48,709 bases of DNA, taken from assembly GCA_025350365.1 (NCBI GenBank), contig JANXXY010000188.1, positions 1-48,709 of the forward strand, given 5' to 3'. The position numbers were made by a program, and so were the translations under genes. Positions 1 through 48,709 of the stretch are shown piece after piece (the stretch's first letter is position 1; every line of letters starts with the position of its first letter). Source of the stretch: Bacteroidales bacterium. GTDB taxonomy: Bacteria; Bacteroidota; Bacteroidia; Bacteroidales; JAAUTT01. The notes beneath the pieces were generated by a model. The model made no database searches and was not told the origin of the DNA. It saw only the letters and a program-made list of their open reading frames with translations.

Positions 1-471
1 GTTCAACCGTTTAAGATAATCAAGCCGAATAGCATTTTCATATTTTCGTCCCCGTTTTTGAATTTGATTCACCAAAGTAGGCACCGATGCTCTCAAATAT
101 ATCACTAAATCAGGCGGTTGAATCAACGATGAAATCATCTCGAAAAGAGAGGAATAATTTTCATAATCCCGGGTTGACATCAGACCCATTGAGTGCAGGT
201 TTGGTGCAAAGATGTGTGCATCTTCATATATGGTTCGGTCCTGAACAACAGTCTTTCCCGATTCCCGAATCCGAATAATCTGGTTAAACCGGTTGTTTAG
301 AAAGAATACCTGCAAATTAAACGACCATCGTTGCATATCGTCGTAAAAATCATGTAGATATGGATTATCATCGACGTCCTCATAATGAGGTTGCCAATTG
401 TACTGTTTCGATAACAATCCGGTAAGTGTTGTCTTGCCCGATCCAATATTTCCTGCTACTGCAATGTGCAT
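1..471 (-). CDS. deoxynucleoside kinase (partial; C-terminus runs off the window start)
   Basis: The minus-strand frame from ATG (rc of cat at 469-471) reads MHIAVAGNIGSGKTTLTGLLSKQYNWQPHYEDVDDNPYLHDFYDDMQRWSFNLQVFF... It has the P-loop GNIGSGKTT and a dNK-family NPYL..FY.D..RW.F.LQ block. It is absent from the ORF track because there is no in-window stop. Confidence 0.8.
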   Translation of the reverse strand, partial: MHIAVAGNIGSGKTTLTGLLSKQYNWQPHYEDVDDNPYLHDFYDDMQRWSFNLQVFFLNNRFNQIIRIRESGKTVVQDRTIYEDAHIFAPNLHSMGLMSTRDYENYSSLFEMISSLIQPPDLVIYLRASVPTLVNQIQKRGRKYENAIRLDYLKRLN

Positions 472-535
472 ATCCAAAAATTTTTTTCTTTTATAAAGAT
501 AGAAAATCCTGCCTTTTAAACTAAAAAAGTAAGGG

Positions 536-2053
536 TTAGATTCTTTCCTGTGTGGCTAAAATTTGTTCAAGAAACTGGCGATCATTTGATAACCGCGGAA
601 CTTTATTTTGACCTCCCAGTTTCCCATTTTCTTTCATCCAGGTCAAAAAAGTGCCGCGTTTCATTACCCGCACAATTGGAAGTCGCAAAGTGATATTGTG
701 ATATCGTTTCGCTTCATAGTCAGAATTAAGCGAACAAAGAGCATTATCCAAAAGTGTGGTAAAATATTCGAGGTCTTTTGGTTCATTTTCGAATTCGATG
801 AGCCATTCGTGAGCGCCGTTGGTTTTTTCTCCCATAAAAACGGGACCTGCCGTATAATCACGGATTCCAGATTGTGTTTTTTCACAGGCTATTTGGAGTG
901 CTTTTTCAGCATTTTCGATGATCACCTCTTCGCCAAATGCATTGATAAAATGTCGTGTCCGTCCCGAAATCTTAATTCTATGTGGGAATGTAGAAGTAAA
1001 CACCACGGTATCTCCAATAATATATCTCCATAATCCTGAGTTAGTGGAAATTACAATTGCATAATTTTTCCCGGGAATTACTTTTTCGATGGTTATCGCC
1101 GTGGGATTGTCATTATTGTATTCATCCATCGGAATGAATTCATAAAAAATACCATAGTCCAGCATCAACAGCATCGATTCGATTGCCGGATCATCCTGTA
1201 TCGCGAAAAACCCCTCGGAAGCATTATAAGCTTCCATGTAATTCATAGATTCAGAAGGTATTATCCTTTTGAATTGTTCCTTATATGGACCAAAGTTCAC
1301 ACCACCATGAGTAAATAATTCCAGATTTGGCCAAACTTCAAGCAAATTATTTTTCCCAGTTTGTTGAAGTATATGCTTTATTAAAACGAGGTTCCATGAA
1401 GGAACTCCCGCAATATTGGTTACATTTTCCTTTACGGTAGTTTCTGTAATTTTTTCAAGCTTTTCTTCCCATATATCCCAAAGTGCTATTTCGGATTTTG
1501 GAGTACGGATAATGTCAACCCACCATGGCAGGTTTTCAATAAGGATTGCCGATAAATCGCCGTAATATGACTGATTACTAAAGTTGTTTATTTTATGACT
1601 CCCTCCGAGGGTAAGCCCTTTACCACTGTAAATTTTTGTGTTTGGATTATGCTCGGTGTAAATGGCCATAATATCCTTTCCACCCCTAAAATGGCAATCT
1701 TCCAGCGCCTCTTTTGTTACAGGTATAAACTTGCTTTTGTCACTGGTTGTACCCGATGATTTTGCAAACCACTTAATCTCACCGGGCCATAGGATGTTTG
1801 ATTCTCCATTTCGAAGCCGATTTACGAATGGTTTGATTTCCTCATATGTTTGAAGAGGAACAGATCGTTGAAAATCCTCCACCGTTTGAATTTTGTCGTA
1901 CTCATACTTTAGTCCCCATTCAGTATCTTTCGCCTTTTGTATCAGTTTGAATAAAGTTTCTTGCTGAACATTAAATGGGTATTGTTTAAATAACCCGATT
2001 TGGTAGAGTCGTTTAATATTGAACCAGCTTACAATAGAGTTTATTAGTTGCAT
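536..2053 (-). CDS. GH3 (auxin-responsive promoter) family adenylating enzyme homolog
   Basis: 505-aa ORF. The N-terminal W...IKRL..I..F...P...Q...L..LI..AKDTEWG..Y.Y and FAKSSGTTSDKSKFIPVT blocks are typical of the ~500-aa bacterial GH3 family. Confidence 0.8.
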   Translation of the reverse strand: MQLINSIVSWFNIKRLYQIGLFKQYPFNVQQETLFKLIQKAKDTEWGLKYEYDKIQTVEDFQRSVPLQTYEEIKPFVNRLRNGESNILWPGEIKWFAKSSGTTSDKSKFIPVTKEALEDCHFRGGKDIMAIYTEHNPNTKIYSGKGLTLGGSHKINNFSNQSYYGDLSAILIENLPWWVDIIRTPKSEIALWDIWEEKLEKITETTVKENVTNIAGVPSWNLVLIKHILQQTGKNNLLEVWPNLELFTHGGVNFGPYKEQFKRIIPSESMNYMEAYNASEGFFAIQDDPAIESMLLMLDYGIFYEFIPMDEYNNDNPTAITIEKVIPGKNYAIVISTNSGLWRYIIGDTVVFTSTFPHRIKISGRTRHFINAFGEEVIIENAEKALQIACEKTQSGIRDYTAGPVFMGEKTNGAHEWLIEFENEPKDLEYFTTLLDNALCSLNSDYEAKRYHNITLRLPIVRVMKRGTFLTWMKENGKLGGQNKVPRLSNDRQFLEQILATQERI

Positions 2054-2136
2054 TTTTCTTCTGATTGCTTTGTCTTCAAATATACACTCATAAAAGTTAA
2101 ATATCTAATAATTTCGTATGATGATGCTATAACACA

Positions 2137-2172
2137 ATAATGCCAAACCTTTCTGAAAAAGTTTGGCATTAT
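2137..2172 (-). terminator. hairpin downstream of queA (12-13 bp perfect stem, 12-nt loop)
   Basis: ataatgccaaac (2137-2148) is the exact reverse complement of gtttggcattat (2161-2172). It lies 37 nt past the queA stop. There is no clear U-run on the minus strand, so its termination role is tentative. Confidence 0.4.
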
Positions 2173-2208
2173 TTATTATTTAATTATTAGTAACCTGATA
2201 AATTCGGC

Positions 2209-3258
2209 TTATAATATCAACATGGCATCTCCATAAGTTCCAAAATGGTATTTCTCTTTAATTGCAACTTTATAAGCCTCAAAAAGAGCGTCATAACCCG
2301 AAAATGCAGATACCATCATCAACAAAGTGGAAAGCGGCAAATGAAAGTTTGAAATCATTCGGTTTGGAATATTAAATTCATAAGGGGGGAAGATGAATTT
2401 ATTAGTCCACCCGTCATAAGGTTTCAGCTGCTTTACTGTTGATACTGAACTTTCCAGTGTCCGAAGAACGGTTGTTCCAACGGCACATATGTTAGAACGA
2501 CGTTCAATGCCCTCATTTACTATTTTTACGGCATCGTCTCCAATAATTATTCTTTCCGAGTCCATCTTATGTTTGGTAAGATCTTCTACATCAACGGTAC
2601 GGAAATTACCCAAACCAACATGCAAGGTAATTTCGGCAAAATCCACACCCTTTATTTCTAATCGTTTTAAAAGCTCCCTGCTAAAATGTAACCCTGCGGT
2701 TGGAGCAGCAACAGCGCCTTCGTGCTTTGCAAAAACGGTTTGATATCGTTCACGGTCTTCAGGAACAACATCCCGTTTAATAAATTTTGGAAGTGGAGTT
2801 TCGCCAAGTTTATACAGAGTAGCTTTAAACTCATCATAATCACCATCATAAAGGAATCGAAGTGTTCTTCCTCTGGAGGTTGTATTGTCGATGACTTCTG
2901 CAACGAGCATGTCGTTTTCTCCAAAATACAATTTATTTCCAATTCTGATTTTTCTTGCGGGATCAACTAAAACATCCCACAGACGTTGTTCACGGTTTAA
3001 TTCGCGTAAGAGAAAAACTTCAATTTCGGCTCCGGTTTTTTCTTTATTTCCATACAACCGGGCAGGAAAAACCTTGGTATTGTTAAATACCATTACGTCA
3101 CCTTCATCAAAGTAATCGATAATTTCTTTAAATATCTTGTGTTCAATCTTTCCGGAGTCTTTATGCAACACCATTAACCTGGATTCATCTCTGTTAGGTG
3201 ATGGAAACTTTGCAATCAGCTCAAGAGGGAGATTGAATTTGTATTGCGATAACTTCAT
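2209..3258 (-). CDS. queA: S-adenosylmethionine:tRNA ribosyltransferase-isomerase
   Basis: 349 aa. It shows [19 protein letters not shown]...[21 protein letters not shown] and AAPTAGLHF, the canonical QueA blocks and length. Confidence 0.95.
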
Positions 3259-3308
3259 ATCTTATTTATGTAATTTGAGTTTCGTTTTACGTACACTTTT
3301 AAAAATGG

Positions 3309-3992
3309 TTACAAAAGTGCTAATTTATTTTTAAATTCTTCTATAGTAAGTGCATTATTTAATTTGTAAGCTCCAATAGCTGTACGTTTTAAAGCAATCA
3401 TACAGGCTCCGCTATTTAGTTGAACTCCTATATCCCTAACCAACGAGCGGATGTATGTGCCTTTGCTGCAACGTACACGAATGGTAATCTCAGGAAAATC
3501 GACCGAAAGTAATTCTATTTCATGAATAGTAATTCTACTTGGTTTCATTTCTACTTCCTCACCTTTACGTGCATATTCGTAAGCTCTTTTACCATCGATA
3601 AATTTTGCTGAAAATACAGGTGGAATCTGATCCAATTCACCTACAAATTCTGTAAGGGCTTCATTAATTGCTTCTTTATTAATATGGTCTATAGGATATT
3701 CTTTATCAAAATCGGTTTCAAGGTCAAATGACGGAGTTGTTTTACCAAAAAGTATGCCAGCTATGTATTCTTTTTCCTGATCCTGAAAAGAATTTATTTG
3801 TTTGGTAGATTTCCCGGTACAAACAATCAATAAACCCGTTGCAAGCGGATCAAGTGTTCCGGCATGTCCAACTTTTATTTTTGGATAGTTGTATTTGGTT
3901 CTTATCATGTTACGAACTTTTCTTACCAGATCGAAAGACGTCCATTGATATGGCTTATCAAATAATAGAACTTCACCTTCAATAAAATTCAC
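3309..3992 (-). CDS. truB: tRNA pseudouridine(55) synthase
   Basis: 227 aa. It has the GHAGTLDPLATGLL catalytic-Asp motif and KGTYIRSL.RD. Confidence 0.95.
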   Translation of the reverse strand: MNFIEGEVLLFDKPYQWTSFDLVRKVRNMIRTKYNYPKIKVGHAGTLDPLATGLLIVCTGKSTKQINSFQDQEKEYIAGILFGKTTPSFDLETDFDKEYPIDHINKEAINEALTEFVGELDQIPPVFSAKFIDGKRAYEYARKGEEVEMKPSRITIHEIELLSVDFPEITIRVRCSKGTYIRSLVRDIGVQLNSGACMIALKRTAIGAYKLNNALTIEEFKNKLALL

Positions 3993-4041
3993 TAATAATA
4001 GAATATATAAGTTAATTTGTTTTAAACCACCAATTCTCTAA

Positions 4042-4851
4042 TTAACCTGTTATATTCAGGTTAACTTTTAATATTATAAGAATTAACATAGTAATTCCAA
4101 CAATGATGCGGTAATAACCGAATAGCTTGAAACCGTGTTTTTGCAAGTATCCAATTAAAAATTTCACTGCTATTAATGCAACAACAAATGAAACAATACT
4201 CCCTATAGCGAGGGTGCTCATGTTTGATGAGTTAATTACATCAGGATGATCCTTATAAACATCGTAAAAACTTTTTACCGAGGCAGCGAACATAGTAGGT
4301 ACGGCCAACAAAAACGAAAATTCGGCCGCCAGGCTACGTGTAAGTTTCTGACTCATCCCTCCTATAATAGTTGCAGCACTGCGGCTAAGTCCGGGTAAAA
4401 TAATTGAAAGCGTTTGAAACCAGCCAATGATAAACGCTTTTTTGTAGGAAAGATTTTCTTCCTCCGATATTACAGGTTTATTAAACATCTTGTCGATAAA
4501 TAAGAGTAAAATACCCCCTCCTATCATAACACATGAGATAAACACCAAACTTTCCAATGCTGATTCAATATACTTTTTGAGAAGTAGTCCAATAATAATA
4601 GCTGGTATCATGGCAATTACCAGTTTAATATAAAAACTAGTCCGTTTGAAATCAAAGAATTTTTTCCGATATATCACCACAACAGACAAAATAGCTGCAA
4701 GTTGAATAACCACTTCAAACATATTTACAAAAGGAGATTGTTCAACACCAAGTAGTGGGTTGGTAAATTTCATATGAGCAGTGCTGGAGATAGGTAAAAA
4801 TTCGGTAATGCCTTCTACAATGGCAAGGATAACAGCCTCAATCCAATTCAT
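4042..4851 (-). CDS. uppP: undecaprenyl-diphosphate phosphatase
   Basis: 269-aa polytopic membrane protein with the EGITEFLPISSTAH and PGLSRSAATI motifs of BacA/UppP. Confidence 0.95.
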   Translation of the reverse strand: MNWIEAVILAIVEGITEFLPISSTAHMKFTNPLLGVEQSPFVNMFEVVIQLAAILSVVVIYRKKFFDFKRTSFYIKLVIAMIPAIIIGLLLKKYIESALESLVFISCVMIGGGILLLFIDKMFNKPVISEEENLSYKKAFIIGWFQTLSIILPGLSRSAATIIGGMSQKLTRSLAAEFSFLLAVPTMFAASVKSFYDVYKDHPDVINSSNMSTLAIGSIVSFVVALIAVKFLIGYLQKHGFKLFGYYRIIVGITMLILIILKVNLNITG

Positions 4852-4875
4852 TAATTCGTTACTTTAAGTTATTGA

Positions 4876-5145
4876 TTATTGATTATTAACGTCTTTTGGT
4901 GTTTTCATAATTGCCCATATTCCAAAGGCAAAACCAAAGACAACAATAATAGGAGCTATTATGGTGCGTTGCGCATTAAACACTTCATGATTAAATACGT
5001 TTGGATCTTCTGATCGGCCCCCAATCATTAACAGAAAACCAATGATTATTATTACAAACGTAATAATTAGATATTTGTAGTTTTCTTTTGGAATAGCGAA
5101 TTCCGGTTCTTTTGAGCTTTCATTTTTCTTTGCTGACATATTCAA
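4876..5145 (-). CDS. DUF3098 small membrane protein
   Basis: 89 aa with two TM helices (YLIITFVIIIIGFLLMIGG ; IIAPIIVVFGFAFGIWAIM). It sits between ftsX and uppP, as is usual in Bacteroidota. Confidence 0.7.
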   Translation of the reverse strand: MNMSAKKNESSKEPEFAIPKENYKYLIITFVIIIIGFLLMIGGRSEDPNVFNHEVFNAQRTIIAPIIVVFGFAFGIWAIMKTPKDVNNQ

Positions 5146-5149
5146 TTAT

Positions 5150-6028
5150 TTAATAAAATAAATCGTCCGTTTTTAATTTTAAATATTTATTTACTGCAAA
5201 ATAAGTTGAAATTAAATTAATTACAACTCCCATAATGAGAAGTATCAAACATAATAAAAATACCGAAGTAAAATCGGTGAGTTTAACAATATCTTCCAAT
5301 TGTTTTTCGGCCCAAAAAAGGGTTAAAACAATCAATGAAACCGCAATAATAGTTCCATAAATTCCATGAAGAATACTTTTGTAAAGAAATGGCTTTCGAA
5401 TGAACGAACTTGTCGCACCAACCAGTTGCATGGTATGAATAAGGAATCGTTTCGAATAAACTGATAGCCGGATGGTATTATTTATTAATGAAATGGCAAT
5501 AACAAAAAGTAATCCGCAAAACATCAGAATAATAGCACTAATTCTTTTAACGTTTTGATCAATCAGGTGTACTAACGATTTCTGATAGTATATTTCTTTT
5601 ACCTGTTCAAGATTTTTCAAATCCTTTTCAATCATGGCCACACTATCGGTGTTGGCAAATCGTGCATACAGTTTTACCTCAATTGACGAAAGTAATGGAT
5701 TATATCCTAAGAAATTAACGAAATCTTCGCCATATTCCTGCTGAAATTCTTTAGCTGCTCTTTCTTTTGTAATGTATTCAGTAGATTTCACATACCTTGT
5801 GGCATCAAGATTTTTCTGTAATCGAAGAATATCCGCCTCTTTTATTCCTTCTTTCATAATTACCGAAAACCCGATATTTTCCTTGACAATTTCGGATATT
5901 TTATTGGTATTTATAAATAAAATACCAACCAAACCCAGCATGAAAAGTACAAGAGATATTGAGATGAGCGATGTAATATACGAACTTCGTAATCGACGCT
6001 TTAAAACATTTGTTTCTCTCGTCTTCAC
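5150..6028 (-). CDS. ftsX: cell-division permease-like protein FtsX
   Basis: 292 aa. It has an N-terminal TM, a periplasmic alpha/beta insert, then three C-terminal TMs with the FtsX-family layout (RLSVYSKRFLIHTMQLVGAT). Confidence 0.85.
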   Translation of the reverse strand: MKTRETNVLKRRLRSSYITSLISISLVLFMLGLVGILFINTNKISEIVKENIGFSVIMKEGIKEADILRLQKNLDATRYVKSTEYITKERAAKEFQQEYGEDFVNFLGYNPLLSSIEVKLYARFANTDSVAMIEKDLKNLEQVKEIYYQKSLVHLIDQNVKRISAIILMFCGLLFVIAISLINNTIRLSVYSKRFLIHTMQLVGATSSFIRKPFLYKSILHGIYGTIIAVSLIVLTLFWAEKQLEDIVKLTDFTSVFLLCLILLIMGVVINLISTYFAVNKYLKLKTDDLFY

Positions 6029-6293
6029 AAGAATATTATTAGTTATTTAAGCTTCTATAACCTCGAAGCTGAAAGAATATCTACCTTTTTTACACATCAC
6101 TTTACCACTGAAATAGATCATTACACAACTTATTAACACTGTCATTTAATGAAAATATTGAGGCTCTTTCATTCGTGCAAAAGTATTAAATAAATCTATT
6201 TTATCAGCTTTTAAGGATAGCTAAAATTTGGGTTCTCCTTTATTCAGGAACAAATAGTAAAAACCCCCGTCTTTGGTAACAAGGGCTCAATGG

Positions 6294-7319
6294 TTATTTT
6301 TCTTCCAGAATGGTTACCCAATTGAATGGATCAGGAATTTCTCCATATTGAATTCCAATAAAATGTTCATAAAGCTTTTGCGAGACAGGTCCTGCTTTGC
6401 AATCTTTACAAAACTGATAGGTTTTTTTATTCTCCCTGTCATCCACTTTATTGATAGGACTTATAACAGCCGCTGTTCCGCAAGCTCCCGCTTCTTCAAA
6501 GGACGAAAGTTCATCCACAGAAATTTTTCTGCGTTCAACCTTCATACCCAAATATTCAGCAAGTTGCATAAGACTTTTATTAGTGATGGAAGGCAGTATG
6601 CTTGTTGAATCAGGTGTGATATAGGTATTATTCTTAATCGCGAAGAAATTGGCTGTTCCGGCTTCGTCAATGTATTTTTTTTCGCGGGCATCAAGGTATA
6701 AAACAGCGGCATATCCCAGGTTATGGGCTTTTTCCTGAGCAGGAAGGCTGGCTGCATAGTTTCCTCCAACTTTTACATGACCTGTTCCAAGAGGAGCCGC
6801 TCTGTCAGTATCCCGCTCAATAACAATGTCAATAGGAGAAAAACCTTTTTTATAATATGGACCAACAGGAGTCACAAAAATGATTAACAAAAACTCGTCC
6901 GAAGATTTAACTCCAACCTGAGGCCCCGTACCAATTAAAAGAGGGCGAATATATAAGGACGCTCCTGATTCGAATGGAGGAACATATTCTGCATTAAGCT
7001 GAACCACTTTTTTAACAGCATTTACAAATAAATCAACAGTAGGGATGGCAAGTCGAATATACGCAGCGGTGTTTGCCATACGATTGGCGTTTTCCTCAAC
7101 CCGGAAAAGACGAATTTTGCCATCTTTACCACGATAAGCCTTTAATCCTTCAAAAGCTTCCTGCCCGTAATGAAGCGCTGTTGCAGCCATATGCATATTA
7201 ATATCTTCCGATGAACTTATTTCAAGTTCACCCCATGCACCGTTTCTGTAATAACATCGAACATTATACTTGGTTTTTACATAACCGAACGGCAGGTTTT
7301 TCCAATCTAAATTAATCAT
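6294..7319 (-). CDS. ilvE: branched-chain amino acid aminotransferase (class IV PLP)
   Basis: 341 aa. It shows HYGQEAFEGLKAYR, YIRP, GNYAASL and a GTAAVI-type C-terminal block. Confidence 0.9.
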   Translation of the reverse strand: MINLDWKNLPFGYVKTKYNVRCYYRNGAWGELEISSSEDINMHMAATALHYGQEAFEGLKAYRGKDGKIRLFRVEENANRMANTAAYIRLAIPTVDLFVNAVKKVVQLNAEYVPPFESGASLYIRPLLIGTGPQVGVKSSDEFLLIIFVTPVGPYYKKGFSPIDIVIERDTDRAAPLGTGHVKVGGNYAASLPAQEKAHNLGYAAVLYLDAREKKYIDEAGTANFFAIKNNTYITPDSTSILPSITNKSLMQLAEYLGMKVERRKISVDELSSFEEAGACGTAAVISPINKVDDRENKKTYQFCKDCKAGPVSQKLYEHFIGIQYGEIPDPFNWVTILEEK

Positions 7320-7385
7320 GACCTGATAATTGTTATTTTATTAAGATTTACAAAGTTAATGAATTCAGTTTACTTGTTTTATGGT

Positions 7386-10169
7386 TTATAAATAAAATTT
7401 GCCTTTTTCGCGAAGCTTTTGAATCTGTTCCTGAGCAGAAACTTCGCGTAATAGTTTTGCCGTATTGGTATAAAAAACATATTGCTCCAAAAATTTTTGT
7501 TGCTGGTTAAACCACTCTTCTTCCGATATATTTGGCGTTCTTTCTTTTACTTCTTTAAAACGGTTCTTGATGTTTATAAAGTAATCAACTCTGCCTAAAT
7601 AATTCAAACTTGCATCGAGTAATATTTTTTCAAGCTTATTTGATAAATTTTGTACACGTTGGGTACCATGAATCAAATCTGTTACTACTTTAATTTGTTC
7701 GTCGGAATACTTGAATTTGGGTAAAATTTCACGGGCAAATTTTTTGCTTGCATGAATATAATCTGAATAGTTTGTAATGAAACCTATATTTAAGAATAAT
7801 GCCGCTGTTCGAAGCAACAACAATTCTTCAGGTGAAGTACCTTCTGCCCTTCCAATTAATTCTACCTGAGTGTATGTATCTTTCGTGTATTTAGCATTGT
7901 GGAAGTATAAATTTTTTGGCAATTCGTTGTTTAGCTTTTCAATAACATATTCTTCCAGATCGTGTAATCTAAGTGCTTGGAGTTGCAAAAAAAACTTTTT
8001 GTTAGGAACGATCTTTAAATCCACTGATAATTCAGGTCTTATGCCCTTTACAAAATACATATCGATGTCTCCTTTGTATTTAACAGGCATTTTACCTCTG
8101 TTTTCACAGATGAAAAAATCTTTTACCAAATCAAATGTGTGACCCGAGATATTTACTTTACCGGCTTCACCTGACGATTCCATGCGGCTGGCCGTGTTTA
8201 CCGTGTCTCCCCAGATATCGTAGGAATAGCGTTTATGTCCCACTACACCGGCAATAACAGCACCCGTATGAATACCAATCCGTAAGTCCCAGATATTATT
8301 GTTTTTAAGTCGCAGGTGTTTCATATATTCTTGCATTTCGAGGGCTGCAAGAACAACTTCTACAGGATTGGTGCGGTTTTTATAGGGTATACCGCCTGCA
8401 CACATATAAGCATCTCCAATGGTTTTAATTTTTTCGATGTTATATTTATCTGCCACTGAATCAAAATGAAAAAAGAAACTATCCAGTTCGTCAATCAGAT
8501 TCTCGGGATTCATTTGCTCAACTATTTTCGAAAAGCCCTGAATGTCTGAGAAAAGAACCGTAACCATATTGAATTTTTGAGAAGTGGCCTTCCCTGTTTT
8601 TTTTAGTTCGTCGGCGGTATCTTTGGGTAGAAGGTTTGCCAATAATTCATCCGTTTTGGACTTTTCTCTTCTCAATTCGGCAGTACGTTGATTGATAATG
8701 TTTTCCAATTTCGTCTTTTCCATGTGGAAATCAAGCCTGCGTTTTCGAAAATACAATATAATAATGGTTAGCGCAACCGAAATGTAAAACAACCAGGCCC
8801 ACCACCTGATGTATAAGGGAGCTTTGATACTAAAAGAAAAGATTGCTTCGGGAGAAATTTTTCCCTGACTGTTTTTGCCTTTTACCCTGAAAGTATAATT
8901 TCCCTGTGGTAAATTATTATATACGATACTTTTATTTAAACGCCATTCGGACCATTTAGAGTCAAATCCGTCAAGAATAGACGAGAAAACAATGTTACTC
9001 CCACTCCTGTAATCTGTTACAGTATATTCGAATGAAAGGTGGCGAGTTGCAGGATTTAACTGTATGGAAGGCTTATTATGTTTTGCCTGCGGTTCGTAAT
9101 GGTATAAAATAGAATCTCCTTCAATAAAAACTTTTGTTAATACTACTGCAAAGTTTTTATTGGATAAGGGTAAATTCTTTTCGTTAAAAAAATCAATCCG
9201 AATAAGACTATGGTTATAAAGAAGCCACAAACTTTCGTTTTTATCATAAAGCAAATCTTTTAAATCATTATTGTTAGATGGCTTGCAGTTTAATGGCAGT
9301 ATCGTATTGTTCTTTTCATCTAGCAGATACGATTGTGAATTTTGCATTAAAATTAACAGTTTGCCTGGAAATATTTCAATCGATTTTGTGAAATTATTCC
9401 AATCAATGGATTTATTTGTGAAGGTTGTAACAGGAACCAAGGTGGATTTATTAAGTGCAATAAGCCCCTTAAAAGCGTGTGGTTTTATCCAAATAAATTC
9501 AGATCCTTCTTCCAGATCAATAATCCCATTATTTACTGATAAAAATTTTTGTTTTGAGAACACCTCACTCCTTTTTCCCGAAATCCTTTTAATTTCGTGC
9601 TCTTTACTTTTTACAAGATAAATGCATTCGTTCCCTTTAAAAATTTTCAATCCGGTGGCCGAGGAGTCCGCTTCATTTAAAGAATTGTTACTAAATAGCC
9701 AAAGTTTATTTTTAGAACTGATATATAGGTTATTATCAACATAGAAAGCTTCTTCCGGTTGTTTCCAATTCTGTAAAACTGCAGGAATAATGATTGTATC
9801 AATAAATTGTTTATCAGCGGAATAATTGATTCTTCCTAAAAAAGATGAATTTACAACAACCATATTGTTGTGAATATCCTCTTCCATAAGCTGTTTCCCT
9901 TTGCATGGAATGAGAATCCAATTGCTACCGTCATATTGAAGTATACCCGTATCAGTAGATATAAACAGGATATTTTGTTGATTGCAAATAATGCGATAAG
10001 ACGTTTTTTGCCCAAAATTAAAATTAAATGTAGTAATGGCAGTATTTATCTCGTATGTGGTAACGTTTTGACCCAATCCCACGTATAGAAAAATAAACAA
10101 TGATAATATAAAAAGAATTTTTTTCTTATCATTTTGATTAGAATTCTTATATTTATTGGGTTTAATCAT
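7386..10169 (-). CDS. membrane-anchored class III adenylate cyclase with periplasmic propeller/Y_Y_Y sensor region and degenerate HD-like C-terminal module
   Basis: 927 aa. There is an N-terminal hydrophobic anchor, then a long repeat region ending in a Y_Y_Y-type module (NYTFRVKGKNSQGKISPEA) followed by a TM (WWAWLFYISVALTIIILYF). A coiled coil precedes the cyclase core: LFSDIQGFS, KIKTIGDAYMCAGG, RIGIHTGAVIAGVVG, YDIWGDTVNTASRMES. Confidence 0.85.
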   Translation of the reverse strand: MIKPNKYKNSNQNDKKKILFILSLFIFLYVGLGQNVTTYEINTAITTFNFNFGQKTSYRIICNQQNILFISTDTGILQYDGSNWILIPCKGKQLMEEDIHNNMVVVNSSFLGRINYSADKQFIDTIIIPAVLQNWKQPEEAFYVDNNLYISSKNKLWLFSNNSLNEADSSATGLKIFKGNECIYLVKSKEHEIKRISGKRSEVFSKQKFLSVNNGIIDLEEGSEFIWIKPHAFKGLIALNKSTLVPVTTFTNKSIDWNNFTKSIEIFPGKLLILMQNSQSYLLDEKNNTILPLNCKPSNNNDLKDLLYDKNESLWLLYNHSLIRIDFFNEKNLPLSNKNFAVVLTKVFIEGDSILYHYEPQAKHNKPSIQLNPATRHLSFEYTVTDYRSGSNIVFSSILDGFDSKWSEWRLNKSIVYNNLPQGNYTFRVKGKNSQGKISPEAIFSFSIKAPLYIRWWAWLFYISVALTIIILYFRKRRLDFHMEKTKLENIINQRTAELRREKSKTDELLANLLPKDTADELKKTGKATSQKFNMVTVLFSDIQGFSKIVEQMNPENLIDELDSFFFHFDSVADKYNIEKIKTIGDAYMCAGGIPYKNRTNPVEVVLAALEMQEYMKHLRLKNNNIWDLRIGIHTGAVIAGVVGHKRYSYDIWGDTVNTASRMESSGEAGKVNISGHTFDLVKDFFICENRGKMPVKYKGDIDMYFVKGIRPELSVDLKIVPNKKFFLQLQALRLHDLEEYVIEKLNNELPKNLYFHNAKYTKDTYTQVELIGRAEGTSPEELLLLRTAALFLNIGFITNYSDYIHASKKFAREILPKFKYSDEQIKVVTDLIHGTQRVQNLSNKLEKILLDASLNYLGRVDYFINIKNRFKEVKERTPNISEEEWFNQQQKFLEQYVFYTNTAKLLREVSAQEQIQKLREKGKFYL

Positions 10170-10294
10170 ACGCGTATTGCTTCAATTTCAAAGATACTGT
10201 TTTTCTTTATTTATAAGTAAGATACTCAGAAATGAGCAAATATTCATGAAGTACTTAAATACAATTTAATAATTTCAACAAATAATTTGTAACC

Positions 10295-11128
10295 ATGGCC
10301 TCTACAAAGCAAACAATACTGGTACCTACCGATTTTACTATGGTGGCAGAGTATGCGATTGAACATGCAGTGAAATTTTCTAAAATTCTGAAAAAGGAAA
10401 TCCTCTTGCTCCATATCATTAAAAAGGAGTCGGAATATTTGGAAGCAACCCAAGCCATTCAAGCACTGGCAGAGGCTACATTCAAAAAATTTGGTGTGCA
10501 ACCTCATGTGATGGTCCGCGAAGGAAGCATTTTTTCGACTATAGGTGAAGTTTCTAACGAAGTTAATGCCGAACTAGTAATAATGGGAACCCATGGAATG
10601 ATTGGTCTGCAAAAAATTATCGGCAGCTGGGCGCTTAAGGTTATTATTACTTCCAAGGCACCGTTTATTGTGGTGCAAAATTCACCGAAAAATGAAAAGA
10701 TGGAAAAGATCGTTTTTCCTATTGACTTCAAAAAGGAGAACAAGGAAAAAATTGGTTGGGCTGGGTACATTGCAAGATTATTCGGTGCAAAAGTGGTAGT
10801 TTTTAAATCAAACTTTCGCGATAAATCGTTTGTGCAGGAAACAAAACGAAATATGGAGTTTACCGAAAAGTTTTTCAAGTTTAAGGAAGTGAATTATGAG
10901 ATTGTTTCGGCCATTCCAAAAAAGAATTTCGCTGATCAGACGATGGATTTTGCCCACAGCATAGATGCAGATCTTATATTGGTTACAACTACCAAATCAA
11001 TTAATGTTACCGATTATATTTTGGGCGCTTCGGAGCAATATGTCATTGCTAACAGTGCACATATTCCGGTGATGTGTATAAATCCCCGTCCTTCGAAGGT
11101 TGGAAGTTTTAGTACCTCGGGTGGGTAA
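10295..11128 (+). CDS. tandem-domain universal stress protein
   Basis: 277 aa with two UspA-like halves. The first carries LVIMGTHGMIGLQKIIGSWA (close to G-2x-G-9x-G-S/T). The second (LILVTTTKS...ILGASEQYV) is degenerate. Confidence 0.85.
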   Translation: MASTKQTILVPTDFTMVAEYAIEHAVKFSKILKKEILLLHIIKKESEYLEATQAIQALAEATFKKFGVQPHVMVREGSIFSTIGEVSNEVNAELVIMGTHGMIGLQKIIGSWALKVIITSKAPFIVVQNSPKNEKMEKIVFPIDFKKENKEKIGWAGYIARLFGAKVVVFKSNFRDKSFVQETKRNMEFTEKFFKFKEVNYEIVSAIPKKNFADQTMDFAHSIDADLILVTTTKSINVTDYILGASEQYVIANSAHIPVMCINPRPSKVGSFSTSGG

Positions 11129-11130
11129 TT

Positions 11131-11230
11131 TAAATAAGATGAAATAAGATGAAATAAGATGAAATAAATAGAAATAAGTGGAAAGAAGTGGAAATACATT
11201 GTCGCAAAATAAGAATAAATAAGAATACAC
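11131..11230. repeat. 10-bp tandem repeat array (GAAATAAGAT-like, about 7 units, then AATAAGAATA x2)
   Basis: Read directly: taaataagat gaaataagat gaaataagat gaaataaata gaaataagtg gaaagaagtg gaaatacatt ... aataagaata aataagaata. It starts 3 nt after the usp stop and ends before the terminator hairpin. Confidence 0.85.
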
Positions 11231-11249
11231 AAGGCTAAAACAAATCCAT

Positions 11250-11285
11250 AAGGATGTCAACTTTCCAGTTGTCATCCTTTTTTGT
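11250..11285 (+). terminator. rho-independent terminator of the usp gene
   Basis: aaggatgtcaac / gttgtcatcctt form a 12-bp stem with one central mismatch and a 6-nt loop, followed by ttttttgtttc. Confidence 0.6.
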
Positions 11286-11316
11286 TTCTTTGCATTAGAA
11301 ATCAATCATCTATTAA

Positions 11317-11925
11317 ATGCAGCATAAAATTGTATTTGCCACAAATAATCCTCATAAATTGAAGGAAATACAAAGCTTGTTAGGCAATCATTTTCAGCTT
11401 TTAAGCTTGAAGGAAATAGGTTTTGAAGGAGATATCCCTGAGAATCAGACAACTTTGGAAGGAAATGCTCTTGAGAAAGCACGATACATTTTTGATAAAT
11501 ACGCTTTTCCTTGTTTTGCCGATGATACAGGACTTGAAGTAGATGCTCTGGGAGGAGAGCCCGGTGTTTATTCCGCCCGTTATGCCGGGCCATTGCAAAA
11601 TTATGGAGCGGAGGAAAAACGGTCGGCAGCAAATATTAGTAAACTGTTGGCAAAACTGTCGGGTAACCCCAATAGAAACGCTCGTTTTAGGACTGTAATC
11701 GCTTATCTTGACGGCAAGGAGGAACACTTTTTTGAAGGAATAGTAAACGGATCTATCATTGATGTAAGGCGCGGCTCAGAAGGTTTTGGATACGATCCCG
11801 TTTTTATTCCCGAAGGACAAACGGGCACGTTTGCTGAAATATCGTTGTCGGAGAAAAACAAAATAAGCCATCGTGCCAGAGCTTTTGCCCTGTTTGTAGA
11901 ACATATGAAGCGGCAGAAGTCGTAA
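11317..11925 (+). CDS. rdgB: non-canonical purine NTP (dITP/XTP) pyrophosphatase
   Basis: 202 aa. It shows FATNNPHKLKEI, DDTGLEVDAL.G.PGVYSARY, FGYDPVF and SHRA.A, the HAM1/RdgB signature blocks. Confidence 0.9.
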   Translation: MQHKIVFATNNPHKLKEIQSLLGNHFQLLSLKEIGFEGDIPENQTTLEGNALEKARYIFDKYAFPCFADDTGLEVDALGGEPGVYSARYAGPLQNYGAEEKRSAANISKLLAKLSGNPNRNARFRTVIAYLDGKEEHFFEGIVNGSIIDVRRGSEGFGYDPVFIPEGQTGTFAEISLSEKNKISHRARAFALFVEHMKRQKS

Positions 11926-11980
11926 ACAAGTTGTAAAAATGAGTACTGAATACCAATTTCTGAGTAATGCGAATTAAGGG

Positions 11981-12200
11981 TTGATAGCCGTTGGTTTTAA
12001 TTAACGATATTAAATGCGCTAATATTTAAGGCTTTAGCTAAGTTATTTTTTATGTTTTAGCTAAAGCCAAATTAAACTTTCAATTCGTTCCGCCAGCTAA
12101 AGCAGGCGGCTATTAAGAAATCTCAACTCTTAATAAGCCTGAAATTAATTGCACGAATTAAGATTGGAATCTTAATTAACCCGAAGGCTTGGCATTTTTA
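11981..12200. repeat. hairpin-rich REP-like intergenic element(s)
   Basis: Three features were read directly. There is a perfect 12-bp IR ggctttagctaa (12030-12041) / ttagctaaagcc (12057-12068). There is a perfect 10-bp palindrome aattaagatt-gg-aatcttaatt (about 12147-12168). ttgatagccg (11981-11990) is complementary to cggctattaa (about 12107-12116), allowing one G-U pair. The word GCTAAAGC occurs three times. Confidence 0.5.
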
Positions 12201-12244
12201 TAGAATTTTGATTTACTTAGTACTTGATACTGACTTTCTAAAAT

Positions 12245-14545
12245 ATGAATAAAGTTGTAAGTACCCTATTGCTTTCTCTAATTCTTGGGACACTATTTGC
12301 TCAGATACCTGTTGGCTCTTGGCGCGACCATTTGCCTTATTCGCGTTGCATAAAAGTGGTTAAAATTGATAATAAAATAGTTGTAGCCACTGAAAATAAT
12401 CTTTTCACTTACAATACTTCCGATAATAGCTTCGAAAAGCTTTCGAAAATTAGTGGTCTTTCCGATATGGGAATTAGTACCATGGAGTATAATCCTGAAA
12501 AAAAAATACTCCTTGTAGCATACGCAAATGGTAATATTGATATTATAAAAGGAAATGTCATCAGCAATATTGCTGATGTTAAAAAGAAAGTGATGACCGG
12601 TTCAAAGAAAGCGAATCACATCTTTTTCCTCGGTAATTTCGCATACATGTCCTTTTCATTTGGGATTGTAGTTTTGGATTTGGAACGTTTAGAAATAAAA
12701 GACACCTATATGGTTGGCGAAGCAGGTGCAGTTTACGAAGTATTTTCGACAGTTGCGGATAATACCTCCCTTTATGCCGCCACTTCCAAAGGGATTTTTA
12801 AAGCGGATATCAACGACCCATTTCTGGTTGATTACAACCGATGGCATCGTATCCTTGATATCCCCAATAACATAGGTAAATTTGATAAGCTGGCAATTTT
12901 TCAAGGTAAAATAATTGCTAACTATTTTGGAGAGGCAGATAATACTGATGTGCTTTATTATTTTGAAAATAATATATGGAAATCGTTTCTACCAAATGCT
13001 AAAACACATAAAAATGAACTTCGGGTATCGGGTAATTGGTTGATGATGTCAGGTCTGAATCAGGGCTACACTATTAACCAAAACTTTGACATCACTGATA
13101 CCTATGATTCTTATGGGTTTGATTCTTCGCGACCTCGAAGTTCGATGGTGGATGAAGGAGGAAATTTATGGATTGCCGATGAACTCTATGGCCTGGTTAG
13201 CAGACCAGCAAATGTAAACCAATTTGCAAGTTTTTATCCAAAAGGACCTGCAACAAATAATGTAAGAGAAATGCTTTGGTCCAATGGAACGCTCTATGTT
13301 ACCGGCGGAGGCACAGATGTCTCGTGGAATAACCTTTTTAATCGTGGAGAATTGTTTCGTTTTTCGAACGAAACGTGGAATAATATCAGAAATGAAAACG
13401 TGTTTGACTTTACATGCATTGCTCCTGATCCTGCCGATCCTGCAAAAGTATATATTGGATCGTGGGGAAAAGGGGTATTTTCGTATGCGGGAAACGAATT
13501 GGCCGTAAATTATACCTATTCCAACAGCAATTTGCAAACCATTATTCCCGGAGATAATTATGTAAGAATTGGCGGAATGGTTTCTGATGAAGCCAAAAAC
13601 CTTTGGATAACAAACAGCGGAGTGAACTCTCCTCTGGTAGTGAGAAAAGCTGATAATCAATGGAAATCTTTTCAACTGGGTTCTTATCTTAATGTTCCAA
13701 CCGTGGGAACTATCCATCGCGACCATGCAGGAAAATTCTGGGTTGTTCTGCCTCGTGGTTATGGGATATTTGTTTTCGATGCCAATGGAACCATTGATAA
13801 TGAATCGGATGACCGTTTTGTGAAATTTAAACCCATAAGCGCCAATGGAGATATAATCAATTACATTTATTTCATTACAAGTGATAATGATGGAACTGTT
13901 TGGGTAGGAACAGATCATGGTGTGGTAGTGTATTCCAACCCCGAAAATGTGTTCAAAGGTGAAACGGCTGGCGTGCAACCTGCAATTCGCAGAAATGATG
14001 GCACAGATATTATTGATCCTTTACTTGGATCGGAAACCGTAAATTGCATAGCGGTTGATGGCGCAAATCGTAAATGGTTTGGAACGGAAAAGGGCGGGAC
14101 TTATTTGTTCTCCCCGGATGGAACCAAACAAATCACTCATTTTAACACCGATAACAGCCCATTGTTTTCCAACAGCGTCAAAAGTATTGCGATTGACGGA
14201 AAAAGTGGAGAAGTGTTTTTTGGAACTGATCAGGGAATTATTTCGTATCGTTCCAACTCAACTTTGGCTAATGATGATTTCACCAATGTATATGTTTTTC
14301 CTAATCCGGTACGTGAAGATTATCATGGCGATATTACCGTTACAGGATTAATTGCTGATTGTTCAGTGAAAATAACCGATATTTCGGGAAACCTCGTATA
14401 CGAAACTAAATCGCTCGGTGGGCAGGCTGTCTGGAATGGCAAAACAGGCGGAGGGCAACGCGTTGCTACAGGTGTATACCTAGTTTTCTGTTCCAACGAT
14501 GATGGATCTAAAACATTTGTTACCAAGATGCTTGTGATTCATTGA
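12245..14545 (+). CDS. porZ: PorZ-like type IX secretion component (double beta-propeller plus T9SS C-terminal sorting domain)
   Basis: 766 aa with a signal peptide (LLLSLILGTLFAQ) and propeller-type repeats throughout (WIGT/WVGTDHGV-like). The C-terminal CTD reads VFPNPVREDYHGDITVTGL...ITDISGNLVYE...WNGKT..GQRVATGVYLV. Size and layout match PorZ, but I cannot exclude another propeller-CTD cargo protein. Confidence 0.6.
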   Translation: MNKVVSTLLLSLILGTLFAQIPVGSWRDHLPYSRCIKVVKIDNKIVVATENNLFTYNTSDNSFEKLSKISGLSDMGISTMEYNPEKKILLVAYANGNIDIIKGNVISNIADVKKKVMTGSKKANHIFFLGNFAYMSFSFGIVVLDLERLEIKDTYMVGEAGAVYEVFSTVADNTSLYAATSKGIFKADINDPFLVDYNRWHRILDIPNNIGKFDKLAIFQGKIIANYFGEADNTDVLYYFENNIWKSFLPNAKTHKNELRVSGNWLMMSGLNQGYTINQNFDITDTYDSYGFDSSRPRSSMVDEGGNLWIADELYGLVSRPANVNQFASFYPKGPATNNVREMLWSNGTLYVTGGGTDVSWNNLFNRGELFRFSNETWNNIRNENVFDFTCIAPDPADPAKVYIGSWGKGVFSYAGNELAVNYTYSNSNLQTIIPGDNYVRIGGMVSDEAKNLWITNSGVNSPLVVRKADNQWKSFQLGSYLNVPTVGTIHRDHAGKFWVVLPRGYGIFVFDANGTIDNESDDRFVKFKPISANGDIINYIYFITSDNDGTVWVGTDHGVVVYSNPENVFKGETAGVQPAIRRNDGTDIIDPLLGSETVNCIAVDGANRKWFGTEKGGTYLFSPDGTKQITHFNTDNSPLFSNSVKSIAIDGKSGEVFFGTDQGIISYRSNSTLANDDFTNVYVFPNPVREDYHGDITVTGLIADCSVKITDISGNLVYETKSLGGQAVWNGKTGGGQRVATGVYLVFCSNDDGSKTFVTKMLVIH

Positions 14546-14715
14546 CATAATTTGCAAATAGAGTTCACTTAAAAATATTCGTACTTTTTGAATAATATTC
14601 TGATTAAGATTTAAATTTCAAAACCAACAAAACCTATTCGATTTTGTTATTAGAATTGTTGTGATTGAAAAACAACATGGATGACAATGGTTTGTAATTT
14701 ATAACTTCCCTCCAT

Positions 14716-15792
14716 ATGATTAATTCATCAAATTTAGCTAAAAGCATTGGGTTATTAACCAATTTAATGAATGATAAGGACAGAAAGTCTATTTCAAAAT
14801 TAATTACCGAATTTACAACATTGGCTTTTCAACAGCGGTGTATTCCCCGACATTATTTTTCTCGTTATGTTTATAAGAAAGAACGACAAAATATTTTTGA
14901 TTTTCTACCAAGCCATTTTCTAGGTAAAATGAAGGCTAAGTTTAACGATCGGGAAGTAACAGAAGTGGTAGAAAATAAGTTGTATTTCAATTTTTTCTAT
15001 GGACAGTTTGATGTCAGTTTACCGAAAATATTGATATATAATCATAAAAAAATATTTATTCTTGGAAATCGCAGTTTTGAAATTAATAACTCCGAGGATT
15101 TTCGCCTGCTATTGTTAAATTTGATTCCTAATCACGATTCTGAAAGCTCAATCTTCATTAAAAGCACTTACGGAACATACGGTGGTGACAAGGTTTATAA
15201 GATTACATCCGAACAGTTATCCAAAAACACCGATATGATCAAAACTCTATATCAGGAAATATCAAACGGCGGTTATCTATTTCAGGAAACGATCAGGCAA
15301 CATCCTGTATTGGACAAATTAAACCCATCATGCATCAATACAATCCGTTTCGATACTTTTATTGACCGAACGGGAAAAGTTGAAATTATATCGGCTCATA
15401 TCCGTATGAGTATTAATAATTTACATGTTGATAATATTGGCTCAGGAGGTTGTGCAGTTGCTATAAACCTTGAGACCGGACGACTTAAAAAATATGGATA
15501 TATGCCTTTTAATAGAAGTGGAGGTAAGCTATTAACAGAACATCCGTTAACAAAAACGATTTTCGAAAATTTTGAAATACCTTATTTTGAAATGGCAAAA
15601 GAGATGGTTTTAAAAGCTGCTTCAATTATGCCAGGATTACGACTTATTGGATGGGATGTGGGTATAGGGGTTTCAAAACCAGTTCTGATTGAAGGAAATT
15701 CAGATTATGATATTAGCGGAAGTGACCTTATGTTTGGGGGATATGGCGCCAATCACGTTTTTAAAAAAGCGCTTGAAGAAATGGATTCGTAA
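14716..15792 (+). CDS. stand-alone ATP-grasp protein (sugar-transfer-associated / alpha-L-glutamate-ligase-like type)
   Basis: 358 aa. The blocks IFIKSTYGTYGGDKVYKI, LFQETIRQHPVLDKLNPSCINTIRFDTF, AHIRMS...VDNIGSGGCAVAINLETGRL and LIGWDVGIGVSKPVLIEGNS resemble the ATPgrasp_ST family as I remember it. The family call is unverified. Confidence 0.55.
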   Translation: MINSSNLAKSIGLLTNLMNDKDRKSISKLITEFTTLAFQQRCIPRHYFSRYVYKKERQNIFDFLPSHFLGKMKAKFNDREVTEVVENKLYFNFFYGQFDVSLPKILIYNHKKIFILGNRSFEINNSEDFRLLLLNLIPNHDSESSIFIKSTYGTYGGDKVYKITSEQLSKNTDMIKTLYQEISNGGYLFQETIRQHPVLDKLNPSCINTIRFDTFIDRTGKVEIISAHIRMSINNLHVDNIGSGGCAVAINLETGRLKKYGYMPFNRSGGKLLTEHPLTKTIFENFEIPYFEMAKEMVLKAASIMPGLRLIGWDVGIGVSKPVLIEGNSDYDISGSDLMFGGYGANHVFKKALEEMDS

Positions 15793-15865
15793 TAAACTAA
15801 TGTAAATGATGTAGTAAAATATAAATTTAGATCGTGACCAGAATCGAACATTTTAATTTTTAGAA

Positions 15866-15896
15866 AAAATCCCGGTAGCTTTACTTCCGGGATTTT
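15866..15896. terminator. bidirectional terminator hairpin between convergent genes
   Basis: aaaatcccgg (15866-15875) and ccgggatttt (15887-15896) form a perfect 10-bp stem with A-run and T-run flanks. It sits between the ATP-grasp stop (15792) and the dapL stop (15906). Confidence 0.7.
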
Positions 15897-15905
15897 TCAT
15901 AAATA

Positions 15906-17138
15906 TCATTCAAATAATTTTGTAATTCTTTCCATCGCTTCTATTACGTTGGCGCGCTCAGCAAAAGCTGAAAAACGGAAATATCCTTCTCCTGAGGGAC
16001 CGAATCCGGCACCAGGTGTTCCAACTACATTGATTTCGTGTAAAAGCTTGTCGAAAAACTCCCACGATTTCATATTATTTTTGGTCTTCACCCATACATA
16101 TGGCGCATTTATCCCTCCAAAAACTTTAAAACCCAACGAGGTAAGACTTTGATTCATAATACGGGCATTTTCGAGATAAAAATTAATTACCTCCTTTACT
16201 TCTTTTTTGCCTTGTTCACTATAAATAGCTGCAGCGGCCTTTTGTACCGGGTACGAAACTCCATTGAATTTCGTAGTATGCCGACGCATCCATAATGGTT
16301 TCACTTGGTGAGCATTTCCAATACTGTCATAAGCTACAAGTTCTGAAGGAATTACTGTAAATGCACAACGAGTACCTGTAAAACCGGCCGTTTTAGAAAA
16401 ACTTCGAAACTCAATCGCAACCTTCTTTGCCCCTTCAATTTCGAAAATAGAATGTGGAATATTTTTGTCGGTAATGAAAGCTTCATACGCGGCATCATAT
16501 AGGATAATCGATTTATTGGCAATCGCGTAATCTACCCATTTTTTTAAAACTTCCTTAGTTGCCACTGTTCCTGTTGGATTGTTTGGAAAACAAAGAAAAA
16601 TCAAATCAGGACGTTGTATGGGAAGATCAGGAATAAATCTATTGCCTTCGTTGCATGGCATATAAATAATTTTCTCGAAGTATCCATTCTCCTGATAAAT
16701 ACCGGTTTTACCCGACATTACAGTAGTATCGGCATACACGGGATAAACCGGATCGCAAATTCCAATTTTATTATCTAATCCAAAAATTTCCTGTATATTA
16801 CCTGTATCACATTTAGAGCCATCGGAAATAAAAATATCGTCAGCCGAAATATCAACCCCTCTGGCCTCGAAATCGTTTTTAGCAATGGCTTCGCGTAAAA
16901 ATTCATATCCCTGCTCAGGACCATATCCTTTGAATGTGGCAACGTTGCCCATTTCTTCCACACCCTCGTGAAACGCTTTTAAAACGGAAGGGACAAGAGG
17001 TTGTGTTACGTCGCCAATTCCCATCCGGATGATTTTTTTATCAGGATGTGCCAGTGAAAATTCTTTAACCCGTCTGCCAATTTCCGGAAACAAATATCCG
17101 GCCTTTAATTTCAAATAATGTTCGTTGATTAATGCCAT
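15906..17138 (-). CDS. dapL: LL-diaminopimelate aminotransferase
   Basis: 410 aa. It begins [24 protein letters not shown]...[10 protein letters not shown] and contains [13 protein letters not shown] (PLP-Lys block), the typical DapL N-terminus and length. Confidence 0.9.
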
Positions 17139-17348
17139 ACAAAATATTTAAGTCGTAAGATACGAATTGTAAGTAACTTTCTATACTTACCAAAGGGAAT
17201 TTTACGAAAAACTAAAAACTAACTATGTCAATTAACAGTCGAAAGTAATAGAAAATACTTTCCAGTTTTCTACTTTGACGACAAAGATATTAAATAAATA
17301 ATTAGGTACTTTTACCCAAAACAGAAACTCAAAACATTCTACAAACCC

Positions 17349-18200
17349 ATGAATAATTTTGTTAAAGCCCACGGCCTTGGAAATGAATATATTGTTTTAG
17401 ACAGCACCGAAATTGATTTCAGCCTTACAACTGAACTAATTCAAAAAATATGCAATGTGCATTATGGCCTTGGGTCAGATGGTATATTGTTAAAAGTACC
17501 CAGTAATAAAGCCGATTTTGGGTTACGAATTTTTAATCCCGATGGCTCGGAAGCAGAAAAAAGCGGCAATGGATTACGAATTTTTTCGAAGTACTTGTTT
17601 GATTATAACCATACAACATTCGATAAATTTACCATCGAGACCCCCGGAGGCCTAGTGACATCCGAAATAATTGAGAAAAGGAATCTGAAAGCTTTTATGA
17701 TCAAGGTGGATATGGGGAAAGCTGTTTTTATCGCTAAAAATATTCCTGTAATCTTTTCGAAAGAAGAATGTTTTGGAGAAGAGCTAATTGTTGAAGACAA
17801 AAAATTTATGATTCATTGCGTTTCAGTGGGTAATCCGCATTGTGTTATTTTGACTGATACACTTAATGATGCAGAAACCAGAAAATATGGCCCTATCATT
17901 GAAAACCTTCCAATGTTCCCAAACCGCACAAATGTTCAGTTTGCACAAGTCATTAACCATAAGTTGGTGGAAATAAGAATTTGGGAAAGAGGAGCCGGAT
18001 ACACATTGGCATCGGGCAGTTCGTCGAGCGCAGTGGCATGTGCCATGATTAAAAAAGGGCTCACTGATAGAAATTTAACTATTCAAATGCCTGGAGGCAC
18101 CTTAAAAATTGACGTAGCCGAAGACTGGAGCATTCGTATGACAGGCGAAGTGCGTGAAGTGGCCTCAGGGGTATTGAGTGATGAGTTAGTGAGAGCTTAA
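17349..18200 (+). CDS. dapF: diaminopimelate epimerase
   Basis: 283 aa. It shows KAHGLGNEY, IFNPDGSEAEKSGNG.R, SVGNPHCV and ERGAGYTLASGS. Confidence 0.9.
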   Translation: MNNFVKAHGLGNEYIVLDSTEIDFSLTTELIQKICNVHYGLGSDGILLKVPSNKADFGLRIFNPDGSEAEKSGNGLRIFSKYLFDYNHTTFDKFTIETPGGLVTSEIIEKRNLKAFMIKVDMGKAVFIAKNIPVIFSKEECFGEELIVEDKKFMIHCVSVGNPHCVILTDTLNDAETRKYGPIIENLPMFPNRTNVQFAQVINHKLVEIRIWERGAGYTLASGSSSSAVACAMIKKGLTDRNLTIQMPGGTLKIDVAEDWSIRMTGEVREVASGVLSDELVRA

Positions 18201-18237
18201 TGATAGTGAAATTTGTACTTTTTTTAACATTTGAATC

Positions 18238-19503
18238 ATGATTGGAAAAAAATTGCCTTTTACAAAGGAACAACTCGAAAAAATCGCCGAAGAGTATCCA
18301 ACTCCTTTTCATATTTATGATGAGAAAGCTATTCGAGCCAACGCGCGAAAACTTAATACTGCTTTCTCGTGGAACAAGGGATTTAAGGATTATTATGCAA
18401 TTAAAGCAGTTCCAAATCCTTATCTCATGAAAATTCTTCGTGAAGAAGGTTTTGGTATCGACTGCTCATCGATGGCTGAATTGGAACTTGCTGAAAAAGT
18501 AGGACTTCGTGGCGAAGAAATCATGTTTACGTCAAACGATACTCCTGCCGAAGAATTTAAAAAGGCAATGGATCTCGGAGCTATTATTAACCTTGATGAT
18601 ATTTCACATATTCCTTTTCTGGAAAAACACGCCGGAATACCGGAACTCATTTGTTTTCGCTATAATCCAGGCCCGCTTAAGGAAGGAAATATGATCATCG
18701 GTCAACCGGAGGAAGCCAAGTATGGTGGTACACGTGAACAACTTTTTGAGGCATATAAGATAATGCGCTACAAAGGTGTGAAACGATTCGGCATCCATAC
18801 CATGGTTGCTTCCAACGAACTTGACACCAATTATTTTATCGAAACTGCCGAAATATTATTCGACCTGATTGTGGAACTATCGGAAAAACTTAATATACGT
18901 TTCGAATTTGTTAACCTGGGAGGAGGAATTGGCATTCCTTACCGCCCGGAGCAAACGCCGGTTGATCTGAACGTCATGAGCGAAGGAATTCGTAAGCTAT
19001 ACAATGATTTGATAGAAGCGAACGGATTAGCACCCATAAAAATATACTTCGAAACCGGACGCGTAATTACCGGACCTTACGGATACCTTGTTTCCCGGGT
19101 TCTTCATATTAAAAATACCTATAAAAAGTATGCCGGTCTGGATGCAAGCATGGTTAATCTAATGCGACCTGCTTTGTACGGTGCTTATCACCACATCACT
19201 GTAATGGGCAAAGGTCATCTGTCGCATCAAACTCCCTACGATGTTACTGGTTCCCTATGTGAGAACAACGATAAATTTGCTATTAACAGGTTGCTGCCTG
19301 AAATGGAGCCTGGCGATTTGGTGGTGATTCACGATACCGGTGCACACGGACATGCTATGGGCTTTAATTATAACGGTAAACTACGTTCGTCAGAACTTCT
19401 TCTTAGAGAAAATGGTGAAGTTATGCAAATACGCCGTGCCGAAACTATTGAGGACCATTTCGCGACCCTCGATTTTGGAGGATTAGCAAAATTTGAAGTG
19501 TGA
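18238..19503 (+). CDS. lysA: diaminopimelate decarboxylase (fold-type III PLP)
   Basis: 421 aa. It shows YPTPFHIYDE, YAIKAVPNP (PLP Lys), NLGGGIGIPY, GSLCENNDKF and DTGAHGHAMGFNYNG. It lies directly after dapF. Confidence 0.85.
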   Translation: MIGKKLPFTKEQLEKIAEEYPTPFHIYDEKAIRANARKLNTAFSWNKGFKDYYAIKAVPNPYLMKILREEGFGIDCSSMAELELAEKVGLRGEEIMFTSNDTPAEEFKKAMDLGAIINLDDISHIPFLEKHAGIPELICFRYNPGPLKEGNMIIGQPEEAKYGGTREQLFEAYKIMRYKGVKRFGIHTMVASNELDTNYFIETAEILFDLIVELSEKLNIRFEFVNLGGGIGIPYRPEQTPVDLNVMSEGIRKLYNDLIEANGLAPIKIYFETGRVITGPYGYLVSRVLHIKNTYKKYAGLDASMVNLMRPALYGAYHHITVMGKGHLSHQTPYDVTGSLCENNDKFAINRLLPEMEPGDLVVIHDTGAHGHAMGFNYNGKLRSSELLLRENGEVMQIRRAETIEDHFATLDFGGLAKFEV

Positions 19504-19597
19504 AAAAAGTATTGAGTACAACAAAAGATCATAATTTTATAGAAAACTCAGTCATACTCCCATACTATTCATAATTCAAAAATAGATACCTAAAAAA

Positions 19598-20161
19598 ATG
19601 ATTGACGATATAAATAAAGCTCTTGAAGTATTAAGAAAGGGCGGGATTATACTATATCCTACCGATACCCTTTGGGGTATTGGTTGCGATGCCACCAACA
19701 GCGATGCAGTTGCCCGCATTTACAGTCTAAAACAGCGGGAAGAAACCAAAAGCATGTTGGTGCTAGGAGATAACGCCAATCGCATTTTACGATATGTTAA
19801 GGAAGTACCTGAAATGGCATGGCAATTACTCGAAGTAAATGATCAACCAATGACTATCATTTATCCCGGAGCTATTAATCTGGCCCCAAATCTGATTAAC
19901 AGCGATAAAACCATTGGAATACGAATAACGAATGATCCCTTTTGTCAAACATTAATCTCGAAATTAAATCGTCCCTTAGTTTCGACCTCAGCTAACATCA
20001 GCGGGGAACCCTCTCCGACTATGTTTGACGAAATATCCGACGAAATAAAAAATGGTGTGGATTATGTGGTAAAATGGAGGCAGGATGATATTAATAAACG
20101 TCCACCTTCACAAATAATTAAACTAGGATTAGGTGGAGAAATAGAAATATTGAGAAAATAG
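19598..20161 (+). CDS. tsaC: L-threonylcarbamoyladenylate synthase (YrdC/TsaC type)
   Basis: 187 aa, single YrdC domain. It shows ILYPTDTLWGIGCDA, K.R....SM.VL and VSTSANISGEP. Confidence 0.85.
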   Translation: MIDDINKALEVLRKGGIILYPTDTLWGIGCDATNSDAVARIYSLKQREETKSMLVLGDNANRILRYVKEVPEMAWQLLEVNDQPMTIIYPGAINLAPNLINSDKTIGIRITNDPFCQTLISKLNRPLVSTSANISGEPSPTMFDEISDEIKNGVDYVVKWRQDDINKRPPSQIIKLGLGGEIEILRK

Positions 20162-20164
20162 ACC

Positions 20165-20199
20165 GCAGTTGACGAATAATAAATTTAGCCGTCAACTGC
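20165..20199. terminator. bidirectional terminator hairpin between convergent genes
   Basis: gcagttgacg (20165-20174) and cgtcaactgc (20190-20199) form a perfect 10-bp stem with a 15-nt loop. It sits between the tsaC stop (20161) and the stop of the minus-strand gene at 20207. Confidence 0.65.
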
Positions 20200-20206
20200 A
20201 GATTCT

Positions 20207-20950
20207 TTAGAAAGTTGTTTCTTTTAATTTACCTGAACCGCTTATAGATGCATCAATTACTGGTTTCCCTGAATAATATACATCTCCGCTACCCGACACT
20301 CTCACTTCCAGTTTGTTTGAAACAACTAATTTGCAATTGCCAGATCCACTCACATGAACATCCGCATCCTGTGTTTGAAGTTGACTTGCAATTACATCAC
20401 CCGAACCCGAAATATGTATCTCGTGCTTTTTTGCTTGGGTTTTACCCGATACAGTAATAGATCCAGATCCCGAAATATGTGATTCTACATTATTAACAGC
20501 TTTTAAATCGGCAAGCAATATATTTCCGCTACCCGAAATGCTTAAAGATAAGCCATCAGCACTAATCGCATTATTGGCAATGATTGAACCCGACCCACTA
20601 ATAGATAAATCCTTCACATTTTCCATGGTAATATAATAGGTTAATTTACCGATGTGCCAGGAACCATGTTTAGTTTTAATCTTAAGCTTAGAACCCTCCA
20701 CTACAGACTCGATCTTTTCAATATCGGATGCTGCACCTTCAACTATTACTTTTTGAGGCGACCCCTGAATGAGTTTAACGTCACCCGAAATAGATAGGCC
20801 TATTCCATCAAATATTTCAACTTTGCGTTCTTCCTGAATTACTTTGTCGCCCCCAGATGATGAATAATTGCTGGTTACATCTTTGCAGTTGATAGCTGAA
20901 AGGCTCAAACTGCCAATCATAACAAAAAGAATAATATACAGTGTTCTCAT
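20207..20950 (-). CDS. DUF2807 / head-GIN-domain (adhesin-head-like) secreted protein
   Basis: 247 aa with a signal peptide and at least seven ISGSGS/VSGSG repeats at regular spacing, as expected for a beta-helix. Confidence 0.65.
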   Translation of the reverse strand: MRTLYIILFVMIGSLSLSAINCKDVTSNYSSSGGDKVIQEERKVEIFDGIGLSISGDVKLIQGSPQKVIVEGAASDIEKIESVVEGSKLKIKTKHGSWHIGKLTYYITMENVKDLSISGSGSIIANNAISADGLSLSISGSGNILLADLKAVNNVESHISGSGSITVSGKTQAKKHEIHISGSGDVIASQLQTQDADVHVSGSGNCKLVVSNKLEVRVSGSGDVYYSGKPVIDASISGSGKLKETTF

Positions 20951-21093
20951 ACCTATAAATTTTAATTAATGATTAATCTGTTTAAAAGACGAATCATTTT
21001 GAACAATGCTGCATTTTGAATTAATATTCAGAAAATTAATCCTAAACCTCTGCACGTTTAGTGAATTATGGGGTTTCTTACGTTTTTTTACTA

Positions 21094-21615
21094 CTAACGA
21101 TTAAGATTAATCAGACCATCAGGGGCATCAATCAATATTTCCTTATCTTCATGATTTACGCGTACAATAGTTTCTCCGGATACCGGAATCAATATTTCTT
21201 CCTCGCCATTCATTATCTGCAACAGTAGATTATGATTGTAATCGAGCAGTTGATCAACTATCCCAATTTTGCCGGCTGTTTTATCGATAACCACATAACC
21301 TGAAAGTTCCTGACTAAAACTTGGTTCGTCGGCATAATCGGCCACTGTAAATAATTGTAAAACACTGTTACCAAGAAACTCTTTTGCTGTATCAGACGAG
21401 TCAACATCTTCAAAACCTATCACTACCGAACTGTCAGAGGTTATCCGCAGGGATTTAATAAAAAAAGGAACCGGCAATCCATCAATTTCGATGAACACCG
21501 ATTCCCAATCTTCAATTTCTTCGCTAATCATTGAATCCGAAACCATTACGTACTCACCTTTAAAACCATGTAGTTTAGCAAGTACTCCTATTTCCCGGTA
21601 TTCGGAATTATTCAT
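21094..21615 (-). CDS. rimM: 16S rRNA processing protein RimM
   Basis: 173 aa. It has the IGVLAKLHGFKGEY N-terminal block and a PRC-barrel C-terminus, and lies immediately downstream of rpsP. Confidence 0.85.
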   Translation of the reverse strand: MNNSEYREIGVLAKLHGFKGEYVMVSDSMISEEIEDWESVFIEIDGLPVPFFIKSLRITSDSSVVIGFEDVDSSDTAKEFLGNSVLQLFTVADYADEPSFSQELSGYVVIDKTAGKIGIVDQLLDYNHNLLLQIMNGEEEILIPVSGETIVRVNHEDKEILIDAPDGLINLNR

Positions 21616-21638
21616 TAATAACGAAATGAGTTATTATA

Positions 21639-22187
21639 TTATTCAGCAGCTGGAGCCGGAGTTTCAGCAACTGGTTCTGGAGATGCTTCAACAGGAGGAG
21701 CAGCAGCTATTTCAGCAGCCTTACGGTCAGCCTGAAGCTTTTTGGCAATAGCCTGTGATTTTGCTTCTTTTACTTTAGCTTCAGCTTCGAAACGTTGTTT
21801 TTTATCCTCTTCTTTAGTCTTAACAACATTTTCCTTTTCAGCCAGAATCTTGGTGTCTTTTTGACTCATCCAGTCCTGAAATCTTTGTTCGGCAACTTCA
21901 GCAGAGAAAGCACCTTTTTTTGCTCCTTCGAGTAAGTGTTTTTTCATAAAAACACCTTTTTTTGCAAGGATTGTGCGACATGTATCTGAAGGTAAAGCGC
22001 CATTCTGAAGCCAATCCAAAGCCCTGTCGAAATCGAATTCGATAGTTGCTGGATTTGTGTTTGGGTTATATACTCCCAAACGTTCAATGTATCGGCCATC
22101 ACGTGGCGCCCTGCCGTCAGCTACAACAATGTGATAAAAAGGATAACCTTTTTTACCATGACGAGATAATCTGATTTTTACGGGCAT
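21639..22187 (-). CDS. rpsP: 30S ribosomal protein S16 with long charged and Ala/Pro/Glu-rich C-terminal tail
   Basis: The protein begins MPVKIRLSRHGKKGYPFYHIVVADGRAPRDGRYIERLGVYNP. At 182 aa it is about 100 aa longer than the S16 core. Confidence 0.95.
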   Translation of the reverse strand: MPVKIRLSRHGKKGYPFYHIVVADGRAPRDGRYIERLGVYNPNTNPATIEFDFDRALDWLQNGALPSDTCRTILAKKGVFMKKHLLEGAKKGAFSAEVAEQRFQDWMSQKDTKILAEKENVVKTKEEDKKQRFEAEAKVKEAKSQAIAKKLQADRKAAEIAAAPPVEASPEPVAETPAPAAE

Positions 22188-22229
22188 ACGTTACGTTTTA
22201 AAAAATAAATACTTAAAAAATTTGTGGCG

Positions 22230-22237
22230 CAAATATA
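22230..22237 (-). promoter_or_regulatory. candidate Bacteroidota -7 box (TAnnTTTG) for rpsP
   Basis: The minus strand reads tatatttg, an exact TAnnTTTG, 43 nt upstream of the rpsP ATG. I found no convincing -33 TTTG. Confidence 0.35.
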
Positions 22238-22288
22238 CAATTATAATTTGAAAAAGGAATATGGTTAAAATTAAAACTAACTATCATT

Positions 22289-23365
22289 CTAATAGAACTC
22301 GAAATTCCATTCTTTGGGATAAATCCAAATCTCGAAGGGTTTCTGAGTTGACCCCAGAATAACCCCATTTTTATCAATCGTTTGAAGAAAAATATTATAA
22401 AACCCAATATTTGAAGATTTTAAAACATAAGTCGCCTCATGATTATTTACCACTTTTTCGGATTCGCCAGATTGCATTGTTCCATGCGGTAGCATTATAC
22501 CGAACTCAAAATTATATGGCCAAAATTCATATTTCATCAGGATATATGTGTCATTACCCGCAAAGTTATCCTTGGCTACGTAACTTACCAGCTGGTTTTC
22601 TATTATCTGATTTCTAACATGCTGCAATTCATATATTGGTTTCACAGTTGAAACGGTATATTTATAAATACGCAAGCCCGATATTTCCCCATTCAACTGG
22701 CGTATACCTTTATCAAATCCTGCAAATCCTTTTCCAACCATCAATACTTTTTCCAGACTATCGCCCTTATTTTTATCAATATAGGAAGTAACATCTTTGA
22801 AAAACATCTGCGATGAATCGGGGAAAAAGGCATGCGGAAAAATATTTAATATTTTTTCTCCCTTTTTTAGCTGAAGAATAATTCCTTCGGGTCTTTTATC
22901 AATGACAAACGTGTATTTTTCTCCGGTAATTATAGGTATATATGTGTCCCTGCAATATTGGGGTTGACGATACGTACTTATGGTATAAAACAAATACTCA
23001 ACCGGCTGCGGTATCACATTGTAATGACCTATTTCAACTGCCAGGTGAAATTGTGGCTCTTCTTCCCCATTGTCATTATCGTTTTTATTAATCGATCCAT
23101 AATAAAAAAGTGGCATAAAAGAATTTAATGCGCCGCCATCGTAACGAAAATCTATCTCAATCCGACCGAAGGTGAGTTGACTGATGTCGTCGGGAATTGC
23201 ATCCTCATTGTAAATACCAGGTGTAAATTCACTGATCAAACTTTCAGTAAACAAAATATTTTCAAAAGTGCCTTTGTAGTCATTTACTATCCAGTGATCA
23301 TCTTTTTGATCCTTTTTACAACTGCAATAAAATACTATAAACAATAAAAGTAAAACCCGATTCAT
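22289..23365 (-). CDS. hypothetical lipoprotein, possible LamG/ConA-like jelly-roll plus Ig-like C-terminal domain
   Basis: 358 aa with a lipoprotein signal (LLLLFIVFYCSC). NGEISGLRIYKYTVS resembles the closing strand of LamG-type domains. I recognised no confident family. Confidence 0.55.
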   Translation of the reverse strand: MNRVLLLLFIVFYCSCKKDQKDDHWIVNDYKGTFENILFTESLISEFTPGIYNEDAIPDDISQLTFGRIEIDFRYDGGALNSFMPLFYYGSINKNDNDNGEEEPQFHLAVEIGHYNVIPQPVEYLFYTISTYRQPQYCRDTYIPIITGEKYTFVIDKRPEGIILQLKKGEKILNIFPHAFFPDSSQMFFKDVTSYIDKNKGDSLEKVLMVGKGFAGFDKGIRQLNGEISGLRIYKYTVSTVKPIYELQHVRNQIIENQLVSYVAKDNFAGNDTYILMKYEFWPYNFEFGIMLPHGTMQSGESEKVVNNHEATYVLKSSNIGFYNIFLQTIDKNGVILGSTQKPFEIWIYPKEWNFEFY

Positions 23366-23395
23366 CAGTTTTGTTTCTAAAAAATTTGGAAAGAT

Positions 23396-24196
23396 TTACT
23401 CACCATATAAATATTGTAATCCGTTTGATTTAACCGGAAAACCTGATTTATTATATTCGTAAACTGTTGTGGATTCATTTTTATATTCTTTACCTTCACT
23501 ATACCAAACATAAGTTTCTTTGGTGATATTATTCTGATTAGTAAATCGTCCCGGTTCACCTGTATTGTTAAAAATTGTAAACGGATTGATTTTATCATCA
23601 TACTCGTAATAAACAGTATGTAAAAGTATTATATTGCCATTGAGCTCAACCCTATAATTTGAAGTCTTTATTAAATTACCTGATACATCATACTCATAAT
23701 TATCATATTGTGTCAACATATCCTGAGGGCTATACATAGAACTCTTTACTACATTTCCATTTACATAAGTATAAATTTGATAGAATAGCAATTGAGCATT
23801 TCCGCTATTCAGAAAAAAAGACAATCTTTTTGTCAATTTTCCTGTATTATCATATTCAAAATCATAATAATCGGTAACCTTTGCTTGTCGTGGATCTGCC
23901 CCAGAGTCAATAGTGGAATTTGGAAATGCAACGCAGCTAAATGATGCATTAAATGAAAGTGACCGTTCCATTTTTATCAACCTGTTTTGCGAATCGTACA
24001 AATACTTTTTATACATTGAAGGCTCGACGGCTTCTGCAATTTGGCAATTATTATTGTAAATCAAATCATTAACAAAAACCTCACCCGATTTTACCTGACT
24101 TATCAGGGATGGACTATGACATGAGTTATCGACCTTGTCCTTGGTACACGAATTGATTCCAAAAAAAACAATGACAGTCAATAGATAATTTTTCAT
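23396..24196 (-). CDS. hypothetical lipoprotein with YD-like repeats
   Basis: I take the start at the internal ATG (24196), giving MKNYLLTVIVFFGINSCTKDK (lipobox). The motif Y(E/D)YD..G.L.K recurs (FEYDNTGKLTKR, YEYDVSGNLIKT, YEYNKSGFPVKS). Confidence 0.6.
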   Translation of the reverse strand: MKNYLLTVIVFFGINSCTKDKVDNSCHSPSLISQVKSGEVFVNDLIYNNNCQIAEAVEPSMYKKYLYDSQNRLIKMERSLSFNASFSCVAFPNSTIDSGADPRQAKVTDYYDFEYDNTGKLTKRLSFFLNSGNAQLLFYQIYTYVNGNVVKSSMYSPQDMLTQYDNYEYDVSGNLIKTSNYRVELNGNIILLHTVYYEYDDKINPFTIFNNTGEPGRFTNQNNITKETYVWYSEGKEYKNESTTVYEYNKSGFPVKSNGLQYLYGE

Positions 24197-24591
24197 TTGG
24201 TATAGTTTAAAATAAGTTGGAATGGCAATCTGCCATGTAAGCAAATAACTCAACAATGAGATTTTAATTCACGTTTATTTGTAATACTTTGACATTTAAA
24301 GTTTTTTTACCCCTGAGAAATGAAAAAAATTTGTTTAATGATTAATAGATGGCAATAACATGAAATGGTTGCTTCATTTGAAATGATTATTTATCCCATT
24401 TTCAAATTTAACGAAGTGTTGTTTATTTCTATTTATTTCATTTATGTACCTCAACACTTCGGTAAATTTCAGCAATATTCTTAAAATGAAATACTTAGAT
24501 ATATATTGAAATATTTCTTTATTTCTATGTATTTCAACCTGTTACATTTTGTAAAAATGCAGAAGTTGAAAAATTACCGAAATATTGTACC

Positions 24592-25716
24592 TTATTCACT
24601 TAAATATTTTTTCAAAAAAAACATCCTGTCCATGGTTAGGTGCAACCCATAACAATAGTCGGTTTGGGGAACATTAACATCTGTGTAAGTTTCTACATAA
24701 GCCGCCAATGAAATTCCTTTATGGATTTGTTTACGGAAAGCCAGTTTAAAAGTGGCCAAATCGCGAATGGGTCTTTTTTCGTCGTGGAAAGGAATTAATG
24801 CGCTATGAAAAAGAGTTTCTCCTTTTGGCGATATAAACATATCTCCATGGAAATACCCCGCCTGGAAGATAAAATTGGACACATAAATTTCCGTTCGGGG
24901 ATAGATCGCATAGCCTTCGCGGAATGCTTGCAGTTTTTGGGGCGACATATCTTTATAGCCCATATACCAGAATTCAAAATTTAGTTCCCTAATTTTTCCG
25001 CTTTTTGGATAAAGCGAAGTCTTGATACCAGATGCAAAATCAAAAATAGTCCGCAGTGGAATATCCACTGATAGACTTTGGCCTCCATGATGATTTATAA
25101 GAGTTTGAAATGGTATGGAAATGTTGAATTTTCGATCGTCTGACAACAGTTTCCAAGTAAACGTAGTACCATAGGTGAGCTCCTCCTGAAATGGGTCGTT
25201 GGGTAGAATAAATTTTTCCCAGTCGAGCCAGATATCTGCTTTTACCTGCTTTGTTTTAAAAAGGAATTGAACTCCATTCTCGGTTGCATCGGTATAGTTT
25301 TTCTCCCATCGGTACAAAGGTTCTATCAGTCCATGATTACTGCCACCGTAGAGTGTTCCAAGAATAGTCTGAAAATATTGAACGGGCTGATATTGAAATC
25401 GAAATACAGGTTCAAGCCGGTAAATCCCATCTCGTCCAAAATATTTTAAAAGTCTGATACCGGCTTCAATTCGTGTTGTTGATCCGGGGTTATATACCAG
25501 CGTAGGTTCGACCTGAAATCCCGGATATGTTGCACCTTCGTATAACGTGTTGAAATATTCGTTGTTCTTGAAGAAACTTCGATTTGTAAAATGTAACGAA
25601 AGTTTTTGGCTATCAGCTGGCGAAAAAAAATTATCAACTGTAAAATCAATAGGTAATTGAGATTTAACAGAAAAAGACCCAATTGTGATGAACAGAAAAA
25701 TGAAAAAGAAGCGCAT
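24592..25716 (-). CDS. hypothetical outer-membrane beta-barrel candidate
   Basis: 374 aa with a signal peptide (MRFFFIFLFITIGSFSVKSQ) and alternating aromatic/hydrophilic strand-like segments throughout. I recognised no family. Confidence 0.55.
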   Translation of the reverse strand: MRFFFIFLFITIGSFSVKSQLPIDFTVDNFFSPADSQKLSLHFTNRSFFKNNEYFNTLYEGATYPGFQVEPTLVYNPGSTTRIEAGIRLLKYFGRDGIYRLEPVFRFQYQPVQYFQTILGTLYGGSNHGLIEPLYRWEKNYTDATENGVQFLFKTKQVKADIWLDWEKFILPNDPFQEELTYGTTFTWKLLSDDRKFNISIPFQTLINHHGGQSLSVDIPLRTIFDFASGIKTSLYPKSGKIRELNFEFWYMGYKDMSPQKLQAFREGYAIYPRTEIYVSNFIFQAGYFHGDMFISPKGETLFHSALIPFHDEKRPIRDLATFKLAFRKQIHKGISLAAYVETYTDVNVPQTDYCYGLHLTMDRMFFLKKYLSE

Positions 25717-25971
25717 ACCATTCTATCAAAAAAGACAATACAAACATAAGAAAATTAGAGTTGTTTCAATAACCCTTCTACAAAAATATAAATAAGGGCG
25801 TTCTAAAATCAACAAATTTTACCTTTCTTTGATAAATTTTAAAGTCCAATAAAACATTAAAGTACGTTTAAGTTTTCCGATGAAACCCACAAGTTTTGAA
25901 ACACAAAAATATAACAATATGATAATAAGTTCATTTGTGGTTGCATCATACATTAACAAACAAATCATTAT

Positions 25972-28900
25972 ATGATGAACAACTTCAAAAAGATTAATGT
26001 CATTGCCGGTTGGATTATAGGAATCATTGCCAGTACAGTATACATTTTGACTATTGAGCCAACCGCTAGTTTTTGGGATTGTGGTGAATTTATTGCCACC
26101 GCGTTGAAACTTGAAGTGGGTCATCCCCCGGGTGCGCCATTATTTATGCTTCTCGGACGGGTTGCAACCTTGTTTGCCGGAAGCAGTGTTACCGCCATTC
26201 CTATTACCATCAATATATATTCGGCACTTTGTAGTGGTTTTACCATACTTTTCCTCTTTTGGAGTATTACGCATCTTGCCCGTAAAATAGTTGGAAATAA
26301 AACGGAATATACACTGGCCGAAGTTATTTCAATTATTGGTAGTGGTGTTGTAGGAGCCTTAGCATATACATTCTCCGATTCCTTTTGGTTTTCAGCTGTG
26401 GAAGGCGAAGTATATGCATCATCATCCTTTTATACCGCTATCGTATTTTGGGTAATATTAAAATGGGAGAATGAGGCAAATGAAAAATACGCCAACCGCT
26501 GGATTATTTTGATTGCTTATCTCATGGGGTTGTCTATTGGTGTTCACTTATTAAACCTTTTGGCTATACCTGCCATTGTAATGATTTATTATTTTAAGAA
26601 ATATACCGTTACCAGAAATGGGGTGATAATTGCATTATTATCAGGAATTTTTATTTTGGGGGTGATTATGTATGGTGTTATCCAGGGAACTTTTACAGTT
26701 GCAACCTGGTTTGAACTTTTCTTTGTGAATGTGTTGAGCTTTCCATTCTCTTCCGGGTTTGCCATTTACCTGATTTTATTGATTGGTGCTGTTATATTTG
26801 GTTTATGGTATACTGCAAAAAAAGGAAAAGTGATGTGGAATACCATTCTGCTTGCTTTGGCTGTTATTCTTTTGGGGTATTCATCTTACGCCACAATTCT
26901 GATAAGGTCGTATGCCAATACCCCTTTGAATGAAAACAACCCCTCAAACCTTTTCAATCTCCTCTCATACCTGAACCGCGAGCAATATGGCGATAGACCT
27001 TTGTTGTATGGTCCATATTATAATGCACCCGTTAAGGAGGTAAAAGAAGGCTCGCCAGTTTATATTCAGGATGTAAAAACAGGAAAATACAAAGAAATTT
27101 ATCATCGGCCTGAATATGTTTACGATCCGGCATTTTGCACCATTTTCCCTCGTATGTATAGTCGCGAGCACGCCAAAAACTATCAGGAATGGGCTAATAT
27201 CAAGGGAACAAAAATACAAAGTACAAACGAACAGGGAGAACCAACCACATTAATTAAACCTACTTTCGTTGAGAATCTGACATTTTTCTTTAAATATCAG
27301 ATAGGTTATATGTATTTCCGGTATTTTATGTGGAATTTCTCAGGCCGTCAAAACGATATTCAAGGGCATGGAGGTATTTTAAAGGGAAACTGGATTACAG
27401 GTATTAATTTTATTGATGAGTTTAGACTCGGCCCACAAGATAAGCTTCCGGCTTCCTTAAAAGATAATCAGGCGCGGAATAAATATTATATGTTGCCGTT
27501 CATCCTGGGTTTAATTGGGTTGATGTTTCACTACCAAAAAAACCAAAAGGATTTCTGGGTTGTTTCACTACTGTTTTTTATGACAGGCATCGCTATTCTT
27601 CTCTATCTGAATCAAAAACCAATGGAACCTCGTGAACGCGACTATGCTTATGCCGGTTCATTTTATGCTTACGCTATTTGGATTGGGTTAGGGGTAATGG
27701 CTCTCATTGATATGTTAAAGAAAAGGATGAATGGGGTAGTTGCTGGAATTTTAATTACCATATTCACGCTTGGTCTGGTACCTGGTATTATGGCCAATCA
27801 AAACTGGGATGACCACGATCGGTCGCATCGATATACCTGCAGGGATTTTGCTTACGATTATCTGAACTCATGTGAACCGAACGCTATTTTGTTTACCAAT
27901 GGCGATAATGACACTTTTCCTCTATGGTATGCTCAGGAAGTGGAAAATATCCGCACAGATGTAAGGGTGGTGAATCTTAGTTACCTGGGCGCTGATTGGT
28001 ACATCGAACAAATGCAGCGAAAAGTATATGAATCGGAAGCCTTGCCGCTTACAATGAAAAAAGAAAAATACCAGACCGGCTCACGAGATGTTTTATATAT
28101 TGTGGATCGTGTTAACAATTACGCCGATCTGAAGGATGTCATGGATTTTGTTGCCAGCGATTCTATCATAACTAAAACATTACCCAATTATCGTGAAAGA
28201 ATCGAATACCTGCCTGCTAAAAAGTTCAGCATTAAGGTCGATTCGTCTGTTGTGATGGCCAACCATGTGGTGGCTCCTAAATTGGCTAAATTGATCGTTC
28301 CTGAAATGAAATGGGAATTAAAAAAGCGTACGTCGATTTATAAGAACGATCTGATGGTGCTTGATATGATGGCTCACAACAACTGGAAAAGGCCGATGTA
28401 TTTTGCCATAACAGTTTCTGACGAAAACTATCTGGGTCTCGAAAAATACTTCCAGTTACAGGGTCTGGCTTATAAGATTGTGCCTATCGAATCCACGGAA
28501 CGAAATGATTTCCAAAATGGAAGCATCGATACTGAAATTCTTTATAATAATTTGATCAATAAATTCGTTTGGGGTGGAATAGCCAATCCGAAGGTTTACC
28601 TCGATGAAAATAACATGCGTATGCTATCGAATTTCAGGAATAATTTCGCTCGTTTAGCAGAAGCTCTAGTAAAAGAAAATAAAATTGATTCGGCCAAGGT
28701 GGTTTTAAATAAATGTCTCGAAGTGATGCCTATTGATAGAATTCCTCTCAACTATTGGGCTTTGCCATTGGTGGAACAATTTTACAATGTTAAATTGATT
28801 GATAAAGCTAATACTCTTGTAGATAAACTTTTAACCACTACCGATGAAGAACTGAAATATTATTTCAGGCTTCGTGGAAAATTTGCAGAAGGTATTGATT

Positions 28901-29037
28901 ATGAAAAAAGGGTTAATATGCAGGTTTTAAATGAGCTTGTCCGTATAACCGATGCTAATGGTCAAACACCTTTAAAAGATAAAATAAATACCGTTTTCCA
29001 AGGGTACATGAGATCGTTTGCACCAACACAACAATAA
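25972..29037 (+). CDS. DUF2723 (TMEM260-like, glycosyltransferase-C fold) polytopic membrane protein with TPR-like C-terminus
   Basis: 1021 aa. The N-terminus [34 protein letters not shown] is the hallmark DUF2723 block. It has many TM helices followed by a large soluble region. Confidence 0.85.
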   Translation: [1021 protein letters not shown]

Positions 29038-29040
29038 ACA

Positions 29041-29658
29041 ATGTTTTGGGTAAAAATACCAGACTGGATTCAATACCTGTTTCCTCAATTAGTTTGGAAA
29101 TTACCGGAAACTGAAAGAACGATATATATTACTTTTGATGATGGTCCAACACCGGGAATTACTCCCTTGGTGTTGGACTTTCTTTTTCAATACAATGCAA
29201 AGGCTACATTTTTTTGTACCGGCTGGAAAGTTGTAAAACACCCAACATTAATTAACTCTATCCGGTTGGCTGGTCATGTCATAGGTAATCATGGCTATAA
29301 TCATACAAGCGGCTTTTGCTCTAAAACCAGGGAGTATAGTGCAGATGTACTCAAAGGAGCACTTGTAACTCAAAGCAATTTATTTCGACCGCCATTCGGG
29401 AGGATCATGCCTTGGCAGATAAAACATCTTAAGTCAAAATTCACCATTGTGTTGTGGAGTATTATGAGCATGGATTTTTCTTCAAAAATAAGCATCGAAA
29501 AATGTTATAAGAATGTAGTTGATAATGTATTCCCAGGAGCAATTATCGTTTTTCACGATACTGATCAGGCGTCGGCTCGTCTACTTAAGGTATTGCCTCA
29601 GCTTCTATCATTTTTGCAGAGTTGCGGATATGAGTTCAAGGCGTTAGACAATATATAA
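29041..29658 (+). CDS. polysaccharide deacetylase (NodB homology domain)
   Basis: 205 aa with the NodB motifs ITFDDGP, GNHGYNH and RPPFG. It starts 3 nt after the DUF2723 stop. Confidence 0.8.
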   Translation: MFWVKIPDWIQYLFPQLVWKLPETERTIYITFDDGPTPGITPLVLDFLFQYNAKATFFCTGWKVVKHPTLINSIRLAGHVIGNHGYNHTSGFCSKTREYSADVLKGALVTQSNLFRPPFGRIMPWQIKHLKSKFTIVLWSIMSMDFSSKISIEKCYKNVVDNVFPGAIIVFHDTDQASARLLKVLPQLLSFLQSCGYEFKALDNI

Positions 29659-29868
29659 ATAGCCAGAAATGCGCTAATAATTATTCATACACTCATGGGT
29701 ATTTGTTAAGCGATTTCTTGTTGGTTTTAATTATAAATTTGGGTTTCTTGTAAACTCAAATTACAAACATGAAGTCCTCCTACCGACAAAAATGATGGTT
29801 TTGCCGATTTTTTATTCGCAGGATGTACAACAAACCATAATTTTGAACTAAATTAACACACTAAGTAT

Positions 29869-30693
29869 ATGGAAACACGTAATTCAAAATATATGGACAG
29901 AAGAATACTACTTGGCGCACTTTTTATTTTTTTTGGAGGACTTTTTTTGTTGGAAGATACTGGCTGGTTAGGCTTTTCTCTTCATAACATCATTTTTTCA
30001 TGGCAAATGCTTCTCATTTTTATTGGTATTTTAAATGTTTCACACAAAAGGAATAGTTCATTTGGCGCGATACTGATAGCTGTGGGAACTATTTTCCTGA
30101 TACCCGAAATATTTAATATCTCCTATAATACTGATAAACTTTTCCTTCCTATTATTTTGGTTACTATTGGCGTAGTTATTCTATTTCACAAACGGCGAGG
30201 TCGACACGACTGGGAATCATGCAAAGGTTGGAAAGATAAGGATTATTGGAGAAATAAAGATAACTGGAGAAACTCAAATACGGACAATCAGAAACCGAAT
30301 GACTCGGGAGATAATTATGGCGGTTGGAATAAGACAAAAGATTCTACATCTGATTATCTTGATGAGGTAAATGTATTTGGCGGAAGCGAACGAAAGATCT
30401 ATTCTAAATCATTTCGCGGAGGTAAAGTAACTTCTATATTTGGTGGTTCTACCTACGATTTGCTGAATTGTGAGCTTGGTGACGGTAAAAACATGATCGA
30501 CGTGGTTAATATTTTTGGCGGTTCCAAACTTATCATTCCTGCCAATTGGAAAGTTCACGTGGAGGTGGTATCAATTTTTGGCGGATTTGTTGATAAACGG
30601 AGGGGACCTGCTATTTCTTTCGACGAAAATTCAAAAGAATTATATATTACAGGGGTCGCAATTTTTGGGGGTGGCGAAATAAATAGCATCTAA
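29869..30693 (+). CDS. LiaF-like / DUF2154-type membrane protein (cell-envelope stress module partner)
   Basis: 274 aa with four N-terminal TM helices (LLGALFIFFGGLFLL...) and a W/K/D/N-rich linker. The C-terminal domain repeats (V/I)FGG five times. Confidence 0.7.
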   Translation: METRNSKYMDRRILLGALFIFFGGLFLLEDTGWLGFSLHNIIFSWQMLLIFIGILNVSHKRNSSFGAILIAVGTIFLIPEIFNISYNTDKLFLPIILVTIGVVILFHKRRGRHDWESCKGWKDKDYWRNKDNWRNSNTDNQKPNDSGDNYGGWNKTKDSTSDYLDEVNVFGGSERKIYSKSFRGGKVTSIFGGSTYDLLNCELGDGKNMIDVVNIFGGSKLIIPANWKVHVEVVSIFGGFVDKRRGPAISFDENSKELYITGVAIFGGGEINSI

Positions 30694-30707
30694 TAAACTT
30701 CCCCCCA

Positions 30708-31760
30708 ATGGTGCATCCTGTTCTTCAAAAGAAAAAGTATTTGGTTTATTACCTTTTGGCATGGGCATTTATTGGAACTGTGCATGCAACGGTATTAAAT
30801 CATTTCTATGGATTTAATCATTTGATATCCTTTACGGATAGTTTTGTGTTTTATTCACTTTTCGGTATTATTGCTATCGGTTTGTGGTACACTGTAAAAT
30901 ACAGTGATATTAATAAAGCAAAGATAACAGACGTTATTTTCAATCACGGAGGAGCTGCTGCTCTAACTCTTGTTATCTGGTATCTGACAGGTTCTTTTTT
31001 ATTACGGCAGATTTTTGCCGATAACACTGAATATTTGAACTTTCTAAATGTTTCCATTCCCTGGAGACTCACAATCGGTGTGTTTCTGTATCTTTTGATT
31101 ATACTTATTTATTATCTGGTTATCTCGTACCGAAACCTTCAGGAAAAGATTTTAAATGAGGCAGAACTTAAATCTCTTGTAAAGGAAACTGAGCTAAGTT
31201 TGTTAAAATCGCAAATTAATCCTCATTTTCTATTTAATAGTTTAAATTCAATTAGTTCGTTAACTATTACAAATCCTGCCAAAGCACAGGAAATGATTAT
31301 CAAATTATCGGAATTTTTACGACATTCTATTGGGCATAAAGAGAGGCAAATGATTAGTCTGTCTGAAGAAATGGATCATATCCTGTTATACCTCGACATA
31401 GAAAAGGTGCGTTTTGGCGATCGGTTGGTTTATCGATTGGATATTAGCGAAAGTTGTAAAAATTTCGAAGTCCCAAACATGATTTTACAACCACTTTTTG
31501 AAAATGCCGTTAAACATGGAGTTTATGAGTCGTCCGACGAGGTTACTATTTCCTTTGTTTGCGAACCATGTATGGATGGAATAAAGCTCAAAATTTCGAA
31601 TAATTTCGATTTGGAAGCTGCACCCCGAATGGGAAACCGCATGGGAATAAAAAACATTATTAATCGCCTTCGACTTATCTATCAGCGTGAAGATTTGCTG
31701 AAAACCAACAAAAGCAATTCAATTTTTGAAGTAGAAATGATTTTACCAAAACTGACATGA
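30708..31760 (+). CDS. LytS/YehU-type sensor histidine kinase
   Basis: 350 aa with a polytopic N-terminus. It has the His_kinase block LKSQINPHFLFNSLNSISSL and HATPase_c (PNMILQPLFENAVKHG). Confidence 0.85.
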   Translation: MVHPVLQKKKYLVYYLLAWAFIGTVHATVLNHFYGFNHLISFTDSFVFYSLFGIIAIGLWYTVKYSDINKAKITDVIFNHGGAAALTLVIWYLTGSFLLRQIFADNTEYLNFLNVSIPWRLTIGVFLYLLIILIYYLVISYRNLQEKILNEAELKSLVKETELSLLKSQINPHFLFNSLNSISSLTITNPAKAQEMIIKLSEFLRHSIGHKERQMISLSEEMDHILLYLDIEKVRFGDRLVYRLDISESCKNFEVPNMILQPLFENAVKHGVYESSDEVTISFVCEPCMDGIKLKISNNFDLEAAPRMGNRMGIKNIINRLRLIYQREDLLKTNKSNSIFEVEMILPKLT

Positions 31761-32500
31761 TACGAGCCATAATTATAGAAGACGAGCAACCTGCCCGCGA
31801 TCTGATCAAACATTACTTAACTGCTCATTCCAACATTACTCTTTTGGGGGAATTTGCCGACGGTTTCTCTGGTTTAAAGGCCATTCAGGAATTGAAACCC
31901 GATTTGGTATTTCTTGATGTTCAGATGCCTAAACTTACTGGTTTTGAGCTGCTTGAACTGATTGATGAAACGCCCCGGATTATCTTTACCACTGCTTATG
32001 ATCAATTTGCCATACGTGCTTTTGAACTTAATGCGGTTGATTATTTGTTGAAACCTTATTCACAGGATCGATTTAATCAAGCCATTTTAAAAGCATTGGA
32101 AAGAACTCAAAAGGAACCACTTTCTCAAAATATAACCAAACTTACTGAGCATGTTTTGGAGAAACAGAACATCCTCGATAGGGTGGTGGTAAAAACTGGC
32201 AGCAAAATAAAAGTGATTCCTGTGGACCAGATTATTTATGTTGAATCGCAGGATGATTACGTGATGATATACATTGTGGAAGGAAAATACCTGAAACAAC
32301 AAACCATGAAGTATTTCGAGCAACACCTCGATCCAGGTAAATTTCTACGCATTCATCGGTCGTATATTGTGAATATCGATACCATCAAACAGTTGGAATT
32401 GTATGAAAAAAATTCATATCTTGCTATACTCTCCAATGGCGCTAAGCTTAAAGTCAGCGATAGTGGTTATAAAGCGTTGAAAAGCCTCATGAAGTTTTAA
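31757..32500 (+). CDS. LytR/AlgR-family response regulator (REC + LytTR DNA-binding domain)
   Basis: 247 aa. It shows IIIEDE...DLVFLDVQMP...K (REC) and FLRIHRSYIVN (LytTR). It shares an ATGA overlap with the kinase gene. Confidence 0.9.
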   Translation: MIRAIIIEDEQPARDLIKHYLTAHSNITLLGEFADGFSGLKAIQELKPDLVFLDVQMPKLTGFELLELIDETPRIIFTTAYDQFAIRAFELNAVDYLLKPYSQDRFNQAILKALERTQKEPLSQNITKLTEHVLEKQNILDRVVVKTGSKIKVIPVDQIIYVESQDDYVMIYIVEGKYLKQQTMKYFEQHLDPGKFLRIHRSYIVNIDTIKQLELYEKNSYLAILSNGAKLKVSDSGYKALKSLMKF

Positions 32501-32507
32501 AACGTCT

Positions 32508-34142
32508 TCACCGGATATGTTTGTTTATCATTTTAAACAATTCATCACGGTTTAATGGTTTGGTAATATAATCGTCGCATTTATACTCCATAGCTCTTTT
32601 GCGATCCTCGGGATAAGCATATGCTGTTTGTACAATAATGGGAATTGTGTTGTCTATGTCCCGCTTAATAATGCGTGATGCTTCTAATCCATTCATTTCC
32701 GGCATTTTAATATCCATAAGGATCAGATCAATATCCTCTGTTTTTTTGCAGACTTCGATTGCCTTAAGTCCATTTTCTGCATGTATCACAATAGCGCCAA
32801 GGTTTACAAGTATTTCATATAAATAGTGTAAATTGGAATCCTCGTCCTCAACCACAAGAATTTTTTTTCCTGTTAAATTGGTTTGTTGTATTGTGCCGTT
32901 AGCTTCCAAATTGTATGTATTATCTTTGGGTTTATAAACAATTGTAAAATAAAAATCGGATCCCTTGTCTGGCTCTGATTTTAGCCAGATTTTGCCACCG
33001 TGTAACTCTACAAATGCTTTAGAAATGGACAATCCTAAACCTGTTCCTCCATAAACATTTGTATCACTCTGGTCGGCCTGTCGAAAACGTTCGAAAATTA
33101 ACTCCTGAAATTCAGGTTTTATCCCAATGCCTGTATCAGAAACATAAAATTCAATAACGTCGTTTATAAGCCTGTACCCAAAATTAATTTCACCGTGTTT
33201 GGTGAATTTAATTGCATTAATAAGCAGGTTGTTTAATACCTGCCGGAGTTTAGTGTGGTCGGACACAATTTCGCAATCTATATCATTAAGCGTTTTGCCG
33301 GAATATAACTTCAGGCCTTTTTTTTCGGCAAATGGCCGAAAAAACATCTGCAATTCATCGATAAGAATATTCAGTGAAAACTTACTTTCACTCAAAGAAA
33401 TTTGACCCGATTCGATGCGGGAAATGTCAACTATATCATTGATAATTGACAAAAGTTGGTTACAACTATTATTTATAATTTCGACATATGACTTCCGGCT
33501 CTCATCGCCTACCGACTTATCCACCAGCAAACTTGCAAACCCGATGATCCCGTTCATTGGAGTTCTTATTTCATGGGAAATATTCGCCAGAAATGCGGTT
33601 TTCAATTTATCGCTTTCTTCGGCTTTGATTTTTGCATTTAAGAGTTCAACCTCTGTTTTTTTACGTTCGTTAATTTCCTGCTGAAGGCGCTCATTGGTAT
33701 CACACAACTCTGAGGTTCGTTCCTTCACCATAATCTCCAGTTGGGAACGGTATTTTTTCAATTCATCTTTCGATCTCTTTCTGAATATTGCATTTTCCAC
33801 TGTAACAGGCAACATCATCAGATAACTGCCCTGAATATCCTTGGTAAGATAGTCGTAAGCACCGGCTTTCATGGCCATAACAGCAGTTTCTTCGCTTCCC
33901 ATACCAGTAATAACGATGATCGGAACATCCTTTATAGTTTCTATTAGATCCATAACATTTCCATCGCCCAAATTGAAATCGGAAACGATACAATCAAACT
34001 TGGTTTCTATTGCCATTGATATTCCTTCGTTCAGGGAACAGGCAAGCTTGTAATCGAAATTGCACATGCTCTTTTTTGTTGACCTTTCAAAGGCCATTCT
34101 GTCGATGTAATCGTCTTCTATATAAAGAATTTTATATTCCAT
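32508..34142 (-). CDS. hybrid sensor kinase, REC - coiled coil - HisKA - HATPase_c - REC
   Basis: 544 aa. It has an N-terminal REC (ILYIEDD...DCIVSDFNLGDGN), the H-box ISHEIRTPMNGI, GGTGLGLSI and a C-terminal REC (ILVVEDE...LILMDIKMPEMNG). It has no TM segment. Confidence 0.9.
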   Translation of the reverse strand: MEYKILYIEDDYIDRMAFERSTKKSMCNFDYKLACSLNEGISMAIETKFDCIVSDFNLGDGNVMDLIETIKDVPIIVITGMGSEETAVMAMKAGAYDYLTKDIQGSYLMMLPVTVENAIFRKRSKDELKKYRSQLEIMVKERTSELCDTNERLQQEINERKKTEVELLNAKIKAEESDKLKTAFLANISHEIRTPMNGIIGFASLLVDKSVGDESRKSYVEIINNSCNQLLSIINDIVDISRIESGQISLSESKFSLNILIDELQMFFRPFAEKKGLKLYSGKTLNDIDCEIVSDHTKLRQVLNNLLINAIKFTKHGEINFGYRLINDVIEFYVSDTGIGIKPEFQELIFERFRQADQSDTNVYGGTGLGLSISKAFVELHGGKIWLKSEPDKGSDFYFTIVYKPKDNTYNLEANGTIQQTNLTGKKILVVEDEDSNLHYLYEILVNLGAIVIHAENGLKAIEVCKKTEDIDLILMDIKMPEMNGLEASRIIKRDIDNTIPIIVQTAYAYPEDRKRAMEYKCDDYITKPLNRDELFKMINKHIR

Positions 34143-34146
34143 TTGT

Positions 34147-34566
34147 TTACCCGTTAAAAGGAAGAGCGCTAAGTGTCCAATACAAATCGATGGTTCTTAC
34201 TACCTCAACAAATTGCTTATAATCAACAGGTTTTAGCATATAACCGGCAATGCCCAGCTTAAATGTTTCGAGGCGATCCTGATCGTCAAGTGAAGTAGTA
34301 AGAACTACAACGGGAATAGAGCGTATATGATCTAATTTGTAACGTGCCTGTAAAAATTCAATTCCATTCATTTTAGGCATATTCAGATCAAGAAGAATAA
34401 TGCATGGCAAGTCAGTCTGATTTTCGTTAAGATAATCCAAAGCCTCTTCGCCATTTGTAACTGCAATTATTTGATTACTAATGCTTAATTCTTTTAAAGC
34501 CCGTTGAATGGTCAAAGCATCAATTTTATCATCCTCGACGAGCAAAATAGGTTTTTTACTGTTCAT
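34147..34566 (-). CDS. single-domain response regulator (REC only)
   Basis: 139 aa. It shows ILLVEDD, IILLDLNMPKMNG and the conserved Lys context MLKP. Confidence 0.9.
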   Translation of the reverse strand: MNSKKPILLVEDDKIDALTIQRALKELSISNQIIAVTNGEEALDYLNENQTDLPCIILLDLNMPKMNGIEFLQARYKLDHIRSIPVVVLTTSLDDQDRLETFKLGIAGYMLKPVDYKQFVEVVRTIDLYWTLSALPFNG

Positions 34567-37001
34567 GTATTCTTTGTTTTAGGGAGTTTAAATTTAAACG
34601 TACTTCCTTTATCTTTCTCTGATTCAATCCAAATAGTACCTCCATAAAGTTCTACAATTTTTTTCACCAAAGCAAGACCCACTCCTGTACTTTCTTTCTC
34701 ATCTCTTGAAGTAAGTGTTTGAAATATCTGAAAAATTTTATCGAAGTACTTTTTGTCAATTCCCGGTCCATTATCAATTACATAAAACAATAATTCCTCA
34801 CCGTTCTCTTCATGTCCGATTTGTATATATCCAATGCTCTTATCCATAAACTTTATGGCATTACCTATAAGGTTTTGAAAAACCTGTCCAATCCGGATTT
34901 TATTAATCATCATTTCGGGTAATTGAGTAACAACCTCAATCGAAATATTCATTGGAGGTGAAAGCAAGTCAATAGTTTCTTTTACCACCTTTTTTATATC
35001 TACAAGTTCATCCTTTACAGCCTGTCTTCCAATACGGGAATATTGCAAAATAGCGTTAATGAGGCTTTCGAGCCGGTTTACTCTGCCTTTCATAAGCTCG
35101 ATCATTGCGAAACCTTCCTTGCCTAGCGCTTTAGCATAATCCATAATCAACCATTCCGCAAGCTGACTTATTCCTCGCAGAGGAGCCTTCAGATCGTGCG
35201 ATACAATATATGCAAATTCCGACAATTCTTTATTTATCATTTCAAACTGAACAGTTCTTTCAATCACCTTTTTTTCCAGATCAACATTTATATTTTTTAG
35301 TTTCTCTTCGGTATTTTTAAGATTAGTTATGTCGCTCATATATCCTTCCAGATACTGAATCTTGCCATTCTTTCGAATAGCATCGCCTACTTCTTCAATC
35401 CATATTATGGATCCGTTTGCATGTATTATTCTATAAATCAAATGAAATGGCAAATTTGCCGACAACGAATTATTAACTTCTGTATAAACCCTGTCTTTAT
35501 CATCAGGATGATATATATCAGCTAAACTTATTTCTTCATTATAAAACTGCTCTTTGGGATAGCCAACCAACTTATATATTGATTCGTTCATATAAATAGT
35601 TGTCCATTTTCTATCGTTTTTACACATGTAAATCACGCCCGTCAAATTTTCGGCCAACAACCTGAACTTTTCTTCACTCTCCACAAGTGCTTGATCTGAC
35701 TTTACCCGTTCCGAAATATCGGTAGAAACGCCAATTATACTTTCGATATTTCCGCGGCCGTCAAGCACTGGAGTAAATTGAGTTTCAAACACTATGTCGC
35801 CTATGTAAAGGTTTTGTTGGACCGATAATCCTGAAAGGGCCAGGTCTACCTTTCGGATAATGTTTGGATAATCCTTATAAATGTCTCTGAAAGCCTGACC
35901 AACAACCTCCCCGGGCTGCAGCCCAAGTTTTTCAAGTCCTTTACCGTCCGAGAAAGTAAAAACGCCTTCTTTATTAATAATAAATAAAACCAATGGGGCA
36001 TTGTGGATGATTGCTTTGAGACGTTGTTCGCTTTCAAAAAGGGCTTGTTCAGTTTTTTTCCGTTCGGTTATATCATCATAAGCGCCAAGTATGCCTATAA
36101 TTTCGCCTTTACTGTTTTTGAGGGGAACCTTACTGACATTCATCCAGCGCAGGCCTTTGTGATTAGTCTGAAGCTCTTCGTAATTTATTTTGGGTATGCC
36201 CGTTGTCATAATTTTTAAATCATCCAACCGGTAAATTTCTGCTTCAGCTGGGTCAAAACCAACATCAATTGCACTTATACCTATAACTTCCTTGGTTGAA
36301 TGTACGTTGGTATCACTTACAAATAAAGCATTGCCCCCCAACAGAATGGAATTTTTGTCCTTCCAGAATACCCGCACCGGAATACAATCTATAACAGCTT
36401 CTAGCATCCGCTGTGATTCATCTAAATCAATCTGCGCTCTTTTCCTTAATGTAATATCGCGGGAAGTTGAATGGATCTCAATAATGTGTCCATTTTTGTC
36501 GAATAAACTCTTAAGGATGGTTTCTACCCATACATAGTGTCCTTTTTTGTGCCTCATCCTATACTCTAATATATCCTCAACTGGATTTTTGAAAATGATG
36601 GCATGTGCATTTTTCACATATTGCACATCGTCAGGATGAAAATAATCATAAGGAATAGTTCCGATAAGCTCTTCAGGTTTATAGCCAAGAACTGATTCAA
36701 ATGATGGTGTGGCGTATAATATTGTGCCGTCGTAGGAATGTCTTGAAATAAGATCCGTTGAGTTTTCAGCCAGCAATCGAAAGTTATATTCTTTTTCTTC
36801 CGGATTGTCAAATTTTACTACTTCCCGGAGATGTTGGTTTTCCTTCCGAAGTTCACCTAGCTCTGTTTGCAATAACTGCAACTGCGCCTCTAATAGTTTG
36901 AATTTATCTGCCATCCCTATTGTTAATGCTACAATTAACAAATTAACTTTACTAAATGTACTAATTAAATTTAGATAATAAGAGAAAATCTTGTACCACA
37001 T
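34563..37001 (-). CDS. soluble multi-PAS sensor histidine kinase (about 4 PAS, HisKA, HATPase_c)
   Basis: The longest ORF is 812 aa. There are four PAS-like starts (LLAENSTDLI, MLEAVIDCIPV, LKAIIHNAPLV, RLLAENLTGVIY), the H-box VSHDLKAPLRGI and a G2 box STGVGLALV. The true start is more likely the internal ATG at 36914 (MADKFKLLEAQLQ...). Confidence 0.9.
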   Translation of the reverse strand: MWYKIFSYYLNLISTFSKVNLLIVALTIGMADKFKLLEAQLQLLQTELGELRKENQHLREVVKFDNPEEKEYNFRLLAENSTDLISRHSYDGTILYATPSFESVLGYKPEELIGTIPYDYFHPDDVQYVKNAHAIIFKNPVEDILEYRMRHKKGHYVWVETILKSLFDKNGHIIEIHSTSRDITLRKRAQIDLDESQRMLEAVIDCIPVRVFWKDKNSILLGGNALFVSDTNVHSTKEVIGISAIDVGFDPAEAEIYRLDDLKIMTTGIPKINYEELQTNHKGLRWMNVSKVPLKNSKGEIIGILGAYDDITERKKTEQALFESEQRLKAIIHNAPLVLFIINKEGVFTFSDGKGLEKLGLQPGEVVGQAFRDIYKDYPNIIRKVDLALSGLSVQQNLYIGDIVFETQFTPVLDGRGNIESIIGVSTDISERVKSDQALVESEEKFRLLAENLTGVIYMCKNDRKWTTIYMNESIYKLVGYPKEQFYNEEISLADIYHPDDKDRVYTEVNNSLSANLPFHLIYRIIHANGSIIWIEEVGDAIRKNGKIQYLEGYMSDITNLKNTEEKLKNINVDLEKKVIERTVQFEMINKELSEFAYIVSHDLKAPLRGISQLAEWLIMDYAKALGKEGFAMIELMKGRVNRLESLINAILQYSRIGRQAVKDELVDIKKVVKETIDLLSPPMNISIEVVTQLPEMMINKIRIGQVFQNLIGNAIKFMDKSIGYIQIGHEENGEELLFYVIDNGPGIDKKYFDKIFQIFQTLTSRDEKESTGVGLALVKKIVELYGGTIWIESEKDKGSTFKFKLPKTKNT

Positions 37002-37064
37002 CGTTGTTTTTCTTCACACTTTGTATGATTATTGTAACTTTGCCCGTTATTTTGAAATTTTTTC

Positions 37065-37757
37065 ATGATTAAATTAAAAACTCCAATTGTAATTGCCATT
37101 GATGGGCATTCATCGTGTGGGAAAAGCAGTTTTGCCAAAAACATTGCCTGTGAATTAAACTATCTTTATATCGATAGCGGCGCTATGTACCGCGCTTTTA
37201 CCTTATTCGCCATGCACCGCGGATTTCTGATGAATGGAATAGCTAATGATAGTGAGTTGGAAAAAAACATTCATAACATCAACATCGATTTTAAAAAAAC
37301 CTGCAATTCTGCTTATGAAACTTATTTGAATGGCGAAAATGTAGAAAATGCAATTCGAACAATGCCGGTATCCGAGAACGTAAGTGAAATAAGTAAGATA
37401 AAATCAGTTAGGTCGAGGCTTGTTGCATTGCAGCAAAAAATGGGCGAACGGAAGGAAATAGTGATGGATGGCCGTGACATAGGGACGGTTGTATTTCCAA
37501 ACGCCGAACTAAAACTTTTTATGACCGCCAACCTCGAAGTAAGAGCTCAACGCAGATATAATGAATTAATGGAAAAAGGCACTTCCGTTTTGTTATCCGA
37601 AGTACGTGACAATTTAGCTCAACGGGATTTTATTGATGAGAACCGCTTAGAGAGCCCGTTAAAAATGGCTGATGATGCTATAATATTAGATAATTCAAAC
37701 CTTACCCCCCTGCAACAAATGGAATGGTTTAAAAAATTAGTTGAAAAATTTGAATGA
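37065..37757 (+). CDS. cmk: cytidylate kinase
   Basis: 230 aa. It shows IAIDGHSSCGKSS (P-loop), YIDSGAMYRA and DGRDIGTVVFP. Confidence 0.9.
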   Translation: MIKLKTPIVIAIDGHSSCGKSSFAKNIACELNYLYIDSGAMYRAFTLFAMHRGFLMNGIANDSELEKNIHNINIDFKKTCNSAYETYLNGENVENAIRTMPVSENVSEISKIKSVRSRLVALQQKMGERKEIVMDGRDIGTVVFPNAELKLFMTANLEVRAQRRYNELMEKGTSVLLSEVRDNLAQRDFIDENRLESPLKMADDAIILDNSNLTPLQQMEWFKKLVEKFE

Positions 37758-37793
37758 TGCTGTTTGAAAACACAGTTTTAATATCTTTGTGCG

Positions 37794-38672
37794 ATGCTGG
37801 TTGAAATAGACAACAAATCTGGATTCTGTTATGGTGTAGTTAAAACAATTAAACTGGCCGAAGATGCGCTTGCCGAGGGGTTGGCGGTGTATTGTTTGGG
37901 GGATATTGTGCATAACGAAGAAGAAGTTGAGAGGTTGAAATCCAAAGGACTTTTAATTATCAATCGCGAGGAATTGCAGGATATTCATAATGCAAAAATT
38001 CTGATTCGCGCCCATGGCGAGCCGCCTGCCACTTATCAGACGATAGAAAATAACACCAATTTTCTTACGGACGGCACCTGCCCTATTGTTCTTCAATTAC
38101 AAAAAAAAGTACATACGGTTTGGGAAGAGATTAAAGAAAAACAAGGTCAGGTAATTATATACGGAAAAGAAGGACATGCCGAAGTTAAAGGTCTTGTTGG
38201 ACAAACTGAAGGACATGCAATTGTAATTGACAACATTAGTGATTTGGAACAAATTGATTTTTCGAAACCCGTGGCACTTTTTGCACAAACCACTCAACCA
38301 CCTGCGGGTTATGAGGACATTGCCAATGCAATTCGGCAGAACATGATGACTTATTTTCAGGTAGATAATATGCCCCTAAAAATCGTAAATTCTATTTGCG
38401 GTTATGTGTCAAAACGCGGTGAGCATTTGGCTGAGTTTTCGAAAAATTACGAAGTGGTAATTTTTGTTAGCGGCATTAATAGTTCAAACGGAAAAGTTCT
38501 TGTGGAAATTTGCCGGAAAAATAACTCAAATACCTACCTGATATCCAAACCTGAAGAACTGAACTCTGGTTGGTTCAAAAACGTCAAGTCGGTGGGAATA
38601 TGCGGAGCAACCTCAACCCCACAATGGTTGATGGAAAATATTTTACAAAAAATAAAAGATATAAATTTTTAA
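37794..38672 (+). CDS. ispH: 4-hydroxy-3-methylbut-2-enyl diphosphate reductase
   Basis: 292 aa. It shows GFCYGV (Cys1), IRAHGEPP, GTCPIV (Cys2), NSICGYV (Cys3) and SSNG. Confidence 0.9.
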   Translation: MLVEIDNKSGFCYGVVKTIKLAEDALAEGLAVYCLGDIVHNEEEVERLKSKGLLIINREELQDIHNAKILIRAHGEPPATYQTIENNTNFLTDGTCPIVLQLQKKVHTVWEEIKEKQGQVIIYGKEGHAEVKGLVGQTEGHAIVIDNISDLEQIDFSKPVALFAQTTQPPAGYEDIANAIRQNMMTYFQVDNMPLKIVNSICGYVSKRGEHLAEFSKNYEVVIFVSGINSSNGKVLVEICRKNNSNTYLISKPEELNSGWFKNVKSVGICGATSTPQWLMENILQKIKDINF

Positions 38673-38737
38673 AGTAATTTTAAGAGAAACATATAGTTAG
38701 TATTTATAGAGTAACGATTAATTTATAATTTGTTTGT

Positions 38738-39715
38738 ATGGCAAAAATTAAGAACCTGGGTGTATTAACTTCCGGCGGCGATGCTCCGGGAATGAACGCT
38801 GCAATTCGAGCCGTAACCCGTGCTGCAATTTTCAATAATATTGAGGTATTTGGTATCCGCAGGGGATATGAAGGAATGATTGATGGAGATATAGAAAAAC
38901 TTGAATCGAAGGATGTGAGCGGAATCATCCAAAAAGGCGGAACAATGCTTAAAACGGCACGTTCTGCTCGTTTCCGCACTCCTGAAGGTAGAAAGCAAGC
39001 ATATGAAAACCTTGAAAAATTTGGCATTGACGCACTTGTGGTAATTGGCGGTGACGGATCGTTTACAGGAGCCAGTATTCTCTCACAGGAATATAATATT
39101 CCGATAATCGGCATTCCGGGAACTATCGATAACGACTTGTATGGAACGGATTATACCATAGGTTACGACACCTGTTTAAATACAGTAATTGAAGCTGTTG
39201 ATAAAATTCGGGATACTGCCAGCTCCCATAATCGTATCTTTTTTATTGAGGTAATGGGTCGCGATGCAGGGTTTGTGGCTCTCGAAAGCGGCATTGCCAC
39301 TGGTGCAGAGGTTATTATGATTCCTGAAGTGAAAAATCAGATGGTCGAATTACGCGAATTTCTTTCGCAACGTGCAAAATCCAACAAATCAAGCATTATC
39401 ATATGCGCTGAAGGCGACGATGAAGGTAATGCATACGAAATTGCAAAAAAAGTAGAATCCGAATTTCCTCAATTCGACATACGAGTAACCATTTTGGGAC
39501 ACATTCAGCGCGGTGGTTCGCCATCAAGCTACGACCGGGTTTCTGCAAGCCGCATGGGCGTGGCAGCAGTGGAAGCATTGCTCGACGACCAAAAAAGCAT
39601 TATGGTAGGTTTAAGTAATGGCCAGATTGTGCATGTACCACTAAACAAAACAGTTAAAATGCACAAAGGAGTTCCTAAGAGCTTACTGGATGTAGCACAT
39701 ATTCTGGCAATATAG
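38738..39715 (+). CDS. pfkA: ATP-dependent 6-phosphofructokinase
   Basis: 325 aa. It shows LTSGGDAPGMNAAIRAV, IGGDGSF, PGTIDNDL, VMGRDAG and LGHIQRGG. Confidence 0.95.
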   Translation: MAKIKNLGVLTSGGDAPGMNAAIRAVTRAAIFNNIEVFGIRRGYEGMIDGDIEKLESKDVSGIIQKGGTMLKTARSARFRTPEGRKQAYENLEKFGIDALVVIGGDGSFTGASILSQEYNIPIIGIPGTIDNDLYGTDYTIGYDTCLNTVIEAVDKIRDTASSHNRIFFIEVMGRDAGFVALESGIATGAEVIMIPEVKNQMVELREFLSQRAKSNKSSIIICAEGDDEGNAYEIAKKVESEFPQFDIRVTILGHIQRGGSPSSYDRVSASRMGVAAVEALLDDQKSIMVGLSNGQIVHVPLNKTVKMHKGVPKSLLDVAHILAI

Positions 39716-39732
39716 AATTAGTTATAATAGAC

Positions 39733-39876
39733 ATGTTTGCATATTCGATCGTCAGAAAAATTAGTTTTCGTAAATATCGAGAAGTAAATTTACATAGATT
39801 AATAATGTGTTTAGTAATTTTTACGATCGTATTGTTAGACGGAATGTGGGCTGTCTTTAAAGAAAATAATCTGTGA
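39733..39876 (+). CDS. possible 47-aa small membrane protein (below the ORF-track length cut-off)
   Basis: Hand translation from ATG 39733 gives MFAYSIVRKISFRKYREVNLHRLIMCLVIFTIVLLDGMWAVFKENNL, ending at TGA (39874-39876). It has a basic N-terminus followed by one TM helix. There is no other support. Confidence 0.2.
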   Translation: MFAYSIVRKISFRKYREVNLHRLIMCLVIFTIVLLDGMWAVFKENNL

Positions 39877-40160
39877 CAATAATTGATTACTTTTTTTTGA
39901 AAAATGTTTAATTCTTCTTTGACAGTTTAAATATATGAATGATTTTTCAGCTTTTCCCCAATCCATGAAGGGAGAAAGCTGAGAAATCAACTTATTTCAT
40001 GCAGGAATTTAGTAAAACCAGATGATTTTTCTAAAGTGTGAAAGAAGAAATAATGTAACAATTCAAACGAAAGCTAAAGAAGATTTCGCACCAATGTTTA
40101 GCAAACAGCGGCACATATAGAATAAGGAAAATAAAAAAATAAAAATATTTTTTTATTTTG

Positions 40161-40168
40161 TATTTTTG
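40161..40168 (+). promoter_or_regulatory. candidate -7 box (TAnnTTTG) for the ImmA-DUF4411 pair
   Basis: tatttttg is an exact TAnnTTTG ending 7 nt before the ATG at 40176. That implies a leaderless or near-leaderless mRNA if it is used. Confidence 0.3.
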
Positions 40169-40175
40169 AAATTAA

Positions 40176-41354
40176 ATGGCAAACAAAGCATATATAACCC
40201 CAAATGTTCTTAAATGGGCACGAGAATCTTCAAGGATGTCCGAAGAAACTGCAGCTGCCAAAGTATTTGTTACTGAGGATAAACTTAAAGAGTGGGAATT
40301 AGGATCAAGCCAACCGACAATTAAACAGGCACAGACCTTGGCCAAGTCTTATAAACGACCATTTGCATTATTTTTTCTTCCTGAAGTTCCAAGGGACTTT
40401 CAACCTTTACAAGATTATAGAAAAAAGGGAGCAAAAGCACTTACTACTTCTTCTATTTTCATAATTAGGGAAATACAACAAAAACAGAATTGGATAAGTG
40501 ACGTTTTTGTCGAAAATAAAGAAAATAAATTGCCTTATGTAGGTAGGTTTTCGTTCAAGGACAATCCTGTTACAGTTGCAAATGACATTTTGAAAACATT
40601 AGGCATAAACCCCTTACGTTATAATACAGACAATCCCATAAGAGAATGGATATATGCAGCTGAATCAAAAGGAATATTCATTTCTCGTTCAAGTTTTATT
40701 CATTCGAGACTCAAATTAGATTCAGAAGAATTGCAAGGTTTTGCCATTTCAGACGCCTATGCACCGTTTGTTTTTGTTAATTCAGAAGATTGGAATGCTC
40801 CCCAGTTATTTACGCTTGTTCACGAACTTGCTCATGTTTGGATTGCTGAAACTGGAATTTCAAATGATGTAGAACCTGAGATAAAAAATAAAGATAAATT
40901 TCATCCTGTAGAGCTTTTCTGCAATCAAGTTGCTGCAAATGCTTTAATTCCTCATGAATTGATCTCTAATCTGGACAGCAATATTTACCAAAATGCGAGA
41001 GAAGTTTTTAAAGTTGCAAAGACCATTGGCGTGAGCTCATTTGCATTTCTGGTGAGGGCATTTAACATGAATATAATTTCAGATACAACTTATCAAAAAT
41101 TAAAACGCGAAGCTGAAATAGATTTCTCTGCTTTTCTTAAAAGAGAGTCAGAAAAAAAAGCAAAACAAAAAGATAAAATTAAGTCTGGCGAACCCAATTA
41201 TTATCTTTTACAATTGAATAGAAATAGCAGACTATTTACCCAAACTATATTGGATGCATTTCATGGTGGATTTATTGAGCCAACAGTAGCTAGTAATCTT
41301 CTTAATGTTCAGGTAAATAAATTTCGAAAATTAGAAGCACAATTATTTAAATGA
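40176..41354 (+). CDS. XRE-type HTH fused to ImmA/IrrE-family (COG2856/DUF955) zinc metallopeptidase
   Basis: 392 aa. The N-terminal HTH-like region (ITPNVLKWARESSRMSEETAA...SQPTIKQAQTLAKSYKRPFALFF) precedes an intact HExxH (LVHELAHVWI, residues 216-220, nt 40821-40835). Confidence 0.85.
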   Translation: MANKAYITPNVLKWARESSRMSEETAAAKVFVTEDKLKEWELGSSQPTIKQAQTLAKSYKRPFALFFLPEVPRDFQPLQDYRKKGAKALTTSSIFIIREIQQKQNWISDVFVENKENKLPYVGRFSFKDNPVTVANDILKTLGINPLRYNTDNPIREWIYAAESKGIFISRSSFIHSRLKLDSEELQGFAISDAYAPFVFVNSEDWNAPQLFTLVHELAHVWIAETGISNDVEPEIKNKDKFHPVELFCNQVAANALIPHELISNLDSNIYQNAREVFKVAKTIGVSSFAFLVRAFNMNIISDTTYQKLKREAEIDFSAFLKRESEKKAKQKDKIKSGEPNYYLLQLNRNSRLFTQTILDAFHGGFIEPTVASNLLNVQVNKFRKLEAQLFK

Positions 41355-41857
41355 GTACAAGAGCACTAATTTATTGTTTGGATGCCAATGTACTTATTCA
41401 GGCTTGGCAAAAATATTATTCTCCAAAATTTTGTCCTGACTATTGGGATATTCTTATTGAATTGGGTAAGAATGAAATCATTTTTATTCCTGAATTAGTT
41501 CGCGAAGAAATTATTCGAACTGAAGACAATCTTTCTAAGTGGTTAAAAAACAGCAAAATTCCTATTCGGAAAATTGTTGAAAAAGTTACAAAGTGCTTAC
41601 AAAACATCTATGCAAAAAATCAAGTTCATAAAAATTTGGTTGACAATACAAAAGCAAGATCAATAGCAGACCCATGGATAATTGCACATGCCATAAATGA
41701 AGGAGCAACTGTTGTTACAAAGGAAGAAAAAGTTACCGCATTAAATTCAAATAAGATCAAAATTCCCAACGTTTGTGATAATATGGGAGTTAGATGGATT
41801 AATGACTTTGAGTTTATTGATGAGATTGATATTAAATTTACATGCAAATTTAAATAA
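41351..41857 (+). CDS. DUF4411 family protein (PIN-like predicted nuclease)
   Basis: 168 aa. It shows IYCLDANVLIQAW, IPELVREEI, IADPWIIAHA, VVTKEEK and IPNVC...GV, the acidic-residue pattern and block order I associate with DUF4411. It overlaps the upstream gene by ATGA. Confidence 0.8.
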   Translation: MSTRALIYCLDANVLIQAWQKYYSPKFCPDYWDILIELGKNEIIFIPELVREEIIRTEDNLSKWLKNSKIPIRKIVEKVTKCLQNIYAKNQVHKNLVDNTKARSIADPWIIAHAINEGATVVTKEEKVTALNSNKIKIPNVCDNMGVRWINDFEFIDEIDIKFTCKFK

Positions 41858-41927
41858 GAAAAACACAAACAACTGCAAACACGTCCTATAAGCTATGGCG
41901 GGTTGACATCTACATCATGCATTTTTT

Positions 41928-44411
41928 ATGAACGAAAGTCCCAATCATCTTGTATTTGCCAATGTAATTCTTCCGGTTCCAATTCCAAGGCTTTTTACCT
42001 ACCTGGTTCCTGAAGAGTTGCGATCAGAAATTGCTCCTGGCAAACGAGTAATCGTTCAGTTTGGGGCAAAAAGGTTCTATTCGGCCATTGTACACCATAT
42101 TCATTTTACTCAACCGGAAGGTTATACGGTAAAAGAAATCATTTCACTGCTCGACGATAAACCAGCGGTAAATGCCATTCAACTAAAATTTTGGGATTGG
42201 ATTGCCTCCTATTATATGTGCACATTGGGAGATGTGATGAAAGCAGCTTTGCCATCGGGCTTAAAACTGGAAAGTGAAACGAAAGTCTATATTAATACAG
42301 AATTTGAAGCTCAACAACAAATTTCGGAATCGGAGGAACTAATCCTGAATTTACTTTCGCAGCGTAATATTCTGTCGGTGGAAGAAATTGCCAAATCATA
42401 TAAGAAGAAGGACTTACTAAAAGTGATAAAAAAGCTGGTTGATGATGGCGCATTAATATTGGAAGAATCGCTAAAGGACCGGTTTAAAATTAAAACAGAG
42501 ACCTTTGTAGAATTAATGCCTCATTTATACGACGAGGCTGAGCTTAAACAAGTGTTCGATATTCTTGGTAAAGCTCATAAACAGCTTCAGATTTTAATGA
42601 AGTTCATTCAACTTTCAGAAATTTACACCCCTAAACCCAAAGAAGTATCCAAAAAATCACTCCTTTCCGATTTTCCATCCGGTAATGAACTATTGAAAAG
42701 CCTGATAAAAAAAGGTGTGTTTCAAACGTATGAGAAAAAAGAACACGACGACCTTACACAACCAGGGAATGATCACAAACTAAAGCCTCTTTCGCAAGGC
42801 CAGAAGGAAGCGTTGAATAGTGTGAGAATTTCGTTCGAAAAACACCAGGTAGTTTTATTGCACGGATATACTGCCAGCGGAAAAACAGAACTCTATATCG
42901 AATTAATTAACGAGCAATTAATTGCAGGAAAGCAGGTACTTTATTTATTACCCGAAATAGCTTTAACGGCGCAAATCATAAACCGTCTGAAAGGTGCATT
43001 TGGTGAAAAAGTGGGCATCTATCATTCAAAATTCTCTGACAGTGACAGGGTTAAGGTTTGGAACGCCCTAATCGACCCGAATAAGATGAGTCAGTACCAG
43101 GTGATACTGGGTGTTAGATCATCTATTTTCCTGCCATTCACTAATCTCGGGTTAATAATAGCAGACGAGGAACACGAAAATAGCTATAAACAATTCGATC
43201 CGGCTCCGCGGTATCATGCCCGGGATGCGGCAATTGTGCTGGCACAACTTCATGGAGCTAAAACACTGCTTGGCACGGCAACACCATCTATCGAATCGTA
43301 TTACAATGCCGAAAATGGCAAATATGGAATAGTTCAACTGTTTCAGCGGTTTGCAAATGTTGAATTACCCGAAATAATGGTTGTCAATATTGAAGAAGCC
43401 CGGCAGCGAAAACAGATGAAATCTCATTTCCATCCGGTATTAATCGAAAAGATGCAAGAAGTGCTTGATCTGGGAGAACAAATCATTCTGTTTCAGAACC
43501 GCAGGGGATATTCACCTTATTTTCAATGCTCCGTTTGTAATACCATACCTAAATGTAAACATTGCGACGTTAGTCTTACATACCATAAAAATCTTGGTAT
43601 GTTAGTTTGTCATTATTGTGGTTACAGCACCTCTAAAATAATTATTTGTGAAGCGTGTGGTTCCTCGTCGCTTGTTATGCATGGCTTTGGAACTGAAAAG
43701 ATTGAAGACGAGCTTGCTCTGTTCTTTCCGGGAAAGCGAATAGCGAGAATGGATTTGGACTCCACGCGGTCGCGAAAAGCATACGAAGAAATGATTAGCG
43801 ATTTCGAAAACAGAGAACTGGATATATTAGTTGGCACACAAATGATTTCAAAAGGACTGGACTTTGACAATGTGAATTTGGTGGGTGTACTTGATGCCGA
43901 TCACCTGCTAAATTTCCCGGATTTCAGGGCTTTTGAGCGAAGTTTTCAGTTGATGTCGCAGGTTAGTGGACGTGCAGGACGAAAACACAAACAAGGGAAA
44001 GTGATCATTCAAACAACCGATCCCAAAAACTACATTATTAACGATGTAATCAATAACGACTTCCTGCACATGTACAAAATCCAATTGGCTGAGCGAAGCA
44101 CTTTTGGCTATCCGCCCTTCACGCGACTTATTCAACTTACGCTAAAACATAAAAATCAATCCATGTTGGATGAAGCTTCCTCTTATTTGGCCGATAGTTT
44201 GAGGATATCATTTGCAAACCGGGTGTTTGGTCCCGAATATCCTTTAATAAGCAGAATTAGTAACTGGTATCATAAGAATATCCTGCTAAAGATTGAACGA
44301 CAGGCGTCGTTTGCGAAAGCGAAGGAAATTGTAAGCACAAGTATTAATCAGCTCTCAGCGCATGAAACATATTATCCGGTAATAGTTCAGACGGATGTCG
44401 ACCCAATGTAG
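41928..44411 (+). CDS. priA: primosomal protein N' (replication restart helicase)
   Basis: 827 aa. It has Walker A GYTASGKTE, the DEEH box IIADEEHENSYK and Cys-rich zinc fingers (CSVCNTIPKCKHCDVSLTYH...CHYCG...CEACGS). Confidence 0.95.
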   Translation: MNESPNHLVFANVILPVPIPRLFTYLVPEELRSEIAPGKRVIVQFGAKRFYSAIVHHIHFTQPEGYTVKEIISLLDDKPAVNAIQLKFWDWIASYYMCTLGDVMKAALPSGLKLESETKVYINTEFEAQQQISESEELILNLLSQRNILSVEEIAKSYKKKDLLKVIKKLVDDGALILEESLKDRFKIKTETFVELMPHLYDEAELKQVFDILGKAHKQLQILMKFIQLSEIYTPKPKEVSKKSLLSDFPSGNELLKSLIKKGVFQTYEKKEHDDLTQPGNDHKLKPLSQGQKEALNSVRISFEKHQVVLLHGYTASGKTELYIELINEQLIAGKQVLYLLPEIALTAQIINRLKGAFGEKVGIYHSKFSDSDRVKVWNALIDPNKMSQYQVILGVRSSIFLPFTNLGLIIADEEHENSYKQFDPAPRYHARDAAIVLAQLHGAKTLLGTATPSIESYYNAENGKYGIVQLFQRFANVELPEIMVVNIEEARQRKQMKSHFHPVLIEKMQEVLDLGEQIILFQNRRGYSPYFQCSVCNTIPKCKHCDVSLTYHKNLGMLVCHYCGYSTSKIIICEACGSSSLVMHGFGTEKIEDELALFFPGKRIARMDLDSTRSRKAYEEMISDFENRELDILVGTQMISKGLDFDNVNLVGVLDADHLLNFPDFRAFERSFQLMSQVSGRAGRKHKQGKVIIQTTDPKNYIINDVINNDFLHMYKIQLAERSTFGYPPFTRLIQLTLKHKNQSMLDEASSYLADSLRISFANRVFGPEYPLISRISNWYHKNILLKIERQASFAKAKEIVSTSINQLSAHETYYPVIVQTDVDPM

Positions 44412-44689
44412 CATGCGTGAAAGAAAGTTAATGATAACAGGTATTAAAAGTACTTATAATAAAATATAGAACCAAGAACCAAGTGATCCGCTAAATTTCC
44501 AAAATGAGAGACTTTAGAAAAAACTTAAAACTGACTTTGTTAGTTAATTGAACCAAGAACGGAAGTATTGCATATTAGCAGGTTATAAAATATTAAGTCA
44601 AATTAATTTGTTGTATACAGATGGGATAATTTGGGCTCGCAGATTAAGTTTTTAATCTTAAAGGCTAATTATTTTATCGAACAAAATGA

Positions 44690-44815
44690 CATCAGAGAGG
44701 TCGAATGTTTATAGAAAAGAATACAGGAAAAAGTATATTCGACCCCAGTCGGGGGTCGGACAGCGTTGTATACAAATAATATTTCTATAAACAAATAATC
44801 CCTCTGGGATTTAAA
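44690..44815. repeat. structured REP-like element with nested and mutually exclusive inverted repeats
   Basis: Three pairings were read directly. ggtcgaat (44699-44706) pairs with attcgacc (44737-44744). cgacccc (44740-44746) pairs with ggggtcg (44752-44758) across a 5-nt loop. tgtttatagaaa (44706-44717) pairs with tttctataaaca (44782-44793). Confidence 0.45.
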
Positions 44816-45011
44816 TGCAAGGTTCTCGTTGATAAGCGTAAAATCGTGAATTTACTTCAATAAAATCCATCTTTATGATATTGTAATTCAAATGTATAAG
44901 ATTTTAACAACAGATCCTAATTAATTTTCAATTCCTAGTCAATAAATTGATCGATATTAACTCGTCTTGTTCTTTGTTCTTTTGTCCTTATATTACCTCC
45001 TCCTTTTATTA

Positions 45012-45019
45012 TATATTTG
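45012..45019 (+). promoter_or_regulatory. candidate -7 box (TAnnTTTG) for the heptose-kinase gene
   Basis: tatatttg is an exact match lying 24 nt upstream of the proposed TTG start at 45043. Confidence 0.3.
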
Positions 45020-45042
45020 CTATCAATTTAAAATTTATCATC

Positions 45043-46035
45043 TTGAAAACTGATTTTGCCAAAGTTATTGACTCATTCTCCAAATATAAAGTGATGATCA
45101 TCGGCGACGTAATGATCGATTCTTATTTGTGGGGCAAAGTGGAGCGAATTTCACCCGAAGCTCCGGTGCCCGTGGTTACCAGAACAAGTGAAGAAAACCG
45201 ATTAGGTGGAGCAGCGAACGTTGCACTTAATATTCAATCATTAGGCGCCACTCCAATTCTTTGTTCGGTAATAGGCAACGACTTACGTTCAAAAACTCTT
45301 TACGAGTTACTGGAAAATAAAAATATAACTGCTGAGGGTATCATTGAGGATAATAACAGGGTTACGACCGTTAAAACCCGCATCATCAGCAACCACCAGC
45401 AATTGCTCAGAATCGACAGGGAAATTGATCATCCGCTATCACAGGAAATGGAAATAAAATTCATCAGTCATATTTTTAAAGTACTAAATGATAATAAAAT
45501 AGATTCCATCATTTTTGAAGATTATGATAAGGGATCGATTACACCTAAAGTGATTCAACAGATTGTTGATGAAGCATGTAAACGAGGTATTCCCACTTTG
45601 GCAGATCCAAAAAAACGGAATTTTTGCGAATACAACAATACAACTCTTTTCAAACCCAATTTCAAGGAACTGAATGAAGGACTTAAGGTTGAGACCAATA
45701 AAGCAAATCCTGAAACGCTTTTCGAAGCTGCTAAAATCCTTCACGATAAAAATAATATCTCTATCATCATGATTACCCTTTCCGAAGCAGGTGTGTTTAT
45801 AAGTACAGGAAAGGGATACCGGATAATACCAGCTCATTTCCGGGCCATTGCTGATGTATCGGGAGCCGGAGATACTGTTATTAGTGTTGCCAGTCTATGT
45901 CTGGCTTCGGGTCTTGATCCATTTGAGACAGCCGCCATTTCAAATATGGCTGGTGGATTAGTGTGTGAAAAGGTGGGTGTAGTCCCAATAGACAGGGAGC
46001 TTTTGAAAGCCGAAACAGCAACACTGAAAATTTAA
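45043..46035 (+). CDS. D-glycero-beta-D-manno-heptose-7-phosphate kinase (RfaE/HldE domain I, PfkB family)
   Basis: It shows VMIIGDVMIDSYLWGKVERISPEAPVPVV, GGAANVA and DVSGAGDT. The ORF-track start (TTG 44947) adds about 32 implausible residues. I prefer TTG 45043, with ATG 45094 as an alternative. Confidence 0.75.
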   Translation: MKTDFAKVIDSFSKYKVMIIGDVMIDSYLWGKVERISPEAPVPVVTRTSEENRLGGAANVALNIQSLGATPILCSVIGNDLRSKTLYELLENKNITAEGIIEDNNRVTTVKTRIISNHQQLLRIDREIDHPLSQEMEIKFISHIFKVLNDNKIDSIIFEDYDKGSITPKVIQQIVDEACKRGIPTLADPKKRNFCEYNNTTLFKPNFKELNEGLKVETNKANPETLFEAAKILHDKNNISIIMITLSEAGVFISTGKGYRIIPAHFRAIADVSGAGDTVISVASLCLASGLDPFETAAISNMAGGLVCEKVGVVPIDRELLKAETATLKI

Positions 46036-46099
46036 CCCATCAAAATACAATAGACGGCAGGTTTCTATAAATTTTATAAATGGCGATGCCAATAAATTA

Positions 46100-46172
46100 C
46101 GGGGTATGGCGCAGTTGGTAGCGCGCGTCGTTCGGGACGACGAGGCCGTGGGTTCGAGTCCCGCTACCCCGA
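46100..46172 (+). tRNA. tRNA-Pro (anticodon CGG)
   Basis: The hand-folded cloverleaf has acceptor CGGGGTA/TACCCCG and D arm GCGC-AGTTGGTA-GCGC. The anticodon arm is CGTCG-TTCGGGA-CGACG (U33, CGG, G37). The variable loop is AGGCC, the T arm is GTGGG-TTCGAGT-CCCGC, and the discriminator is A. No CCA is encoded. Confidence 0.9.
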
Positions 46173-46173
46173 C
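46158..46173 (+). repeat. direct repeat copy 1 (tRNA-Pro 3' end, putative attL core)
   Basis: gtcccgctaccccgac is identical to 48035-48050. Confidence 0.7.
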
Positions 46174-46279
46174 TTATAAATAAATAAAATACAGTTAATT
46201 AAAGTTGGTTGTTTTTAATTATTTTTTATGTTTTATATTATGAACAAAAAGCGTATATTTGTCTGTAATATCAATCATT

Positions 46280-46609
46280 ATGAAAACTAAAAAAACTGTT
46301 TTACTCCCTTCATTACAAAAAGTACTAAATGTATTTGGAGAAAATATAAAATTGGCTCGTTTACGCAGAAAACTAAGCACAGAACAGCTTTCTGAACGAG
46401 CAAATATTAGCCGCTCAACCCTTTGGTTAATTGAAAAGGGTACTGCGGGAGTTGCAATGGGAACATACCTTCAGGTACTCTTTGTATTAGGTCTGGAAAA
46501 GGATTTTCTTCAGGTTGCAAGCGATGACACTTTAGGAAGGAAACTTCAGGATTCTGAACTCCTTGTTAAGGAAAGAGCACCCAAAAGAACTAGTATTAAA
46601 CCAGAATAA
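46280..46609 (+). CDS. hipB: XRE-family HTH antitoxin (HipB-like)
   Basis: I take the start at ATG 46280 (MKTKKTVLLPSLQKVL...). The HTH reads LARLRRKLSTEQLSERANISRSTLWLIEKG. The stop lies 1 nt before the hipA ATG. Confidence 0.8.
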   Translation: MKTKKTVLLPSLQKVLNVFGENIKLARLRRKLSTEQLSERANISRSTLWLIEKGTAGVAMGTYLQVLFVLGLEKDFLQVASDDTLGRKLQDSELLVKERAPKRTSIKPE

Positions 46610-46610
46610 T

Positions 46611-47882
46611 ATGCAAATAAGAAATCAACAAAGAGAAATACTGGTTTACGCTAACTGGAAAGGATTACAAGATCCTTTGCTTATGGGAACTCTTACAGCC
46701 ACCCAATTGCGCGGAAAGGATGTATTCTCGTTTGAATATAGGAAAGAATGGATAAATTCAGGGAACGCCCAACATATTGACCCCGATTTGCAACTTTATT
46801 CAGGACCTCAATACCTGAATGAAGGGAAAACGAATTTTGGTATATTTCTTGATTCTGCACCAGATCGATGGGGTAGAGTATTAATGCAACGCCGTGAAGC
46901 AATACTTGCACGATCCGAAAATCGTAAAGCAAATACACTTTTCGAAATAGATTATCTTCTCGGTGTTTATGATGAACAACGGATAGGAGGGATCCGTTTC
47001 AAAGAGAACGAAAACGGACCATTTCTTAACGATAATAAAGATCTTTCGGCTCCACCCTGGACATCACTTAGAGAGCTTGAATATGCAAGCTTACAAATTG
47101 AAAAGGATAATAGCATAGATAATCCCGAATATGTTAAATGGATTAACATGCTTATGGCTCCTGGTTCTTCATTAGGTGGTGCAAGACCAAAAGCAGGAGT
47201 CTTGGATACAGAGAAAAACCTTTGGATTGCAAAATTTCCAAGTGCAAACGATAACAAGGATATTGGGGCATGGGAAATGGTGGTGAACGATTTAGCTAAA
47301 ATTGCCGGGTTGCAAATGGCTGAGGGAATGGTTCGCAAATTCTCAACGAATTATCATACGTATTTAACAAAGCGATTTGACCGGACACCAAAAGGAGAAC
47401 GGATTCATTTTGCATCGGCTATGACATTGCTGGGCTACACCGATGGAGTTAGCTCTCATGATGGTGTCAGCTACCTGGAAATTGTCGAATTTATTATGAG
47501 GCACGGGGCTAAGGTCGATCATGATCTTGAAGAGCTATGGAGAAGAATTGTATTTAGCATTTGTGTCTCAAATACCGACGACCATCTTCGAAATCATGGA
47601 TTTCTGTTAACCGAAACCGGATGGATTCTTTCGCCTGCGTACGATGTGAATCCTGTTGAAACAGGAACAGGATTAAAACTTAACATTTCTGAACATGATA
47701 ATTCCTTAAATTTAGATTTAGCCTTGGAGGTCGCCGAATATTTTCGGCTTCAAGATAAACGTGCTGTCGAGATTATTGAATCCGTTAAAAAATCAGTTCT
47801 TACCTGGAGGTCAATTGCTGAAAAGTATAAAATTTCAAAATCCGAACAGGAAAGAATGGCTAAGGCATTTTATTCTGAATGA
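46611..47882 (+). CDS. hipA: HipA-family serine/threonine kinase toxin
   Basis: I take the start at ATG 46611 (MQIRNQQREILVY...). It has the N-terminal HipA coupling region, SLGGARPKA (nucleotide-binding loop) and the catalytic loop SNTDDHLRNHGFLL. Confidence 0.9.
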   Translation: MQIRNQQREILVYANWKGLQDPLLMGTLTATQLRGKDVFSFEYRKEWINSGNAQHIDPDLQLYSGPQYLNEGKTNFGIFLDSAPDRWGRVLMQRREAILARSENRKANTLFEIDYLLGVYDEQRIGGIRFKENENGPFLNDNKDLSAPPWTSLRELEYASLQIEKDNSIDNPEYVKWINMLMAPGSSLGGARPKAGVLDTEKNLWIAKFPSANDNKDIGAWEMVVNDLAKIAGLQMAEGMVRKFSTNYHTYLTKRFDRTPKGERIHFASAMTLLGYTDGVSSHDGVSYLEIVEFIMRHGAKVDHDLEELWRRIVFSICVSNTDDHLRNHGFLLTETGWILSPAYDVNPVETGTGLKLNISEHDNSLNLDLALEVAEYFRLQDKRAVEIIESVKKSVLTWRSIAEKYKISKSEQERMAKAFYSE

Positions 47883-48034
47883 CTTTTATAATTTTACATT
47901 ATGGTGAAATTTTGAGTTATTTAATAAGACAAATCAAAAAAATAAATTAGAAGAACTGCGATACATAAGCGATACAATATGTTATGTTTATGTAATTGAA
48001 AATTAAATATGAACGCTTTAATAAATTAAAATTC

Positions 48035-48050
48035 GTCCCGCTACCCCGAC
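48035..48050 (+). repeat. direct repeat copy 2 (displaced tRNA-Pro 3' end, putative attR core)
   Basis: gtcccgctaccccgac. The 4 nt upstream (ttcg) also match the tRNA T-loop if a 2-nt gap is allowed. Confidence 0.7.
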
Positions 48051-48073
48051 AAAATGGGAAACAACCCAAAACA

Positions 48074-48116
48074 AAAGCTCGTAAATCTTATGGTTTACGG
48101 GCTTTTTGTTTTTTTT
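48074..48116 (+). terminator. strong rho-independent terminator (probably the original tRNA-Pro terminator)
   Basis: aaagctcgtaaa (48074-48085) and tttacgggcttt (48094-48105) form a 12-bp stem with one G-U pair and an 8-nt loop, followed by ttgtttttttt. Confidence 0.75.
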
Positions 48117-48319
48117 GATACAAAATCGAAACAATTATTCTCAACCAAAATGTGACCTATCCGGTGACCTAAAATTAATTTTATCATTGGGTCACCGAAT
48201 AGCACATAAGTAGTTTTTTTACAATTGTTTGAATAATATTATTTAGGTGTTTTTGATGGGTTTTAAGAGGTCATTTTCGGATGGAAAGGTGACCAAGTTT
48301 TCAAAATGAATTTCGTGAA

Positions 48320-48517
48320 ATGTTCCCCGATGTAGAAGTAGTTGACGGAAGCCTGGAATTTATTATGATTGTAGCTTTTATAATTACCAGTATGGGATTT
48401 AAACAACTATCAGGTTTTGTAAACTATGCAGGACTTTTTCAACGAATTTGTATTTCAATTGGTTGGACTTGGATGACTCTGTTTTCTTTACATTTAATAA
48501 AAAAACGAATCGACTAA
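48320..48517 (+). CDS. 65-aa hydrophobic ORF, possibly the tail of a degraded membrane-protein gene
   Basis: The ORF-track entry has two hydrophobic segments. It is preceded by two short ORFs in the other two frames (ATG 48256, ATG 48306), a pattern typical of frameshift decay. Confidence 0.25.
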   Translation: MFPDVEVVDGSLEFIMIVAFIITSMGFKQLSGFVNYAGLFQRICISIGWTWMTLFSLHLIKKRID

Positions 48518-48596
48518 TCTGGCTGGATTGTGAGTGAAATAATCGCTCAAGGTCTACTCGATTTCTTAATATTCAGACATCCAATACTCACGTAAT

Positions 48597-48709
48597 TTAA
48601 ACTGCGACCGTTTCAAAAATGAGTTGTAAATTTGTGAAAGGAAAATGGGTTTCAGTTTGGTTTAAAAATGCGCATAATTCTTTCACGGCTTCGTTAGCCC
48701 TTGGTGTGG
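48597..48709 (-). CDS. C-terminal fragment of an unidentified gene entering from the window end
   Basis: The minus-strand frame is open from the window edge to TAA (rc of tta at 48597-48599) and reads ...TPRANEAVKELCAFLNQTETHFPFTNLQLIFETVAV. I recognised no family. Confidence 0.3.
   Translation of the reverse strand, partial: TPRANEAVKELCAFLNQTETHFPFTNLQLIFETVAV

What the first reader, a model, noticed from the sequence alone, without database searches (positions are those of the whole stretch)
40176..41857. HTH-ImmA/IrrE metallopeptidase + DUF4411 (PIN-like) two-gene cassette inserted between pfkA and priA: candidate protease-gated toxin/defence module
Two genes overlap by ATGA (41351-41354), which suggests translational coupling. 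Gene 1 fuses an XRE-type HTH to an ImmA/IrrE-type peptidase with an intact HELAH. Gene 2 is a 168-aa DUF4411 protein whose conserved acidic positions (D11 in YCLDANV, E52/E53 in REEI, D107 in ADPWI) fit a PIN-like nuclease active site. The pair is flanked by core genes (pfkA, priA). It follows a 460-bp gene-poor AT-rich spacer. Hand counts of two 60-nt lines inside gene 2 gave about 30-32 % GC, against about 43 % for one line in pfkA; this is a rough sample only. Characterised ImmA/IrrE proteases (ImmA-ImmR of ICEBs1, IrrE-DdrO of Deinococcus) cleave a repressor on a stress signal. Here the HTH and the protease are one polypeptide sitting next to a predicted nuclease. That suggests signal-triggered self-inactivation that frees or induces a toxin. 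I am not aware of any experimental characterisation of this pairing.
Basis: partly seen in the sequence, partly recalled or inferred. Interest (0 to 1): 0.72.

Follow-up and report, generated by a model that had tools for sequence, protein, structure and literature searches.

The report
VapBC52-type toxin–antitoxin gene pair
This is a real two-gene toxin–antitoxin module (a DNA-binding zinc-protease antitoxin followed by a PIN-type RNase toxin) inserted between two housekeeping genes of a Bacteroidota genome, but it belongs to a family predicted since 2009 whose M. tuberculosis member, VapBC52, was solved and characterised in 2026, so it is a new member of a known kind.

Summary
Gene 1 (40176-41354, 392 aa: HTH, M78 peptidase with HELAH, C-terminal domain) and gene 2 (41351-41857, 168 aa: DUF4411/PIN) overlap by ATGA. 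They lie between pfkA and priA and are AT-richer than their flanks. Three related metagenome contigs keep cmk-ispH-pfkA-priA-rfaE with no cassette, so it is an insertion.

The claim that the pairing is uncharacterised no longer holds. Both proteins match, over their full lengths, the two chains of PDB 9VZY, M. tuberculosis VapB52/VapC52 (E 2e-29 and 6.6e-14; family profiles 1.9e-35 and 2.3e-38). In that system the antitoxin clamps a VapC dimer, ssDNA triggers its self-cleavage at an FR motif, and the freed toxin cuts tRNAs. The association was predicted in 2009 and 2017, and toxicity with rescue was shown in 2019.

In 78 of 78 assessable species genomes the two genes are adjacent, and 70 keep the 4-nt overlap. 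They co-evolve (r = 0.86) and sit in unrelated contexts.

Differences from VapBC52:
- VapB52's "cysteine switch" Cys229 is Ser here and in all 72 relatives examined.
- F81 is Y.
- The module is not in a defence island.
- Anti-phage activity is unproven, even for intact VapBC52.

Verdict: new member of a known kind, low-to-moderate interest.

The parts
39716..40175 (.). 460-bp AT-rich spacer between pfkA and gene 1 (26.3% GC). Its left 130 nt is highly variable against the nearest relative (8.5% divergence). Its right ~150 nt is almost invariant.
39841..40022 (.). 182-nt segment present in the window but absent from the near-identical relatives L006 and L007. It contains a strong hairpin (arms 39940-39959 and 39970-39989; -27 kcal/mol, z = -5).
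40128..40159 (.). Perfect 14-nt A/T palindrome (AAAATAAAAAAATA/TATTTTTTTATTTT) just upstream of the promoter box. It is not conserved in other insertions of the cassette, so it is probably not the operator.
40161..40168 (+). TATTTTTG, a match to the Bacteroidota -7 promoter consensus TAnnTTTG (consensus from my own knowledge), ending 8 nt before the ATG. This predicts a nearly leaderless mRNA. A TAnnTTTG box 12-18 nt from the ATG travels with the cassette in 48 of 78 loci. That it functions as a promoter is inferred.
40176..41354 (+). Gene 1: 392-aa antitoxin homolog of VapB52 (XRE-type HTH N-terminal domain, M78/ImmA-IrrE zinc peptidase, C-terminal helical domain).
   Evidence: Pfam PF06114 1.1e-10; PADLOC RmrA models up to 2.1e-19; PHROG 2439 9e-57; PDB 9VZY_A E 2e-29 over aa 9-387, family profile 1.9e-35
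40416..40421 (+). Codons Y81-R82. They are the aligned counterpart of the VapB52 'FR motif' (F75-R76), the proposed autocleavage site at the N-terminal-domain/peptidase linker. R82 is invariant. Position 81 is F in 70 of 72 relatives and Y here.
40821..40835 (+). HELAH zinc-binding motif (H216, E217, H220). H216 and E217 are invariant in 72 of 72 genome homologs, and H220 in 71 of 72.
40860..40862 (+). Codon S229. It aligns with VapB52 C229 (the 'cysteine switch'). It is Ser in 72 of 72 genome homologs examined (almost all Bacteroidota/Ignavibacteriota) and in the Leptospira and Enterobacter plasmid homologs.
40911..40913 (+). Codon E246, the third zinc ligand (VapB52 E245), within the invariant E-x-x-C-N motif.
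41178..41351 (+). C-terminal domain (about aa 335-392). It aligns with the VapB52 C-terminal domain, which occludes the toxin active site.
41351..41354 (+). ATGA start/stop overlap of the two genes. A 4-nt overlap is kept in 70 of 78 assessable loci.
41351..41857 (+). Gene 2: 168-aa DUF4411 PIN-domain toxin homolog of VapC52. Acidic tetrad: D11 (41381-41383), E53 (41507-41509), D107 (41669-41671), E125 (41723-41725).
   Evidence: Pfam DUF4411 7.5e-42 and PIN 2.3e-5; PDB 9VZY_D 6.6e-14, family profile 2.3e-38; AF2 model pLDDT 94.9; Foldseek top hits are VapC toxins, probability 1.0; conservation
41858..41927 (+). 70-nt gap to priA. No terminator-like site and no TAnnTTTG box, whereas two of the three empty-site relatives carry such a box ~45-55 nt upstream of priA. 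Read-through from the cassette into priA is possible (inference only).

Best explanation
The cassette is a horizontally acquired type II toxin-antitoxin module of the VapBC52 type, which falls within the wider 'Rosmer-like' class of HTH plus ImmA/IrrE-peptidase antitoxins.

Shown here:
- Gene 2 encodes a VapC-like PIN nuclease with an intact acidic tetrad.
- Gene 1 encodes a three-part protein that is homologous over its whole length to the antitoxin VapB52.
- The two genes are always adjacent, usually overlap by 4 nt, and co-evolve.
- The pair sits in unrelated genomic contexts and is absent from the same site in relatives.

Inferred by homology to VapBC52:
- One antitoxin molecule clamps a toxin dimer. 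Its N-terminal HTH domain binds the outer face of the dimer and its C-terminal domain plugs the active site.
- A stress signal, most likely single-stranded DNA from DNA damage or phage replication, stimulates the zinc peptidase to cut its own linker at or near Y81-R82.
- Loss of the N-terminal domain releases the toxin, which cleaves tRNAs in the anticodon or variable loop. Translation stops, giving growth arrest or abortive infection.
- The HTH domain probably also autoregulates the minimal promoter that travels with the cassette.

Because Cys229 is replaced by Ser, gating of the peptidase is probably IrrE-like: stimulated by ssDNA but not locked off by a cysteine.
For: Domains.

Full-length homology of both proteins to the two chains of a single solved complex, 9VZY: E 2e-29 and 6.6e-14; profiles 2.3e-38 and 1.9e-35. 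One search confirms that 9VZY/9VZZ are VapBC52.

Mechanism of VapBC52 (1:2 complex, N-terminal domain essential for binding, C-terminal domain occluding the active site, ssDNA-induced self-cleavage abolished in the H216A/H220A mutant, tRNA cleavage). Toxicity of Rv2514c and rescue by Rv2515c.

PIN fold: model pLDDT 94.9; top structural matches are VapC toxins.

Catalytic and zinc residues conserved.

Co-occurrence in 78 of 78 assessable loci, 70 with the 4-nt overlap. The same pairing occurs on Leptospira and Enterobacter plasmids. Mirror-tree r = 0.86.

Decay pattern typical of TA modules: toxin stops in 6 of 80 loci, against broken antitoxin with intact toxin in 2 of 80.

Insertion: empty sites in L009, L011 and L014. 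Low GC and GC3. Cassette proteins 74-76% identical where neighbouring ispH and cmk are only 48-52% identical.

Prior predictions of the same architecture.
Against: Nothing was tested experimentally for this locus.

Identity to VapB52 is only about 26%, and roughly 30% for the toxin, so substrate and trigger could differ.

The Cys that VapB52 and CapP use to lock the zinc site is Ser here and in all 72 genome homologs examined. The window has Y rather than F at the proposed cleavage motif.

Three loci (L001, L064, L109) carry a broken gene 1 beside an intact gene 2. That is unexpected if the toxin is lethal when unopposed, unless fragments of the antitoxin still neutralise it or these are assembly errors.

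Gene 2 hits no PADLOC defence model. Neighbours are mostly housekeeping genes. The intact VapBC52 pair did not protect against phage.

My model of gene 1 was too poor to check the domain arrangement.
Confidence: 0.75

Rival explanations
1. It is a plain addiction or stabilisation module. The pair is a toxin-antitoxin system, but the peptidase domain plays no signalling role in this clade. Neutralisation and release follow the classical route (antitoxin turnover by host proteases, loss of the locus), and the module persists as a selfish element with no stress or defence function.
For: The cysteine-switch residue is absent. The module is free-standing with no conserved third gene and mostly housekeeping neighbours. 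Homologs occur on 45 plasmids, 24 of them conjugative, and inside a relaxase/primase element in Chitinophaga. The intact VapBC52 pair gave no phage protection. The related pneumococcal RipAB antitoxin depends on ClpX.
Against: H216, E217 and E246 are invariant, and H220 is kept in 71 of 72 homologs at 58-78% identity. R82 of the proposed cleavage motif is also invariant. That is hard to explain if the peptidase were idle. The VapB52 HExxH mutant still binds the toxin, so the motif is not conserved for binding.
Confidence: 0.15
2. It is a fused ImmR/ImmA-type or IrrE-type regulatory switch. Gene 1 would mainly be a DNA-damage-responsive repressor controlling downstream genes (gene 2 and perhaps priA), and gene 2 would be a non-toxic RNA- or DNA-processing nuclease.
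For: The M78 domain is shared with ImmA, IrrE and CapP. No terminator or promoter box lies between gene 2 and priA. priA's function is relevant to DNA damage (established knowledge).
Against: Gene 1 aligns end to end with an antitoxin that binds its toxin directly, including the toxin-occluding C-terminal domain, and not with the GAF-containing IrrE/CapP architecture. The homologous Rv2514c is toxic and is rescued by Rv2515c. The pair recurs in 78 loci with unrelated downstream genes, none of them priA.
Confidence: 0.05
3. It is an inactive relic: a decaying insertion that no longer functions.
For: 6 of 80 relatives have a toxin with an internal stop, and a few have a broken antitoxin. pN/pS for gene 1 against L006 is 0.53, although this rests on only 9 differences.
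Against: Both ORFs are full-length with every catalytic and zinc residue intact. Near-identical intact copies sit at the same site in three other assemblies. The promoter box is conserved.
Confidence: 0.04

Closest known systems
VapBC52 (Rv2515c/Rv2514c) of Mycobacterium tuberculosis, PDB 9VZY/9VZZ (Singh et al., NAR 2026, PMC13273310)
   Same: The gene order is the same (antitoxin first). The antitoxin has the same three-part layout of about 390-415 aa (HTH N-terminal domain, HExxH peptidase with a downstream Glu, C-terminal domain). The toxin is a DUF4411 PIN protein of 150-170 aa. Both window proteins align over their full lengths to the two chains. The Arg of the FR motif, HExxH, the third zinc ligand Glu and the toxin's Asp (D6 in VapC52, D11 here) are conserved.
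   Different: Identity is only about 26% for the antitoxin and about 30% for the toxin. Cys229 of the 'cysteine switch loop' is Ser, and F75 is Y. The window protein starts at the conserved N-terminal domain, whereas VapB52 has about 23 extra residues that the authors predicted to be disordered and removed. The host is Bacteroidota, not Actinomycetota. Nothing is known here about substrate, trigger or phenotype.
RosmerTA (RmrT/RmrA) anti-phage toxin-antitoxin systems (Millman et al. 2022; Ernits et al. 2023), including pneumococcal RipAB (spr1630/spr1629)
   Same: The antitoxin has an XRE HTH plus an ImmA-like zinc peptidase. Gene 1 matches 14 PADLOC RmrA models, up to 2.1e-19 and nearly full-length, and weakly matches NCBIfam 'spr1629 family repressor/antitoxin'. 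Ernits et al. note that the ImmA/Rosmer antitoxin node also pairs with PIN-like toxins.
   Different: Gene 2 matches no RmrT model. Characterised Rosmer toxins act differently: membrane depolarisation for Kita RmrT and DnaN targeting for RipA. Gene order in Rosmer is variable, with the toxin first in 58%, but it is fixed antitoxin-first here.
CapP/CapH, IrrE/DdrO and ImmA/ImmR protease-repressor pairs
   Same: They share the M78 zinc-peptidase fold (PADLOC capP 1.7e-10; IrrE 3DTE 4.9e-5). ssDNA or DNA damage is the activating signal in CapP, IrrE and VapB52. Like IrrE, the window protein lacks the cysteine switch.
   Different: In those systems the protease cuts a separate HTH repressor to switch on transcription, and they carry a GAF domain. 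Here the HTH is on the same chain, there is a toxin-binding C-terminal domain instead of GAF, no separate repressor gene is adjacent, and the output is release of a bound toxin.
Canonical VapBC (PIN toxin with a small RHH/AbrB/Phd antitoxin)
   Same: The toxin has a VapC-like PIN fold with an acidic tetrad. The top Foldseek hits are VapC from Rickettsia, Shigella and Mtb, and FitB. It is a bicistronic antitoxin-then-toxin operon.
   Different: The antitoxin is about four times larger and carries an enzyme domain. In VapBC52 the stoichiometry is 1:2 rather than 2:2 or 4:4. The toxin belongs to the separate DUF4411 sequence family.

Membership tests
VapBC52-type TA (HTH-M78-CTD antitoxin + DUF4411 toxin) | The toxin is a DUF4411-family PIN domain with conserved acidic catalytic residues. 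| tested here: met
   PF14367 7.5e-42 over the full length, and PF01850 above its cut-off. D11 and D107 invariant, E53 and E125 at least 90% conserved in 90 diverse members. 9VZY_D E 6.6e-14, profile 2.3e-38. VapC fold, pLDDT 94.9.
VapBC52-type TA (HTH-M78-CTD antitoxin + DUF4411 toxin) | The antitoxin is homologous over its whole length: N-terminal HTH domain, HExxH peptidase with downstream Glu ligand, and C-terminal toxin-occluding domain. | tested here: met
   9VZY_A aligned aa 9-387 to chain residues 4-384, E 2e-29; profile 1.9e-35. H216, E217, H220 and E246 are present. This is tested by sequence only; my 3D model was unusable.
VapBC52-type TA (HTH-M78-CTD antitoxin + DUF4411 toxin) | Bicistronic, antitoxin upstream of toxin, with the two genes co-inherited. 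| tested here: met
   ATGA overlap. 78 of 78 assessable loci are adjacent, 70 with a 4-nt overlap. Distance-matrix correlation r = 0.86.
VapBC52-type TA (HTH-M78-CTD antitoxin + DUF4411 toxin) | 'FR motif' at the N-terminal-domain/peptidase linker (the proposed autocleavage site). | tested here: inconclusive
   The window has Y81-R82. R is invariant, and F occurs in 70 of 72 relatives. F to Y is conservative, but its effect on cleavage is unknown.
VapBC52-type TA (HTH-M78-CTD antitoxin + DUF4411 toxin) | 'Cysteine switch' residue (C229) coordinating zinc in the inactive state. | tested here: not met
   Ser229 in the window, in 72 of 72 genome homologs and in two plasmid homologs. The feature is not universal in the wider peptidase family: IrrE and some CapP homologs lack it. 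I therefore treat it as a clade-specific refinement and not a family-defining feature.
VapBC52-type TA (HTH-M78-CTD antitoxin + DUF4411 toxin) | Toxicity with neutralisation, ssDNA-induced self-cleavage, and tRNA cleavage. | not testable with these tools
   These need expression and biochemical assays. They were shown only for the Mtb pair.
RosmerTA (as defined in PADLOC) | RmrA antitoxin (HTH + zinc peptidase). | tested here: met
   14 RmrA HMMs hit, the best at 2.1e-19 over aa 4-312.
RosmerTA (as defined in PADLOC) | An adjacent RmrT toxin. | tested here: not met
   Gene 2 has no RmrT hit. Its only PADLOC hit is PDC-S70 at E 0.01. It therefore works like a Rosmer system but would not be called one by the current models.
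ImmA/ImmR, IrrE/DdrO and CapP/CapH protease-repressor switches | A separate HTH repressor substrate encoded next to the protease. | tested here: not met
   Upstream is pfkA and downstream is the PIN gene. No stand-alone HTH gene is present.
ImmA/ImmR, IrrE/DdrO and CapP/CapH protease-repressor switches | Association with the regulated unit (ICE or prophage, DNA-repair regulon, or CBASS/immune operon). | tested here: not met
   No integrase, CBASS or other defence operon lies around the cassette. The window is made of housekeeping genes.

The most novel reading that the evidence does not exclude
The Bacteroidota/Ignavibacteriota clade of this family has an invariant Ser in place of the zinc-capping Cys. 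It may therefore be gated by a different signal or mechanism from the ssDNA-plus-cysteine-switch model proposed for VapB52 and CapP. In this particular genome, the cassette lies directly upstream of priA with no terminator or promoter box in between. It may have become the transcriptional driver of priA, coupling expression of the replication-restart helicase to a DNA-damage-sensing antitoxin.
Probability: 0.1. Interest if true: 0.5.

Novelty: new member of a known kind. Interest (0 to 1): 0.22.

Why it matters
The value is mostly confirmatory. The finding shows that the VapBC52 architecture, so far studied only in M. tuberculosis, has a very large and tightly conserved branch that moves horizontally through Bacteroidota and Ignavibacteriota. 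Relatives were found in 345 species genomes, at 66-81% identity among the best 80, where neighbouring core genes are about 50% identical.

Two points could interest specialists. First, the 'cysteine switch' invoked for activation of VapB52 is absent from every member of this branch and from the proteobacterial and spirochaete plasmid homologs examined. Either the gating model is specific to the mycobacterial lineage, or most of the family is regulated in the IrrE manner. Second, a few natural alleles have a truncated antitoxin next to an intact toxin, which offers a test of which antitoxin domains are sufficient for neutralisation.

Neither point changes how the module should be classified.

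Tried and rejected
1. Structure prediction of gene 1 from the 39 close homologs I was allowed to use gave pLDDT 51 and pTM 0.32. Only the N-terminal helices (aa 11-59) were confident, so I did not fold-search the model and I rely on sequence homology to 9VZY_A.

2. Mapping the insertion junctions: local alignments of the window's left and right flanks against the three empty sites scored no better than shuffled sequence. No target-site duplication, flanking inverted repeats or integrase was found. The boundaries and the insertion mechanism therefore remain unknown.

3. Operator search: the perfect AT palindrome at 40128-40159 is not conserved in other copies of the cassette. Only the TAnnTTTG box and, in many copies, a block of about 45 nt are conserved.

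4. Rfam (gathering thresholds) and tRNA scans found nothing in or beside the cassette. The terminator scan found none in 39600-42050.

5. Defence-island hypothesis: the immediate neighbours of 80 loci showed no family in more than 5 of 139 flanking proteins, with a minority of R-M methyltransferases. The window itself is housekeeping. Rejected as a general property.

6. Phage carriage: despite strong PHROG hits, the deposited phage collection holds only two weak matches at about 30% identity.

7. The first genome scan, using the 90-sequence alignment, failed because the alignment was too diverse. It was repeated with a narrower alignment, so the census covers only the branch carrying the DPW[VI]IAHA motif.

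8. Recent-transfer test: synonymous divergence from L006 is six-fold lower in the cassette than in the flanks (Fisher p = 8e-9). However, background divergence is patchy (0-8.5% per 200 nt) with no sharp tract edge, so I treat this as a hint only.

9. The Foldseek PDB library stops at April 2026. 9VZY did not appear among the 50 hits shown and may postdate the library. The link to VapC52 therefore rests on HMMER searches of the later sequence copy.
Full report
**1. What is in the sequence**

Two same-strand ORFs occupy 40176-41354 (392 aa) and 41351-41857 (168 aa) and share the tetranucleotide ATGA. Upstream is pfkA (38738-39715; PF00365, 7e-115). Downstream, after a 70-nt gap, is priA (41928-44411; PriA 3'BD, DEAD, Zn-ribbon and C-terminal domains).

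Gene 1 matches Peptidase_M78 (PF06114, 1.1e-10) and carries HELAH at residues 216-220. Its N-terminal HTH_3 match is below Pfam's threshold in this protein (19.2 bits against 23), but most close homologs pass it.

Gene 2 matches DUF4411 end to end (7.5e-42) and also passes the PIN threshold.

The 460-bp spacer is 26.3% GC. Gene 1 is 33.8% GC and gene 2 is 30.0%, against 36.3% for the window and 43.4% and 39.9% for pfkA and priA. Gene 2 is lower than all 34 other long ORFs, and GC3 is 22.5% in both genes against 36-39% in the flanks. One refinement: the conserved Glu is E53, and a fourth acidic residue, E125, completes the PIN tetrad.

**2. It is an insertion, and the unit is just two genes plus a minimal promoter**

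A scan of metagenome contigs with PriA returned three relatives: L009, L011 and L014 (PfkA 87-88% and PriA 65-75% identical). They keep cmk-ispH-pfkA-priA-rfaE with only about 120-160 nt between pfkA and priA and no cassette.

Three assemblies of a near-identical organism (L006-L008; gene 1 98% and gene 2 99% identical) have the cassette at the same site.

Across independent insertions, DNA similarity stops right after the stop codon of gene 2. Among the four contexts aligned it stops about 25 nt upstream of the gene 1 ATG, although many of the 78 loci share a block of about 45 nt. What is conserved upstream is a TAnnTTTG box. This is the Bacteroidota -7 consensus (my own knowledge). It lies 12-18 nt from the ATG in 48 of 78 loci and is TATTTTTG at 40161-40168 here, which predicts a nearly leaderless transcript.

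I could not map the junctions at nucleotide level, because the alignments scored no better than shuffles. I found no target duplication, inverted repeats or recombinase.

**3. The two genes are one co-inherited module**

The genome collection (one genome per species) held 345 genomes encoding a relative with the DPW[VI]IAHA motif. The best 80 (66-81% identical) are almost all Bacteroidota or Ignavibacteriota.
- In 78 of 78 loci with enough upstream sequence, a gene 1 homolog lies directly upstream. Seventy keep a 4-nt overlap.
- Pairwise distances of the two proteins correlate at r = 0.86 over 56 pairs.
- None of these loci is next to pfkA or priA. In two loci that happen to carry ispH and cmk, those genes are 48-52% identical to the window's while the cassette proteins are 74-76% identical. 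That is direct evidence of horizontal movement.
- The immediate neighbours are heterogeneous. No Pfam or PADLOC family occurs in more than 5 of 139 flanking proteins. A minority are R-M methyltransferases and most are housekeeping.
- More distant homologs lie on 45 plasmids, 24 of them conjugative. On a Leptospira plasmid and an Enterobacter IncFII plasmid, a 380-396-aa 'XRE family' gene again sits directly upstream. One Chitinophaga copy lies inside a relaxase/primase element.
- The toxin family is large: 2,820 clusters at 50% identity with E at or below 1e-3.
- Decay is asymmetric, as expected for a toxin-antitoxin pair. Six of 80 toxin genes have an internal stop, whereas two of 80 (plus L001) have a broken antitoxin beside an intact toxin.

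**4. What it is homologous to**

Both proteins hit the two chains of one PDB entry, 9VZY:
- Gene 1 against chain A ('HTH cro/C1-type domain-containing protein', 393 aa): E 2e-29, aa 9-387 aligned to residues 4-384.
- Gene 2 against chain D ('DUF4411 family protein'): E 6.6e-14.
- Family profiles raise these to 1.9e-35 and 2.3e-38, and nothing else in the PDB comes close. The next hit for gene 1 is IrrE at about 1e-4.

9VZY and 9VZZ are the M. tuberculosis VapBC52 complex and VapC52 (Rv2515c/Rv2514c). An AlphaFold model of gene 2 (pLDDT 94.9) has VapC toxins as its best structural matches, at probability 1.0.

**5. How it most likely works (by homology)**

For VapBC52, Singh et al. (PMC13273310) report the following:
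- The antitoxin has an N-terminal HTH domain that binds the outer face of a VapC dimer. It also has a middle zinc-peptidase domain and a C-terminal helical domain that occludes the toxin active site, giving a 1:2 complex.
- ssDNA induces HExxH-dependent self-cleavage that removes the N-terminal domain. The proposed site is an FR motif in the linker, and the N-terminal domain is required for toxin binding.
- The toxin cleaves tRNAs in the anticodon or variable loop, including phage D29 tRNAs.
- Toxicity of Rv2514c and its rescue by Rv2515c had been shown in 2019.

In the window protein the aligned residues are Y81-R82 for the FR motif, H216/E217/H220 and E246 for the zinc site, and about aa 335-392 for the C-terminal domain. 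In the toxin, D11 aligns with the catalytic D6. These residues are invariant or nearly so in 72 genome homologs.

I therefore infer the same logic: clamp, signal-stimulated self-cleavage, toxin release, translation arrest. That it is a TA module of this family is well supported. The trigger, the cut site and the substrate are inferred.

**6. Where it differs**

VapB52 Cys229, the 'cysteine switch' that caps the zinc in the inactive state, is Ser in the window, in all 72 genome homologs examined, and in the Leptospira and Enterobacter homologs. According to the CapP work, not all CapP homologs have this cysteine. IrrE also lacks it, is active without ssDNA, and is further stimulated by ssDNA. 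The likely consequence is looser, IrrE-like gating, not loss of the mechanism.

The window also has Y where 70 of 72 relatives have F at the motif.

The 'defence' label is unproven:
- Gene 2 has no PADLOC hit, and gene 1 matches RmrA models only.
- The window is housekeeping.
- In the Mtb study, protection from phage was seen with VapC52 overexpressed alone but not when VapB52 was co-expressed.

**7. Comparison with what is known, and novelty**

The architecture has a long record:
- 2009: predicted as Xre-COG2856 fusions such as Rv2515c in operons with PIN toxins.
- 2017: DUF4411.1 placed downstream of fused HTH-DUF955 genes.
- 2022-2023: placed in the ImmA/Rosmer zone of the TA network, with PIN partners noted.
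- 2026: solved and characterised.

The window's cassette is thus a new member of a known kind. By current PADLOC models it would not be called Rosmer, because it has no RmrT. It is also not an ImmA/ImmR-, IrrE/DdrO- or CapP/CapH-type switch, because there is no separate repressor and the output is a bound toxin.

**8. Residual points of interest**
- The family-wide Cys-to-Ser difference.
- Natural alleles with a truncated antitoxin and an intact toxin (L001, seen on five contigs, plus L064 and L109). These might reveal which domains are enough to neutralise the toxin, or may be assembly errors.
- The cassette occupies the place of the TAnnTTTG box that two of the three empty-site relatives carry upstream of priA. 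No terminator or promoter box lies in the 70-nt gap, so priA may be read through from the cassette.
- Synonymous divergence from the nearest relative is six-fold lower in the cassette than in the flanks (p = 8e-9), but on a patchy background.

None of these changes the classification. Interest is low to moderate.

Noticed in passing
window 46100-47882: A second TA-type module lies right after tRNA-Pro(CGG) (46100-46173). An XRE-like HTH ORF (46259-46609, 116 aa) overlaps the start of a HipA_C kinase ORF (46563-47882, 439 aa; PF07804 3.8e-48). The arrangement looks like HipBA, about 4.7 kb from the cassette. One relative of the cassette (L004) also sits next to a HipBA module.
   Followed up: partly
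window 39841-40022: A 182-nt segment in the pfkA-gene 1 spacer is present in the window but absent from the near-identical relatives L006 and L007. It could be a small insertion, or a deletion in the relatives. The 130 nt just after pfkA is also unusually divergent (8.5%).
   Followed up: partly
L001 4096-5274 (also L002; L064, L109): The gene 1 allele in L001 has a single in-frame stop at codon 102 beside an intact toxin gene, and it was seen on five contigs. It would leave the N-terminal HTH domain (aa 1-101) and an ORF for aa 258-392 (the C-terminal domain), which are the two toxin-contacting parts in VapB52. L064 and L109 have a frameshift or stop in gene 1 with an intact gene 2. I have not checked whether these are real or assembly errors.
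   Followed up: partly
window 40176-41857 vs L006 8001-9682: Synonymous divergence between the window and its nearest relative is 6 of 344 sites in the cassette against 97 of 899 in cmk, pfkA and priA (Fisher p = 8e-9). Divergence along the 13.6-kb shared region is patchy (0-8.5% per 200 nt; priA has blocks of 5.5-7%) and there is no sharp boundary. This hints at recent exchange of the cassette, or at recombination imports in priA.
   Followed up: partly
window 41858-41927 and L009/L011 intergenic: The empty-site relatives L009 and L011 have a TAnnTTTG box (TACTTTTG and TACCTTTG) about 45-55 nt upstream of priA. The window has none in the 70-nt gap and no terminator after gene 2, so priA may depend on transcription coming from the cassette.
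   Followed up: no
window 7386-10169 (-): A 927-aa ORF has a Y_Y_Y domain and a class III nucleotide cyclase domain (PF00211, 2e-55). It also hits the PADLOC Pycsar cyclase model PycC (2.7e-20). It is probably a generic sensor cyclase and not a defence gene. No effector partner was looked for.
   Followed up: no
window 12245-14545 (+): This ORF is a PorZ-like type IX secretion component (PF21544, 9.7e-40). Together with the TAnnTTTG promoter boxes, it supports a Bacteroidota origin for the window. The organism was not otherwise identified.
   Followed up: no
L092 (Blastocatellia MAG), L055 (Leptospira plasmid pLiSL43): A 73%-identical copy of the cassette is in an Acidobacteriota (Blastocatellia) MAG, and a 56%-identical toxin with its partner is on a Leptospira interrogans plasmid next to a DNA methyltransferase. 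These indicate transfer between phyla, or mis-binning in the MAG case.
   Followed up: no
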